Shown here piece by piece: positions 1-64,000 of a stretch of DNA of 64,000 nt (position 1 is its first letter; each line of letters begins with the position of its first letter). The stretch spans positions 9,536 to 73,535 of the forward strand of contig DASWPI010000080.1 in the NCBI GenBank assembly GCA_036398515.1, in the 5' to 3' direction. The stretch comes from Paenirhodobacter sp. GTDB lineage: Bacteria > Pseudomonadota > Alphaproteobacteria > Rhodobacterales > Rhodobacteraceae. Position numbers and translations under genes: made by a program. The notes below the pieces were generated by a model. The model was given only the letters and a program-made list of their open reading frames with translations, ran no database searches and was not told where the DNA came from.

Positions 1-117
1 TCGGTGCCGCCGATATACATCCCCGGCCGCTTTCGCACCGGCTCCAGCCCTTCGAGCACCTCGATCGAGGATGCGTCATAGGTCTCGGCCTGCGAGGATA
101 GGAGATCATCGGCCATG
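1..117 (-). CDS. parE: DNA topoisomerase IV subunit B, N-terminal fragment (runs off window)
   Basis: The reverse strand from the ATG at 117 reads [38 protein letters not shown]. This is the conserved N-terminus of a type IIA topoisomerase B subunit. IGGT rather than IGDT favours ParE over GyrB. Confidence 0.7.
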
Positions 118-291
118 AATGCGCTTTCTTTTGTGGTGCCTGCGCCCAAGGGATACCGCACCTTGCGGGGGCGGGGCAAGCGCGGCTTCCGGCCGAAAAA
201 TTGCATGTGGCGGATGCGTTTTTGATTCGCGTCAAGGCGCGTGCTGGCGCAGGCTGTTATATCGACGCCTCAAGGCAGCCGGAGAGGGACA

Positions 292-1296
292 ATGAACGAT
301 CAACAAACCGTTAACACAGTGACATCCGACGTGGCGCAGGCCGACCCTGCGATCAGCACCGATCCCCCCACATCCGTCGTGGACAAGCCGCAGGAAGAAG
401 AACCCCTGCATGGCCCACAGGCCTTCCCCAAGTTGAACCCCGACCAGATCCGCCTGGCCTTTGAAAGCGGCAAATACCCCTATCCGCGTCAAATGGGGCG
501 CCCCGCCTATGAAAAGGAAAAGGCCTTTTTGCAGGCCGAATTGCTGAAGGTGCAATTGTGGGCGCAAGATACCGGGCAGAAATTCGTCATCCTGTTTGAA
601 GGCCGTGATGCCGCGGGCAAGGGCGGCACGATCAAGCGGTTCATGGAACACCTGAACCCGCGTTTTGCCCGCGTCGTGGCGCTGAACAAGCCGTCGGACG
701 TGGAAAAGGGCCAGTGGTTCTTTCAACGCTACATCCGCCATTTGCCGACGGCGGGCGAAATGGTTTTCTACGACCGTTCGTGGTATAACCGCGCGGGCGT
801 CGAGCGTGTGATGGGGTTCTGCACGCCCACCGAATATCTGGAATTCATGCGCCAGACCCCGGAAATGGAACGCATGTTGGCGCGTTCGGGGATACGGCTA
901 TATAAATACTGGTTCTCTGTCGGCCGGGAGGAACAGCGGCGCCGTTTCAAGGAACGCGAGACCGACCCGCTGAAACGCTGGAAGCTCAGCCCGATTGATC
1001 TGGCCTCGCTGGACAAATGGGATGACTACACCGAGGCGAAAGAGGCGATGTTCTTCTACACCGACACCGCCGATGCGCCCTGGGTTATCGTCAAGTCGAA
1101 TGACAAAAAGCGCGCCCGGTTGAACTGTATGCGGCACTTCCTGTCGACGCTGGATTATCCCGACAAGGACCCAGCCATTGCCATGCCGCCCGATCCGCTG
1201 ATCGTTGGCCATGCCGCGCATGTGGTGCATGGTGCGGACCATGTGCTGGGGGCGGCACTGCATCCCGCGACGCGCGGCACGACCACCGCGAAATAA
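292..1296 (+). CDS. ppk2: polyphosphate kinase 2 (PPK2)
   Basis: The ORF 241..1296 contains FVILFEGRDAAGKGGTIKRF (Walker A) and YDRSWYNRAGVERVMGF, both typical of PPK2. The ATG at 292 is preceded by GGAGAGGG. Confidence 0.9.
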   Translation: MNDQQTVNTVTSDVAQADPAISTDPPTSVVDKPQEEEPLHGPQAFPKLNPDQIRLAFESGKYPYPRQMGRPAYEKEKAFLQAELLKVQLWAQDTGQKFVILFEGRDAAGKGGTIKRFMEHLNPRFARVVALNKPSDVEKGQWFFQRYIRHLPTAGEMVFYDRSWYNRAGVERVMGFCTPTEYLEFMRQTPEMERMLARSGIRLYKYWFSVGREEQRRRFKERETDPLKRWKLSPIDLASLDKWDDYTEAKEAMFFYTDTADAPWVIVKSNDKKRARLNCMRHFLSTLDYPDKDPAIAMPPDPLIVGHAAHVVHGADHVLGAALHPATRGTTTAK

Positions 1297-1417
1297 GAGG
1301 CGGCGAAATAGGACCATCCGATGCGGTGGCCCGGCGCGTCCGGGCCGCCGCATCCGTTTCGTGGCTGGCGTTCCAGGGCTGGACGTTCAGACCCGGCGCG
1401 GATAGCGTCGCGCCATC

Positions 1418-2797
1418 ATGACCCAATCCGCTTTTCCCTCCTGGACGTGGCCCCGTTACGTCCCGCATTTTCGTGCCCTGCTGGTGCTGGGATTGCCGTT
1501 GATCGGCTCCAATCTGGCCCAGGTCGGCCTGCATGTCGTCGATACGGTGATGCTGGGGTGGTATGGGGTGCGGGAACTGGCGGCCGTGGTTCTGGCGTCG
1601 GGGCTGTTTTTCGTGCTGTTCATCCTGGGGTCGGGGTTTTCCTACGCGCTGATGGGGCGGGTGGCGACGGCGCTTGGGGCGGGGGATGAAACCCAGGTGC
1701 GCCGGGATGCGCGGATGACACTGTGGCTGGCGATGATCTTTGCGGTGCTGGCCCTGCCGGTGATGGCGATGTCGGGGCGGATATTGCTGGCGTTGGGGCA
1801 GCATCCTGACGTGGCCGCCCTGGCGCAGGAGTTCTTGCACATCGCCATGTGGGGCATGTTTCCGGCGCTGATCGTTGCGGTTCTCAAGGGGTATCTGAGC
1901 GCGTTCGAGCGCACGCGGATCGTGCTTCTGGTCACGGTTGCGGCGGTGGTGGTGAATATCGCGCTGAACTGGGGGTTGATCTTTGGCAACTTGGGGTTGC
2001 CGCGTCTGGGGCTGCGCGGGGCGGCGATCAGTTCGGTCGTGGTGCAATCGCTGACGGCTCTGGTGCTGGTGGTCTACACGGCGCGGGTACCCGAATTGCG
2101 CCGCTTCCGGCTGTTTTCCCGGCTGTGGCGCCCGGATTGGCCGGCGTTTCGCACCGTCGCACGGGTCGGCCTGCCGATCGGCATCACCTCGGTGTTCGAG
2201 ACCGGGTTCTTTCAGGCCTCGGCGGTGATGATGGGCTGGATCGGCACGGTCGAGCTGGCGGCGCATGGGATCGTGCTGCAACTGGCGTCGCTGGCGTTCA
2301 TGGTGCATCTGGGATTGTCGAATGCGGCGACGGTGCGGGCCGGGCGGGCCCTGGGCGCGGGCGATATTGCAGGGCTGAAGGATGGGGCCATTGTGGCACA
2401 GGTTCTGTCGCTGGGGTTTGGGCTGGTGACCGTGGGGGCGTTCTTGCTGCTGCCCGGTGGCCTGATCGGCCTGTTTCTGGACCCGTCCAACCCCGAGGCG
2501 GCGCGGATCATGGTCGCCGGTATCGCCTTGCTGGCGGTGGCGGGGCTGTTCCAGATTTTCGATGCGACACAGGTGGTTGCCCTGGGACTATTGCGGGGGA
2601 TGCAAGATACCCGCGTGCCGATGTGGATCGCCGGGGCCAGCTATTGGCTGGTGGGTGTTCCGGCCAGCTATGTGCTGGCGTTTCCGCTGGGGCTTGGCGG
2701 GGTCGGACTGTGGTTCGGGCTGATGGCGGGGCTGATCTGCGCCGCGCTGATCCTCAGCCTGCGGTTCTGGCGCGGGCCGTGGTTGCGTTCGGCCTGA
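1418..2797 (+). CDS. MATE family efflux transporter
   Basis: 459-aa polytopic membrane protein. The N-terminal LGLPLIGSNLAQ and the internal duplication pattern are typical of NorM/MATE. Confidence 0.85.
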   Translation: MTQSAFPSWTWPRYVPHFRALLVLGLPLIGSNLAQVGLHVVDTVMLGWYGVRELAAVVLASGLFFVLFILGSGFSYALMGRVATALGAGDETQVRRDARMTLWLAMIFAVLALPVMAMSGRILLALGQHPDVAALAQEFLHIAMWGMFPALIVAVLKGYLSAFERTRIVLLVTVAAVVVNIALNWGLIFGNLGLPRLGLRGAAISSVVVQSLTALVLVVYTARVPELRRFRLFSRLWRPDWPAFRTVARVGLPIGITSVFETGFFQASAVMMGWIGTVELAAHGIVLQLASLAFMVHLGLSNAATVRAGRALGAGDIAGLKDGAIVAQVLSLGFGLVTVGAFLLLPGGLIGLFLDPSNPEAARIMVAGIALLAVAGLFQIFDATQVVALGLLRGMQDTRVPMWIAGASYWLVGVPASYVLAFPLGLGGVGLWFGLMAGLICAALILSLRFWRGPWLRSA

Positions 2798-2802
2798 CCG
2801 AA

Positions 2803-2824
2803 ACGGCGCCCCGTGGGGCGCCGT
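2803..2824. terminator. GC hairpin between convergent MATE and aminotransferase genes
   Basis: ACGGCGCCCC-GT-GGGGCGCCGT perfect inverted repeat in the 36-bp gap between the two stop codons. There is no clear U-tract. Confidence 0.45.
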
Positions 2825-2833
2825 CGTTGGTGG

Positions 2834-4075
<1,242 letters not shown>

Positions 4076-4164
4076 TTACGCGGTGGGGGGGCATCGGGCA
4101 ACAGTGATATGGCTTGACGAGACGGCAGCCACGGGGCACGAACCGCCCATCACAGGAGGGTCCG

Positions 4165-4461
4165 ATGACCGAGACACCCGAAGCACGGCTGAAACGGATG
4201 CGGATGCGCAGCTGGCGGCGCGGCACCAAGGAAATGGACATGATATTTGGCCCTTGGGCCGATGAGAATCTGGCCGGGCTGGATCTGGCGCGGCTGGATC
4301 TGTTTGACCGGCTGCTGGATGAGAACGATCAGGATCTTTACCCGTGGATCACCGGCGCACAGCCCTGTCCCGAGGTCTACGTGGGGCTGATCGCCGAAAT
4401 TGGCGGCTTTGCCCGTGCCCGGCATGGGCGAGATCCTATGGCGAAGGGCGCAAGCCGCTAA
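4165..4461 (+). CDS. sdhE: FAD assembly factor SdhE (succinate dehydrogenase assembly factor 2)
   Basis: 98 aa starting MTETPEARLKRMRMRSWRRGTKEMD (RGxxE motif), with DQDLYPWI. The ATG at 4165 follows AGGAGGG. Confidence 0.8.
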   Translation: MTETPEARLKRMRMRSWRRGTKEMDMIFGPWADENLAGLDLARLDLFDRLLDENDQDLYPWITGAQPCPEVYVGLIAEIGGFARARHGRDPMAKGASR

Positions 4462-4533
4462 AATTATTCGCAGATTAACTGAATTTTCGGATTCGGGCGT
4501 CACTCTGTCCTCAACAAAGGTGAGGAGTGCGCG

Positions 4534-5049
4534 ATGACCTTTATGACCCCCGGAAAAGCGGCCGAGATGGCCGTTGGCGACATCGCCCCGCCCATCTTGC
4601 CCAGCTACCTGGATACCCTGGCGTTGGTGGAGCGGTTGCACCGGTTGCTGCTGGATGTCATCAAGGATGAATTTGAACGGATCGGCGTGCTGGATGTCAA
4701 TCCGGTGCAGGCGTTGTTACTGTTCAACATCGCCGAGAACGAGGTGACGGCGGGCGAGTTGAAAAGCCGTGGTTACTATCAGGGTTCGAATGTCAGCTAC
4801 AATCTGAAGAAGCTGGTGGAGGCGGGCTATATGCACCACCAGCGCAGCGATGTGGATCGCCGCTCGGTCCGGGTGCGGCTGACCCCCAAGGGGCGCCAGT
4901 TGCGCGAGACGGTGTTTCAACTGTTCGCCCAGCAGGCCGAGATGTTGGGGCGGCGCGATGTGGTCAGTGTCGATACGCTGGATGCGCTGAACCATGCGCT
5001 GCGCCGGATGGAGTGTTTCTGGGCTGATCAGATCCGCTATATCTACTGA
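4534..5049 (+). CDS. MarR family transcriptional regulator
   Basis: The winged-HTH core reads VTAGELKSRGYYQGSNVSYNLKKLVEAGYMHHQRSDVDRRSVRVRLTPKG. Confidence 0.8.
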   Translation: MTFMTPGKAAEMAVGDIAPPILPSYLDTLALVERLHRLLLDVIKDEFERIGVLDVNPVQALLLFNIAENEVTAGELKSRGYYQGSNVSYNLKKLVEAGYMHHQRSDVDRRSVRVRLTPKGRQLRETVFQLFAQQAEMLGRRDVVSVDTLDALNHALRRMECFWADQIRYIY

Positions 5050-5137
5050 CGGTATTGCTATCGCGGGGGCTATCGCTGGGGGTTGCGCTGTTGCCCGCGC
5101 TGCCGCACTCTTTGCCGGGGTGACGCAGGGGGATGGC

Positions 5138-5518
5138 ATGCAGATCGAACCATCGGTCAATCTTTTGGGTGGCCCGTTGGAGCCATGCTCGATCTCGCCA
5201 TTGACCGGGTTCTTCCGTGACGGGCATTGCAACACCTGCGCGCAGGATCAGGGGCTGCATACGGTCTGCGTGATTGTCGATGCTGAATTTCTGGCGTGGT
5301 CCAGCTATATTGGCAATGATCTGAGTACGCCGCGCCCGGAATTCCGCTTTGCGGGGCTAAAGCCGGGGGATCGCTGGTGCTTGTGCGCCGCACGGTTCCT
5401 GGAGGCACATGAAGAGGGCTGCGCGCCGCAGGTGGTGTTCGAGGCCACCCATCGCCGCACTCTGGATGTCGTCCCGATAGAGGTTTTGCGTCTGCACCGG
5501 GTGTTATGGCCATTCTGA
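5138..5518 (+). CDS. DUF2237 family protein
   Basis: 126 aa from MQIEPSVNLLGGPLEPCS... with GFFRDGHCNT and GDRWCLCAARF, as I recall for DUF2237. The upstream part of the ORF (4994-5137) overlaps the marR 3' end and is not coding-like. Confidence 0.65.
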   Translation: MQIEPSVNLLGGPLEPCSISPLTGFFRDGHCNTCAQDQGLHTVCVIVDAEFLAWSSYIGNDLSTPRPEFRFAGLKPGDRWCLCAARFLEAHEEGCAPQVVFEATHRRTLDVVPIEVLRLHRVLWPF

Positions 5519-5534
5519 CCGGGTTGGATAGGGC

Positions 5535-6575
5535 CTAATTCCCCGCCACCGGGGTCCAGATCACATCGTCGATCCGTGGTGCCGAGGTCGCCAGCATGAC
5601 CAGACGGTCAAAGCCCAGGGCGATGCCGCTGGCGGCGGGCATATCGTCCAGCGCGGCCAGGAAATCATCGTCGATCGGGTAACGCTCGCCATAAATAGCT
5701 TGTTTTTCGTCCATCTCCAGCTCGAACCGGCGCCGTTGTTCCTGGGCGTTGGTCAATTCGCCAAAGCCATTCGCCAGTTCCACCCCACAGGCATAGACCT
5801 CGAACCGCTCGGCCACGCGGTCATCGTCTGGGGCGGGGCGGGCCAGGGCGGCCTCGGCCGACGGGTATCGGTCCAGAACGGTGGCACGGCCATGACCCAG
5901 ATGCGGCTCGACCTTCTCGACCAGGATCTTGGAGAGCATGAAGGACCAGGTGTCCTCGTCGTTGACGGCGATCCCTTGGGCCCGGCATTGCGCCCGCAGC
6001 GCCGGGGCCGAGGTTTCGGACCCGTTGCAGGTGGCCAGCAGGTCGATCCCGGCATGGCGGGCGAAGGCCTCGGCGACCGACAGCCGCTCATACGGGGCCA
6101 GCGGATCACAGCTGATGCCCCGATAGCGGAAGACCGAAACCCCCGCGGCCTCGGCCGCCAGCCGCAACATCGTCTGACAATCCTGCATCAGTACGGTGTA
6201 ATCCTCGGCCACCCGATACCATTCCAGCATGGTGAATTCGGGGCTGTGCAGGGCGCCGCGCTCGCGGTTGCGCCAGACATGGGCGAAGGCGAAAATCCGT
6301 TTCTCGCCCGCCGCCAACAGCTTTTTCATCGCGAATTCGGGCGAGGTGTGCAGATACATCGGGTGCGGTTGCCCGTCATTGCCGATGGCCGAGGTAGCAA
6401 ATCCGTGCAGATGTGCCTCGTTTCCGGGGCTGACCTGAAGGGCGACGGGGTCCACCTCCAGGAAATCCTGCTCGCCCAGCCAATTGCGGATGGCGGTCTG
6501 GATGCGGTTGCGCGCCAGCAATGCCGGACGGCGATCCGCATGGCGCGAGGCTTTCCACCAAGGGGTTTCGGGCAT
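5535..6575 (-). CDS. epmA: EF-P--(R)-beta-lysine ligase EpmA (PoxA/GenX, LysRS class II paralog)
   Basis: Carries class II aaRS core motifs (FLEVDP, SPEFAMKKLLA, FRNRERGALHSPEFTMLEWY, GIALGFDRLVM) but has no anticodon-binding domain. It is divergent from efp. The start may be 6575 or 6629. Confidence 0.8.
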   Translation of the reverse strand: MPETPWWKASRHADRRPALLARNRIQTAIRNWLGEQDFLEVDPVALQVSPGNEAHLHGFATSAIGNDGQPHPMYLHTSPEFAMKKLLAAGEKRIFAFAHVWRNRERGALHSPEFTMLEWYRVAEDYTVLMQDCQTMLRLAAEAAGVSVFRYRGISCDPLAPYERLSVAEAFARHAGIDLLATCNGSETSAPALRAQCRAQGIAVNDEDTWSFMLSKILVEKVEPHLGHGRATVLDRYPSAEAALARPAPDDDRVAERFEVYACGVELANGFGELTNAQEQRRRFELEMDEKQAIYGERYPIDDDFLAALDDMPAASGIALGFDRLVMLATSAPRIDDVIWTPVAGN

Positions 6576-6671
6576 GATCGCGGCTTTCGACTGGAAATTC
6601 TGTTCTGGATGGTTTAGGCGCTCTGCCATCCGGGCGCCAGAGCCTGTCTCAGAACAACAAGGACCGCTATC

Positions 6672-7241
6672 ATGGCCAAAGTCATCGCCTCCTCGATCCG
6701 CAAGGGCAACGTCCTAGAGATGGATGGCGTTCTGTATATCGTGATCACCGCCGAAAACGTCCATCCGGGCAAGGGCAACTCGGTCACGCAGGTGGAAATG
6801 CGCCGGATCTCGGACGGGGTGAAGGTCAGCGAACGGTGGCGCACCGTGGATACGGTTGAAAAGGCGCATGTCGACGAGGCGGAATTCGATTTCCTGTATG
6901 AAGATGGCGAAGGCTTCCACTTCATGAACCCGGAAACCTATGACCAGATCGCGGTTTCAGAAGATGTCGTGGGCGATGCCAAGGTCCACCTGCGCGACGG
7001 TATCCGGGTCTGGATGCTGACGCACGAGGGCGTGGCGCTGTCGATCGAATTGCCGCAAAAGGTGACGGTCGAGGTCGAGGAAACCGAACCGGTGGTCAAG
7101 GGCCAGACCGCGTCGTCGTCTTACAAACCCGCGATCTGCACCGGCGGTATCCGTGTCATGGTCCCGCCGCATATCGGCGTCGGCACCAAGATCATCATCA
7201 ACACCGCTGAAAACAGCTATGTCGAACGGTCCAAGGAATAA
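6672..7241 (+). CDS. efp: translation elongation factor P
   Basis: 189 aa. The loop reads [18 protein letters not shown], with a conserved Lys at the EpmA target position. Confidence 0.95.
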
Positions 7242-7282
7242 CCTTGCGGCACCATGACGCAGGTCAGGTGTGACAGGTTCAG

Positions 7283-7305
7283 GGCGCCCCGCAAGGGCGC
7301 CTTTT
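7283..7305 (+). terminator. Rho-independent terminator of efp
   Basis: GGCGCCC-CGCAA-GGGCGCC followed by TTTT. Confidence 0.6.
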
Positions 7306-7315
7306 GATTTGGAGG

Positions 7316-7753
7316 TCAGGTTTTACGGACGCGGATGATCACGTCGATGCGGCTGACCACGGTGCCATCGGGCGGTGCGGGCAGACGGGCGATCTCCAGT
7401 TCCTCCGCCGGGGCGTCGGACAGGCGGTTTTCCTGTTCCCAGAAGAAATGCGGATGGTCATCGGTGCGGGTGTCAAAATAGCTGCGCGAGCCATCAACGG
7501 TGATTTCGTGCATGATCCCGGCGTCGCAAAACGCCCGCAGGGTATTGTAGACGGTGGCCAACGAGACCCGCTCCCCCGCCGACAGCGCCGCGGCATAAAG
7601 CGTTTCGGCGGTGACATGGCGGTTTTCGCCATCGCCAACCAGCAGGGCGGCCAGCGACATGCGCTGCCGCGTCGGACGCAATCCGCCCGTCGCCAGCCAG
7701 TCGCGGCCCCGTTGCTGTGCCGCTGCCATCATGATCGCGCGATTTCCATCCAT
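7316..7753 (-). CDS. irr: Fur family iron response regulator Irr
   Basis: Fur-fold protein (LRPTRQRMSLAALL, VSLATVYNTLRAF, HPHFFWE). It sits divergently upstream of fabA-fabB-fabI, the usual alphaproteobacterial position of irr. The start is uncertain (7753 to 7789). Confidence 0.8.
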   Translation of the reverse strand: MDGNRAIMMAAAQQRGRDWLATGGLRPTRQRMSLAALLVGDGENRHVTAETLYAAALSAGERVSLATVYNTLRAFCDAGIMHEITVDGSRSYFDTRTDDHPHFFWEQENRLSDAPAEELEIARLPAPPDGTVVSRIDVIIRVRKT

Positions 7754-7906
7754 GCTGAATATATAGGTCCGCATCAGGCAATGTGACAATGGAAAATTGG
7801 ACGAATGCCCGGTGTCGCACCCTGCCCGAGTTGCCTTGCCCGAGTTGCTTGCACCCCGGCCCCGCCGGGTGATAAGGGGAGGGAAATCTACGGGGGACAG
7901 GCGCCG

Positions 7907-8416
7907 ATGACAGGCTTTCCGAACAGCTTCGGGAAAGAAGATCTATTGAAATGCGCACGGGGCGAGCTGTTCGGGCCGGGCAATGCCCAGTTGCCCGCGC
8001 CGCCGATGTTGATGATGGATCGTATCACCCAGATTTCGGGCGATTGCGGGCTGCATGGCAAGGGCCATGTGGTGGCGGAATTCGACATTACCCCCGATCT
8101 GTGGTTCTTCGACTGTCATTTTCCGGGCAACCCGATCATGCCGGGCTGTCTGGGGCTGGATGGTCTGTGGCAGCTGACCGGGTTCAATCTGGGCTGGCGC
8201 GGGTGGCTGGGACGTGGCTATGCGTTGGGGGTGGGTGAGGTCAAGCTGACCGGTATGGTCCGCCCGGATCGCAAGCTGCTGACGTATAAAGTTGATTTCA
8301 CCAAGGCCGTGCAGACCCGCCGGCTGACCATGGGTGTCGCCGACGGGATCGTCGAGGCCGATGGCGAAGTGATCTATCAGGTCAAGGACATGAAGGTCGC
8401 TCTTTCCGAGAGCTGA
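7907..8416 (+). CDS. fabA: 3-hydroxydecanoyl-ACP dehydratase/isomerase
   Basis: 169 aa starting [14 protein letters not shown], with [12 protein letters not shown] and [24 protein letters not shown] (active-site His). Confidence 0.95.
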
Positions 8417-8435
8417 CCATATCAAGGAGGCCATC

Positions 8436-9665
8436 ATGCGCCGTGTCGTCATCACCGGACTGGGCATTGTCTCGCCGATCGGGAACAGTGCTGCCGAGGT
8501 TACCGATAGCCTGAAGGCAGGCCGTTCGGGCATCACCGCGAATGCGGATATGATGGAACGTGGATTCCGTAGCCAGGTTGCCGGGGCGGTCAATCTGGAC
8601 GTGACCGAGCATGTGGAAAAACGCACCTTGCGGTTCATGGGGCCGGGGGCGGCCTATGCCTGGATCGCGATGGATCAGGCGATCAAGGATGCCGGGCTGA
8701 CCGAGGCCGAGGTCTCGAATATCCACACCGGGTTGATTGCCGGATCGGGGGGACCGTCGACCTCGTCGATGTTCGCCGCACATCAGGTGGTGCTGAATTC
8801 CGGTGCGCCCAAGCGGATCGGGCCGCTGGCGGTGCCAAAATGCATGTCCTCGACGATTTCGGCCAACCTGTCGACGGCGTTCAAGATCAAGGGCATCAGC
8901 TATTCGATCACCTCGGCCTGCTCGACCTCGCTGCATTGCATCGGGGCGGCGGCGGAACAGATCGCCTTTGGCAAACAGGACACGATGTTCGCGGGCGGCG
9001 CCGAGGAACTGGACTGGACGCTGTCGTGCCTGTTCGATGCGATGGGGGCGATGTCGTCGAAATACAATGCGACACCGGATCGGGCCTCGCGCGCGTTTGA
9101 CGCGGGCCGGGATGGATTTGTCATCGCCGGGGGTGGTGGCATCGTCGTGCTGGAAGAATTGTCGCACGCGCTGGCGCGCGGTGCGAAGATATATGCCGAG
9201 GTCACCGGCTTCGCCGCGACCTCGGACGGTCATGACATGGTGGCGCCGTCGGGTGAGGGTGGTGAACGCGCGATGCGGTTGGCGCTGAAGAGCCTGCCCG
9301 AGGGCCGCAAGGTCGGTTACATCAACGCGCATGGCACCTCGACCCCGGTTGGCGATGTCGGCGAGGTCGAGGCCGTGCGCCGGGTGTTCGGCCGTGGCCG
9401 CACGCCGTTGATCAGCTCGACCAAGTCGATGACCGGGCACAGTCAAGGTGCGACGGGCGCTGCCGAGGCGATCTATTGCCTGCTGATGCTGAAAGATGAT
9501 TTCATTGCGCCGTCGATCAATATCGAGACGCTTGATCCCGCCATTGATGCGGGCGAAATTGCAACCAAACGTGTGGACAACGCGGGCCTGGATACGGTGA
9601 TGACCAACAGCTTTGGCTTTGGTGGCACCAATGGGTCGATGTTGTTGTCGAAATATCTGGGGTAG
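8436..9665 (+). CDS. fabB: beta-ketoacyl-ACP synthase I
   Basis: 409 aa with SITSACSTS (active Cys), NAHGTSTP and FGFGGTNGS. It is adjacent to fabA. Confidence 0.95.
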   Translation: MRRVVITGLGIVSPIGNSAAEVTDSLKAGRSGITANADMMERGFRSQVAGAVNLDVTEHVEKRTLRFMGPGAAYAWIAMDQAIKDAGLTEAEVSNIHTGLIAGSGGPSTSSMFAAHQVVLNSGAPKRIGPLAVPKCMSSTISANLSTAFKIKGISYSITSACSTSLHCIGAAAEQIAFGKQDTMFAGGAEELDWTLSCLFDAMGAMSSKYNATPDRASRAFDAGRDGFVIAGGGGIVVLEELSHALARGAKIYAEVTGFAATSDGHDMVAPSGEGGERAMRLALKSLPEGRKVGYINAHGTSTPVGDVGEVEAVRRVFGRGRTPLISSTKSMTGHSQGATGAAEAIYCLLMLKDDFIAPSINIETLDPAIDAGEIATKRVDNAGLDTVMTNSFGFGGTNGSMLLSKYLG

Positions 9666-9669
9666 GTGC

Positions 9670-10458
9670 ATGGCGGACTTGATGACGGGCAAGCGCGGAT
9701 TGGTCATGGGGGTTGCCAATGACCATTCCATCGCATGGGGGATTGCCAAGGCGCTGCATGCCGAGGGTGCGGAGCTGGCCTTTTCCTATCAGGGCGAGGC
9801 CTTCGGCAAGCGGGTTGCGCCGTTGGCGGCGTCGGTCGGGTCGGATTTCTTGCTGGATGTCGATGTGAACAACGATGCCAGCCTGGATGCGGCCTTTGGC
9901 CAGTTGCGGGACGCATGGGGCAGCATTGATTTTCTGGTTCATGCCATTGCCTATTCGGACAAAAACGAACTGGCCGGGCGGTTTGCCGATACCTCGCGCG
10001 AGAATTTCAAGAACTCGATGACGATTTCGGTGTTCAGCTTTATCGACGTGGCGCGGCGGGCGGCGGAAATCATGCCCAATGGCGGGTCGCTGATCACCAT
10101 GACCTATGGCGGATCCAGCCGGGTGACGCCGTTCTACAATGTCATGGGCGTTGCCAAGGCCGCGCTGGAAAGCTCGGTTCTGTATCTGGCGAATGATCTG
10201 GGGCCGCAGGGCATTCGGGTCAATGCGATCAGCCCTGGTCCGATGAAAACGCTGGCCGGTGCCGCGATCGGGGGGGCGCGCAAGACGTTCCGTCATACCG
10301 AGGCGAACAGCCCGCTGCGGCAGAACGCGACGCTGGAGGCGGTTGGCGGCACGGCGGTCTGGTTGTGTTCGGATTATGGCAATTGCTCGACCGGTGATGT
10401 GGTCTATGTGGATTGTGGCTATCATGTGCTGGGCATGCCCCAGTCTGAAAACCTGTAA
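9670..10458 (+). CDS. fabI: enoyl-ACP reductase (NADH)
   Basis: Contains GKRGLVMGVANDHSIAWGIA, YNVMGVAKAALE (Tyr/Lys) and ISPGPMKT. The ATG is at 9670. Confidence 0.95.
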   Translation: MADLMTGKRGLVMGVANDHSIAWGIAKALHAEGAELAFSYQGEAFGKRVAPLAASVGSDFLLDVDVNNDASLDAAFGQLRDAWGSIDFLVHAIAYSDKNELAGRFADTSRENFKNSMTISVFSFIDVARRAAEIMPNGGSLITMTYGGSSRVTPFYNVMGVAKAALESSVLYLANDLGPQGIRVNAISPGPMKTLAGAAIGGARKTFRHTEANSPLRQNATLEAVGGTAVWLCSDYGNCSTGDVVYVDCGYHVLGMPQSENL

Positions 10459-10463
10459 GATCT

Positions 10464-10484
10464 GGCCCGCGCAAGCGGGCCTTT
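10464..10484 (+). terminator. Rho-independent terminator of fabI
   Basis: GGCCCGC-GCAA-GCGGGCC followed by TTTT. It abuts the stop of the convergent hydrolase gene. Confidence 0.6.
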
Positions 10485-11309
10485 TCATTTGATCCGCAGG
10501 AGCCAGTCCCGCAAGGCGGCGATGGCCGGCGCCTCATCCAGAAACGGCACATGCGCCCGGTCCGGCACCTGGGCGTAGATCATGTCGGGGCGACGGTGCA
10601 GCATTTCGGCGGCGGTCCGCGTTGACAGCAGATCCGAGTTCTCGCCCCGGATCAGGCATAGCGGCATGCCCGCGCAGGCATCGAACAGCGGCCAGGCGGT
10701 GGGGATGGTTTCGCCCTGAAACGCGTCGATGAACGGTTGACGCAGCGCCGGATCGTAATTGATCACCGGGCGATCGCCGCGCAGGGCGTAGTGATGCGCC
10801 ACCTCGGACGCCCAGCGGGACGGCGGCACATTGGCAAAGCCCGGTTTCATCTGCGGCATCCGGGCGATAAGGTCTTCCACCGTTTTCGCCGCCGGATTGC
10901 GGCCCAGATAGTCAAAGATCTTCATCAATCCGGCGTGTTCCAGCACCGGTCCGACATCATTCAGGCATAGCCCCGACAGCCGCGCCTTGGCGGTGTAGGC
11001 CAGATACATCCCGATCAGTCCGCCGCGTGATGTACCCAGAATCGCCGCGCGGTCCAGCCCCAGATGATCCAGCAGTTGCAGCGCATCCAGCCCCTCCCGC
11101 ATCACGGTATAGGTGGCGGCACCGGTGAAATCCGATGCGCCGCGGCCACGGTAATCCATGCGGATCAACCGGCATCCGGGCAGATGCGGTGCGACATAGT
11201 CAAAATCCGCCATCGTTCGGGTCAAGCCCGACAGTGCCAGAACCGGCACCCCCATGCCGTGATCCTGATAGGCGATCCGGGCGCCATCATCGGCGATGAA
11301 AAATGCCAT
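10485..11309 (-). CDS. alpha/beta fold hydrolase
   Basis: 274 aa with a nucleophile elbow GTSRGG and a C-terminal DRAHVPFLDE (His). Confidence 0.8.
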   Translation of the reverse strand: MAFFIADDGARIAYQDHGMGVPVLALSGLTRTMADFDYVAPHLPGCRLIRMDYRGRGASDFTGAATYTVMREGLDALQLLDHLGLDRAAILGTSRGGLIGMYLAYTAKARLSGLCLNDVGPVLEHAGLMKIFDYLGRNPAAKTVEDLIARMPQMKPGFANVPPSRWASEVAHHYALRGDRPVINYDPALRQPFIDAFQGETIPTAWPLFDACAGMPLCLIRGENSDLLSTRTAAEMLHRRPDMIYAQVPDRAHVPFLDEAPAIAALRDWLLRIK

Positions 11310-11499
11310 GCCGATCCCTCGCTAGTCCACTTGGTTCAACATAGGCCCAAATACCGCCTGTGCCAGCGTCGAAAAGATGTTTCTGACCGGAACCTTTTAC
11401 CGGGCGTAGCGTTAATGGCGCGTGGCTTCATGCTGCTATTGCAAAGCGCGTCCATCATCGGGGCGCCGACAGTTGGGTGGGCGACCCGGGAGGCTGGCC

Positions 11500-12375
11500 A
11501 TGGCACTGGACGGAATGAACGACGAAACCCTGCCGCGCCGGGCGATGCGCGCGGAATATCTGGATGCTGAGACCGAGGTGGCGCTGGCGCGTGCCTGGCG
11601 AGACGGGCGCGATGAACTGGCGCTGCATCGGCTGGTGACGGCCTATATGCGGCTGGCGGTGGCGATGGCGTCGAAGTTCCGCCGTTACGGCGCGCCGATG
11701 AGTGATCTGATCCAGGAAGCGTCACTGGGCCTGATGAAGGCCGCCGACAAGTTTGACCCGGAACGCGGCGTGCGGTTTTCGACCTATGCGGTGTGGTGGA
11801 TAAAGGCCTCGATCCAGGAATTCGTGATGCGCAACTGGTCGATGGTGCGCACCGGGTCGACGTCGTCGCAAAAGGCGTTGTTTTTCAATATGCGCCGGGT
11901 GCAGGCGCAGGTGGAACGCGAGGCCGAGGCCGAGGGGGTGACATTGGATTCCGCCCAGATGCGCCTGCGCGTTGCGCAGGAAATCGGTGTGCCGCTGGCT
12001 GATGTCGAGATGATGCAGGGGCGTCTGTCGGGGTCGGACCTGTCGTTGAACGCCACGCAATCGGCGGATGACGAGGGCCGCGAGTGGGTGGAAACGCTGG
12101 AGGATGATGGCGCCACGCCCGAAGAACAGGTGACCGAAAGCCATGACGGGGCGCTGATGAACAATTGGCTGTCCGAGGCGATGGGCCTGTTGTCAGTGCG
12201 CGAACGCTATATCGTCACCGAGCGGCGGTTGATTGATGATCCGCGCACGCTGGAAAGTCTGGGCACCGAACTGGGGCTGTCCAAGGAACGCATCCGTCAG
12301 CTGGAGGCGCAGGCCTTTGGCAAGCTGCGCAAGACGCTGGAAACGCATAACGCGGAAATCACCAGCCTGTTCTGA
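11500..12375 (+). CDS. rpoH: RNA polymerase sigma-32 (heat-shock sigma factor)
   Basis: Contains a sigma-70 region 2 (DLIQEASLGLMKAADKFDPERGVRFSTYAVWWIKASI) and the RpoH box QKALFFNMRR. The ATG at 11500 follows GGGAGG. Confidence 0.9.
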   Translation: MALDGMNDETLPRRAMRAEYLDAETEVALARAWRDGRDELALHRLVTAYMRLAVAMASKFRRYGAPMSDLIQEASLGLMKAADKFDPERGVRFSTYAVWWIKASIQEFVMRNWSMVRTGSTSSQKALFFNMRRVQAQVEREAEAEGVTLDSAQMRLRVAQEIGVPLADVEMMQGRLSGSDLSLNATQSADDEGREWVETLEDDGATPEEQVTESHDGALMNNWLSEAMGLLSVRERYIVTERRLIDDPRTLESLGTELGLSKERIRQLEAQAFGKLRKTLETHNAEITSLF

Positions 12376-12455
12376 GCCACGCTTGCGTGCGGGGACCGGT
12401 CCGCATAAGTCTGAACCCAGGGCCGGGCATTTGGGGCCCGGGGGCTGGGGGCGCG

Positions 12456-13655
12456 ATGCTGGCGGGGAAACGGGTTCTTCTGATCATCGGCGGCGGAATC
12501 GCGGCCTATAAATGCTGTGAGCTGATCCGGCTGTTGCGCGGACAGGGGGCCGGTGTGACCCCGGTGCTGACCCGTGCCGCCGAAGAATTCGTCACGCCGC
12601 TGACCATTTCATCCCTGGCGGGGCAGGTGGCGCATCGTGATCTGTTCGATCTGACGCATGAGGCCGAGATCGGCCATATCCAACTGTCGCGTGCCGCCGA
12701 TCTGGTGGTGGTGGCACCGGCGACGGCCGATCTGATGGCGAAGATGGCGGGCGGGCTGGCGAATGACCTGGCCTCGACGCTGTTGCTGGCGACGGACAAA
12801 CGGGTGCTGATCGCGCCGGCGATGAATGTGCGGATGTGGGATCATCCCGCGACGCAACGCAATATCGCCACGTTGCGCGGCGATGGCGTGCTGTTTGCCG
12901 GGCCGAATGTGGGCGACATGGCCTGTGGCGAACACGGGCCGGGGCGGATGGCGGAACCCGTTGAAATTCTGGCGGCGATCCGTGACGCGTTGGGTGATGG
13001 GCCATTGACCGGGCGGCATGTCCTGGTGACCTCGGGGCCGACGCATGAACCCATTGATCCGGTGCGTTATATCGCAAACCGGTCCTCGGGCGCGCAGGGC
13101 ACGGCGATTGCCGCCGAGCTGCGCGATCTGGGGGCGCGGGTGACGTTCATCACCGGTCCGGCCCAGGTGCCGCCGCCGTCCGGCGTAAGCGTGGTGCGGG
13201 TGGAAACCGCGCGTGATATGCAGGCCGCCGTTCAGGCCGCCCTGCCGGTCGAGGTCGCGATTTTTGCCGCCGCCGTCGCGGATTGGCGGGTGGCGCATAC
13301 CGCCGAGCAGAAGATGAAAAAGGATGGTTCCGGGCAACCGCCGGTGCTGGACTTTGTCGAGAACCCCGACATTCTGGCGCAGATATCGCATATGGGTGTG
13401 GGGCGGCCCCGATTGGTGGTGGGATTTGCCGCTGAAACCACGGATATCGCCCGCCATGCCACGGAAAAGCGCGCCCGCAAGGGCTGTGACTGGATCGTCG
13501 CCAATGATGTCAGCCCGGCGACGGGGATCATGGGGGGCAGTGAAAACGCAGTAACCGTGATTGATGCCGATGGCGTCGAGCAATGGGACCGCATGACAAA
13601 AACCGACGTGGCGCGGCGGCTGGCAGCCCGCATCGTCACCGCATTGAAAGGGTAG
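12456..13655 (+). CDS. coaBC: bifunctional phosphopantothenoylcysteine decarboxylase / phosphopantothenate-cysteine ligase
   Basis: 399 aa. The flavoprotein N-terminal domain reads [16 protein letters not shown] and PAMNVRMW. The C-terminal domain reads [24 protein letters not shown]. Confidence 0.95.
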
Positions 13656-13662
13656 GGCCATA

Positions 13663-14133
13663 ATGCGACCAATCGTTCGCGTCTTGCATGAGGATTGGGC
13701 GGATACGGCGGTGGCGCTGCCGCGCTATGAGACGCCGGGATCGGCCGGGGCCGATATCCGTGCCAATCTGTCGCCCGAGGACCGGGCGCAGGGCTTTACC
13801 CTGTATCCGATGCAGCGCGCCATTGTGCCCACGGGCTTGCGGGTGGAAATCCCCGAGGGCTTTGAAATGCAGATCCGGCCGCGCTCGGGGTTGGCACTGA
13901 AACACGGGATCAGCCTGCCGAATACGCCCGGCACGATCGACAGCGATTATCGCGGCCCGCTGGGGGTGTTGCTGATCAATTTCGGGCGGGAACCCTTTGT
14001 GATCCAGCACGGCGACCGTATCGCGCAGGCGGTGATCGCCCCGGTGGTGCAGGCGCTGTATGAAATCACCGACGACGCCCTGTCGCAGACCGAGCGTGGC
14101 GAGGGCGGGTTCGGATCGACCGGCAAACAGTGA
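13663..14133 (+). CDS. dut: dUTP diphosphatase
   Basis: Contains [30 protein letters not shown] and [11 protein letters not shown]. Confidence 0.95.
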
Positions 14134-14891
14134 TGTCGACCCCCTTCGCGCCCGATGAGCTGGACCGCTATGCCCGCCACATCCTGTTGCGCGAGGTTGG
14201 CGGCACCGGTCAGCGGCGGTTGCGCGACGCCCATGTGCTGGTGGTGGGGGCGGGCGGGCTGGGCGTGCCGATCTTGCTGTATCTGGCGGCGGCGGGCGTG
14301 GGGCATATCACCGTGGTCGATGATGACCGTGTGGCGGTGTCGAACCTGCAACGTCAGGTGATCTTCCGCAGCGAGGATATCGGCGTCCCCAAGGTTCTGG
14401 CGGCACAGGCGGCCCTGCACGGGCTGAACCCGCATGTCACGGTGACCCCGGTTCAGGCGCGGCTGGACGCCGGGGGCGCGGCGCAGATGGTGCCGGGGCA
14501 TGATCTTGTGCTGGATGGGACCGATAACTTTGACACAAGGCATCTGGTGAATCGGGCCTGCGTCGCGGCCGGGGTGCCGCTGATCTCGGGGGCTATCACG
14601 CAATGGGAAGGACAGTTGGGCCTGTTCGATCCGGCCCGTGGCGCGCCCTGTCTGGCCTGTGTGTTTCCGGTGATCCCGGCGGCGGATCTGGTGCCCAGCT
14701 GTGCCGAGGCCGGGGTGATGGGCGCATTGCCGGGCATCATCGGTGCGATGATGGCGGCCGAGGCGATCAAGGAATTGACCGGGGCCGGGGCGACGTTGCG
14801 CGGGCGACTGATCTTGCATGACGCCCTATGGGGTGAAAGCCGCGATATCCGGGTGCGGCGCGATCCGGCCTGTGCGGTCTGCGGTCAATAG
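14133..14891 (+). CDS. moeB: ThiF/MoeB/HesA family adenylyltransferase (molybdopterin-synthase adenylyltransferase-like)
   Basis: Contains RYARHILLREVGGTGQRRL and VVGAGGLGVPILLYLAAAGVG (Rossmann fold), plus a CxxC pair (PACAVCG). The start overlaps the dut stop. Confidence 0.8.
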   Translation: MSTPFAPDELDRYARHILLREVGGTGQRRLRDAHVLVVGAGGLGVPILLYLAAAGVGHITVVDDDRVAVSNLQRQVIFRSEDIGVPKVLAAQAALHGLNPHVTVTPVQARLDAGGAAQMVPGHDLVLDGTDNFDTRHLVNRACVAAGVPLISGAITQWEGQLGLFDPARGAPCLACVFPVIPAADLVPSCAEAGVMGALPGIIGAMMAAEAIKELTGAGATLRGRLILHDALWGESRDIRVRRDPACAVCGQ

Positions 14892-14919
14892 CGCCGACCC
14901 ACGTATGAACAACGCAAAA

Positions 14920-14943
14920 GGCCGTGCCCCGAAGGGCACGGCC
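14920..14943 (-). terminator. Rho-independent terminator of groEL
   Basis: GCCGTGCCC-CGAA-GGGCACGGC. On the minus strand it is followed by CTTTTGCG. Confidence 0.6.
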
Positions 14944-14992
14944 TGAATGCAGTGCGCATCAGCGGGGCGCGTGGCCCCGCCTTGGCGGATGA

Positions 14993-16645
<1,653 letters not shown>

Positions 16646-16685
16646 TTAAAAGTATTGAGAAATCAAAAGGATCGCTGATCAGTGA

Positions 16686-16973
16686 TCAGGCGATGATCCC
16701 CATGATGTCGGATTCTTTCATGATCAGCAGCTCTTCGCCGTTCAGCGTCACTTCCGTGCCCGACCATTTGCCGAACAGGATGCGGTCGCCAACCTTGACC
16801 GAGGGGGCGATCAGTTCGCCCGAATCCTTGCGCGCGCCTTCGCCGACCGCAACGATTTCGCCTTCAGCGGGCTTTTCCTTGGCCGAATCGGGAATGATCA
16901 GACCACCCTTGGTCTTTTCGTCGCCTTGCACGCGCTTGACCAGCACGCGGTCATGAAGCGGTTTAAATGCCAT
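16686..16973 (-). CDS. groS: co-chaperonin GroES
   Basis: 95 aa starting [15 protein letters not shown]... and ending ...ESDIMGIIA. Confidence 0.98.
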
Positions 16974-17010
16974 CTGGAGATACTCCCTAAGGTTCCAGGT
17001 TCGAAAGGTT

Positions 17011-17037
17011 TTAGCACTCACATCATACGAGTGCTAA
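17011..17037. promoter_or_regulatory. CIRCE operator (HrcA binding site) of groES-groEL
   Basis: TTAGCACTC-N9-GAGTGCTAA, a perfect match to the CIRCE consensus, 38 nt upstream of the groES ATG. Confidence 0.9.
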
Positions 17038-17046
17038 CGGTGCCGG

Positions 17047-17075
17047 AGTTAGTCACGCCCCCTAGGGCCTGTCAA
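17047..17075 (-). promoter_or_regulatory. candidate sigma-70-type promoter of groESL
   Basis: On the minus strand, TTGACA-N17-CTAACT lies immediately upstream of CIRCE. This is a pattern match only. Confidence 0.35.
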
Positions 17076-17134
17076 TACCGCAATGTCGAAATTTTGGTGA
17101 CAACCGCAAGACCGGCGGGTCGCGACCGGGATCA

Positions 17135-17162
17135 TGAAAAAACCGGCGCCTTGACGCCGGTT
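17135..17162 (-). terminator. Rho-independent terminator of the DEAD-box helicase gene
   Basis: On the minus strand, AACCGGCG-TCAAGG-CGCCGGTT is followed by TTTTTC, just after the stop at 17168. Confidence 0.65.
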
Positions 17163-17167
17163 CATGA

Positions 17168-18766
17168 TCAGGTTTCCGAGGTTTCTTCCAGCTCTTCCGG
17201 CGTATCCTGAACCGCTTTTGACGGTCGGAATGATCGCATCAGAAAGTCGGGGACATGATCGCCCATGCCGATCACTGCCGGGCCGTCATCGCGGTCACGC
17301 CCACGGTGGCGATCACGCCGTTCATCACGCCTGTCATCGCGGCGAGTATCTTCACGGCGGGCGTCATCGCGGCGGGGTTCCTCGTGCCGTGCGTCGTCGC
17401 GCTTGCGTGGCGGTTCGGGCAGGGAAATCGGGGCTTCGATGATGGCGGTCTCGGGGGCCGCAGGGGTGATCACGGCCGAGGGGGACGGTGCCGGACGAGG
17501 GCGCTCCTCACGGTCCCGATCACGGCCGCGGCTGCGATCACGGGTGCGTCCGCTGCGGCGGCCATCCTTTTCTTCGGGCTTGGCCGGTTCGCTATGGGCG
17601 GCGTCGGAGACGGTGAATCCCTCGGGCAGGGCGACGCGCGGCAGTTCGATCTTCACCAGGCTTTCGATCTGGCTCAGGTATTTGTCATCCGATGGCGTGG
17701 CGATGGAATAGGCCGTGCCCTTGCGCCCGGCGCGCCCGGTGCGCCCGATGCGGTGGACGTAATCCTCGGCATGGGAGGGCAGGTCGTAGTTGAACACATG
17801 GCTGACCGCCGGAATATCCAGCCCGCGGGCCGCCACATCCGAGGCAATCAACAGTTGCAAGCTGCCATCGCGGAACGCGTCCAGTGTCCGCATCCGCTGC
17901 GATTGTTCCAGATCGCCGTGGATCGGCGCGGCGTCGAAGCCATGCGCCTTCAGCGACTTCGCCACGATATCCACATCAATCTTGCGGTTGCAGAAAATGA
18001 TGGCGTTGGTGCAGGCGGCACCCTCGGCGGTGATCAGCGCGCGCAGCAGCTCACGCTTGACCTTGGCGGCCTGATCGCGACGGGGGGGCGTGACCAGCAC
18101 CAGCTTTTGACTGATGGTGTCCGAGGTGGTCGCCTGACGGGCCACCTCAATCCGCGCGGGGGCGTGCAGGAAGGTGTTGGTGATCCGTTCGATTTCCGGC
18201 GCCATCGTCGCGCTGAAAAACAGCGTCTGGCGGGTGAACGGCGTTAGTTGGAAGATCCGCTCGATATCCGGGATGAACCCCATGTCCAGCATCCGGTCGG
18301 CCTCATCGACCACCATGATCTGCACGCCGGTCATCAACAGCTTGCCGCGCTCGAAATGGTCCAGCAACCGGCCCGGCGTCGCAATCAGCACGTCGACGCC
18401 ACGGTCGATCAGCTTTTCCTGCTCGCCAAAGGAGACGCCGCCGATCAGTAGCGCCTTGGTCAGCTTGGTGTGTTTGGCATAAACGTCGAAGTTCTCGGCA
18501 ACCTGCGCCGCCAGTTCCCGCGTCGGCGCCAGCACCAGCGAACGCGGCATCCGCGCCCGGGCCCGGCCATTGGCCAGGCGGGTGATCATCGGCAGGGTGA
18601 AGGAGGCGGTCTTGCCGGTCCCGGTCTGGGCGATCCCCAGAACGTCGCGGCCTTCCAGAGCTGGGGGGATGGCGCCGGCCTGGATCGGGGTAGGCGTTTC
18701 ATAGCCCGCCTCTTCGATGGCCTTCATTACATCCTTGTCCAGATTCAGGTCGGAAAATTTGGTCAT
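17168..18766 (-). CDS. rhlE: DEAD-box ATP-dependent RNA helicase (RhlE-like)
   Basis: Contains the Q motif GYETPTPIQ, AQTGTGKT, DEAD (VVDEADRM), SAT and HRIGRTGRAG. The C-terminal tail of about 170 aa is Arg/Asp/Glu-rich and low-complexity. Confidence 0.9.
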   Translation of the reverse strand: MTKFSDLNLDKDVMKAIEEAGYETPTPIQAGAIPPALEGRDVLGIAQTGTGKTASFTLPMITRLANGRARARMPRSLVLAPTRELAAQVAENFDVYAKHTKLTKALLIGGVSFGEQEKLIDRGVDVLIATPGRLLDHFERGKLLMTGVQIMVVDEADRMLDMGFIPDIERIFQLTPFTRQTLFFSATMAPEIERITNTFLHAPARIEVARQATTSDTISQKLVLVTPPRRDQAAKVKRELLRALITAEGAACTNAIIFCNRKIDVDIVAKSLKAHGFDAAPIHGDLEQSQRMRTLDAFRDGSLQLLIASDVAARGLDIPAVSHVFNYDLPSHAEDYVHRIGRTGRAGRKGTAYSIATPSDDKYLSQIESLVKIELPRVALPEGFTVSDAAHSEPAKPEEKDGRRSGRTRDRSRGRDRDREERPRPAPSPSAVITPAAPETAIIEAPISLPEPPRKRDDARHEEPRRDDARREDTRRDDRRDERRDRHRGRDRDDGPAVIGMGDHVPDFLMRSFRPSKAVQDTPEELEETSET

Positions 18767-19002
18767 GTGCGTCCTTGAAGGCGTGGAACGGTTCCACGCA
18801 TGAGGGGGGACGCAAAATCTCCGGGCGTCCCGGGCGATGTGCCGCCGGGGTGCGGCGCGCGTCTAATAACGCAAAAACGCGTCTGCGTCAATGAAATGCC
18901 CGAAAATCGCCCTGTAAGCCGATGCGGGGGCCAACGGGCCGGGCGCAGAGTTGACGCCGCGCGCGGGCTCTGGCAGGGGAAGGGCAACAGAGGAAGCCGA
19001 AA

Positions 19003-20745
19003 ATGAACCTGTTTGCCGATATGCGGGGGGCGGTGATCACCGCCCTGGATCAGATGGTGGCCGGGGGCGTGCTGCCCGCCGGGCTGGATTATGCCAATGT
19101 GACGGTCGAGCCGCCGCGCGATGCACTGCATGGCGACATGGCGACGAATGCGGCGATGGTGCTGGCGAAACCGGCCGGGCTGAAGCCGCGCGAAATCGCC
19201 GATGCGCTGGCCGCCACGCTGGCCGCCGATCCGCGCATCACCCTGGCCGAAGTGGCGGGGCCGGGGTTCCTGAACCTGCGCCTGAACCCGGCGGTCTGGG
19301 CCGATGTGACCCGTGCCGCACTGGTGGCCGGGGATGGTTACGGGCGATCCGACCTTGGGCGGGGGCTGAAGGTCAACGTGGAATTCGTCTCGGCCAATCC
19401 GACCGGGCCGATGCATGTGGGGCATACCCGTGGCGCGGTTTTCGGTGATGCGCTGGCCAGCCTGCTGGATTTCACCGGTTACGATGTGACGCGCGAATAT
19501 TACATCAACGATGGCGGCGCGCAGGTGAATGTGCTGGCGCGCTCGGCCTATGAGCGCTACCGCGAGGCGAATGGTCTGGAACCCGAGATCCGCGAAGGTC
19601 TGTATCCGGGTGATTACCTGATCCCGGTGGGCGAGGCGCTGAAGGCCAAATACGGCGACAGCCTGCTGAACCGGCCCGAATCCGATTGGCTGGACGATCT
19701 GCGCGAATTTTCCACCACCGCGATGCTGGGGATGATCCGGGAGGATCTGGCCCTGCTGAACGTGCGGATGGATGTCTATTATTCGGAAAAATCGCTGTAT
19801 GGTACTGGCCAGATCGAATCCGCGCTGGCGCGGCTGAAATCGCTGGGGCTGATCTATGAAGGCGTGCTGGAGCCGCCCAAGGGCAAGCTGCCCGAAGACT
19901 GGGAAGAGCGCCAGCAGACGTTGTTCCGCTCTACCGCCTATGGCGATGACGTGGATCGCCCGGTACAGAAATCGGATGGGGGCTGGACCTATTTCGCCCC
20001 CGATATCGCCTATCACTGGACCAAGATCGAACGTGGCTTCGATCTGTTGATCGACGTTTTCGGCGCCGATCACGGCGGCTATGTCAAGCGGATGAAGGCG
20101 GCCGTGGCGGCCTTGTCGGAAAACCGGGTGCCGTTGGATATCAAGCTGATCCAGCTGGTGAAGCTGTTCAAGAACGGCGAGCCGTTCAAGATGTCGAAGC
20201 GTGCAGGAACCTTTGTCACGCTGCGCGATGTGGTGGAACAGGCGGGGGCCGATGTGACCCGGTTCCACATGCTGACGCGCAAGAACGACGCGGCGCTGGA
20301 TTTCGATTTCGACAAGGTGCTGGAGCAGTCCAAGGACAATCCGGTGTTTTACGTGCAATACGCCCATGCGCGGGTGTATTCGGTGCTGCGCAAGGCGGCC
20401 GAGGCCGGGGTCGATGTGACGCCCGCCGCATTGGCGCGGGCCGATCTGTCGCGCAATGGCCATGAGGCCGAATTGACCCTGGCCAAAAAGATCGCCGAAT
20501 GGCCGCGTCTGGTGGAAATCGCCGCGCGCGCGAATGAGCCGCACCGGGTTGCCTTCTTCCTGTATGAGATCGCGTCCGATCTGCATTCGCTGTGGAATCG
20601 CGGCAATGATGAGCCGGGCCTGCGCTTCGTGCAGGACGATTCCGACATCACGGCGGCGAAAATCGCCCTGGCCCGGGCCTGTGCAGTTGTCATTTCGGCC
20701 GGCCTTGGTATTCTTGGCGTCAAACCGGCGGAAGAGATGCGCTGA
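19003..20745 (+). CDS. argS: arginine--tRNA ligase
   Basis: 580 aa with [17 protein letters not shown] (HIGH-type) and [11 protein letters not shown] (KMSK-type). Confidence 0.97.
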
Positions 20746-20801
20746 AGCGCACCATCGCCGGGGTCCGAGGCAGAGACCGGAAAACCGGCGATGAGGCGAG
20801 C

Positions 20802-21890
20802 ATGGCCAGCTATCACGGTCGCGATGGCGACGGGTATGACGACGACACTGACGGTCTGATGACCGCTGTGCCCGATCCGGTTCAACGGCCCGGTCTGGTG
20901 GAACCTGTGTCCCGCTGGGTGCAGCTGGCGGGGGCGGCGACATCCGTGCTGTTGATCCTGGGGGTCGTGATCTGGGGCTACAAGCTGGCGGTGCGGGATG
21001 TGTCCGGCGTGCCGGTGATCCGTGCGCTGGAGGGGCCGTCGCGCATTGCGCCCGATGATCCGGGGGGCGATCTGGCCCGCCACGTCGGTCTGTCGGTCAA
21101 TGAGGTCGCGGGCAAGGGGCTGGCGGCCCCAGGACCCGAACGCGTCGTGCTGGCGCCTTCTCCTGGCAATCTGGCCAATGACGACGCGCCGATGGCGGGG
21201 GTTCGGTCCCTGGTCAAGGTCGAACGCATCGAACCCGATCCGCTGCCCGAGGCTGAACCGGCGACCGCGCCGGTATCGCAGGTGCCGCAGGGCACCGCGC
21301 TGGCCGTTCAGGACGAGGTCGTGCCTATCGACGGTCCCGAGGTGATGGAGGGCACATCGGCCGCGCAGATCCGTTCCGCCGCGGCCGAGGCGGCGCGGGT
21401 GCGCCCTGTGCCGCGCACGGTGCCGGTGATCCCGGAAAATCTGGCGGCGCGGTCCACCACCACCACGCAGGCGGTGGCCGATGCCCTGCCCGGGGTCAAG
21501 ACATCGCCGCGTCCGGCCGGGCGGCCCTCGACGATCCGCCCCACGGCGCGGACGGATAGCGCCAAGCCGGATACGGCCACTGCAGTCAACCCGGCGCCGG
21601 TGGCCAAGGCCGATGAAATCGACCCGCTCAGCTTGCCTGCCGATGCCCGCGTGGCGCAGATCGGCGCCTTTGACACCGTTGAGATCGCCCGGGCCGAATG
21701 GAACCGTGTTGCCGCCCGCACCGGGGCGGCGATGGCGGGGAAAAGCCGCATCATTCAGGAGGCGCAGGCGAACGGGCGCACCTTCTATCGTTTGCGTGTC
21801 GCGGGCTTCGACGGGGTCGAGGCCTCGCGCAAGTTCTGTGATACGCTGAAGGCGCAGGGCGTGAACTGCATCGCCACGGTCGCGCGCTAG
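20802..21890 (+). CDS. SPOR domain-containing membrane protein
   Basis: It has one transmembrane segment (LAGAATSVLLILGVVIWGY), a Pro/Ala-rich linker, and a C-terminal SPOR-like fold (VAQIGAFDTVEIARAEWNRV...FYRLRVAGF). The argS-SPOR-nagZ-scpAB order is conserved in alphaproteobacteria. Confidence 0.8.
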   Translation: MASYHGRDGDGYDDDTDGLMTAVPDPVQRPGLVEPVSRWVQLAGAATSVLLILGVVIWGYKLAVRDVSGVPVIRALEGPSRIAPDDPGGDLARHVGLSVNEVAGKGLAAPGPERVVLAPSPGNLANDDAPMAGVRSLVKVERIEPDPLPEAEPATAPVSQVPQGTALAVQDEVVPIDGPEVMEGTSAAQIRSAAAEAARVRPVPRTVPVIPENLAARSTTTTQAVADALPGVKTSPRPAGRPSTIRPTARTDSAKPDTATAVNPAPVAKADEIDPLSLPADARVAQIGAFDTVEIARAEWNRVAARTGAAMAGKSRIIQEAQANGRTFYRLRVAGFDGVEASRKFCDTLKAQGVNCIATVAR

Positions 21891-21893
21891 GAT

Positions 21894-22907
21894 ATGTCCG
21901 ATATGACCACGCAAATCGGGGCGACGATCCTGGGCTGTTCCGGATTGACGCTGGGCGCGGATGAGCGGGCGTTTTTCCGCGATGCCAACCCTTGGGGCTT
22001 CATCCTGTTTGGCCGCAATGTGGACAACCCGGATCAGTTGCGCCGTCTGACCGATGATCTGCGCGGGGCGGTCGGGCGTGATGCGGTGGTGTTCATCGAC
22101 CAGGAAGGCGGGCGGGTGCAGCGCCTGCGTGCCCCTTATTGGCGCGAATGGCTGCCGCCGCTGGAGCAGGCGTCTCGACCCGATCCGGAGCGCAGCTTTT
22201 GGCTGCGGGCGCGGATTCAGGCGGCCGAATTGCGGGCGGTGGGCATTGACGGAAATTGTGCGCCGACCTGTGATATTGCCGGGCCGCAGACCCATCCTTT
22301 TTTGCGCAACCGTTGTTTCGGCACGGATGCGGCCACCGTCACGCGCAACGCAGGGGCGACGGCGCGCGGGTTGCTGGCGGGGGGGGTCTTGCCGGTGATG
22401 AAGCACATGCCCGGCCACGGGCGTGCCACCGCCGACAGCCACAAGGACCTGCCCAGTGTCACCGCCACGCAGGCCGACCTGTGCGAGCAGGATTTCGCCC
22501 CCTTCCGGGCGCTGGCCGATCTGCCGCTGGGGATGACGGCGCATATCCGGTTCACCGCGCTGGACCCGGCACCGGCCACGCAATCGGCGCGGATGATCGG
22601 GTTGATCCGAGATCAGATCGGCTTTGACGGGCTGTTGATGACCGATGATGTGGCGATGCAGGCGCTGTCGGGCACGATGGGCGCACGCGCGGCGGCCTCT
22701 ATCGCGGCGGGGTGTGATGTGGTGTTGCACTGTAATGGCGAGCGGGCCGAGATGGCACAGGTTGTCGCCTCTGCCGGGGGCTTGACGCCGGGGGCCGCGC
22801 GCCGGGCCGATGCGGCCCTGGCGGCGCGGATCGGGCCGGAAAAGATTGACATCGACGCCCTGGATGCCGAACTAAAGGCGATCTTGGGCGAAACATTGCA
22901 TGGTTGA
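21894..22907 (+). CDS. nagZ: beta-N-acetylhexosaminidase (GH3, peptidoglycan recycling)
   Basis: Contains FIDQEGGRVQRL, KHMPGHGRATADSHKDLP and LLMTDDVAM. Confidence 0.9.
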   Translation: MSDMTTQIGATILGCSGLTLGADERAFFRDANPWGFILFGRNVDNPDQLRRLTDDLRGAVGRDAVVFIDQEGGRVQRLRAPYWREWLPPLEQASRPDPERSFWLRARIQAAELRAVGIDGNCAPTCDIAGPQTHPFLRNRCFGTDAATVTRNAGATARGLLAGGVLPVMKHMPGHGRATADSHKDLPSVTATQADLCEQDFAPFRALADLPLGMTAHIRFTALDPAPATQSARMIGLIRDQIGFDGLLMTDDVAMQALSGTMGARAAASIAAGCDVVLHCNGERAEMAQVVASAGGLTPGAARRADAALAARIGPEKIDIDALDAELKAILGETLHG

Positions 22908-23709
22908 TCCGACCCCCCCGACTGGCCCGCCCCCCTCGGCTCGCCCGATCGTCAGCGACCGGCTTGCCGCCGAGGCGCTGATCATTGACGTCGATGGCTA
23001 CGAAGGGCCGCTGGACCTGTTGCTGTCGCTGTCACGCACGCAAAAGGTCGATCTGCGCAAGATTTCCGTGCTGGAACTGGCCGAGCAATATTTCATCTTC
23101 GTCACCCAGGCCAAGATGCTGCGCATCGAACTGGCGGCGGATTATCTGGTGATGGTGGCATGGCTGGCGTTTTTGAAATCGCGTTTGCTGCTGCCGCCCG
23201 ACCCCACCGCCGAGGGGCCAAGCGCCGAGGATCTGGCCGCCCATCTGGCATTTCAGCTAGAACGGTTGCAGGCGATGCGCGAGGCCGCCGCCAGTCTGAT
23301 GGCCCGCGATCAGCTGGGCCGTGATTTCTTTGCGCGCGGCGATCCGCAGGGCATCGCCCGTGTGCGTGAGACCAATTATGATCTGTCGTTGATGGATCTG
23401 ATGCAGGCCTATGCGCGGCTGCGCACCCGGGATGAATTCCGCCCCTACGCGTTTGACCGAAAGAACCTGTTCACGATGGAACAGGCCTTGGCGCGGTTGC
23501 GGGCTGTTGTGGGCTATGCCGGGGACTGGACTGATCTGTCCAGCTATCTGCCCGAGGGCTGGTCTGAGCCCAAGCGCCGCCGATCCGCCACGGCGGCGAC
23601 CTTCGCCGCCTCGTTGGAACTGGCCAAACAGGGCCAGATCGAGATCCGCCAGCAAGACACATTCGCGCCGATCGCCATCCGCGCCCGCACCACCCCGAGG
23701 GACCCATGA
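22900..23709 (+). CDS. scpA: segregation and condensation protein A
   Basis: Contains FEGPLDLLLSL-like YEGPLDLLLSLSRTQKVDLRKISVLELAEQY. It overlaps the nagZ end and the scpB start. Confidence 0.9.
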   Translation: MVDPTPPTGPPPSARPIVSDRLAAEALIIDVDGYEGPLDLLLSLSRTQKVDLRKISVLELAEQYFIFVTQAKMLRIELAADYLVMVAWLAFLKSRLLLPPDPTAEGPSAEDLAAHLAFQLERLQAMREAAASLMARDQLGRDFFARGDPQGIARVRETNYDLSLMDLMQAYARLRTRDEFRPYAFDRKNLFTMEQALARLRAVVGYAGDWTDLSSYLPEGWSEPKRRRSATAATFAASLELAKQGQIEIRQQDTFAPIAIRARTTPRDP

Positions 23710-24323
23710 CCCAGCCCGGCTTTGACATCCCGTCCCTGGCGGAACAGGAACGCATGGTCGAGGCGATGCTGTTCGCCTCGGCGCAGCCATTGACCCTGCG
23801 CGACATGGCCAAGCGCATGCCGCAGGGTGCCGATGCCGCCGAGGCGCTGGCCCTGTTGCGGCAACGCTATCAGGGGCGCGGGGTGCAGATCGTGCGGGTG
23901 GGCGACGGATGGGCCTATCGCACGGCGCCCGATCTGGGGTTCCTGATGCAGCAGCAGATCGCCGAGCAGAAAAAGCTGTCGCGGGCGGCGGTCGAAACGC
24001 TGGCCATCGTCGCCTATCACCAGCCCGTCACCCGCGCCGAGATAGAGGAAATCCGCGGTGTCGCGGTCTCACGCGGGACGCTGGATCAATTGCTGGAGCT
24101 GGGCTGGATTCGCTTTGGCCGGCGGCGGATGACGCCCGGTCGGCCGCTGACCTTTGTCGTGACCGAGGAATTTCTGGATCAGTTCGGGCTGGAAAGCGCG
24201 CGTGACCTGCCGGGGCTGAAGGAATTGCGTGCGGCCGGGCTGTTGGACAACCGCCCGATGCCCGGTGGATTGCTGGACGAAGATCCCGACGCCAAGGGGC
24301 AGAACGAGATGTTCGAGGAATAA
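23706..24323 (+). CDS. scpB: segregation and condensation protein B
   Basis: Contains EAMLFASAQPLTL, LSRAAVETLAIVAYHQPVTRAEIEEIRGV and GRPLTFVVTEEFL. Confidence 0.9.
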   Translation: MTQPGFDIPSLAEQERMVEAMLFASAQPLTLRDMAKRMPQGADAAEALALLRQRYQGRGVQIVRVGDGWAYRTAPDLGFLMQQQIAEQKKLSRAAVETLAIVAYHQPVTRAEIEEIRGVAVSRGTLDQLLELGWIRFGRRRMTPGRPLTFVVTEEFLDQFGLESARDLPGLKELRAAGLLDNRPMPGGLLDEDPDAKGQNEMFEE

Positions 24324-25394
24324 TCAGCGGAAGTTTTTCGCCAGTTTCAGCCCCTGGCCCTGATAATTCGACGCGATCCCCGCGCCATACAACCGGTCCG
24401 GGCGTTCGGCCATGCGTTCATAGACCAACCGGCCCACCACCTGACCGTGTTCCAGCACAAAGGGTGCCTCGTGGCAGCGCACCTCCAGCACGCCGCGCGA
24501 CCCGATGCCCCCCGCCGCGCTATGCCCAAATCCGGGATCGAAAAACCCGGCATAATGCACCCGGAATTCCCCCACCATCGCCAGAAACGGGGCCATCTCG
24601 GCGGCGTAATCGGGGGGAATGGTCACCGCTTCGCGTGAGACCAGAATATAGAAGGCACCGGGGTCCAGAATGATCCGGCCCTCGGTCGTGTGCAGCTCTT
24701 CCCAGAAATCCGCCGCCGGGTAATGGCCGATCCGGTCGATGTCGATCACCCCGGTATGCGGTTTGGCCCGATACCCCACCAGATCCCCGGTTTCCGGGCG
24801 CAGATCTACGGAAAAGCCCAGTCCCGCATCAATGACCGGCACGCCGGTGACCAGCGGCTCGATCTGGTGCAATGCCCCCAGCTCCGCGTCATCCAGCACG
24901 GCATGGCCCTGACGGAAGCGGATCTGGTTCAGCCGCATGCCGGGGCGCACCAGCACCGAAAAGCTGCGCGGGCAGATCTCGGCGTAGATCGGGCCGTGAT
25001 AGCCCTGCGGGATACGGTCGAATTCGGTGCCGCCATCGGTTATCACCCGGGTCAGCAGATCCAGCCGCCCGGTCGAGCTTTTGGCATTGGCGACGGCGGT
25101 GATACCTTGCGGCAGCGCCAGCGATTCCATCAGCGGCACCAGATAGACGCACCCCTTTTCCAGCACGGCGCCGTTGTGCAGGTCCATCCGGTGCATTTCA
25201 AAATCGGCCAGCTTGTCGGCCACCCGCACCCCGCGTCCGGCCAGAAACGAGGCTCGCACCCGATAGGCAACGGTGCCCAGCCGCAGGTCCAGACTGGCGG
25301 GTTGGATCTGGGCCGCCGTGACCTGTGGTGTGGCCCGGATCTGGGCTTCGGTAATCAACCGGCGGATGGCGCTATCGGGCAAAACTCCGGGCAT
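24324..25394 (-). CDS. dcd: 2'-deoxycytidine 5'-triphosphate deaminase (long form)
   Basis: 356 aa from MPGVLPDSAIRRLI, with tandem dCTP-deaminase/dUTPase-like folds (PASLDLRLG, HYAGFFDPGFG). The ORF-track extension to 25583 runs through a tRNA and is rejected. Confidence 0.8.
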   Translation of the reverse strand: MPGVLPDSAIRRLITEAQIRATPQVTAAQIQPASLDLRLGTVAYRVRASFLAGRGVRVADKLADFEMHRMDLHNGAVLEKGCVYLVPLMESLALPQGITAVANAKSSTGRLDLLTRVITDGGTEFDRIPQGYHGPIYAEICPRSFSVLVRPGMRLNQIRFRQGHAVLDDAELGALHQIEPLVTGVPVIDAGLGFSVDLRPETGDLVGYRAKPHTGVIDIDRIGHYPAADFWEELHTTEGRIILDPGAFYILVSREAVTIPPDYAAEMAPFLAMVGEFRVHYAGFFDPGFGHSAAGGIGSRGVLEVRCHEAPFVLEHGQVVGRLVYERMAERPDRLYGAGIASNYQGQGLKLAKNFR

Positions 25395-25458
25395 TGCGGT
25401 GTCCTCATGATCTGGGCGAATACGCGAACGCCCACCCCGAAGGGTGGGCGTTTCGTAA

Positions 25459-25536
25459 TGGTCGGGCCGGTGAGATTCGAACTCACGACCTTCCGCCCCC
25501 CAGACGGACGCGCTAACCAGGCTGCGCCACGGCCCG
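25459..25536 (-). tRNA. tRNA-Pro (anticodon GGG)
   Basis: Hand-folded cloverleaf: CGGGCCG-TG-GCGC-AGCCTGGTTA-GCGC-G-TCCGT-CTGGGGG-GCGGA-AGGTC-GTGAG-TTCGAAT-CTCAC-CGGCCCG-A-CCA. The CCA end is encoded. Confidence 0.9.
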
Positions 25537-25631
25537 ACACGAGGCGCATATAGAGGCATCATGGCGCTGGACGCAAGCGGCAAAACGCAACTTTTCGCGC
25601 TGGCATGATGCCCCCGTCACCGATGAGGGGA

Positions 25632-26240
25632 TCAGCGTTGCACGGCCCCTGCCGGGGCGGACATCCGGTCGCGCAGCGCGATCATCCGGTCGCGCAATGC
25701 CAGCAGGCGAATCCGCTCGACCGTGCTGAAATCGCCGGGGTTCAGCCCTTGCAATGCGGCCTGCAATTGCTGCAAAGGGGCAACCGGGACGGCGGTGTCG
25801 GCCACAGGGGATATGACGGCGAAGGCGACGATTTCCGCCCTGATCGGGTCAGGTTCGGCGATGGCAAACGGTGCTTCGGGCACAATTTCCTCAACCGGTG
25901 TTATGACCTGCGCCGCCTCGGGCGGCGAGGGGAAAGTGTAGATCTGTGCCGGGGGCGCATCCTCGAAGGCGATTGTCGCGCGTGCGGCCACCGCAGAGGT
26001 GCCCTGCTCCTTCAGGATTTTCTGCACACCCCGAATGGTCAGCCCGTCTTCATGCAGCAATTGCTTGATTCCGGCCAGTAACGCGACATCGCCCGGGCGG
26101 TAATAGCGCCGCCCACCGGCACGCTTCAACGGCTTCACCTGGGGAAAGCGGCTCTCCCAGAAACGCAGGACGTGGGTGGGCGTGTCCAGCAGCAGAGAAA
26201 CTTCGGAAATCGTGCGGAATGCATCAGCAGATTTCGTCAT
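25632..26240 (-). CDS. MerR family transcriptional regulator (ihfA-linked)
   Basis: The N-terminal HTH reads [45 protein letters not shown]. It lies downstream of ihfA, as is common in alphaproteobacteria. Confidence 0.8.
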
Positions 26241-26354
26241 GGCGACGATCCCGTTCCATTATTCCGGCCGGACCTGGTGTTCGGGCCTGTTCTGTCATGC
26301 GGGCAGATATCGCGTCGCGAACGCCTGTCCCGCTGGTCGATGCCTGCAGCAGGA

Positions 26355-26657
26355 TCAGCGGTCGTTTCCGACCGCAACGCGATCCTTCATCAGATGCGAG
26401 GGGCGGAAGGACAGCACCCGACGCGGCGAGATCGGCACCTCTTCCCCCGTTTTCGGATTGCGTCCCATGCGCGAAGATTTTTCGCGCACCGAAAATGTCC
26501 CGAAGGAAGAAATCTTCACTGTCTCGCCACGCACCAGCGCGTCGGACATGTATTGCAGCACGCTTTCGACCAGTTGTGCGGATTCATTGCGCGACAGGCC
26601 GACCTCACGGAACACGGCTTCGCTAAGGTCCATACGGGTCAGGGTCTTGTCGGACAT
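26355..26657 (-). CDS. ihfA: integration host factor subunit alpha
   Basis: 100 aa starting [15 protein letters not shown], with GFGTF-type [32 protein letters not shown]. Confidence 0.95.
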
Positions 26658-26762
26658 GTCATTCTCCGGGTATGGTTTGCCCTACGATGCGGGCAATGAA
26701 ATCCCGAGTCAATATCAATGACTTGCGTGCGGGGTCTGGAACCACCTGCAAAGCGCGCCTGC

Positions 26763-27737
26763 CTACCAGCGCAGCACAACCGAACCCCAGGACAGCCCGC
26801 CGCCGATGGCCTCGGTCACCACGACATCGCCGGGGCGAATCTGGCCGCGTTCCTTGCCGACAGACAGGGCCAGCGGAATCGATGCGGCCGAAGTATTGCC
26901 GTGGTCCTGCACGGTCAGGATGACGTGGTCCAGCGGTAGCCCCATCCGTTCCGCCGTGGCCGAAATGATCCGCAGATTCGCCTGATGCGGCACGATCCAG
27001 GTGACGTCGGCAACACTCAGCCCGGATTTGTCCAGCGCCGCATGGGCGGTTTCCGCCAGCTTGATCACCGCGTGTTTGAATACCGCGTTGCCCTGCATCC
27101 GCAGATGTCCGGCCTGACCGGTGGTCGAAACCCCGCCGTCGACATACAGCAGATCACGGTATCGGCCATCGGAATGCAGATCGACGCCCAGAATCCCACG
27201 ATCCGCGGGGGTGCCCGCCTCTTCGACGGCTTCCAGGATCACCGCACCGGCACCATCGCCGAACAGCACGCAGGTTGCGCGGTCGGACCAGTCCATGATC
27301 CGCGAGAATGTCTCGGCGCCGATCACCAGCACCCGTTTCGCCTGACCCGATAGAATCATTCCATTGGCATTGGCCAGCGCAAAGACGAACCCGGCGCAGA
27401 CCGCCTGCACGTCATAGGCGAAGCCCGAGGTGGTGCCCAATCCGGCCTGCACCATCGTGGCGACCGAAGGGAAGGTGTAATCCGGCGTCGAGGTGGCGAC
27501 GACGATGGCATCCATCTGATCCGCCACCATGCCCGCATCGGTCAGTGCCGCCTGCGCCGCCCGGATCGCCAGTTGCGAGGTCGTTTCGCCCTCGGCGGCA
27601 AAATGGCGTCGCTCGATCCCGGTGCGCGACCGTATCCAGTCGTCCGTGGTATCCAGCGTCTGTTCAAATTCAGCGTTTTCAACGATGCGCTCGGGCAGAT
27701 AATGGCCGACGCCGCGAACCACGGCTCTTGTTGTCAT
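26763..27737 (-). CDS. fabH: beta-ketoacyl-ACP synthase III
   Basis: 324 aa with AVCAGFVFAL (active Cys), VPHQANLRII and GGGLSWGS. Confidence 0.95.
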   Translation of the reverse strand: MTTRAVVRGVGHYLPERIVENAEFEQTLDTTDDWIRSRTGIERRHFAAEGETTSQLAIRAAQAALTDAGMVADQMDAIVVATSTPDYTFPSVATMVQAGLGTTSGFAYDVQAVCAGFVFALANANGMILSGQAKRVLVIGAETFSRIMDWSDRATCVLFGDGAGAVILEAVEEAGTPADRGILGVDLHSDGRYRDLLYVDGGVSTTGQAGHLRMQGNAVFKHAVIKLAETAHAALDKSGLSVADVTWIVPHQANLRIISATAERMGLPLDHVILTVQDHGNTSAASIPLALSVGKERGQIRPGDVVVTEAIGGGLSWGSVVLRW

Positions 27738-28897
27738 TTTGCGGACTCGTTGCTGGCCTGTTCAGAGGGCGCATCCTGCCCCGCCGCGATGGCAGAGGCA
27801 ACCCGTGCCGCCAGCCTTTCGGCAAAGCCGGATTTCGCCAGACGCGCCGCCAGTTCGATGGCGGCGGCAACACCGGTTGCATCGGCGCTGCCATGTGATT
27901 TGATGACCGTGCCGTTCAGCCCCAGAAACACCCCGCCATTGGCGCGGCGCGGGTCAATCCGGGCACTTAACCGCTTCAGCGCGGCCATTGCCAGCATCGC
28001 GCCCAGCTTGGCGGTCCATGAGGAGGTCAGCGCCTCTTTCAGCAGGCGCGACGCCATTTTGGCCGTACCCTCGCCGGTTTTCAGCGCGACATTGCCGGTG
28101 AAGCCATCGGTCACGATCACGTCAACGCGTTCCGATGGCAGGTCCGAACCTTCGACAAAGCCGACGAATTCATAACCGCCCCGTTCCTGCGCCGCGGTGA
28201 TCAGCTCATGCGCGGCGCGCAGCTCGGCATTGCCCTTGTGTTCTTCGGTCCCGACATTCAGCAACCCGACGCGGGGACGTTGCAGCCCAAGCGCGTTGCG
28301 CGCATAGGAAGACCCCATCAGTGCATAGGTCAGCAGATCGGGGGCATCGGCCTTGACGTCGGCCCCCATGTCCAGCATCACGTTCCACCCCGTCGCATTG
28401 AACGACGGCCAGAACGAGGCGATGGCCGGACGCGTGACCCCGGGCAGCTTGCGCAACCGCAGCATCGAAATCGCCATCAGGGCGCCGGTATTGCCACAGG
28501 ACACCGCAACATCGGCGCGATGGTCGCGCACGGCCTCGACCGTTGCCCACATCGAGGTGTCCGAGCCGCGCCGCATCACCTGCGCGGGCTTGTCATGCAT
28601 GGTCACCACGGCCTGCGCATGCACCAGCGTGCAGGCGGCCCCGATGCCATATTGGGCAATCAGAGGTGTTATTTCGTCTTCGCGCCCGTTCAGGATGAAC
28701 CGCAGATCGGGATTGCGTTTCAGCGCGATTGAAACACCTTCGACGACGGCCGAGGGGCCCCGGTCGCCGCCCATGGCATCAACGGATACGACCACGGCCC
28801 CGGAACGTTTCGGGGGCGTGGTCGTCAATTTACGGACCTGCAAAGGCGCGGTGTCGGTCTGGCCCTCGGCCTGCGTCTGTTCCTGCTCAGGCAGCAT
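27734..28897 (-). CDS. plsX: phosphate acyltransferase PlsX
   Basis: Contains VSVDAMGGDRGP, GFVEGSDL, TDGFTGNVALKT and GTVIKSHGSAD. The start is uncertain: the ATG at 28897 is the first after the rpmF stop, and an internal TTG is possible. Confidence 0.88.
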   Translation of the reverse strand: MLPEQEQTQAEGQTDTAPLQVRKLTTTPPKRSGAVVVSVDAMGGDRGPSAVVEGVSIALKRNPDLRFILNGREDEITPLIAQYGIGAACTLVHAQAVVTMHDKPAQVMRRGSDTSMWATVEAVRDHRADVAVSCGNTGALMAISMLRLRKLPGVTRPAIASFWPSFNATGWNVMLDMGADVKADAPDLLTYALMGSSYARNALGLQRPRVGLLNVGTEEHKGNAELRAAHELITAAQERGGYEFVGFVEGSDLPSERVDVIVTDGFTGNVALKTGEGTAKMASRLLKEALTSSWTAKLGAMLAMAALKRLSARIDPRRANGGVFLGLNGTVIKSHGSADATGVAAAIELAARLAKSGFAERLAARVASAIAAGQDAPSEQASNESAK

Positions 28898-28925
28898 CGT
28901 CGGCGGCGTCCGGGGCGCGACGGGC

Positions 28926-29132
28926 TTACGCCGCGTCGTCGTCCAGATCGGCCTCAGCCGCTTTCGCCACCACTTCACGGTCATCGTAATGACCGCAAGC
29001 GCCACAGACGTGGTGCGGGCGTTTCAGCTCACCACAGTTCGGGCATTCGGCCGGGTTGGCGGCAACCAATGCGTCATGCGCGCGGCGCATGTTACGACGA
29101 GAGCGCGTTACTCGGTTCTGTGGGACAGCCAT
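28926..29132 (-). CDS. rpmF: 50S ribosomal protein L32
   Basis: Reads [19 protein letters not shown], with a CPNCG...CGACG zinc ribbon. Confidence 0.97.
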
Positions 29133-29327
29133 GTCTAAACCTCAAGTTTTGATGGGCCGCGGCCCTGATTTACTGGAGTTTCGTCACTGGCGCCAAGCGG
29201 GCGAACCGGGTGCGAACCCAAACATCGAATGAGGCCGGGAACATAGTGGGATTCCCGCTGGTTGCAAGTCCTTTCTTGCCGTGCCTGAATGCTTCGGGTC
29301 TAGCCGCCGCAAGTATCTAAAAACATG

Positions 29328-29903
29328 TCAGTTTTCAGGGTCGTTACGGTCTTTGCGCTGCCCCATCAGGTCACGCAGGCCCGCAAAGGGGTGGATGTCT
29401 TCGTCACTCAACGGGGCGATTCCGGGTTGGGCAAAGACCTGCGCGCCCATCTCGGCGCCATCGGCGCGCGGGTATTGCGGCAGGGCCAGTTCCAGCGCCT
29501 CCAGCGCCACTGCGGCCAGATCGACCGTGGCGGGCAGCGCCTCGGCGGTGTCGTCTTCGGGCATTTCCACCTCTTCTCCCTCTGGCACCGGCATGTCGGC
29601 CAGATAACGGCGGGTGACCGTTTCGCGCAGTTCCGTGCGCACAGGAGCCAGGGTCACCACGCAGGGCTGTTCCACCCGTGCGTCCAGTTCGGCGTCCAAT
29701 ACCCAATCGCTGCGGCCCCGTGGCGTCAGCGTGCCGCGGAACCGCAAGGCGGGCACGGCGGTGATTCCGGCCCAGACCGCCACGGCGGCGCGGGTGGCGG
29801 CATCGGGTTTCAGGTCGAACCGGGTGGGTTTGCGCGCGCCCAGATCGGCGATGCGGATCGGGTGTGCCCAGGGCGGGGGGGCGTTCAGCGGCAGCTCGGA
29901 CAT
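29328..29903 (-). CDS. yceD: YceD/DUF177 family protein (large-subunit rRNA/ribosome accumulation factor)
   Basis: 191 aa from MSELPLNAPPPWAHPIRIADL. It sits upstream of rpmF-plsX-fabH as in most bacteria and has an acidic C-terminal half. Confidence 0.8.
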   Translation of the reverse strand: MSELPLNAPPPWAHPIRIADLGARKPTRFDLKPDAATRAAVAVWAGITAVPALRFRGTLTPRGRSDWVLDAELDARVEQPCVVTLAPVRTELRETVTRRYLADMPVPEGEEVEMPEDDTAEALPATVDLAAVALEALELALPQYPRADGAEMGAQVFAQPGIAPLSDEDIHPFAGLRDLMGQRKDRNDPEN

Positions 29904-30026
29904 CGGGGGCCTTTCAAAAGGGGTGGATCGGCCGACCGGTGCATGGTGCTGGCGCATGGTGCTTGAGGGTCGGGCCTTGTTGTTGTAATCGGGATAAAAG
30001 GCCACAGGCCGTGAGGCAAGAGGGGG

Positions 30027-30512
30027 ATGCAGGTGAGCACCGGAACCGTGACGCGGAAGCGGCGCGCCGCGCAGGCGGTGATGCTTGTGGTTGCCCTGTT
30101 CGTGGCAGGCTGTCAGGCGATCTATCGCGATCATGGCTATGTGCCGACCGAACGGGAACTGGCGCAGGTCGTCGTGGGCAAAAGCACCCGCGAAGATGTG
30201 GCCACGGCCATTGGCCGGCCGTCGTCGACCGGCGTACTGGAAGGGTCGGGCTGGTATTACGTCGGCTCGCGCTGGCGCCACTTCGGCCCGCGGGCACCGC
30301 AGGAAATCGACCGTCAGGTCGTGGCCGTCAGCTTTGGCGCCAATGGCATGGTCTCGAATGTGGAACGCTATGGCCTGGACAAGGGTGAGGTCGTGGTGCT
30401 GTCGCGGCGCGTGACCGAATCGAATATCAAGGGCGTCAGCGTCATCGGTCAGTTGCTGGGCAACATCGGCCGGATGAACGCCAGCCAATTGGTGGATTCG
30501 CCGCGTAATTGA
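30027..30512 (+). CDS. bamE: outer membrane protein assembly factor BamE (SmpA/OmlA lipoprotein)
   Basis: Signal peptide with lipobox LFVAGC, then HGYVPTERELAQVVVGKSTREDVATAIGRPS, which resembles the BamE fold. Confidence 0.8.
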   Translation: MQVSTGTVTRKRRAAQAVMLVVALFVAGCQAIYRDHGYVPTERELAQVVVGKSTREDVATAIGRPSSTGVLEGSGWYYVGSRWRHFGPRAPQEIDRQVVAVSFGANGMVSNVERYGLDKGEVVVLSRRVTESNIKGVSVIGQLLGNIGRMNASQLVDSPRN

Positions 30513-30641
30513 TATTTTGCACCCCGCACCTGACCGTGCCGGGGCGTTTGCAACAAAACCCGCCGCGTCGCAGCGGTTTCACGTTTGTCGGCTATCATAC
30601 CTGCCGTATGTTGCACCGGGGTAGCCGGTTCGGAGACGGGA

Positions 30642-31397
30642 ATGTTTGCGCTGGCAAGGGGCCGCTATGCGGCGCGTTTCGCAACGAACGAAGCCGATCT
30701 GCGCGCCGCGCAGATGTTGCGCTGGCGCAGTTTCATTGGCCGGCATCGTGACGATGAGGCGGCAGATCACCGCGATGCCGATGCCTTTGACGCGATGTGC
30801 CGGCATGTTCTGGTCGAGGATGTCGCGTCGGGGCGGCTGGTCTGTTGCTTCCGCATCCTGAACCTGCGCGACGGGGCGGATATCGGCCGCAGTTATTCCG
30901 CACAATTCTATGAGCTGTCGGCGCTGCGCGGATATCGCGGGCGGATGGTGGAAATGGGGCGGTTCTGTCTGGACCCTGATATGCATGACCCCGATATCCT
31001 GCGCGTGGCATGGGCGGCGATGACGCGCTTTGTGGATGAGGAGGGGGTCGAGCTGCTGTTTGGTTGCTCGTCCTTCACCGGCACGGCGTGGCAGAATTAC
31101 GCGGATGCGTTCGCGCTGCTGGCGGATCGGCATCTGGCGCCGCCGCGCTGGTTGCCACGGATCAAGGCGCCGCGTGTGGTGCGCTATGTGCGGGCGCTGG
31201 CCGGGCGTGTAGGGGACCCGCAAAAGGCGATGCGGGAAATGCCGCCATTGCTGCGCAGCTACCTTCTGATGGGGGGGTGGGTCAGCGATCATGCGGTGAT
31301 CGACCCGGATCTGAACACGCTGCATGTGTTTACCGGGCTGGAAATCCGGTCGATTCCGCCGGGGCGGGCGCGGGCCTTGCGGATGGTTGCCGGATAG
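30642..31397 (+). CDS. GNAT family N-acyltransferase (OlsB / hemolysin-like lyso-ornithine-lipid synthase family)
   Basis: 251 aa starting MFALARGRYAARFATNEADLRAAQMLRWRSF, with EMGRFCLDP and LLRSYLLMGGWV as I recall for the OlsB-type Acetyltransf_5 family. The RBS is GGAGACGGG. Confidence 0.7.
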   Translation: MFALARGRYAARFATNEADLRAAQMLRWRSFIGRHRDDEAADHRDADAFDAMCRHVLVEDVASGRLVCCFRILNLRDGADIGRSYSAQFYELSALRGYRGRMVEMGRFCLDPDMHDPDILRVAWAAMTRFVDEEGVELLFGCSSFTGTAWQNYADAFALLADRHLAPPRWLPRIKAPRVVRYVRALAGRVGDPQKAMREMPPLLRSYLLMGGWVSDHAVIDPDLNTLHVFTGLEIRSIPPGRARALRMVAG

Positions 31398-31485
31398 GGC
31401 GGGCCGCGCATGATGCGTCAGGAAAACAGGGGCGGACCGCGCGGGACCGTTGACGTTTGGCTGACGCCCCTGTAGCCCGGCTGGC

Positions 31486-33297
31486 ATGGCACGCGCACCT
31501 CTTTTACAATTGAATGGCATCTCGCTGACCTTCGGCGGCAATCCTGTTTTCGACGGGCTGGATCTGGTGGTCCAGCAGGGGGACCGGGTCGCCCTGGTCG
31601 GTCGGAATGGCTCGGGGAAATCCACCTTGATGAAGGTGATGGCCGGGTTGATCGAACCGGACCGCGGTGGCTGTGTGGTCTCGGCGGGAACGCATGTCGG
31701 CTATATGGAGCAGGAACCCGATCTGTCGGGCTTTGCGACGCTGGGTGATTTCGCTGCCTCCGGGCTGAGCGATATGGACCATTACAAGATCGACATGGTT
31801 GCCGAGGGGCTGAAGTTCCGGCCCGAAGCCGATGTGGCTACGGCCTCGGGTGGGGAACGGCGGCGCGCGGCGCTGGCGAAACTGCTGGCCGAGGCGCCGG
31901 AATTGATGCTGCTGGACGAACCGACCAACCATCTGGACATCGAGGCCATCGCCTGGCTGGAACGGGAATTGAAAGAGACGCGGGCCGGATATGTGCTGAT
32001 TTCGCACGACCGGGCGTTCTTGCGCAATCTGACGCGGGCGACCCTGTGGATCGACCGGGGGCAGGTGCGTCGGCAAGAACGTGGGTTTGAGGCCTTTGAG
32101 GAATGGCGCGAGCAGGTCTGGACCGAAGAGGATGAGGCCCGCCACAAGCTGGACCGCAAGATCAAGGCCGAGGCTAAATGGGCCGTCGAGGGCATTTCGG
32201 CCCGGCGTAAGCGCAATATGGGCCGGGTGCGGGCGTTGCAGGATCTGCGCGAACAACGCGCGGGCCAGATCCGCCGTCAGGGTGTGGCGGCGATGGAGAT
32301 CGATTCGGGCAACCAGTCCGGCAAGCGGGTGATCGAGGCGCAGGGGCTGGAAAAACGCTTTGGCGACAAGACCATCGTCGCGGGTTTCGATCTGCGGGTG
32401 ATCCGTGGCGACCGGGTGGCTTTCGTCGGACCGAACGGGGTGGGCAAGACCACCTTGCTGAAGATGCTGACCGGTGAAATCATGCCCGATGCCGGGGTGG
32501 TGACGCTGGGCACCAATCTGGAGGTGGCGGTGTTCGATCAGGCGCGCGCCACGCTGGATTTCAGCATGACGCTGTGGGACGGGCTGGTGAATGATCCCGA
32601 TATGCGGGTATCTGGCCGGGCCGATCAGGTCATGGTGCGCGGCACGCCGAAACATGTGGTGGCCTATCTGAAGGATTTCCTGTTCGACGAATCGCAGGTG
32701 CGGGCCCCGATCGGATCGCTGTCGGGGGGCGAGCGTGCGCGGCTGTTGCTGGCGCGGATCATGGCGCGGCCGTCGAACCTGTTGATTCTGGATGAACCGA
32801 CCAACGATCTGGACGTGGAAACGCTGGATCTGCTGCAAGATATCCTGGGCGATTATCAGGGCACGGTGCTGCTGGTCAGCCACGACCGCGATTTCATCGA
32901 CCGGGTGGCAACCACGACCATTGTGATGGAAGGCGATGGCCGGGCGACGGTTTATGCGGGCGGCTGGACGGATTATCAGGCGCAGAAGGCCCTGGCGGTG
33001 ACCGAGGCGCAGTCCGAGGCCAAACCCGCGCCCAAGGCCGTGGTGGCGGAAAAGCCCGCGCCGGTGGCGAAGAAATCCGGGCTGAGTTTTACCGAAAAAC
33101 ACCGATTGGACAGCCTGCCGGGCATCATCGAAAAACTGGAATTCGAGATCGGCAAGCTGCACGAATTGCTGGCCGATCCGGCGTTGTTCGGTCGCGAACC
33201 GGTGAAATTCCGCAAGGCGACCGATATGCTGGCTGAACGGCAGGCGACATTGGCCGCGGCTGAGCAGGAATGGCTGACGCTGGAGGAAAAGGCGTAA
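31486..33297 (+). CDS. uup: ABC-F family ATPase (Uup-like)
   Basis: 603 aa with two ABC cassettes (GRNGSGKST...LSGGERRR...LLLDEPTNHLD and GPNGVGKTT...LSGGERAR...LILDEPTNDLD). It has no transmembrane domain and a C-terminal coiled coil. Confidence 0.9.
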   Translation: MARAPLLQLNGISLTFGGNPVFDGLDLVVQQGDRVALVGRNGSGKSTLMKVMAGLIEPDRGGCVVSAGTHVGYMEQEPDLSGFATLGDFAASGLSDMDHYKIDMVAEGLKFRPEADVATASGGERRRAALAKLLAEAPELMLLDEPTNHLDIEAIAWLERELKETRAGYVLISHDRAFLRNLTRATLWIDRGQVRRQERGFEAFEEWREQVWTEEDEARHKLDRKIKAEAKWAVEGISARRKRNMGRVRALQDLREQRAGQIRRQGVAAMEIDSGNQSGKRVIEAQGLEKRFGDKTIVAGFDLRVIRGDRVAFVGPNGVGKTTLLKMLTGEIMPDAGVVTLGTNLEVAVFDQARATLDFSMTLWDGLVNDPDMRVSGRADQVMVRGTPKHVVAYLKDFLFDESQVRAPIGSLSGGERARLLLARIMARPSNLLILDEPTNDLDVETLDLLQDILGDYQGTVLLVSHDRDFIDRVATTTIVMEGDGRATVYAGGWTDYQAQKALAVTEAQSEAKPAPKAVVAEKPAPVAKKSGLSFTEKHRLDSLPGIIEKLEFEIGKLHELLADPALFGREPVKFRKATDMLAERQATLAAAEQEWLTLEEKA

Positions 33298-33340
33298 CGG
33301 CGGAAATCCGCCTTGCCTGACCCCGGCGGATGTATAGGCT

Positions 33341-33775
33341 GTGCCAAATTCCCGGAGGCATGCCTTGGCAGATGACTTGAACCGGCTTTCCCGATGCCTC
33401 TGCGCGGCTGCGCTGTTCTTGCCGGGCGTGGCGATGGCGCAGGATGTCGTGGTGCCTTCGGGCCAGCCGGTGCAATGGATCGAGACCCTGCGTGACCTGC
33501 AGGGGCCATCGGGTCTGACGTTGCGGTTTCGCTTTGTGGCGCCGGAACTGGGCACGCCACAGGCGGTTTCGCAAGATCAGCTGGAGGCTGATATGCAGGC
33601 GCTATGCGACGGTTATGCGCTGCCCCGGGTGGCCGCAACCGGGCCGCAACCGGCGCAGATCGTGATCAGCCTGTCCAGCAAGGTGATTCCCTTTGGCGAA
33701 TCCGATGCCACCGTGGCGCAATTTTTCGACGCCTATTCCATCGTGGACGGTGTGTGCAGCTGGGATATGTTCTGA
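33341..33775 (+). CDS. hypothetical secreted protein
   Basis: Signal-like segment CLCAAALFLPGVAMAQD followed by about 110 aa with no motif I recognise. The start codon is uncertain. Confidence 0.5.
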   Translation: MPNSRRHALADDLNRLSRCLCAAALFLPGVAMAQDVVVPSGQPVQWIETLRDLQGPSGLTLRFRFVAPELGTPQAVSQDQLEADMQALCDGYALPRVAATGPQPAQIVISLSSKVIPFGESDATVAQFFDAYSIVDGVCSWDMF

Positions 33776-33966
33776 TCGGGCGGCGATATTCCGCGTCTGA
33801 CGATAAAGCAGCCCGCAATATGTCATAAATGCGATTTGGGCGCTTCCAGCTTGCACGTTCCCGCGATAGTTTCGGCATGAGTTGGAATTGTCCGACTCAT
33901 GACATGTTCGGGCGGATGGTCCATGTGCCTGTGCATGGTGAAGCCACCGTCTAAATGGAGTTGAAA

Positions 33967-34092
33967 ATGTCGAAAGCTCTTATCGCCGTCGCCCTTGTTG
34001 CATTTGTCGCCGCTTGTGCGCCGAAGCCCGAACCGGTTGCTCCGGCTCCGGCTCCTGTGACCACCGAACCGACCTATCACAGCAAGCTCTGA
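33967..34092 (+). CDS. small lipoprotein (41 aa), absent from the ORF track
   Basis: The ATG at 33967 follows GGAG. The product is MSKALIAVALVAFVAACAPKPEPVAPAPAPVTTEPTYHSKL, with lipobox VAAC and a Pro-rich tail. A hairpin at 34101-34131 follows. Confidence 0.55.
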   Translation: MSKALIAVALVAFVAACAPKPEPVAPAPAPVTTEPTYHSKL

Positions 34093-34264
34093 TTGGTTTC
34101 ACCGGGGGCTCGGTAATTCTGTGCCCCCGGTCCTGCTTGGCCGGGGCTTTGTGCTTTGGCCAAGGTTCGCTTATCCGAATAATACGGATTCGCGGAAAAA
34201 TCTGCCGCCTGTGGTTGCGTCTTGTCGCGGGCGCAGGCAAAGCCTCTGCGCAGGAGGTATTCCC

Positions 34265-34651
34265 ATGTTGAAACATCGTGGATTTCCGGGACGTTTGACC
34301 GGAACAGATCACCAGTTCGTCATTCGTCGGGCGAACAAGGCCGGTGCGACCAAGATCATCCGTCGTGAACGCTACAAAGACCGTGCGGCGACGGATCGGC
34401 GTGCCGATGCGGGCTTCATGGCCGCGCTATGGACCAATTTTGGGGAAGAACCGTTTGAGCGTGGCAATCTGGATGCCGGGCGTCTGAGCTGGTTGATCGG
34501 ACGCGAAGTGGTCTGGGCCGAAGAACCCAGTGACCCCGCATCCTATGATCAACTTCTGAAAATAGATGTGAAACGGGCGCAGGCGTCCTTTCCCGAAGTG
34601 TTCGACGACCCCGATGCCTTTGAATGGGATGAGGCGGACGACGAGGACTAG
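34265..34651 (+). CDS. hypothetical protein (128 aa, acidic C-terminus)
   Basis: The ATG at 34265 follows GCAGGAGG. The product reads MLKHRGFPGRLTGTDHQF...FEWDEADDED. No family recognised. Confidence 0.5.
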   Translation: MLKHRGFPGRLTGTDHQFVIRRANKAGATKIIRRERYKDRAATDRRADAGFMAALWTNFGEEPFERGNLDAGRLSWLIGREVVWAEEPSDPASYDQLLKIDVKRAQASFPEVFDDPDAFEWDEADDED

Positions 34652-34849
34652 GCCGGGGCGCTCTGGGCGCGATTCAGCCAATATTTTCCGTCATATGGCA
34701 GATTATCGCCGAACCGGGCGGGGTGTGCGGAATTGCTTTTGCCAAGGCCCGGTCCGGGCGGCACTGTGCGGGGGTGTCCTGCGGTCGTGTTTCGTTTGAT
34801 CGTCTGCGGACAGGGGCGCGGTTCACATCCCTTACCCTTCCTGTGCCTT

Positions 34850-34881
34850 ACGGGCCGGTCGTCTGGCCGGTCCGTTTTTTT
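34850..34881 (+). terminator. orphan Rho-independent terminator
   Basis: ACGGGCCGG-TCGTCTGG-CCGGTCCGT (9 bp with one G.U pair) followed by TTTTTTT. It lies 200 nt after the nearest upstream stop. Confidence 0.65.
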
Positions 34882-35037
34882 GATGGAATATCACGTTCGG
34901 CACCGTCGGCGCCTCGCCGCCGACGTCTGTGAACCGGCGTGGCAGATCGGGGCGGGCGCTAAAGGTTGCGGTTTTCCTTGCCATCGGGCTGAGGTAAACT
35001 ACTTGGGAATGACATCCTTTTTCAGAGGCAAACGACA

Positions 35038-35241
35038 ATGCGCCGTATTCATATCCTTCTTGCCCTTGTTGCCGTGACCGCCGTGGCGGGTTGCGAAAGC
35101 CAAGGTGGCCGCGCGCTGGCCGGTGCCGGTGCCGGTGCGGTTATCGCCGATGCGACCGATCAGAACATTGTGGCTGGCGCGGCCTTGGGCGCGCTGGCGG
35201 GCGGCGCAAGCTGCAACCTGGGCGTTGGCGGCCGCTGCTGA
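35038..35241 (+). CDS. small glycine-zipper lipoprotein
   Basis: The product is MRRIHILLALVAVTAVAGC (lipobox) followed by Gly/Ala zipper repeats [12 protein letters not shown]...AGAALGALAGGA. Confidence 0.65.
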   Translation: MRRIHILLALVAVTAVAGCESQGGRALAGAGAGAVIADATDQNIVAGAALGALAGGASCNLGVGGRC

Positions 35242-35277
35242 TCGCAGCGCGTTTCCCGCAAGGGCCTGAAATCAGTA

Positions 35278-35312
35278 ATGCCACCGGACGCATCCGTCCG
35301 GTGGCATTTTTT
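35278..35312 (+). terminator. Rho-independent terminator
   Basis: The 13-bp stem ATGCCACCGGACG-CATC-CGTCCGGTGGCAT is followed by TTTTT. Confidence 0.75.
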
Positions 35313-35334
35313 GTGATCTGATCACACCCGCGTT

Positions 35335-35823
35335 CTAGCCGCCGACGCGATTTCCGCCGGAATTGTTGAGCGTGGCTGGCGCATTGCGGATCTCCTCCCG
35401 CCGGATCGGCATTTTGTCGATCGCGCTGGTGATTTCGCGGCCGCCGCGCGGTGTCGGCTTGCGCTGTGCCACGGTGCCATCCTTTTCCACGACGACGATG
35501 GAGAACCCACGCGGACGCAGGGTGCGGCGGACATCGGACATTGTCTCTGGGTCGGTGTCGGTGATGATCACCACATCGCGCGCGGCCAGATCGGGCCAGG
35601 CGGCCTGTAACGACCGCATCTGTTCCTGAAACGCCGGATCTGCGGCGCTGTCGGCAAACACCACCACGGGCCGTTTGTGCCAGATGAAATCCTGCATGTT
35701 GGCCTGTGCGGCGGGCAGGGGGGCGAAATCTGCGATTTCTTGCGCAGACAGCCCGGCCCCTGACGACAGGATCACGGGAGTGGCAAGGAACAGGGCGGCG
35801 GTAAACCGTAGTGTTCGGATCAT
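35335..35823 (-). CDS. DUF4174 domain-containing periplasmic protein
   Basis: Signal peptide MIRTLRFTAALFLATPVILSSGAGLSAQ. WHKRPVVVFADS and FSIVVVEKDGTV match my recollection of DUF4174 (thioredoxin-like). Confidence 0.65.
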   Translation of the reverse strand: MIRTLRFTAALFLATPVILSSGAGLSAQEIADFAPLPAAQANMQDFIWHKRPVVVFADSAADPAFQEQMRSLQAAWPDLAARDVVIITDTDPETMSDVRRTLRPRGFSIVVVEKDGTVAQRKPTPRGGREITSAIDKMPIRREEIRNAPATLNNSGGNRVGG

Positions 35824-35936
35824 CGGGATCTCCTCTGATCAACATATAGGTGGCTTTGGTGGTTCGCGCCATGGGCTTGGGCCGGAACATCGACCGGCAA
35901 CGCTTGCAGCGCGGGCACGGCGGGGTATGTTAGGGC

Positions 35937-36647
35937 ATGGACCATTCCGTTTCCCTTTGGACAAGGATCGCCGACGCGCTAGCCGCCCTGACCAGGGGCG
36001 AGGGGCTGGCGGTGGTTTTTGATCATCTGCGCGCGCCACCCGAACGGTCGGTCGCCTTTACCATCGCGGTGATCGCGCTTGGTGCTAAAATGGCCAAGGC
36101 CGACGGCCGCGTCACGCGTGACGAGGTCGCCGCTTTCCGCCGGATCTTTCAGATCCCGCCGGGCGAAGAGACGCATGCCGCACGTGTGTTTGATCTGGCG
36201 CGTACCGATATTGCCGGTTTCGATGCCTATGCCCGCAAGATCGCGGCGATGTTCGGCCCGCGCAGCGCCGCCCTGCGCCATGTGTTGGAAGGGTTGTTCG
36301 CCATCGCTGTCGCCGATGGCGATTATCACGAAAGCGAGGAATATTTCCTGCGCGAGGTCACCCGGATCTTCGGTTTTGACGACACCTGCTTTCTGTCGAT
36401 GCGGGCGGGCTTCGTGCCGGATGCAGAGCCCGATCCCTGGACCGTGCTGGAACTGGCGCCGGGGACGCCGATGGATCAGGTCAAGGCGCGCTGGAAGGAT
36501 GCCGTGCGCGAGGCCCACCCCGACCATGCCATCGCCAGTGGCCTGCCGCGACAGGCGATCCGTCTGGCCGAGGAACGCGTCATGGCGTTGAACCGTGCCT
36601 GGCAGCAGATCCGCGAAGGGATGCGCAATGCGCATGGCAACCTATAA
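35937..36647 (+). CDS. TerB-like + J-domain co-chaperone (DjlA-like, no obvious TM segment)
   Basis: The TerB-like region reads GAKMAKADGRVTRDEVAAFRRIF...IAVADGDYHESEEYFL. The C-terminal J domain reads DPWTVLELAPGTPMDQVKARWKDAVREAHPDH and carries HPD. Confidence 0.8.
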   Translation: MDHSVSLWTRIADALAALTRGEGLAVVFDHLRAPPERSVAFTIAVIALGAKMAKADGRVTRDEVAAFRRIFQIPPGEETHAARVFDLARTDIAGFDAYARKIAAMFGPRSAALRHVLEGLFAIAVADGDYHESEEYFLREVTRIFGFDDTCFLSMRAGFVPDAEPDPWTVLELAPGTPMDQVKARWKDAVREAHPDHAIASGLPRQAIRLAEERVMALNRAWQQIREGMRNAHGNL

Positions 36648-37641
36648 CGTTGAATGGTTCAATGGCCTGTTCGACCGTCAGGGCCGGTTGCTGGACGATG
36701 ACGGCTGGTCCGCACGATATGGGGTGACGCGGGCGCAGCAGCTGGGGGCGTTGGGAATCGTTTTTACCGCCGTTGATGCCGATGTGTTTTTGGTGGTTGA
36801 GGCGCCCGATGATGCGGACGGCCATCGGACTTTTGATCAGCTGGAACGCTTTGCAGCGCGGTTCGGGTTGCGTCAGCGCCGCGCCATGCTGGGCTATGCA
36901 AATGATTCACAACAGGAAATCGCGCTGTTATATGACCCCGATGTTGTGACCATCGACCATGATCCGCATCCCGGAACGGCCGAGGCGCCGCGCTTTGACA
37001 AGCGGTTGAGTATTGATCTGGATATAGATGACCGTCTGGATACGGTGATTTTTTCCAAGCCGCCCCTGGAGGCGCGCATGCGGACCGGGGCAGGGCGTGA
37101 TCTGCGGCTGATCGGGGTGCATATCAAATCCAAAGCGCCGCATGGGGCCACCGATCCGGCGGCTATCGTGCGGCAGGCCATCGAGAACCGGCGCAAGCAA
37201 TTGGCGCAATGCATCTGGTTGCGGCGCCGGATCGACCAGCATCTGGATGCGGGCGATACCTGTATAGTGCTGGGGGATTTCAATGACGGGCCGGGTCTGG
37301 ATGAATATGAACGGCTGTTCGGGCGCTCGGGGTTGGATATCGTTGTGGGCGAGGGCTTGCCACCCGCGCGGCGCATGCGCGACCCGCATGTGCGCCTGAG
37401 CAGCCATCACCCACTGACCGCACAACCGGCCTCGGCGCGATTTTACCGCAACGATCTGCATCAGTATTTTTCGGCGATGCTGGATTATATCCTGTTGTCC
37501 CCCGATCTATGCGCCGATGCGCCGGCTTGGCGGATCTGGCATCCGTTCGATGATCCGGGCTGTTACCGGGTGCCCGAACTGCGCGAGGCCCTGTTGCAGG
37601 CCTCGGACCATTTTCCGGTCAGTGTGGATATCGCGTTGTAG
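36628..37641 (+). CDS. endonuclease/exonuclease/phosphatase (EEP) family protein
   Basis: Contains MRMATYNVEWF, FLVVEAP, LGDFNDGP and ASDHFPVSVDI, the hallmark EEP motifs. It overlaps the preceding gene by 20 nt. Confidence 0.75.
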   Translation: MRMATYNVEWFNGLFDRQGRLLDDDGWSARYGVTRAQQLGALGIVFTAVDADVFLVVEAPDDADGHRTFDQLERFAARFGLRQRRAMLGYANDSQQEIALLYDPDVVTIDHDPHPGTAEAPRFDKRLSIDLDIDDRLDTVIFSKPPLEARMRTGAGRDLRLIGVHIKSKAPHGATDPAAIVRQAIENRRKQLAQCIWLRRRIDQHLDAGDTCIVLGDFNDGPGLDEYERLFGRSGLDIVVGEGLPPARRMRDPHVRLSSHHPLTAQPASARFYRNDLHQYFSAMLDYILLSPDLCADAPAWRIWHPFDDPGCYRVPELREALLQASDHFPVSVDIAL

Positions 37642-37645
37642 CGCG

Positions 37646-39202
37646 TCAGACCCGCTCGACGATGGGGGTAGCCTTCATCGCGCTGGCCAGCGATTGGAAC
37701 CGGGCCTCGGTCACCTCGCCGAACAGTGGTTCGCCGCGCGCGCTCAGTCGCAGGGTCAGCTGATTTTTCTTTGATTGGTAATCCAGGCTGGCGATCTGGG
37801 CCAGATCGGGGGAAGAAAACATTGCGCCAAAGCGCATCGCCTTGCCCAGAATTTCGGCCTCGCGGATCTGTTCGGTGGTCAGCAGCGAAAACAAGGGCTC
37901 AAACCGTGATCCGCTGCGGGAGTTCTTGTAGCGATGCAGCAGCGCCAGGCCGATGAACACGCGCTCGGGGTGACTGAGCGCGGCCATGTCGGCGCGGGTG
38001 GCATTGTCGAAACAGGCCTCGGCACGGTAATCTGGATGGGTGCGCCAGGTGGTGTCGTGCAGATAGCAGGCGGCCCGATGAATGCGGTAACGGTCGGGCG
38101 GGATGATGCCAAAGATCGGTGCGATGAACCGATGCAGGGTTTTGGCGAAACCGGGCACGCGGGCCTGGGTTTTTTCGGCGTAGCGGCAGGCCTCGATCGG
38201 CGGGTCACGGGTGCGCAGCCGATCCGGCATTTTTTCGTACAGCAGGCCCTCGCGGATGCCATAAGAGGAAACGTCGATCTCCTTCGGCTTGAACGTCTGG
38301 ATCAATTCGCGCAGCACCAGACTGGCCAGCGGCACCAGTTCCATCCGCGCGGCGGAGGTGCCGGTTTGGGCGCGTAGTTGATTCAGCTCACTTTTCTCGA
38401 TCCAGTCCAGCGTTTTCAGCAGGTTGTCTGGTTCCATCCGGTATTCGTGCAGCACCAGCAACGGATAGCCTCGCCGCTCCATATCCAGTCGCGCGATGGC
38501 CCGCCATGACCCGCCCACCAGATAGATCCGTTCATGGCCCAGCCCCACGGCCGCCACCAGATCCGCGATCACCGTCTGGATATGGGCGATCAGCTCTTTG
38601 CGGCCACCCTTGATCTGCTGCAACCGGAAGGGGCCCAGTTGCGATGTGGCGCGCCGCCCCACGGTGCCATTGCCGATCTCGGCCAGCTCCATCGAGTTGC
38701 CGCCGATGTCGCAGATCAGACCCTGCGCCTCGGGCCAGCCCAGAAACACGCCCTGGGCCGACAGGCGTGCCTCTTCGGGGCCGTCGATGATATGCAGACT
38801 CAGCCCGGTTTCGCGTTCCAGAATGGCGCGGAATTCCGGGCCGTCCTCGGCGTCGCGCATGGCGGCCGTGGCCACGCAGGTCAAGGGGCCGATGTTCAGC
38901 CCCTTGGCCACCGCCGCAAACCGGATCAGCGCCGTCAGCGCGCGTTCGCGCCCCTTGGGGCTGAGCCTGCCGGTTTCCGCCAGTCCCTGCCCCAGACCCG
39001 CCATGACCTTTTCATTGAAGAAATAGGCCGGTGAGCGCGCCGCACCGTCAAAAACCACCATTCGGACCGAGTTCGACCCGACATCCACCACGCCAACACG
39101 GCTGAGCGCGCGGGCGGAGGGGTCATCGAACAACGGTTTCCCGAACGGGTCCCATTCATCGGCTTCGTGTGCCACTCGTGGGCCTTCGGTTGCTGCGTCC
39201 AT
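37646..39202 (-). CDS. ppx: exopolyphosphatase (Ppx/GppA family)
   Basis: Contains VVDVGSNSVRMVVFDG and DIGGNSMEL (ASKHA fold), plus an HD-like C-terminal domain (LHDTTW). Confidence 0.9.
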   Translation of the reverse strand: MDAATEGPRVAHEADEWDPFGKPLFDDPSARALSRVGVVDVGSNSVRMVVFDGAARSPAYFFNEKVMAGLGQGLAETGRLSPKGRERALTALIRFAAVAKGLNIGPLTCVATAAMRDAEDGPEFRAILERETGLSLHIIDGPEEARLSAQGVFLGWPEAQGLICDIGGNSMELAEIGNGTVGRRATSQLGPFRLQQIKGGRKELIAHIQTVIADLVAAVGLGHERIYLVGGSWRAIARLDMERRGYPLLVLHEYRMEPDNLLKTLDWIEKSELNQLRAQTGTSAARMELVPLASLVLRELIQTFKPKEIDVSSYGIREGLLYEKMPDRLRTRDPPIEACRYAEKTQARVPGFAKTLHRFIAPIFGIIPPDRYRIHRAACYLHDTTWRTHPDYRAEACFDNATRADMAALSHPERVFIGLALLHRYKNSRSGSRFEPLFSLLTTEQIREAEILGKAMRFGAMFSSPDLAQIASLDYQSKKNQLTLRLSARGEPLFGEVTEARFQSLASAMKATPIVERV

Positions 39203-39247
39203 CGTCTTATCCTGCCGTCTCTCGGGGCGTCGGGCGCACTTTACCCG

Positions 39248-41434
<2,187 letters not shown>

Positions 41435-41464
41435 TGTAATGCTGTTGTGACAGTCTTGACCGGG

Positions 41465-42136
41465 TCAGGCCAAACTGTCCAGCACCTCGGCGGCCATGAC
41501 GCGGGTCAGGGGGCGGCCCTCGGCCACTGCGCGCGCATCCAGCGCCGTGACCAGCCGCCGTGCGGTGCCCAAAGACCGGTCCATGCGCGTCACCAGCCAC
41601 GGGATCAGGCTGTGCGGCACCTTGGTCTGGCGGTCGTTGAACAGCTTGACCAGCACCGCTGACAGCAGCGCGTCATCGGGCGCGGCGATCCGCACCAAGG
41701 CGCTGGCGGTAACCCGGCTGATCAGGTCGGGTAGGGTCAGGCCCCAGTCGCGCGGCGGTGCATTGGCGGTCAGCAACAGCAACCCGCCCTCGGCCTGCAT
41801 CAGGTTGTGAAGATGGAACAGGGCCGCCTGGCCGCCCGCCGTGGCGGTATGCTGGGCGTCCTCGATCACGGCGGCGCGGGCGTGGACCAGACGGGGGGCA
41901 TCGGCCTCGGTCAGGTCGCGTGCGGCAAGAATCGGGGCATCCTGCGCCTCGGCCCAGATCGCGGCCAGATGCGATTTTCCGGCGCCTTCGGGACCAACCA
42001 GCACCATCCGCCCCATCGGCCAGCCCTGCGGCACATCCAGCGACGCCAGCGCCAGCGCATTTGCGGGCGATACGAAAAAATCATCCCGGCCCCGCGCCTG
42101 CCGCACAGGAAGGTCAAGGATCATCTGGCGGGTCAT
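41465..42136 (-). CDS. hda: DnaA regulatory inactivator Hda (HdaA)
   Basis: 223 aa with QMILDL (clamp-binding-like N-terminus), GPEGAGKSHL (Walker A) and a DnaA-AAA+-like fold. Confidence 0.85.
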   Translation of the reverse strand: MTRQMILDLPVRQARGRDDFFVSPANALALASLDVPQGWPMGRMVLVGPEGAGKSHLAAIWAEAQDAPILAARDLTEADAPRLVHARAAVIEDAQHTATAGGQAALFHLHNLMQAEGGLLLLTANAPPRDWGLTLPDLISRVTASALVRIAAPDDALLSAVLVKLFNDRQTKVPHSLIPWLVTRMDRSLGTARRLVTALDARAVAEGRPLTRVMAAEVLDSLA

Positions 42137-42163
42137 GCGGTATGCGGTTTCCTTGGGTCGCCG

Positions 42164-43243
42164 TCAGGGATCTGCGGGCGGGCGATCATCTGCTTCCAGC
42201 CCCAGATAGAGGCGCCCCTGCAGGTAACGGTCCAGCACGGCGCGCGCAAGCACCCCGATCACCGCCGCCACCGGAACCGCGACCAGCATACCGACAAAGC
42301 CGAACACCGTGCCAAATGCCGACAGGGCGAATATCAGCCAGAGCGGATGCAGGCCGATGGAATTGCCGACCAGCTTGGGGGTGATGACATTGCCCTCGAG
42401 GAATTGGCCGATCACGAAAATCGCCACGACGATGCCGATCGAAAACCAATCCCCCCAGAATTGATACAGCGCCAGCCCGATCGACAAAGAGCCGCCGATG
42501 ATCGCCCCGACATAGGGGATAAAGGTCAGCAACCCGGCGATGGCCCCGGCGATCAGGCCGAAATTCAGCCCCGCCAGCATCAGCGAAATGGCATAGAATG
42601 TGCCCAAAATCACGCAGACCGAGACCTGTCCACGCACGAACCCCGACAATACCCGGTCAATCTCGCGTGCCAGGGCATGGATTTCATCGGCGTGATCCAG
42701 TGGCAGCCAGCTGTCGATCTTGGCCAGCATCCGGTCCCAGTCCAGCAACATGTAGAATGCCACCACCGGCACCACGACGATGAAGACGATGAAGTTCACC
42801 ACGCCCATCGCCGAGGTCAGCAGCGTTTGCGCCACCTGCCCACCCCGGGCCTTGACCGCCTCGCCGATGGAATTCAGCGTTTCATAGATGACCGAGCCGC
42901 GCTCGTTCATCGTCGGGAATTGCTGGGACAGAAAGGTCTGCAACTGTTTGGCCATGTCGGGCGCGGTCGCAACCAGCTGGGTCAACTGATGCACCAGGGT
43001 CGGCACAACGGCCAGACCCAGAATCACAAAGATCAGCGTGGCGGCGAGCGCGATGGTTGCCGTGGCCCAGACCCGCGACAGCCCCCATTTTTCCAGCCGG
43101 TCTGCCACCGGGTCCAGGAAATAGGCGATGGCGCCACCCAGCAGGAACGGCAGGATCACCGATCCCAACCCCCAGAGCGCGGCCAGAAACACAACGCCCG
43201 CGGCGCCCCAGTAAATCAGTTGCTGCTTTGCGGGCAAGGCCAT
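42164..43243 (-). CDS. AI-2E family transporter (PerM-like permease)
   Basis: 359-aa polytopic membrane protein with FIPYVGAIIG and GNVITPKLVG motifs. Confidence 0.9.
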   Translation of the reverse strand: MALPAKQQLIYWGAAGVVFLAALWGLGSVILPFLLGGAIAYFLDPVADRLEKWGLSRVWATATIALAATLIFVILGLAVVPTLVHQLTQLVATAPDMAKQLQTFLSQQFPTMNERGSVIYETLNSIGEAVKARGGQVAQTLLTSAMGVVNFIVFIVVVPVVAFYMLLDWDRMLAKIDSWLPLDHADEIHALAREIDRVLSGFVRGQVSVCVILGTFYAISLMLAGLNFGLIAGAIAGLLTFIPYVGAIIGGSLSIGLALYQFWGDWFSIGIVVAIFVIGQFLEGNVITPKLVGNSIGLHPLWLIFALSAFGTVFGFVGMLVAVPVAAVIGVLARAVLDRYLQGRLYLGLEADDRPPADP

Positions 43244-43382
43244 GTCGCACTCCGTTCGTTGCCGTCCAGATTGCCTGTTCGGCCTGCCCTTTCAAGGGCT
43301 TTCCGAAATGTCCCCGAAATGTGAGGTGAAATCCGCCTGCCCTGTGCATTCGACACCAAATGCCGTGGGGCAGGCGGGGATG

Positions 43383-44510
<1,128 letters not shown>

Positions 44511-44611
44511 TCAAACACACCGGCCCGAATGACGGGTCCTCTCCGGTGGATATGCGGTCACTTTATCGTAGCCTGTTGCCCTGTCCAGTGCGGCTTGTGC
44601 CGCAAAGTAAA

Positions 44612-44634
44612 CCCCCGGCCGATGGGGCCGGGGG
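44612..44634 (-). terminator. Rho-independent terminator after TRAP SBP paralog 2
   Basis: On the minus strand, CCCCCGGCC-CCATC-GGCCGGGGG is followed by TTTACTTT. Confidence 0.55.
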
Positions 44635-44649
44635 CATTTAACTGAGGTG

Positions 44650-47011
<2,362 letters not shown>

Positions 47012-47129
47012 TCAGCTTGCATCACAACTGTCCAGACACACAGTGGCGTAAATTTGCATTTTAGCGCAATAATCGTGCGGAAAATGCAGGCATTCGCGCA
47101 ATGCTAAGGGCGGGATGCGGCCAGCCCGC

Positions 47130-47957
47130 CTAGCCGCGCGAATCAGGTAGCTGAATCCGGGCAACTTGCTCGGCGATCGGGTCGACCGACAACGGGTGAG
47201 TTTCGGCATCATGATCCAGCGGGGTGCCGATATCCTGCCACTTGCCGCCTTTGTAGATTTCCAGCGCATTGAACCGGGCCTTGTAGCCCATCTTGCGCGA
47301 TCCGGGCACCCAGTAGCCCAGATAGACATAGGGCAGGCCGGCCTGACGCGCGATCTCGATATGGTCGAGGATCAGGTATGTGCCCAGGCTGTCCTCGCGC
47401 CGGTCGGGATCGTAAAAGCTGTAGACCATGCTCAGCCCGTCATCCAGCACGTCGGTCAGGCATACCGCCGTCAGGGCACGGGTGGTGCGCGGCGAGGTCT
47501 CGGTCTCCCGATATTCGATGACACGCGATTTGACCGGGGTTTCCTCGATCATCGCGGCGAATTCAAAGATGTCCATATCGGCCATGCCGCCATCGGCGTG
47601 CCGCTGATCCAGATAGCGGCGGAACAGGGCGAACTGTTCCTCGGTGGCCCAAGGGCTGGTGGCGGTGCGTTTCAGATGCGCGGTCCGGCGCAACACGCGG
47701 CGCTGGGTTCGGTCAGGGATGAAATCCGCAACCCGGATGCGCGCCGACAGGCAGGCCTGACAATCGGCGCAGGACGGCCGATACAGCACGTTTTGCGACC
47801 GCCGAAAGCCCTGCCGTGACAACGCATTGTTCAGTTTCTCTGCGCCATCGCCCTGTAGCGCGGTGAACAGCTTCCGTTCAGCCCGCCCGTCAAGATAGGG
47901 GCAGGTCTGCGGCGCGGTCACATAGAATTGGGGGGCAAGCGGGAGCGAATGGCGCAT
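47130..47957 (-). CDS. bpt: arginyltransferase / Asp-Glu leucyltransferase (ATE/Bpt family, N-end rule)
   Basis: 275 aa with [29 protein letters not shown] and [20 protein letters not shown]. Confidence 0.85.
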
Positions 47958-48123
47958 ATTGTCTCTGAAACGATGGGCGGTTTGCGGTCAGCAATGGGCA
48001 CTGTCAGGCGAAAGGCTATCAACATCACCCCCTTGCGCCAAGCTTTTTGCACCGCAGAAATAAGATATGCCCCACCATTAGCAAGGTGGGGCACAGAATT
48101 GCGACAGCGATATAGGTTAGATT

Positions 48124-48624
48124 TTAACGGTCGGTGCGATCTGCATCGGGGGCCGTGTCGGCGGTGTCGCGATAGGGGGCGTCGGCGGTGTCGCGATAGG
48201 GGGCGGTCGGCGCCGGGGTAGCGGCGGCCTTGGCGCGGTCCTCCATATACTGGTCGAATTCGGCCTTGTCGCGGGCCTCACGCAGGCGGATCAGGAAGCC
48301 CTCGAAATCATCCTGCTCGCGTTCCAGACGGGCGATGGTTTCGGATTTATAGGCATCAAAGGCCCGGTTGCCGGTCGGGCGCGACAGATGCAGGTTCATC
48401 CGCCCACAATTGAACCCCCCGGCCATGCGCTCGCGCCGCGCCCGCGACCGGAACCGCCCGGTGACCAGCGCAAAGGCCAGCACCAGCAGGCCCAGTGGGC
48501 CGCCAAAGGTGAAGGTTACAACCGTGGCCGCGATCCAGGAAATCGGGCCGCGTTCATCCATCCAGTTCAGCGCGCGTGTGATCCAGCCCGGACGCGGGGT
48601 GGAAGAGGTGTAGGCGTAGGACAT
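48124..48624 (-). CDS. DUF2852 domain-containing membrane protein
   Basis: Starts MSYAYTSSTPRPGW, followed by a transmembrane hairpin, then NRAFDAYKSETIARLEREQDDFEGFLIRLREARDKAEFDQYM, as I recall for DUF2852. Confidence 0.65.
   Translation of the reverse strand: MSYAYTSSTPRPGWITRALNWMDERGPISWIAATVVTFTFGGPLGLLVLAFALVTGRFRSRARRERMAGGFNCGRMNLHLSRPTGNRAFDAYKSETIARLEREQDDFEGFLIRLREARDKAEFDQYMEDRAKAAATPAPTAPYRDTADAPYRDTADTAPDADRTDR
48157..48204. repeat. perfect 24-bp tandem duplication inside the DUF2852 gene
   Basis: GTCGGCGGTGTCGCGATAGGGGGC occurs twice. The duplication is in frame and encodes APYRDTAD twice. Confidence 0.95.
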
Positions 48625-48728
48625 GTAACTCTCCGGTTTGAATGTGAATATCATTTACATGACCAGAAATGGGGAGGGTAATGGCCTGCGTCAAGGGTAA
48701 TGTGAATCATTATTACATGCGGGCTGTT

Positions 48729-49202
48729 CTAGGACGGCTGGACGAATTCCGCCGGTATGGCACCGGTAATCCGCAGCAGATCGGTCGGGGCAATGGCAAA
48801 GATATGGCGCGGCGTGCCAGCGGCGGCCCAGATCGTGGGGAAATCGTTCAGACGCGGGTCGAAATAGCTGCGCACCGGATGCAGATGCCCGACGGGCGAC
48901 ACCCCTCCGATGGCAAAGCCGGTCTCGGACCGCACCAGATCGGCATCGGCCTTGTCCAGGGGTTCACCCGCGACCGCACTGGCGCGCGCCGCATCGACAC
49001 GATTACCGCCTGCGGTCAGAAACAACACGACCCGGCCCGATTGCACGCCACGAAACAGGATCGACTTGGCGATCTGGTCCAGCTGGCACCCTGCCGCCGC
49101 GGCGGCTTCTGCGGCGGTGCGGGCCTGATCGACCGCGCGGATATCGACGGTCACGCCCGCCAGTTCCAGCGCCGTCTGGACCCGCTTCAGCGATTTGCTC
49201 AT
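48729..49202 (-). CDS. YbaK/EbsC family aminoacyl-tRNA deacylase
   Basis: 157 aa starting MSKSLKRVQTALELAGV, with KSILFR and GFAIGGVSPVGH. Confidence 0.8.
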   Translation of the reverse strand: MSKSLKRVQTALELAGVTVDIRAVDQARTAAEAAAAAGCQLDQIAKSILFRGVQSGRVVLFLTAGGNRVDAARASAVAGEPLDKADADLVRSETGFAIGGVSPVGHLHPVRSYFDPRLNDFPTIWAAAGTPRHIFAIAPTDLLRITGAIPAEFVQPS

Positions 49203-49291
49203 CCCCGCCCCCGGTTTTGGGTTTTCCCACATTGGATTTGCCGCATCGGGGCGGGGTTGAAAACCCCCTGTGCCACGGGCATCGTGCCATC

Positions 49292-52078
49292 ATGATATTC
49301 GCCAGTGCCCTGACCCGCTCGCCCATTCCGTATGAACCAGGCCTTGGGGCCGGTGTCGCCGCGCTTTACACGGATCTGCCGCCCGAAGTGCGGCAATTGA
49401 TCGTGGGGGCGGCGGGCTGTTCGCCTTATCTTGCGACCTTGCTGGAACGTGATCGCGATTGGGTGGCCGAGGCATTGGCGGGGGACCCGGATGACGCGCT
49501 GCGCGCCGAGTTGGCACGGATCGACGCCCTGATGCCCGAGGATCTGGGCGCGGAATTGCGGCGTGCGAAACGGCGCATCGCGGCGTTGACCGGGCTGGCG
49601 GATCTGGGCGGGGTCTGGACGCTGGAACAGGTGACCGGGGCCTTGACGCAACTGGCCGATCATGCGGTGGACCGGGCCATTCGCGCGGGCGTGGCCGAGG
49701 AAATCCGGCGCGGCAAACTACCCGGCGCGACGCCCGATGATCTGGAAACGGCGGGCGGCATGGTGGCGCTGGCGATGGGCAAGATGGGCGCCGCAGAATT
49801 GAACTATTCTTCGGATATCGACCTGATCTGTCTGTACGACGAAACCCGCTATGACCCGGCGGACAGGCTCGGGGCGCGCACCGCCTTTGTCCGGGTGACC
49901 CGCAAGCTCACCGCGCTGCTGTCGGAACACACCGCGCAGGGCTATGTTTTCCGCACCGATCTGCGGTTGCGGCCCGATGCCTCGGTCACGCCGGTCTGTA
50001 TTTCGATGGCCTCCGCCGAGCTGTATTATGAGGCCGAGGGCCGGTCATGGGAACGTGCCGCCTATATCAAGGCGCGGCCGTGTGGGGGCGATATCGCGGC
50101 GGGGCAGCGGTTTTTAACGGCGCTGACGCCGTTCGTCTGGCGCAGGCATCTGGATTTCGCCGCGATTCAGGATGTGCATGACATGCGTTTGCGCATCCGT
50201 GATCACAAGGGGCTGAACGGGCCGCTGGAAATTCCGGGCCACAACATGAAGCTGGGTCAAGGCGGTATCCGCGAGATCGAATTTTTCACCCAGACCCGGC
50301 AGTTGATCGCGGGCGGGCGCGACCCGGACCTGCGGGATGGCACCACGGTGGGTGGGCTGCGCCTGTTGGCGCAAAAGGGCTGGGTGCCCACGCCCGTGGC
50401 GGAAGAACTGATCGGCCATTACCGGGCCCACCGGGAGGTCGAGCATCGGGTGCAGATGGTGAACGATGCGCAGACGCATCTGTTGCCGGTCACGCCCGAG
50501 GGGCTGGATCGCATCGCCCGGATGATGGGCGAAGCCGATACCGGCCGCTGGACACGTGCGTTGCGCGAACGGCTGGACCGGGTCGAGGCCCTGACCGGTG
50601 ATTTCTTTGCCCCGCCCGATGCCGGTGAATGTGCCGGACGCCCGGATCTGACCGATGCCGCCGAAGCGATTATCGAGGGGTGGCGCAGCTACCCGGCGCT
50701 GCGCTCGGAACGCGCGCAGGCGATATTTGGGCGGATCGAACCCGAGATCCTGCGCCGAATGGAACGCGCGGCGAATACGGAAGAGGCGCTGTTGCGGTTC
50801 GATCTGTTCCTCAAGGGGCTGCCTGCCGGGGTGCAACTGTTCTCGCTGTTTGCCTCGAACCCGCAATTGATTGATCTGATTGTGGATATCTGCGCGACGG
50901 CACCGGGTCTGGCGGGCTATCTGTCGCGCAATGCCGGGGTGCTGGATGCGGTTCTGGGCGGATCGTTCTTTGCCGCCTGGCCCGATACCATGACGCTTGC
51001 CGCCCATTTCAACGCCGCCCTGGCGGTTGAGGCGGATTACGAGGGGCGCCTGAACGCCGCGCGGCGCTGGGCCAAGGAATGCTGGTTCCGCGTTGGCGTG
51101 CATCACTTGCGTGGGCTCGTCGATGCGGCCGAGGCGGCGCGGCAGTATGCCGATATCGCAGCGGTCGCGGTTGCGGGGTTGTGGCCGGATGTGGTCGCGG
51201 AATTTGCCCGCAAGCATGGCCCGCAGCCGGGGCGTGGGGCGGCTGTGGTGGCGATGGGGTCCTTGGGGGCGGAACGGTTGAACGCGGCCTCGGATCTGGA
51301 TCTGATCGTGATCTACGATGCGCAGGGGGCCGAGACATCGGATGGGCCCAAGCCATTGCCTACGCGTCAATATTTCGCGCGGCTGACGCAGGCGATGATC
51401 ACCGCGATTAGCGCGCCCATGCCCGAGGGGCGGTTGTATGAGGTCGATATGCGGCTGCGTCCCTCGGGCCGGCAGGGGCCGGTGGCAACCTCGCTGGACA
51501 GTTTTTACAGCTATCAGATGGAAGAGGCCTGGACCTGGGAACATCTGGCGCTGACGCGGGCGCGGCCTTTGGCGGGGGATGCGACGTTGCGGGCCGATAT
51601 CGAGGCGGCGCGGTTGCAAATCCTGGCGGCCAAGGGCGGCGGGGCCGGGGTGATGTCCGATCTGGCCGAGATGCGGGCGCGGATTTTTGCGGCCAAGGCG
51701 CCCGATGGGGCGTGGGAGGCCAAGATCGGCCCCGGCCGTTTGCAGGATCTGGAACTGCTGGCGCAAAGCTTTGCGTTGCGGCTGGCGGCCCCGGCGCACC
51801 GGGTCGAGGCGCAGTTGCGCGCCGGGCCGCGTGGCGGGTTCATCACCCGCGCCGAGGCCGATACGCTGGGCGCGGCCTACCGGTTCCTGTGGCGGTTGCA
51901 GGCGGGCGGGCGGCTGTTGACGGAACGGCCGCTGGACATGCTGGCGATCGGCGAAGGCGGGCGGGTGTTTTTGCTGCGTGAGGCGGGGGTGGACAGCCTG
52001 CAGGCCCTGGCTGAGCAGTTGAACCAGACGACCGCCGCCGTGGCGGCGATCATCGAACGGGCGCTGGTCGAGACCTGA
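49292..52078 (+). CDS. glnE: bifunctional glutamine synthetase adenylyltransferase / adenylyl-removing enzyme
   Basis: 928 aa with two nucleotidyltransferase halves (MGKMGAAELNYSSDIDLI and MGSLGAERLNAASDLDLIVIYD). Confidence 0.95.
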   Translation: MIFASALTRSPIPYEPGLGAGVAALYTDLPPEVRQLIVGAAGCSPYLATLLERDRDWVAEALAGDPDDALRAELARIDALMPEDLGAELRRAKRRIAALTGLADLGGVWTLEQVTGALTQLADHAVDRAIRAGVAEEIRRGKLPGATPDDLETAGGMVALAMGKMGAAELNYSSDIDLICLYDETRYDPADRLGARTAFVRVTRKLTALLSEHTAQGYVFRTDLRLRPDASVTPVCISMASAELYYEAEGRSWERAAYIKARPCGGDIAAGQRFLTALTPFVWRRHLDFAAIQDVHDMRLRIRDHKGLNGPLEIPGHNMKLGQGGIREIEFFTQTRQLIAGGRDPDLRDGTTVGGLRLLAQKGWVPTPVAEELIGHYRAHREVEHRVQMVNDAQTHLLPVTPEGLDRIARMMGEADTGRWTRALRERLDRVEALTGDFFAPPDAGECAGRPDLTDAAEAIIEGWRSYPALRSERAQAIFGRIEPEILRRMERAANTEEALLRFDLFLKGLPAGVQLFSLFASNPQLIDLIVDICATAPGLAGYLSRNAGVLDAVLGGSFFAAWPDTMTLAAHFNAALAVEADYEGRLNAARRWAKECWFRVGVHHLRGLVDAAEAARQYADIAAVAVAGLWPDVVAEFARKHGPQPGRGAAVVAMGSLGAERLNAASDLDLIVIYDAQGAETSDGPKPLPTRQYFARLTQAMITAISAPMPEGRLYEVDMRLRPSGRQGPVATSLDSFYSYQMEEAWTWEHLALTRARPLAGDATLRADIEAARLQILAAKGGGAGVMSDLAEMRARIFAAKAPDGAWEAKIGPGRLQDLELLAQSFALRLAAPAHRVEAQLRAGPRGGFITRAEADTLGAAYRFLWRLQAGGRLLTERPLDMLAIGEGGRVFLLREAGVDSLQALAEQLNQTTAAVAAIIERALVET

Positions 52079-52103
52079 GCACGGTCGTATTCGTGCAGGG
52101 TGT

Positions 52104-52745
52104 TCAGCGTGGCAGGGCGGCGGCCTCACGCGCCAGGGCGGTGATCCCCGCCCAATCGCCCGATTGCACCATCGCATCGGGGGCAACCCAGCTGCCCCCG
52201 GCGCAAAGCACGTTGGGCAGGCGCAGATACTCGGGGGCGTTTTGCAGGCTGACGCCGCCGGTCGGGCAGAAGCTGACCTGTGGCAGCGGGCCGCCAAGCG
52301 CCTTGATCGCCGCCGCGCCGCCCGATGTGCCCGCCGGGAAGAATTTCAGCACCCGATAGCCCCATTCCATCGCCTGCATCACCTCGGACGCGGTGACGCA
52401 GCCGGGCAGCAGTGGCAGATCCGCATCCTGACAGGCCTTGACCAGCGTTTCGGTCAACCCCGGCGAGACGCCGAATTTGGCGCCCGCGGCCTTGGCCGCC
52501 TTGACATCGGCGGGGGTCAGCAGCGTGCCCGCACCAACCGTGCCGCCCGCGACATGCGCCATCGCGCGGATCGCATCCAGCGCGCAGGCGGTGCGCAAGG
52601 TGACTTCGAGGGCGGGCAACCCGCCCGCGACCAGAGCCTGCGCCAGTGGCACGGCATGGGCGGCCTCCTTGACCACGATCACCGGGATGATCGGAGCCAG
52701 GGCACAGATTTTACGGGCGGCATCGGATTGTTCGGCGGGGGTCAT
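52104..52745 (-). CDS. eda: 2-dehydro-3-deoxy-phosphogluconate (KDPG) aldolase
   Basis: 213 aa with [20 protein letters not shown] (Schiff-base Lys) and FCPTGGV. Confidence 0.9.
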
Positions 52746-52761
52746 GGCAGGCTCCTACAGG

Positions 52762-54591
52762 TCAGACGACGACGGCGGCGCCGTCGGTGGCGGGCCCGAC
52801 ATTACGCCGGAACGCCGCAAACAATTCGCGCCCGATGCCGTGCTGGTTCTTTGACAGATCGGCGGTTACCGGGGTGCGGGTGGCAAAATCGGGTGCCAGA
52901 CAGGTCAGTTCGCCCTTCTCCGCGTCCAGCCGCACGATGTCACCATCCCGCAGCCGTGCCAGCGGCCCGCCAACGGCGGCCTCGGGGCTGACATGGATCG
53001 CGGCGGGCACCTTGCCCGAGGCACCGGACATCCGGCCATCGGTGACCAGCGCTACCCGCAGCCCGCGCCCCAGCAGCACCGACAATGTGGGCGTCAATGA
53101 GTGCAATTCCGGCATGCCGTTGGCCTGCGGCCCCTGAAAGCGCACGACGACCACGGTGTCAGAGGTGAATTCGTCACGCTTGAAGGCGGCCTTGACCTCT
53201 TCCTGATCGGCAAAGACCCGCACCGGTGCCTCGATCACGTGATATTCGGGCGCAACGGCCGAGATCTTGATCACCCCCCGGCCCAGATTGCCGTTCAACT
53301 GTTTCAGCCCGCCTTGCGGTTGGAACGGATTGGCGGCGGGGCGCAGGATTTTGTCGTTCTGGCTGTCTTCGGGGGCCTCGACCCAGGTCAGATGGCCGTC
53401 GATCAGCTTGGGTTCGGTGACATAAGCGGCCAGCCCGTCGCCCGCCACGGTCTTGGCGTCGGCATTCAGCAGGCCCGCGCCCAGCAACTCGCGGATCAGA
53501 AACTGCATGCCGCCGGCCGCGTGGAAATGGTTCACATCCGCCAGACCGTTCGGATAGACCTTGGCCATCAACGGCACGATCGACGAGATGTCGTCGAAAT
53601 CCTCGATGTCCAGAATGACCCCGGCGGCGCGCGCCATGGCGGGCAGATGCAGGACCAGATTGGTCGAGCCACCGGTGGCCATCAACCCGACGATACCGTT
53701 GACAAAGGCGCGCTCGTCCAGAATCTCCCCGGCCGGGCGGAAATCATTGCCAAGCGCGGTGATTTCCGCCGCGCGTCGCGCCGCCTGTTCGGTCAGCGCA
53801 TCGCGCAGCGGCGTGTTCGGGTTGATGAAACTGGCACCCGGCAGGTGCAGACCCATGATTTCCATCAGCATCTGGTTGGAGTTCGCCGTGCCGTAAAAGG
53901 TGCAGGTGCCGGGGCCGTGATATGAGGCCATTTCGGCGGCCATCAGCTTGTCGCGCCCTATCTCGCCCGCGGCGTATTGGTTGCGGACCTTGGCCTTTTC
54001 GTCGTTCGGCAGGCCCGAGGTCATCGGTCCGGCGGGCACGAAAATCGCCGGAATATGGCCGAAGGTGGCCGCCGCGATGATCAGGCCGGGCACGATCTTG
54101 TCGCAGACCCCCAGATACAACGAGGCATCGAAGCAGTTGTGCGACAACGCCACACCCGCCGACAAGGCGATGACATCGCGTGAAAACAGCGACAGTTCCA
54201 TCCCGGTCTGGCCCTGGGTGACGCCATCACACATGGCGGGCACACCGCCCGCGACCTGCGCGGTGGCACCGACGCCATGCAGGGCGGCCTTGATCCGGTT
54301 CGGAAAGGTTTCAAATGGTTGGTGCGCCGACAGCATATCGTTATAGGCGGTGACGATGCCGATATTCGGCACGCGCCCCTCGGCCAGCAGGGATTTCTGC
54401 TCGCCCATCGCGGCATAGGCGTGGGCCTGATTGCCGCAGGCCAGATGGGCGCGGACGGTGCCTTTGGCGACGGCCTCATGCATCTGGGCCAGATATTCGG
54501 CGCGACGGGTTTTTGATCGTTCCCGGATCCGATCCGTCACACGGGCGATCGTGGCATTGGTGGGGGCTGAGATCACGGTCATGGCTTCCAT
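52762..54591 (-). CDS. edd: phosphogluconate dehydratase
   Basis: 609 aa of the IlvD/Edd family ([30 protein letters not shown]). It lies upstream of eda. Confidence 0.95.
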
Positions 54592-54670
54592 CCGGTCGGC
54601 TGCGGTCAGGGGCGCGGTGCCGCATGGTCCCGCAGGGCGGGGCGCAAGGGGCGCTGGCCTTCATGTAATA

Positions 54671-54684
54671 TGTTAGCGCTAACA
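54671..54684. promoter_or_regulatory. candidate LacI-family operator upstream of edd
   Basis: Perfect 14-bp palindrome TGTTAGCGCTAACA about 80 nt upstream of the edd start. A second copy lies upstream of zwf. Confidence 0.5.
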
Positions 54685-54876
54685 AGTCAATTGCAAGCAC
54701 ATACCTATACTGCGCCTGTCACGCAGCGGCACAAGCGGATTTCTGCACCCAGACCGCGAACCACCCGTCAAACCATGTAAACGGGGCGATTTGACCGGTT
54801 GCGGGGTGCGCAGCGTCTTTCCTTGCCGGTGGCCCCGCGCTAGAGCGGAAGAAACCGCCAGAACCCGGAGCCCGAG

Positions 54877-56109
54877 ATGTCCGACACCGATCTTTCCGCC
54901 ACGCTGCCCGTGCCAGAGCCTATCGGGCGTCCCGTTGTGCGGCTGCGTCCCAAGGCCGAGGCCCGCGCGATCCGGCACGGCTTCCCCTGGGTCTATGCGG
55001 ATGAGCTGGTCACCGACCGGCGCACGCAGGCGATGGCGCCGGGCACGCTGGCCGTGCTGGAGGATGCCGAGCGTCGCCCGATGGCGACGGTTACGGTGAA
55101 CCCGAAATCCAAGATCATCGCCCGCGTGCTGGATCGCAACCCCGAGGCGGTGATCGACCGTGACTGGATCGCGGCCCGCATTGCCCATGCGTTGGAATTG
55201 CGGACGCGGCTGTTCGAGCAGCCGTTCTACCGCTTGATCCACGCCGAGGCCGATGGTCTGCCCGGTGTGATCATCGACCGCTTCGGGGATACGGCGGTGA
55301 TTCAACCCAACGCCGCCTGGTCCGAGGTGATGATTGCCGATCTGACCGCCGCCCTGGTGGCGGTGACGGGGGTGGCGACGGTGATCAAGAATGGCTCGGG
55401 CCGGTCACGCGGGCTGGAAGGGTTGATCGAAGAGACCGTGGTGCTGCAAGGCGCGGTCGCGGGGCCGATTGCCGTCTCGATGAACGGTGCGGTCTATATG
55501 GCCGATGTTCTGGGCGGACAGAAGACCGGGTTGTTCTTTGACCAGCGGCCGAACCATGCCTTTGCGGCGCGTCTGGCCAGGGGCGCGCGGGTGCTGGATG
55601 TGTTTTCGCATGTGGGGGGCTTTGCGCTGGCCTGTCTGGCGGGGGGCGCAACGGCGGCTGTGGCGGTTGATGCGTCGGTGCCGGCGCTGAACCTGGCGGA
55701 ACAGGGAGCGGCGGCGATGGGGGCGGCGGAGCAGTTTGCGACGCGTCAGGGCGATGCCTTTGCCACGCTTGAGGCGCTGGCGGCCGAGGGCGAGAGGTTC
55801 GATCTGGTGATCTGCGATCCGCCCGCCTTCGCGCCGAACAAACAGGCGTTGGAGGCGGGGCTGCGCGCCTATGAACGGATTGCCAAGCTGGCCGCGCCCT
55901 TGGTGGCGCCCGGTGGCTATCTGGCGGTGTGTTCGTGTTCGCATGCGGCCGATCTGGTGCAGTTCCGGGCGGCATCTGCGCGCGGTATCGGCAAGGCGGG
56001 GCGGCGGTCGCAATTGCTGCACACCGGTTCGGCGGGGCCGGATCATCCGATGCTGCCGCAACTGGCCGAGTCGGGCTATCTGAAAGCCCTGTTCTTTCGG
56101 TTGGATTGA
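54877..56109 (+). CDS. class I SAM-dependent RNA methyltransferase (RlmI/RlmK-like, PUA + MTase)
   Basis: 410 aa with YRLIHAEADGLPGVIIDRFG, VLDVFSHVGGFAL (SAM motif I) and LVICDPPAFAP (motif IV). Confidence 0.85.
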   Translation: MSDTDLSATLPVPEPIGRPVVRLRPKAEARAIRHGFPWVYADELVTDRRTQAMAPGTLAVLEDAERRPMATVTVNPKSKIIARVLDRNPEAVIDRDWIAARIAHALELRTRLFEQPFYRLIHAEADGLPGVIIDRFGDTAVIQPNAAWSEVMIADLTAALVAVTGVATVIKNGSGRSRGLEGLIEETVVLQGAVAGPIAVSMNGAVYMADVLGGQKTGLFFDQRPNHAFAARLARGARVLDVFSHVGGFALACLAGGATAAVAVDASVPALNLAEQGAAAMGAAEQFATRQGDAFATLEALAAEGERFDLVICDPPAFAPNKQALEAGLRAYERIAKLAAPLVAPGGYLAVCSCSHAADLVQFRAASARGIGKAGRRSQLLHTGSAGPDHPMLPQLAESGYLKALFFRLD

Positions 56110-56663
56110 TGGCGGGCGACAAGATCCTGCTGGATGCCTGTGTGCTGTATCCGACGGTGCTGCGCGAGATATTGATCGGCGTTGCGGCCGAGGGGCTGTA
56201 TGCGCCGCTGTGGTCGGCCCGCATTCTGGAGGAATGGGCGCGGGCGGCGGCACGGCGAGGTGGCGTGGCCGAAGAAACCTGGGCGCGGGGCGATATCGCC
56301 ACCTTGCGGGCCACCTTTCCGGGCGCCGAGGTGGCGCCGCGACCCGCGCTGGAGGCGCGGCTGTTTTTGCCGGACCCGAATGACGTGCATGTCCTGGCGG
56401 CGGCCATCGCCGGTGGGGCCGAGGCAGTTGTCACCTTCAACGCCAGTGATTTTCCGCGCGGCACCTTGCGGGCCGAGGGGCTGGAGCGCCGGGACCCGGA
56501 TGGTTTTCTGTGGGAATTGTGGTCGCAGCACCCCGAGCGGGTGGCGGCCGTGGTTGAAGCTGTGCGCGCAACCGCCGAACGGCTGTCCGGGCAGGCGCAG
56601 CCGATGCGCGGCCTGATGAAACGGGCGAAACTCCCCCGGTTGGGCAAGGCGCTGGCGCCTTGA
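56109..56663 (+). CDS. PIN domain-containing protein (putative ribonuclease)
   Basis: 184 aa. The ATG overlaps the methyltransferase stop (TGATG). PIN acidic residues are present: ILLDACVL (D), LREIL (E), DPNDVHVLAAA (D), TFNASDF (D). Confidence 0.75.
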   Translation: MAGDKILLDACVLYPTVLREILIGVAAEGLYAPLWSARILEEWARAAARRGGVAEETWARGDIATLRATFPGAEVAPRPALEARLFLPDPNDVHVLAAAIAGGAEAVVTFNASDFPRGTLRAEGLERRDPDGFLWELWSQHPERVAAVVEAVRATAERLSGQAQPMRGLMKRAKLPRLGKALAP

Positions 56664-56747
56664 GCGGCGCGAAAACCGGCGCAAAATGAGGCGTTTGGCC
56701 GCGCTCATTTGTCAGCGGAGGCGAAACAGCGTTGACCGCCCGGATGC

Positions 56748-56789
56748 GCGGGCTAGACTCTGGGCCAAGCGGGCTAGACTCTGGGCCAA
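56748..56789. repeat. perfect 21-bp tandem direct repeat upstream of zwf
   Basis: GCGGGCTAGACTCTGGGCCAA occurs twice, back to back. Confidence 0.95.
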
Positions 56790-56807
56790 TGCGTGATAGA
56801 AGAATTT

Positions 56808-56821
56808 TGTTAGCGCTAACG
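56808..56821. promoter_or_regulatory. candidate LacI-family operator in zwf leader
   Basis: TGTTAGCGCTAACG matches the edd-upstream palindrome at 13 of 14 positions. It ends 12 nt before the zwf ATG and just before the GGAG RBS. Confidence 0.45.
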
Positions 56822-56833
56822 ACGGAGCAGCCA

Positions 56834-58300
56834 ATGGTTTCGCGTGTCATTCCGGTGGACGTATTTGACTTGGTCATCATCGGGGCCACCGGCGACCTCG
56901 CCACCCGCAAAATCCTTCCCGGCCTGTATCGCAGGTTCTTTGACGGCCAGATGCCCGAGGGGGCGCGGATCATCGGCGCGGCGCGTGCGGATCTGGATAC
57001 CGAGGGCTTCCGTGATATGGCGCGCAAGGCCATCATGGAATATGTCGGCGCGGGCAAACGCGATGCCGCCAAGATCGACGCCTTCTTGCAGGCGCTGGCC
57101 TATGTCACGCTGGATGCGCAGGGCAGTGTCGGTTGGCAGGAGTTGCGCGACTTGATCCGGCCCGACGTGGTCAATGCGTTCTATTTCTCGGTGGCGCCGT
57201 CGTTGTTCGGCGACTTGACCGAGCGGCTGCACAGCTATGGCATCGCCACGCCCGAGACCCGGGTGGTGGTGGAAAAGCCGTTCGGGCGCGATCTGGTATC
57301 GGCCAAGGCGTTGAATGCGACGCTGGCGGCGCATTTCGACGAGCGGCAGATTTACCGTATCGATCACTATCTGGGCAAGGAGACCGTGCAGAACCTGATG
57401 GCGGTGCGCTTTGCCAATATCCTGTTCGAGCCGCTCTGGAACAGCCAGTATATCGACCATGTGCAGATCACCGTGGCCGAAACGGTGGGGGTCGGCGGGC
57501 GCGGATCCTATTACGACAAATCCGGTGCGATGCGGGATATGGTGCAAAACCACCTGATGCAGCTGTTGTGCCTGATCGCGATGGAGCCACCCTATCATTT
57601 TGACCCCGATGCGGTGCGCGATGAGAAGCTGAAGGTGATCCGCGCGCTGCAACCGGTGCCTGCGGCAGATATCGTGCGGGGCCAGTATCTGGGGATTGGC
57701 GGGCGCGAACCCAAAAGCGGCTATCTGGCTGATGCCGAGGATCCGAACAGCCGCACCGAGAGTTATATCGCGCTGAAGGTGCAGGTGGCGAACTGGCGCT
57801 GGCAGGGGACGCCGTTCTACTTGCGCACCGGCAAGCGGTTGCGTGCGCGGACCTCGGAAATCGCGATCACCTTCAAGCAGCCACCGCATTCGATTTTTGA
57901 TGATGCCGAGGCGAGCTGGCAGGAAAATGTGCTGGTTATCCGGTTGCAGCCGAATGAGGGGATGAACCTGAAGGTTATGATCAAGGAACCGGGGCCGGGC
58001 GGGATGCGTCTGGTGCAGGTTCCGTTGGACATGTCCTTTGCCGAGGCTTTGGGCGAAGAGGGCACCGATATTCCCGATGCTTATGAGCGGCTGATCATGG
58101 ATGTGATCCGGGGCAACCAGACGCTGTTCATGCGCGGCGATGAGGTCGAGGCCGCCTGGGCCTGGAGTGACCCGATCATCGCCGGGTGGGAGGCGCGGGG
58201 CGACCGTCCGCAGGGCTATGATTCGGGATCGTCGGGGCCCGATGATGCGTTGATGCTGATGCACCGTGACGGACGCCGTTGGCGGGGTATACACGGATGA
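56834..58300 (+). CDS. zwf: glucose-6-phosphate dehydrogenase
   Basis: 488 aa with IIGATGDLATRKI, RIDHYLGKE and EKPFG. Confidence 0.97.
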   Translation: MVSRVIPVDVFDLVIIGATGDLATRKILPGLYRRFFDGQMPEGARIIGAARADLDTEGFRDMARKAIMEYVGAGKRDAAKIDAFLQALAYVTLDAQGSVGWQELRDLIRPDVVNAFYFSVAPSLFGDLTERLHSYGIATPETRVVVEKPFGRDLVSAKALNATLAAHFDERQIYRIDHYLGKETVQNLMAVRFANILFEPLWNSQYIDHVQITVAETVGVGGRGSYYDKSGAMRDMVQNHLMQLLCLIAMEPPYHFDPDAVRDEKLKVIRALQPVPAADIVRGQYLGIGGREPKSGYLADAEDPNSRTESYIALKVQVANWRWQGTPFYLRTGKRLRARTSEIAITFKQPPHSIFDDAEASWQENVLVIRLQPNEGMNLKVMIKEPGPGGMRLVQVPLDMSFAEALGEEGTDIPDAYERLIMDVIRGNQTLFMRGDEVEAAWAWSDPIIAGWEARGDRPQGYDSGSSGPDDALMLMHRDGRRWRGIHG

Positions 58301-58968
58301 ACTTTGTCGAATATCCCGACCGTGAGATGCTGATGATGGCACTGGCCGATGCCATTGCCGCAGAGTTGCGGCAGGGGCTGACGCAGGGGGATCGCGTCAC
58401 CTTGTCGGTGCCGGGTGGCACGACGCCGGGGCCGGTGTTCGACATCCTGTCGGGGCTGGATCTGGAATGGGACCGGGTTTCGGTGCTGTTGAATGACGAA
58501 CGCTGGGTGGATGAGGCCAGCCCGCGGTCTAATACCCGCCTGCTCCGCGACAGGTTGTTGCGTAATCGGGCCGCAGCTGCGCGTCTGGTGCCGCTTTACG
58601 CGCCCGCCGCCGCGCCCGAGGACCGGATGGCGGAGCTGGCCGAGGGGGTGGAGGGCGCCTTGCCGATCACCGTGCTGTTGCTGGGGATGGGGGCGGATAT
58701 GCATACGGCGTCGCTGTTTCCGGGGGCGGATCGGTTGGCCGAGGCGCTTACCGATGATGCGCCGCCCTTGATGGCGCTGCGTGCCGATGCGGCGGGAGAG
58801 CCTCGGATCACCCTGACGGCGCGGGTTTTGCGCGATGCGATGCACTGTCATATTCTGATCACTGGCGCCGAAAAACGTGCCGCGCTAGAACGGGCGGAAA
58901 CCTTGCCGGAGCTTCAGGCCCCGGTGCGCACTGTGCTGAAGAACGCCACAATCCACTGGGCCCCCTGA
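58297..58968 (+). CDS. pgl: 6-phosphogluconolactonase
   Basis: 223 aa with [23 protein letters not shown] and ILITGAEKR. The start overlaps the zwf stop (ATGA). Confidence 0.9.
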
Positions 58969-60578
58969 TGAATCGCTTTGATACGCTGACCACCTATGCC
59001 GCTGGTGTAAAAGACCGCCGGATCATGGATCTGTTTGATGACGGGGATCGCGCCGCTGATTTCAGCGCCGGTTTCGGCGAGTTCCTGTTCGACTATTCGA
59101 AAACCTCGATTGATGCCGAGGCGCGGACGATGTTGCTGGATCTGGCCGAGGCCTGCGATGTCGCGGGCAAGCGCGAGGCGATGTTCACCGGCGCCAAGAT
59201 CAACGAGACTGAGGGCCGTGCCGTGTTGCATACGGCCTGGCGCAACCCCGATGCCCGTATCGAGGTGGACGGGGTCGACGTGATGCCGCCGCTGCGTCAG
59301 ACGCTGGCACGTATGCGCGCGTTTTCCGAACAGGTGCGTCGTGGCGCCTTTGTCGGGCAGGGCGGGCGGATCACCGATGTGGTGAATATCGGCATCGGTG
59401 GCTCGGATCTGGGGCCAGCGATGGCGGTGCTGGCGCTGTCACCCTATCATGATGGGCCGCGATGCCATTTTGTGTCAAATGTCGATGGTGCGCATATTCA
59501 TGATACGCTGGCGACGCTGAACCCCGAAACCACGCTGGTGATCGTGGCGTCGAAGACCTTCACGACGATCGAAACCATGACCAATGCCGAGACCGCGCGG
59601 CGCTGGATGGCCGCGCAGGTGGACGATCCGGCGGCTCAATTTGCGGCGATTTCAACGGCAACTGACCGGACGGCCGCATTCGGTATCCCGGACAGCCGGG
59701 TTTTCGGGTTTGAAGATTGGGTTGGGGGACGATACTCGGTCTGGTCGCCTATCGGACTGTCGCTGATGATTGCCATTGGGCCGCAGCGTTTCGCCGAATT
59801 CCATGCCGGTGGTGCGGCGATGGACCGGCATTTCCGGGAAGCGCCATTTGCGCAGAACCTGCCGGTATTGCTGGCGCTGGTCGGGATCTGGCACAATCAG
59901 GTTCTGGGCCATGCGACGCGGGCGGTTTTGCCCTACGATCAGCGTCTGTCGCGTTTGCCCGCCTATTTGCAGCAGCTTGAGATGGAATCGAATGGCAAGC
60001 GGGTGTCCATGGATGGCTCTGATCTGGCTTATCAGTCCGGGCCGGTGGTCTGGGGGGAGCCAGGCACCAATGGGCAGCACGCCTTCTATCAGCTGATCCA
60101 TCAGGGAACCCGTACGGTTCCGTGTGAATTTATCCTTGCCGCACAGGGGCATGAACCGGATTTGGCGCATCAACATCTGTTGCTGGCGGCAAATTGTCTG
60201 GCGCAGTCGGAGGCATTGTTGCGGGGGCGGTCGTTGGATGAAGCCCGCGCGATCATGCGTCGCAGGGGTCTTGATGGCGACGAGTTGGAGCGTCAGGCAA
60301 GGCACCGTGTGTTCCCGGGTAATCGCCCATCTACCACGTTGTTGTATGGAAAGCTGACGCCCTATGTCCTGGGGGCAATCATCGCACTGTATGAGCACCG
60401 GGTATTTGTTGAGGGCGTGATTCTGGGGATTAATAGTTTTGACCAATGGGGGGTAGAACTGGGCAAGGAATTGGCAGCTGCTCTGGCCCCGGTTTTGGAT
60501 GGGGATGCCGATGGTGCGGGAAAAGACGGCTCAACCCTCGCACTTGCCGCACGTATACGCGCCATGCGGCAAGGTTGA
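58968..60578 (+). CDS. pgi: glucose-6-phosphate isomerase
   Basis: 536 aa with [30 protein letters not shown] and [15 protein letters not shown]. Confidence 0.97.
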
Positions 60579-60603
60579 TTGCATCCCAGAGGCTTGATCC
60601 CTT

Positions 60604-62802
60604 TTAATATGCGGTAAGCAGCCGGTTCAGTAATGCACGTTCATCCTGACTTTGACTGATCAAGCTGTTTGCCCGCGTGATCGGACCTGGTACTGGGGCG
60701 TCTGCTGCTTCAGGTGCAGGGGCGCTGGCCAAAGGTGCGATTGCAGCCCGTTCATCTTCGCTGCCATGTTCGCGCACGATTTCCCACGAAGCGCCGCGCC
60801 AAGCCTCACGTGCCGAGCCTTGATCGTCGCCCAGTGAGCGCAGAATGGCGGCCGCGTTCGCGTGTTCGCCAAGCGCCAGATATGCGTCCGCACGAAGTTG
60901 GGTGGCGACATTGCCATCCAGACCGGAAAGATGGGCCAATGCCGCCGCCCCATCCTTTTCCGCCAAAGCCGAACGCGCTAGCGCCAGCCGACCCGAGGCC
61001 GTTCCGCGTATTGCAGGAGTCAAAATATCATCGGCGGCAGCACTAAACCCCAGTTTTGACAGGCGGTCCGCCAATTTGATACGAAGGGTCGGTAACAGGT
61101 CCGCTTGTTGCAGTACGATTTTTTGTTTGAATATCTGCTTGGCAAAGATCATATCGTCGGGAACACGGCTGAGCTGTTCAACCAGTTCCCCGCGCGATCT
61201 GGTCCGCAATTCGGGCTGATCGGATTCAGGCCATTGCGCCAACGTGACGAAGGCCTCGTCAAATTCTCCAACTGATCCATGCGCCAAGATCAGTGCTCGG
61301 CGTAGCCGATAGCCCAGATCAGATGGCCCATTCTGATGGAGTTGTGCTGCAAGATCATCCGTTGTGCCCTTGTCTATGCTTTGGTCGCGCATCAGGCGGG
61401 CCTCGACAAATAATACAAGACTTTGCGCCGAATCCAGATCATTGCGGGGTGTTGTGACCGACAAGGATTTCTCTGCTGCCAGCGGTTGACCGGATGCCAA
61501 ATCCAGTTGTGCCTGGGCGAGAACAAGAGGGGTGGCCCCCGTCATATTGCTTCTGCGCAACGCATTTCGGATGGCTTCTGCCACGTCAGAGTGGCCTATT
61601 TTTAACAATTTTTCGACCAGTGCAGGGCCAAGAATATCGCGAATCTGAGATGGCAGAGCAGAGAAGCTGCTTTGAACCGCATTGACGTTGATTTGCCCGG
61701 GGTCACCCGGAATTGGGCCGCCCATGAACGCCCAAAGTGCAACTTTTCCGTTACACGCTGCCATTCGCGAAATAGGGGAATCTGAGGGCGTAGGCATGCC
61801 ATCAATGACGTCTGCTATGTAACCCAGCGGGCCTGCGGAAGCGGCATCAAAGTTGAATGCAGTTATGGTTGCTTTGGCTTCGACGCCAAAACCCAAGGCC
61901 AAATAGAGACGTATCAACCGTTCAACCGCGGCCGTATCCGGGCGATCAAATTCACCGATCAAACCATTTCGAGCTTGTACAAATTGCTTAATCTGGTCTG
62001 CATCGGAGATCCAAGTCTCTAGTGAGAAATTACGGTCACTTGGGCAGGATTGACCATTGGTAAGGACTTTCGCTTGGTCGTTGAGCATGTCCATGTCACG
62101 CTCAAACACTGTCTCGGATTGCAATGGAAGTAGATACGCAGGGGCGATATCTGAATCAGCTACAGATAGGGACGGGCCCGTTATTGTTTTCGCCAGCTTA
62201 CGCGCAGGGTCTACAGTAAAAATTCCCTGCGAGACAGCCCGACTAAGACTATCCAGCAATTGCCGTTCGGAAATACCAACGCGTGTATTGTTTTCTATCG
62301 CAGAGGTTTTGGATTGTGTCTGTGTGATTGTTGAGAGTTTCCCAGAGTTACTATTTGTTATGTTGTCTTGCCAAAGTAGATTGGAATATTTCTGTATATC
62401 TACACGTCCAGATGTTTGGTGATCTCTTGCCGGAGAGCTGACGGGGGTGTCAAGTATATCGATAACGACAGGACCGCTATCAAGCTGATATGCTTTGTTG
62501 TAAAATTTTTCCCCGATTTTAATGATTAATGTATTATTTTCATCATTTGCTAACATGGACACAACACGGTTTCGCGGAATTAGGCGAAACACATCTCGAA
62601 CATCATAGGTGAAATCGCTACGGTTCGTGTGTAGTATAATCTCATCCTCATCCTTACTGATTGTCCATGATGTTCCACGTGGATAGGGGATCACAATACG
62701 TGAAAATCCATCATGTTCACCAGATCGAACAAAAAGTTGTTCGGCCATGGTGGTACCTGCGCTAAATATCAGTATAAAAGAAAGCGAAAAAATTATCCGC
62801 AT
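60604..62802 (-). CDS. secreted hypothetical protein, N-terminal beta-rich module + C-terminal TPR-like helical repeats (motA-coupled)
   Basis: 732 aa. The ATG overlaps the motA stop (TGATG), with GGAGG 9 nt upstream. The signal-like N-terminus is MRIIFSLSFILIFSAGTTMA. The C-terminal half is Ala/Leu-rich, e.g. ADAYLALGEHANAAAILRSLG. Confidence 0.7.
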   Translation of the reverse strand: MRIIFSLSFILIFSAGTTMAEQLFVRSGEHDGFSRIVIPYPRGTSWTISKDEDEIILHTNRSDFTYDVRDVFRLIPRNRVVSMLANDENNTLIIKIGEKFYNKAYQLDSGPVVIDILDTPVSSPARDHQTSGRVDIQKYSNLLWQDNITNSNSGKLSTITQTQSKTSAIENNTRVGISERQLLDSLSRAVSQGIFTVDPARKLAKTITGPSLSVADSDIAPAYLLPLQSETVFERDMDMLNDQAKVLTNGQSCPSDRNFSLETWISDADQIKQFVQARNGLIGEFDRPDTAAVERLIRLYLALGFGVEAKATITAFNFDAASAGPLGYIADVIDGMPTPSDSPISRMAACNGKVALWAFMGGPIPGDPGQINVNAVQSSFSALPSQIRDILGPALVEKLLKIGHSDVAEAIRNALRRSNMTGATPLVLAQAQLDLASGQPLAAEKSLSVTTPRNDLDSAQSLVLFVEARLMRDQSIDKGTTDDLAAQLHQNGPSDLGYRLRRALILAHGSVGEFDEAFVTLAQWPESDQPELRTRSRGELVEQLSRVPDDMIFAKQIFKQKIVLQQADLLPTLRIKLADRLSKLGFSAAADDILTPAIRGTASGRLALARSALAEKDGAAALAHLSGLDGNVATQLRADAYLALGEHANAAAILRSLGDDQGSAREAWRGASWEIVREHGSEDERAAIAPLASAPAPEAADAPVPGPITRANSLISQSQDERALLNRLLTAY

Positions 62803-63671
62803 CACGCTGCCTCCGAACGAACCCCTTTAAGGGCTTCCTCCAGTTCTGAAAAGCTTGGCCGGATATGGTGGGGCATATTTTGTCGGCCTACCTCAATACA
62901 GATATTCGTCGGATTATTGTAGAGATTTGAAACAAGAACTTCCCTGACCAATTTATAGAAATGACTATCTTCATCTGCGGCAAAACGCATCCGCGATGAG
63001 AAAGGGGCGACAAATCCATAAGCTAGAAATACCCCGAGAAATGTACCCACCAGCGCACCACCAATCATTTTCCCTAGAATTTCAGGTGGTTGGTCAATTG
63101 CTCCCATTGTTTTAACAACGCCGAGTACCGCTGCGACGATCCCCAGGGCTGGAAGCGCATCTGCCACTGATTGCATGGCATGGCTAGGGTGCAAAGAATG
63201 CTGGTAACTTGCATCAATCTGCTTGTCGAGGACCTCTTCTACTTGGTGGGGGTCGTCATAATTCATTGATGCTGACCGGAATGTGTCGCAAATCATATCT
63301 ATTATATCATGATCTTTTAATATTTTTGGATATTTTCCAAAAATAGATGACGTTTCCGGATTTTCAATATGCTCTTCAATCGCAACAGGATTTTGACGAA
63401 CAAGTCGGATAATCTCGAATAGCAAACATAGCAGGTCGCGATAATCTGATGGTTTCCATTTCGGCCCTTTGAAGACCTTTTTCATGTCTTTGAGTGTTTG
63501 CTTAACCGTTGGCATGTCATTTGCTAAAATGAATGCACCGACGGCCGCACCACCAATCATCATCATCTCAAAAGGAAGTGAGTGCAGTATTATCCCAATA
63601 TTTCCTCCGGCCGCGATGTAGCCGCCGAATACCATCACGAAGATCAGGATTATGCCAATTATGCCGATCAT
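62802..63671 (-). CDS. motA: flagellar motor stator protein MotA
   Basis: 289 aa in the alphaproteobacterial MotA pattern: GGYIAAGG, IIGGAAVGAF, PALGIVAAVLGVVKTMG and ILGKMIGGALVGTFLG. Confidence 0.92.
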   Translation of the reverse strand: MIGIIGIILIFVMVFGGYIAAGGNIGIILHSLPFEMMMIGGAAVGAFILANDMPTVKQTLKDMKKVFKGPKWKPSDYRDLLCLLFEIIRLVRQNPVAIEEHIENPETSSIFGKYPKILKDHDIIDMICDTFRSASMNYDDPHQVEEVLDKQIDASYQHSLHPSHAMQSVADALPALGIVAAVLGVVKTMGAIDQPPEILGKMIGGALVGTFLGVFLAYGFVAPFSSRMRFAADEDSHFYKLVREVLVSNLYNNPTNICIEVGRQNMPHHIRPSFSELEEALKGVRSEAA

Positions 63672-63720
63672 TTTTTGATTCCAGTAATTGAGGTTGCCGA
63701 AAATCTACTTGGGTTATTTC

Positions 63721-64000
63721 TCAATTTAATGGAGCCCCGGCATTTCTACCGGCCACGATGGCGCTGATGGCATAGGCTGTTTCAGGATTGAGATTCGCGA
63801 AGATGGCAGCAGCAGCCTCGGGTCGCATGCGCCCGAGGAATCCAGATGCAAACTCTGGCGACATTGCAGCGAAGAGCGGAGCAGCGTCTTTCGGCTTCAT
63901 TGTCTCATAGACGATGACCAGTCTGGCTACGTCTTGCTCCGCAGCCTTGTCGGCGATTGTCACCGTCGCTGCCAGTTCTTTTTCGGCCGCGTGAAGCGCT
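63721..64000 (-). CDS. MotE-like / MgtE_N-domain flagellar protein, C-terminal part (open to window end)
   Basis: The frame stays open from 64000 (ALHAAEKELAATVTIADKAAEQDVARLVIVYETMKPKDAAPLFAAMSPEFASGFLGRMRPEAAAAIFANL). The KPKDAA...L..M pattern resembles MgtE_N/MotE-FlbB proteins. Confidence 0.55.
   Translation of the reverse strand, partial: ALHAAEKELAATVTIADKAAEQDVARLVIVYETMKPKDAAPLFAAMSPEFASGFLGRMRPEAAAAIFANLNPETAYAISAIVAGRNAGAPLN

What the first reader, a model, noticed from the sequence alone, without database searches (positions are those of the whole stretch)
60604..62802. Large secreted beta-module + TPR-like protein translationally coupled to motA: candidate novel periplasmic stator scaffold
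- Seen: the ORF starts at the motA stop (TGATG), with GGAGG 9 nt upstream, so it is made stoichiometrically with MotA.
- Seen: the N-terminus MRIIFSLSFILIFSAGTTMA-EQ looks like a Sec signal.
- Seen: residues ~25-125 (LFVRSGEHDGFSRIVIPYP...TLIIKIGEKF...GPVVIDILD) have the alternating beta pattern and terminal V-I-D-L signature reminiscent of AMIN-type beta-sandwich modules.
- Seen: the last ~350 aa are Ala/Leu-rich helical repeats of TPR/Sel1 flavour (ADAYLALGEHANAAAILRSLG, LALARSALAEKDGAAALAHL).
- Seen: I recognise no MotB (OmpA/PG-binding), MotC, FliK or FlgJ motif, and no motB follows motA here.
- Established: periplasmic accessory proteins tune or anchor stators in several lineages. Examples are MotC/MotE in Sinorhizobium, the TPR-rich PflA/PflB in Campylobacter, and MotX/MotY/FlgT in Vibrio.
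- Inference: this protein may be an uncharacterised analogue that positions MotAB units around the basal body.
Basis: partly seen in the sequence, partly recalled or inferred. Interest (0 to 1): 0.7.

Follow-up and report, generated by a model that had tools for sequence, protein, structure and literature searches.

The report
MotK flagellar stator-accessory protein orthologue

Summary
The ORF is real. It lies on the minus strand at 60604-62802 and encodes 732 aa. Its ATG overlaps the motA stop (TGATG), and GGAGG sits 7 nt upstream.

It has a Sec-type signal peptide and a confidently modelled 10-strand beta-sandwich (residues 21-118). Two disordered linkers follow, then a TPR-like alpha-solenoid of about 480 aa. 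Pfam and NCBIfam have no model for it, and databases call its relatives "hypothetical" or "HEAT repeat".

It is the last gene of a fliL-pflI(DUF6468)-motE-motA-X operon. That is the operon in which Velez-Gonzalez et al. (PLoS One 2024) defined MotK in Cereibacter sphaeroides. Their MotK is periplasmic, has an AMIN-like N-domain and a TPR-like C-part, gives a paralysed mutant, and binds MotE and MotB2.

The motE-motA-X order holds in 78 of 80 related Rhodobacterales loci, and motA-X in all 80. The stop/start overlap holds in 77 of 79. The family has about 2,855 clusters at 50% identity. The only significant PDB fold match is the Campylobacter scaffold chain that fits PflA.

Verdict: this is a MotK orthologue and already known.

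One side observation is unexplained. There is a local GC trough with a GC-to-AT substitution excess over motA and the 5' half of motK.

The parts
60604..62802 (-). motK orthologue CDS, 732 aa plus stop. An alternative in-frame GTG start lies at 62805.
   Evidence: ORF list; start context; 54 full-length homologues; 554 genomic relatives; fliL-pflI-motE-motA-X operon.
62810..62814 (-). Shine-Dalgarno-like GGAGG, 7 nt upstream of the ATG and inside the 3' end of motA.
   Evidence: Sequence read directly.
62743..62802 (-). Sec-type signal peptide, residues 1-20, with the predicted cut after TMA.
   Evidence: n/h/c layout and hydrophobicity; conserved in 17 aligned homologues and in nearly all 79 loci. 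Periplasmic location was shown experimentally for C. sphaeroides MotK.
62443..62742 (-). N-terminal ten-strand beta-sandwich, residues 21-120. It is AMIN-like at the fold level and carries the family signature VRSGEHDGFSR...VVIDI.
   Evidence: AF2 pLDDT 91. Foldseek: PilQ B2 (4aqz) TM 0.67, AmiC (4bin) TM 0.61. Invariant S27 G28 H30 F33 R35 V37 W46 R79 V113 D115. No Pfam AMIN hit.
62056..62442 (-). Poorly conserved, predicted-disordered linkers (residues 121-172 and 193-249) flanking one conserved helix (173-191).
   Evidence: pLDDT below 50 at 122-172 and 193-244, helix at 173-191. Median identity to homologues is 7% and 20% for the linkers and 40% for the helix.
60607..62055 (-). TPR-like alpha-solenoid, residues 250-732. 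It has two invariant Cys (C253, C350) and the YLxLGFGxEA motif.
   Evidence: AF2 helices with pLDDT mostly 83-96. Foldseek hits to TPR/PPR proteins; the best hit is 9hmf_K. Weak TPR sequence hits. Invariant columns.
62802..63671 (-). motA, the stator protein A. Its stop overlaps the motK start.
   Evidence: TIGR03818 MotA1, 374 bits; MotA_N and MotA_ExbB.
63721..64000 (-). 3' part of motE (MgtE_N-like, the proposed E-ring protein). The gene runs off the window end.
   Evidence: MgtE_N hit. The full 198-aa gene, with fliL and DUF6468/pflI upstream, is on the identical contig L081.

Best explanation
The ORF encodes the MotK orthologue of a Paenirhodobacter/Sinirhodobacter-like member of the Paracoccaceae. 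It is the last gene of the fliL-pflI-motE-motA-motK operon of the native alphaproteobacterial flagellar cluster. That cluster is called 'fla2' in C. sphaeroides and 'fla1-type' in Rhodobacterales-wide nomenclature.

Shown here from sequence:
- It is translated from a start that overlaps the motA stop.
- It carries a Sec signal peptide.
- It consists of a beta-sandwich, a floppy linker and a long TPR-like superhelix.

Inferred from the experimentally studied orthologue:
- It is exported to the periplasm and binds MotE and the periplasmic part of MotB.
- It is recruited to the flagellated pole in a MotA/MotB-dependent way.
- It is required for rotation but not for assembly, by recruiting, anchoring or opening the stator units.

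More speculative:
- The beta-sandwich anchors the complex to peptidoglycan, as an AMIN domain would, or to a partner protein, as in PflA.
- The TPR superhelix acts as a radial spoke between a MotE (FlgY-like) E-ring and the stators.
For: - Operon: an independent, 100% identical contig gives fliL, DUF6468 (pflI), MgtE_N (motE), motA, then this gene. This is the operon described for motK.
- Synteny: motE-motA-X is found in 78 of 80 related loci, and motA-X in 80 of 80.
- Coupling: the motA stop overlaps the X start in 77 of 79 loci.
- Architecture: signal peptide, beta domain at 21-118, disordered linkers and an alpha-solenoid. The published MotK has a 24-aa signal, beta strands at 23-119, disordered Pro-rich regions and a TPR-like remainder.
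- Fold searches: AMIN domains of PilQ and AmiC give the best TM-scores for the N-domain. Those are the same templates the MotK paper reports.
- Direct sequence link: primers in the paper's S1 Table encode the mature N-terminus of C. sphaeroides MotK as AEAAVRTGEHPGF. This is the family signature xVR[ST]GEHxGF, which occurs once in the six-frame translation of the window, at this gene.
- Genetics elsewhere: in Phaeobacter inhibens the gene after motA (CP4) gave 6 immotile transposon mutants that still export FliC, FlgE and FlgK.
- PflA link: the whole-protein Foldseek top hit, and the only one with E < 1e-3, is the C. jejuni periplasmic scaffold chain of 773 residues. That length fits PflA 16-788, a beta-sandwich plus linker plus TPR spoke protein.
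Against: - I could not retrieve the full C. sphaeroides MotK sequence. Homology to the type member rests on a 13-residue primer-derived peptide, synteny and architecture, plus the paper's statement that Paracoccaceae homologues exist with low similarity.
- The AMIN resemblance is weak statistically (Foldseek E = 3e-3 to 1.5e-2, no Pfam AMIN hit). Small heat-shock protein folds score similar E-values, though with much worse rmsd.
- No peptidoglycan binding has been shown for any MotK.
- Nothing was tested in this organism. The operon here has an odd base composition and sits at a rearranged cluster edge, with pgi downstream instead of sltF.
Confidence: 0.9

Rival explanations
1. It is best understood as a true PflA homologue rather than an AMIN-anchored protein. 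On this view the TPR superhelix forms radial spokes from a MotE/FlgY E-ring. The N-terminal beta-sandwich plus linker grips a protein partner (a PflB-like rim or MotB), not peptidoglycan.
For: - The only Foldseek match with E < 1e-3 for the whole model is 9hmf_K, whose length fits PflA.
- PflA has the same order of beta-sandwich, unstructured linker and TPR superhelix. Its beta-sandwich and linker bind PflB.
- A 2026 review proposes that MotE is a FlgY homologue and that MotK and MotC are PflA-like.
Against: - TM-score to 9hmf_K is only 0.20, with 10% identity.
- There is no sequence-level link.
- The chain identity is inferred from its length only.
- No PflB-like gene is known in these clusters.
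- This reading refines the MotK explanation more than it competes with it.
Confidence: 0.35
2. It acts mainly as a periplasmic chaperone or stabiliser of MotE, and indirectly of stator assembly, rather than as a structural part of the motor.
For: - In C. sphaeroides, MotE is unstable without MotK, but MotK is stable without MotE.
- TPR proteins are often chaperones.
- MotE itself was first described as a chaperone of MotC in S. meliloti.
Against: - MotK-sfGFP localises to the flagellated pole, and this depends on MotA2 and MotB2.
- MotK binds MotB2 directly in vitro.
- A large, universally conserved 700-aa protein with a separate beta domain is more than a chaperone needs.
Confidence: 0.1
3. 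It is a generic TPR/HEAT-repeat periplasmic protein that merely sits next to motA and has no flagellar role. This is what the database names ('hypothetical', 'HEAT repeat protein') would suggest.
For: - No Pfam or NCBIfam family matches.
- Sources name the relatives 'hypothetical' or 'HEAT repeat'.
Against: - It is adjacent to motA in 80 of 80 loci, with the stop/start overlap in 77 of 79.
- Mutants of the positional orthologues in two genera are immotile.
Confidence: 0.02

Closest known systems
MotK of Cereibacter (Rhodobacter) sphaeroides, Fla2 system (RSWS8N_12065; UniProt Q3IY86; Velez-Gonzalez et al. 2024, PMC10954123)
   Same: - Same operon and position: fliL-pflI-motE-motA-motK.
- Same layout: Sec signal, N-terminal beta domain of about 100 residues modelled on AMIN domains, disordered linkers, TPR-like C-part.
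- Same signature at the mature N-terminus: AEAAVRTGEHPGF in MotK versus AEQLFVRSGEHDGF here.
   Different: - This protein is 732 aa against 652 aa for MotK.
- Similarity across the family is low; the paper itself notes low similarity among Rhodobacterales homologues.
- Here the linker is Ser/Thr/Asn-rich rather than Pro/Ala-rich.
- sltF does not follow the gene here.
- No experiments exist for this organism.
CP4 (PGA1_c35690) of Phaeobacter inhibens, fla1-type flagellar cluster (PMC12363192)
   Same: - It is the gene immediately downstream of motA, after CP2 and CP3 (the pflI and motE positions).
- It is essential for swimming.
- It is described as universally present in fla1-type clusters of Rhodobacterales.
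   Different: - That paper treats it as uncharacterised and does not connect it to MotK.
- I did not align the sequences directly.
PflA of Campylobacter jejuni and Helicobacter pylori (proximal-disk spoke; PDB 9HMF)
   Same: - It is periplasmic.
- It has an N-terminal beta-sandwich, an unstructured linker and a long TPR superhelix.
- It is needed to hold stators in the motor.
- It contacts an E-ring (FlgY), which is MotE-like.
- It is the top structural match here (E = 2.3e-5).
   Different: - There is no detectable sequence similarity.
- The TM-score is low (0.20).
- PflA works with PflB and a disk system that Rhodobacterales lack.
- Common ancestry is proposed in the literature but not shown.
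AMIN domain (Pfam PF11741; AmiC 4BIN, PilQ B2 4AQZ)
   Same: The beta-sandwich is of similar size and topology. TM-scores are 0.61 to AmiC and 0.67 to PilQ B2, the best geometric matches for the N-domain.
   Different: - There is no Pfam AMIN hit even at E <= 1.
- Foldseek E-values are only 3e-3 to 1.5e-2.
- Peptidoglycan binding is untested.
MotC of Sinorhizobium meliloti (with its partner MotE)
   Same: It is a periplasmic, TPR-rich partner of MotE that is required for rotation and acts on MotB (as summarised in PMC13023049).
   Different: - MotC lacks the N-terminal beta domain.
- Its gene sits in a different context (motB-motC).
- I did not test this relationship.

Membership tests
MotK (Rhodobacterales stator-accessory protein) | The gene lies immediately downstream of motA in a fliL-pflI-motE-motA-motK operon. 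| tested here: met
   L081, identical to the window, shows FliL, DUF6468, MgtE_N, MotA and then this gene. motA-X holds in 80 of 80 related loci and motE upstream in 78 of 80.
MotK (Rhodobacterales stator-accessory protein) | An N-terminal Sec signal peptide, giving a periplasmic protein. | tested here: met
   The n/h/c regions and an AxA-like site are conserved in all 17 aligned homologues and in nearly all 79 loci. This is judged by eye and by hydrophobicity only, because no SignalP was available. Actual export was not testable.
MotK (Rhodobacterales stator-accessory protein) | An N-terminal beta domain of about 100 residues whose best structural templates are AMIN domains (AmiC, PilQ). | tested here: met
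   AF2 pLDDT is 91 with ten strands. Foldseek best TM-scores are PilQ B2 4aqz (0.67, rmsd 3.9) and AmiC 4bin (0.61), but the E-values are weak.
MotK (Rhodobacterales stator-accessory protein) | A TPR-like alpha-helical remainder separated from the beta domain by disordered linkers. | tested here: met
   The AF2 model is disordered at 122-172 and 193-244 and forms a solenoid at 250-731. Foldseek hits are TPR/PPR proteins.
MotK (Rhodobacterales stator-accessory protein) | Significant full-length sequence similarity to C. sphaeroides MotK (Q3IY86). | tested here: inconclusive
   The full sequence could not be retrieved with the capped searches. Only the primer-derived mature N-terminus AEAAVRTGEHPGF could be compared. 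It carries the family's invariant G, H and F columns.
MotK (Rhodobacterales stator-accessory protein) | Loss gives a flagellated but paralysed cell, and the protein binds MotE and MotB. | not testable with these tools
   These are published for C. sphaeroides. An immotile phenotype is published for P. inhibens CP4.
PflA (Campylobacterota proximal-disk spoke) | The architecture of beta-sandwich, linker and roughly 16-TPR superhelix, with structural similarity to PflA. | tested here: inconclusive
   The top Foldseek hit is 9hmf_K (E = 2.3e-5, prob 1.0), but with TM 0.20 and 10% identity. The chain is assigned to PflA by its length only. There is no sequence-level hit.
AMIN domain (Pfam PF11741) | A match to the Pfam AMIN profile. 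| tested here: not met
   There is no AMIN hit at E <= 1 in hmmscan against Pfam-A. The resemblance is at the fold level only.
MotB / OmpA-like peptidoglycan-binding stator protein | An OmpA_C-like domain and an N-terminal transmembrane plug helix. | tested here: not met
   There is no OmpA or MotB family hit in Pfam or NCBIfam. The N-terminus is a cleavable signal peptide.

The most novel reading that the evidence does not exclude
MotK is a genuine, highly diverged homologue of PflA, and with MotE (a FlgY-like E-ring protein) it forms an E-ring-plus-spoke stator scaffold in Rhodobacterales motors. On this reading the AMIN-like beta-sandwich grips a protein partner that is still unidentified, rather than peptidoglycan. 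This would mean the spoke-and-E-ring scaffold predates the split of Alphaproteobacteria and Campylobacterota. The idea has already been floated in a 2026 review, so even if true it is only moderately new.
Probability: 0.35. Interest if true: 0.45.

Novelty: already known. Interest (0 to 1): 0.15.

Why it matters
It matters mainly for annotation. This large family has about 2,855 clusters at 50% identity with E <= 1e-30. It is present next to motA in every related locus examined (80 of 80). Yet it has no Pfam or NCBIfam model and is still labelled 'hypothetical' or 'HEAT repeat'. In this very genome the public gene call also starts at Met19 and so loses the signal peptide.

Linking such ORFs to MotK, and to CP4 of Phaeobacter, which a 2025 paper still called uncharacterised, would tidy flagellar cluster annotation in Rhodobacterales. 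It would also give structural biologists a broad alignment for testing the proposed MotK-PflA relationship. It does not open a new question.

Tried and rejected
- Pfam and NCBIfam scans of the protein found nothing usable: TPR_19 at E = 0.23 and HEAT_Nup120 at E = 0.038, both below cut-off.
- A profile search of PDB sequences gave only weak generic TPR hits, with E >= 0.003.
- I made four attempts to fetch the named C. sphaeroides MotK sequence, and all failed:
  - a profile search with the full-length alignment returned the same 50-odd proteins;
  - a search with an N-domain alignment returned only short fragments;
  - the exhaustive representative search lists only the best 150, none of about 652 aa;
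  - a cluster look-up of candidates of about 650 aa gave unnamed MAG proteins.
- I fell back on primer sequences from the paper's supplement.
- The small heat-shock (alpha-crystallin) fold hits for the N-domain were rejected as the better description, because their rmsd is 11-14 A against 3.9-4.5 A for AMIN domains.
- Promoter and terminator pattern scans around the operon were no better than shuffles and were not used.
- I considered a recombination breakpoint inside motK from a distant low-GC donor as the cause of the GC gradient. I rate it unlikely, because protein identity to S. populi is even along the gene (65% in the beta domain, 67% in the solenoid) and MotA is 90% identical to S. populi.
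Full report
**1. What is in the sequence**

The ORF is on the minus strand at 60604-62802 and encodes 732 aa. The start context reads GGAGG-cagcgtg-ATG. The ATG (62802-62800) shares one base with the motA stop TGA (62804-62802). An in-frame GTG sits one codon further up, at the position where most relatives have ATGA. The 7-nt spacing favours the ATG.

The upstream gene is a true motA (TIGR03818, 374 bits; MotA_N and MotA_ExbB). The fragment at the window edge (63721-64000) is the 3' part of a MgtE_N-type motE. Downstream, only 25 nt away, lies a convergent pgi, followed by pgl and zwf.

The public gene call for this protein (P0001, 714 aa) starts at Met19 and drops the signal peptide.

**2. 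Anatomy**

- Residues 1-20 (MRIIFSLSFILIFSAGTTMA|EQ) look like a Sec signal. They have a basic residue at position 2, a hydrophobic core (mean Kyte-Doolittle 2.96 over ten residues) and T-M-A before the cut. All 17 aligned homologues share this layout.
- An AlphaFold2 model built on that alignment has mean pLDDT 79.
- It shows a ten-strand beta domain at 21-118.
- It shows disordered stretches at 122-172 and 193-244 around one conserved helix (173-191).
- It shows an alpha-solenoid from about 250 to 731, mostly at pLDDT 83-96.
- Modelled alone with 24 sequences, the N-domain reaches pLDDT 91 and pTM 0.82.
- Invariant positions cluster in the beta domain (S27 G28 H30 F33 R35 V37 W46 R79 V113 D115).
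- Further invariant positions are two cysteines (C253, C350) and a YLxLGFGxEA motif. I infer that the cysteines form a periplasmic disulfide; this is untested.
- Conservation by region:

| Region | Identity to nearest relative | Median identity over 16 homologues |
|---|---|---|
| Beta domain | 65% | 35% |
| Solenoid | 67% | 33% |
| Linker 1 (121-172) | 19% | 7% |
| Linker 2 (193-249) | 40% | 20% |

**3. Database status**

- Pfam and NCBIfam have no model for the protein.
- A profile search of PDB sequences finds only weak generic TPR matches (E >= 0.003).
- Sources name the homologues 'hypothetical protein' or 'HEAT repeat protein'.

**4. Relatives and context**

- The first protein search found 54 full-length homologues, all from Rhodobacterales. 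The nearest is Paenirhodobacter/Sinirhodobacter populi at 61% identity.
- A scan of one genome per species found 554 relatives. The best 80 are all Paracoccaceae, Roseobacteraceae or unclassified relatives.
- An exhaustive HMMER search of 1.84 billion cluster representatives found 2,855 clusters at E <= 1e-30. This is a large, fast-evolving family.
- In all 80 loci motA lies immediately upstream. In 78 of 80 a motE-like gene lies upstream of that.
- In 77 of 79 loci the start codon overlaps the motA stop: ATGA in 60 and TGATG in 17. Every N-terminus is a signal peptide followed by the RSGEH motif.
- An independent Logan contig (L081, SRR10968246) is 100% identical to the window over 3,922 nt. 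It extends past the window edge and shows the whole operon: fliL, DUF6468, motE (198 aa), motA, this gene, then convergent pgi.
- S. populi has the same motK-pgi-pgl-zwf junction. The other 79 loci do not.

**5. What it is**

The operon fliL-pflI-motE-motA-X is the one in which Velez-Gonzalez et al. (PLoS One 2024, PMC10954123) defined MotK in Cereibacter sphaeroides. They report the following:

- MotK is 652 aa with a 24-residue Sec signal.
- It has an N-terminal region of 8 beta strands (residues 23-119), whose best modelling templates were the AMIN domain of AmiC and then that of PilQ.
- It has disordered Pro-rich regions and a TPR-like remainder.
- motK::aadA cells are flagellated but paralysed, and are complemented in trans.
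- MotK is protease-accessible in spheroplasts, so it is periplasmic.
- It binds MotE and MotB2 in vitro, and MotE is unstable without it.
- MotK-sfGFP sits at the flagellated pole in a MotA2/MotB2-dependent way.
- The gene arrangement is conserved in Paracoccaceae, with low-similarity homologues in Roseobacteraceae.

My fold searches reproduce their structural reading independently.

- For the N-domain, the best geometric matches are the PilQ B2 AMIN domain (4aqz, TM 0.67, rmsd 3.9 A) and AmiC (4bin, TM 0.61, rmsd 4.5 A).
- Their E-values are weak (3e-3 to 1.5e-2).
- Small heat-shock folds have similar E-values but rmsd above 11 A.
- For the whole protein, most hits are TPR/PPR proteins.

I could not retrieve the full C. 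sphaeroides sequence. However, two primers in the paper's S1 Table overlap. Together they encode the mature N-terminus of C. sphaeroides MotK as AEAAVRTGEHPGF. This is the family signature, AEQLFVRSGEHDGF here, including the invariant G, H and F columns. The pattern R[ST]GEHxGF[ST] occurs once in the six-frame translation of the window, at this gene.

A further primer places the MotA C-terminus (NMCIEVG; NICIEVG here) just upstream of motK in C. sphaeroides.

Independently, a 2025 transposon screen in Phaeobacter inhibens found that the gene after motA (CP4, PGA1_c35690) gave six immotile mutants. These mutants still export FliC, FlgE and FlgK. The paper describes CP1-4 as universally present in fla1-type clusters (PMC12363192). 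That paper does not mention MotK.

**6. How it most likely works**

Shown here: co-translation with MotA from an overlapping start, a signal peptide, and the beta-sandwich/linker/TPR-solenoid architecture.

Inferred from the orthologue: export to the periplasm, binding of MotE and the periplasmic part of MotB, recruitment to the motor, and a requirement for rotation but not for assembly.

More speculative: the beta-sandwich anchors to peptidoglycan or to a partner, and the solenoid acts as a spoke.

The only Foldseek match with E < 1e-3 for the full model is chain K of 9HMF, the C. jejuni periplasmic scaffold (E = 2.3e-5). The TM-score is only 0.20 and identity only 10%. Its 773 residues fit PflA 16-788. 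PflA is a beta-sandwich plus unstructured linker plus 16-TPR spoke, and its N-part grips PflB (PMC12222027). I assigned the chain from its length only.

A 2026 review already proposes that MotE is a FlgY-type E-ring protein and that MotK and MotC are PflA-like (PMC13023049).

Overlap coupling does not fix a ratio.

**7. Verdict**

The functional interpretation is essentially right. It was anticipated by published experiments, so the protein is neither novel nor uncharacterised. I file it as an orthologue of MotK and rate it already known and of low interest. The practical value is for annotation: there is no family model, databases use misleading 'HEAT repeat' names, and the gene call in this genome is truncated.

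**8. Noticed in passing: a local GC trough**

The window has 62.7% GC. The operon is much lower:

| Gene or region | GC | GC3 |
|---|---|---|
| motA | 44.9% | 0.43 |
| motK codons 1-100 | 39% | 0.33 |
| motK codons 601-700 | 65% | 0.57 |
| fliL, pflI, motE | 54-58% | 0.60-0.65 |
| pgi, pgl, zwf (neighbours) | 60-66% | 0.67-0.77 |
| motA orthologues in four relatives | 59-62% | 0.80-0.85 |

GC3 in motK rises steadily along the gene between the two values shown.

MotA is nonetheless 90% identical at the protein level to the S. populi protein. I polarised the changes with a Paenirhodobacter outgroup. On the window's branch, 86 of 104 motA changes are GC-to-AT and 10 are AT-to-GC.

The bias reaches the protein. 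The linker has 22% F/Y/M/I/N/K, against 8-13% in homologues. It has 20% G/A/R/P, against 37-55% in 15 of the 16 homologues.

The identical independent contig argues against an assembly error. S. populi has its own low-GC patch elsewhere in the cluster, where a 195-aa ORF that I did not identify has GC3 0.49. I have no tested explanation for any of this.

Noticed in passing
window 62000-63700 (motA and the 5' half of motK); upstream genes on L081 1-1600: There is a local GC trough in a 62.7% GC window. motA has GC3 0.43 and motK codons 1-100 have GC3 0.33, rising to 0.57 towards the 3' end. Orthologous motA genes in four relatives have GC3 0.80-0.85, although MotA is 90% identical at the protein level to the S. 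populi protein. On the window's branch, 86 of 104 motA changes are GC-to-AT. The bias also shifts the amino-acid composition of the MotK linker. An independent identical contig argues against an assembly artefact. The cause is unknown; candidates are local mutation bias, loss of biased gene conversion, and mosaic recombination.
   Followed up: partly
L001 1-2000 (Sinirhodobacter populi flagellar cluster, upstream of the 554-aa ORF at 1956-3620): The nearest relative has its own low-GC patch (GC 0.49-0.50) in a different part of the same flagellar cluster. A 195-aa ORF there, which I did not identify, has GC3 0.49, against 0.72-0.78 for its neighbours. This suggests patchy AT-rich tracts are a feature of flagellar clusters in this clade.
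   Followed up: no
window 62748-62802 (first 18 codons of motK): The public gene call for this protein (P0001, 714 aa) starts at Met19 and omits the signal peptide. The conserved stop/start overlap with motA in 77 of 79 relatives shows that the longer form is correct.
   Followed up: yes
window 60578-60604, and L001 8206-8219: The operon ends 25 nt from a convergent pgi-pgl-zwf block. Only S. populi, among 80 related loci, shares this junction. In C. sphaeroides and P. inhibens sltF and flhA follow motK instead. The flagellar cluster is therefore rearranged or split at this point in this lineage.
   Followed up: partly
literature (PMC12363192 versus PMC10954123): The 2025 Phaeobacter inhibens study calls the gene after motA 'CP4' and treats CP1-4 as uncharacterised. 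By position, CP2, CP3 and CP4 correspond to pflI, motE and motK as named in 2024. The two nomenclatures have not been reconciled.
   Followed up: partly
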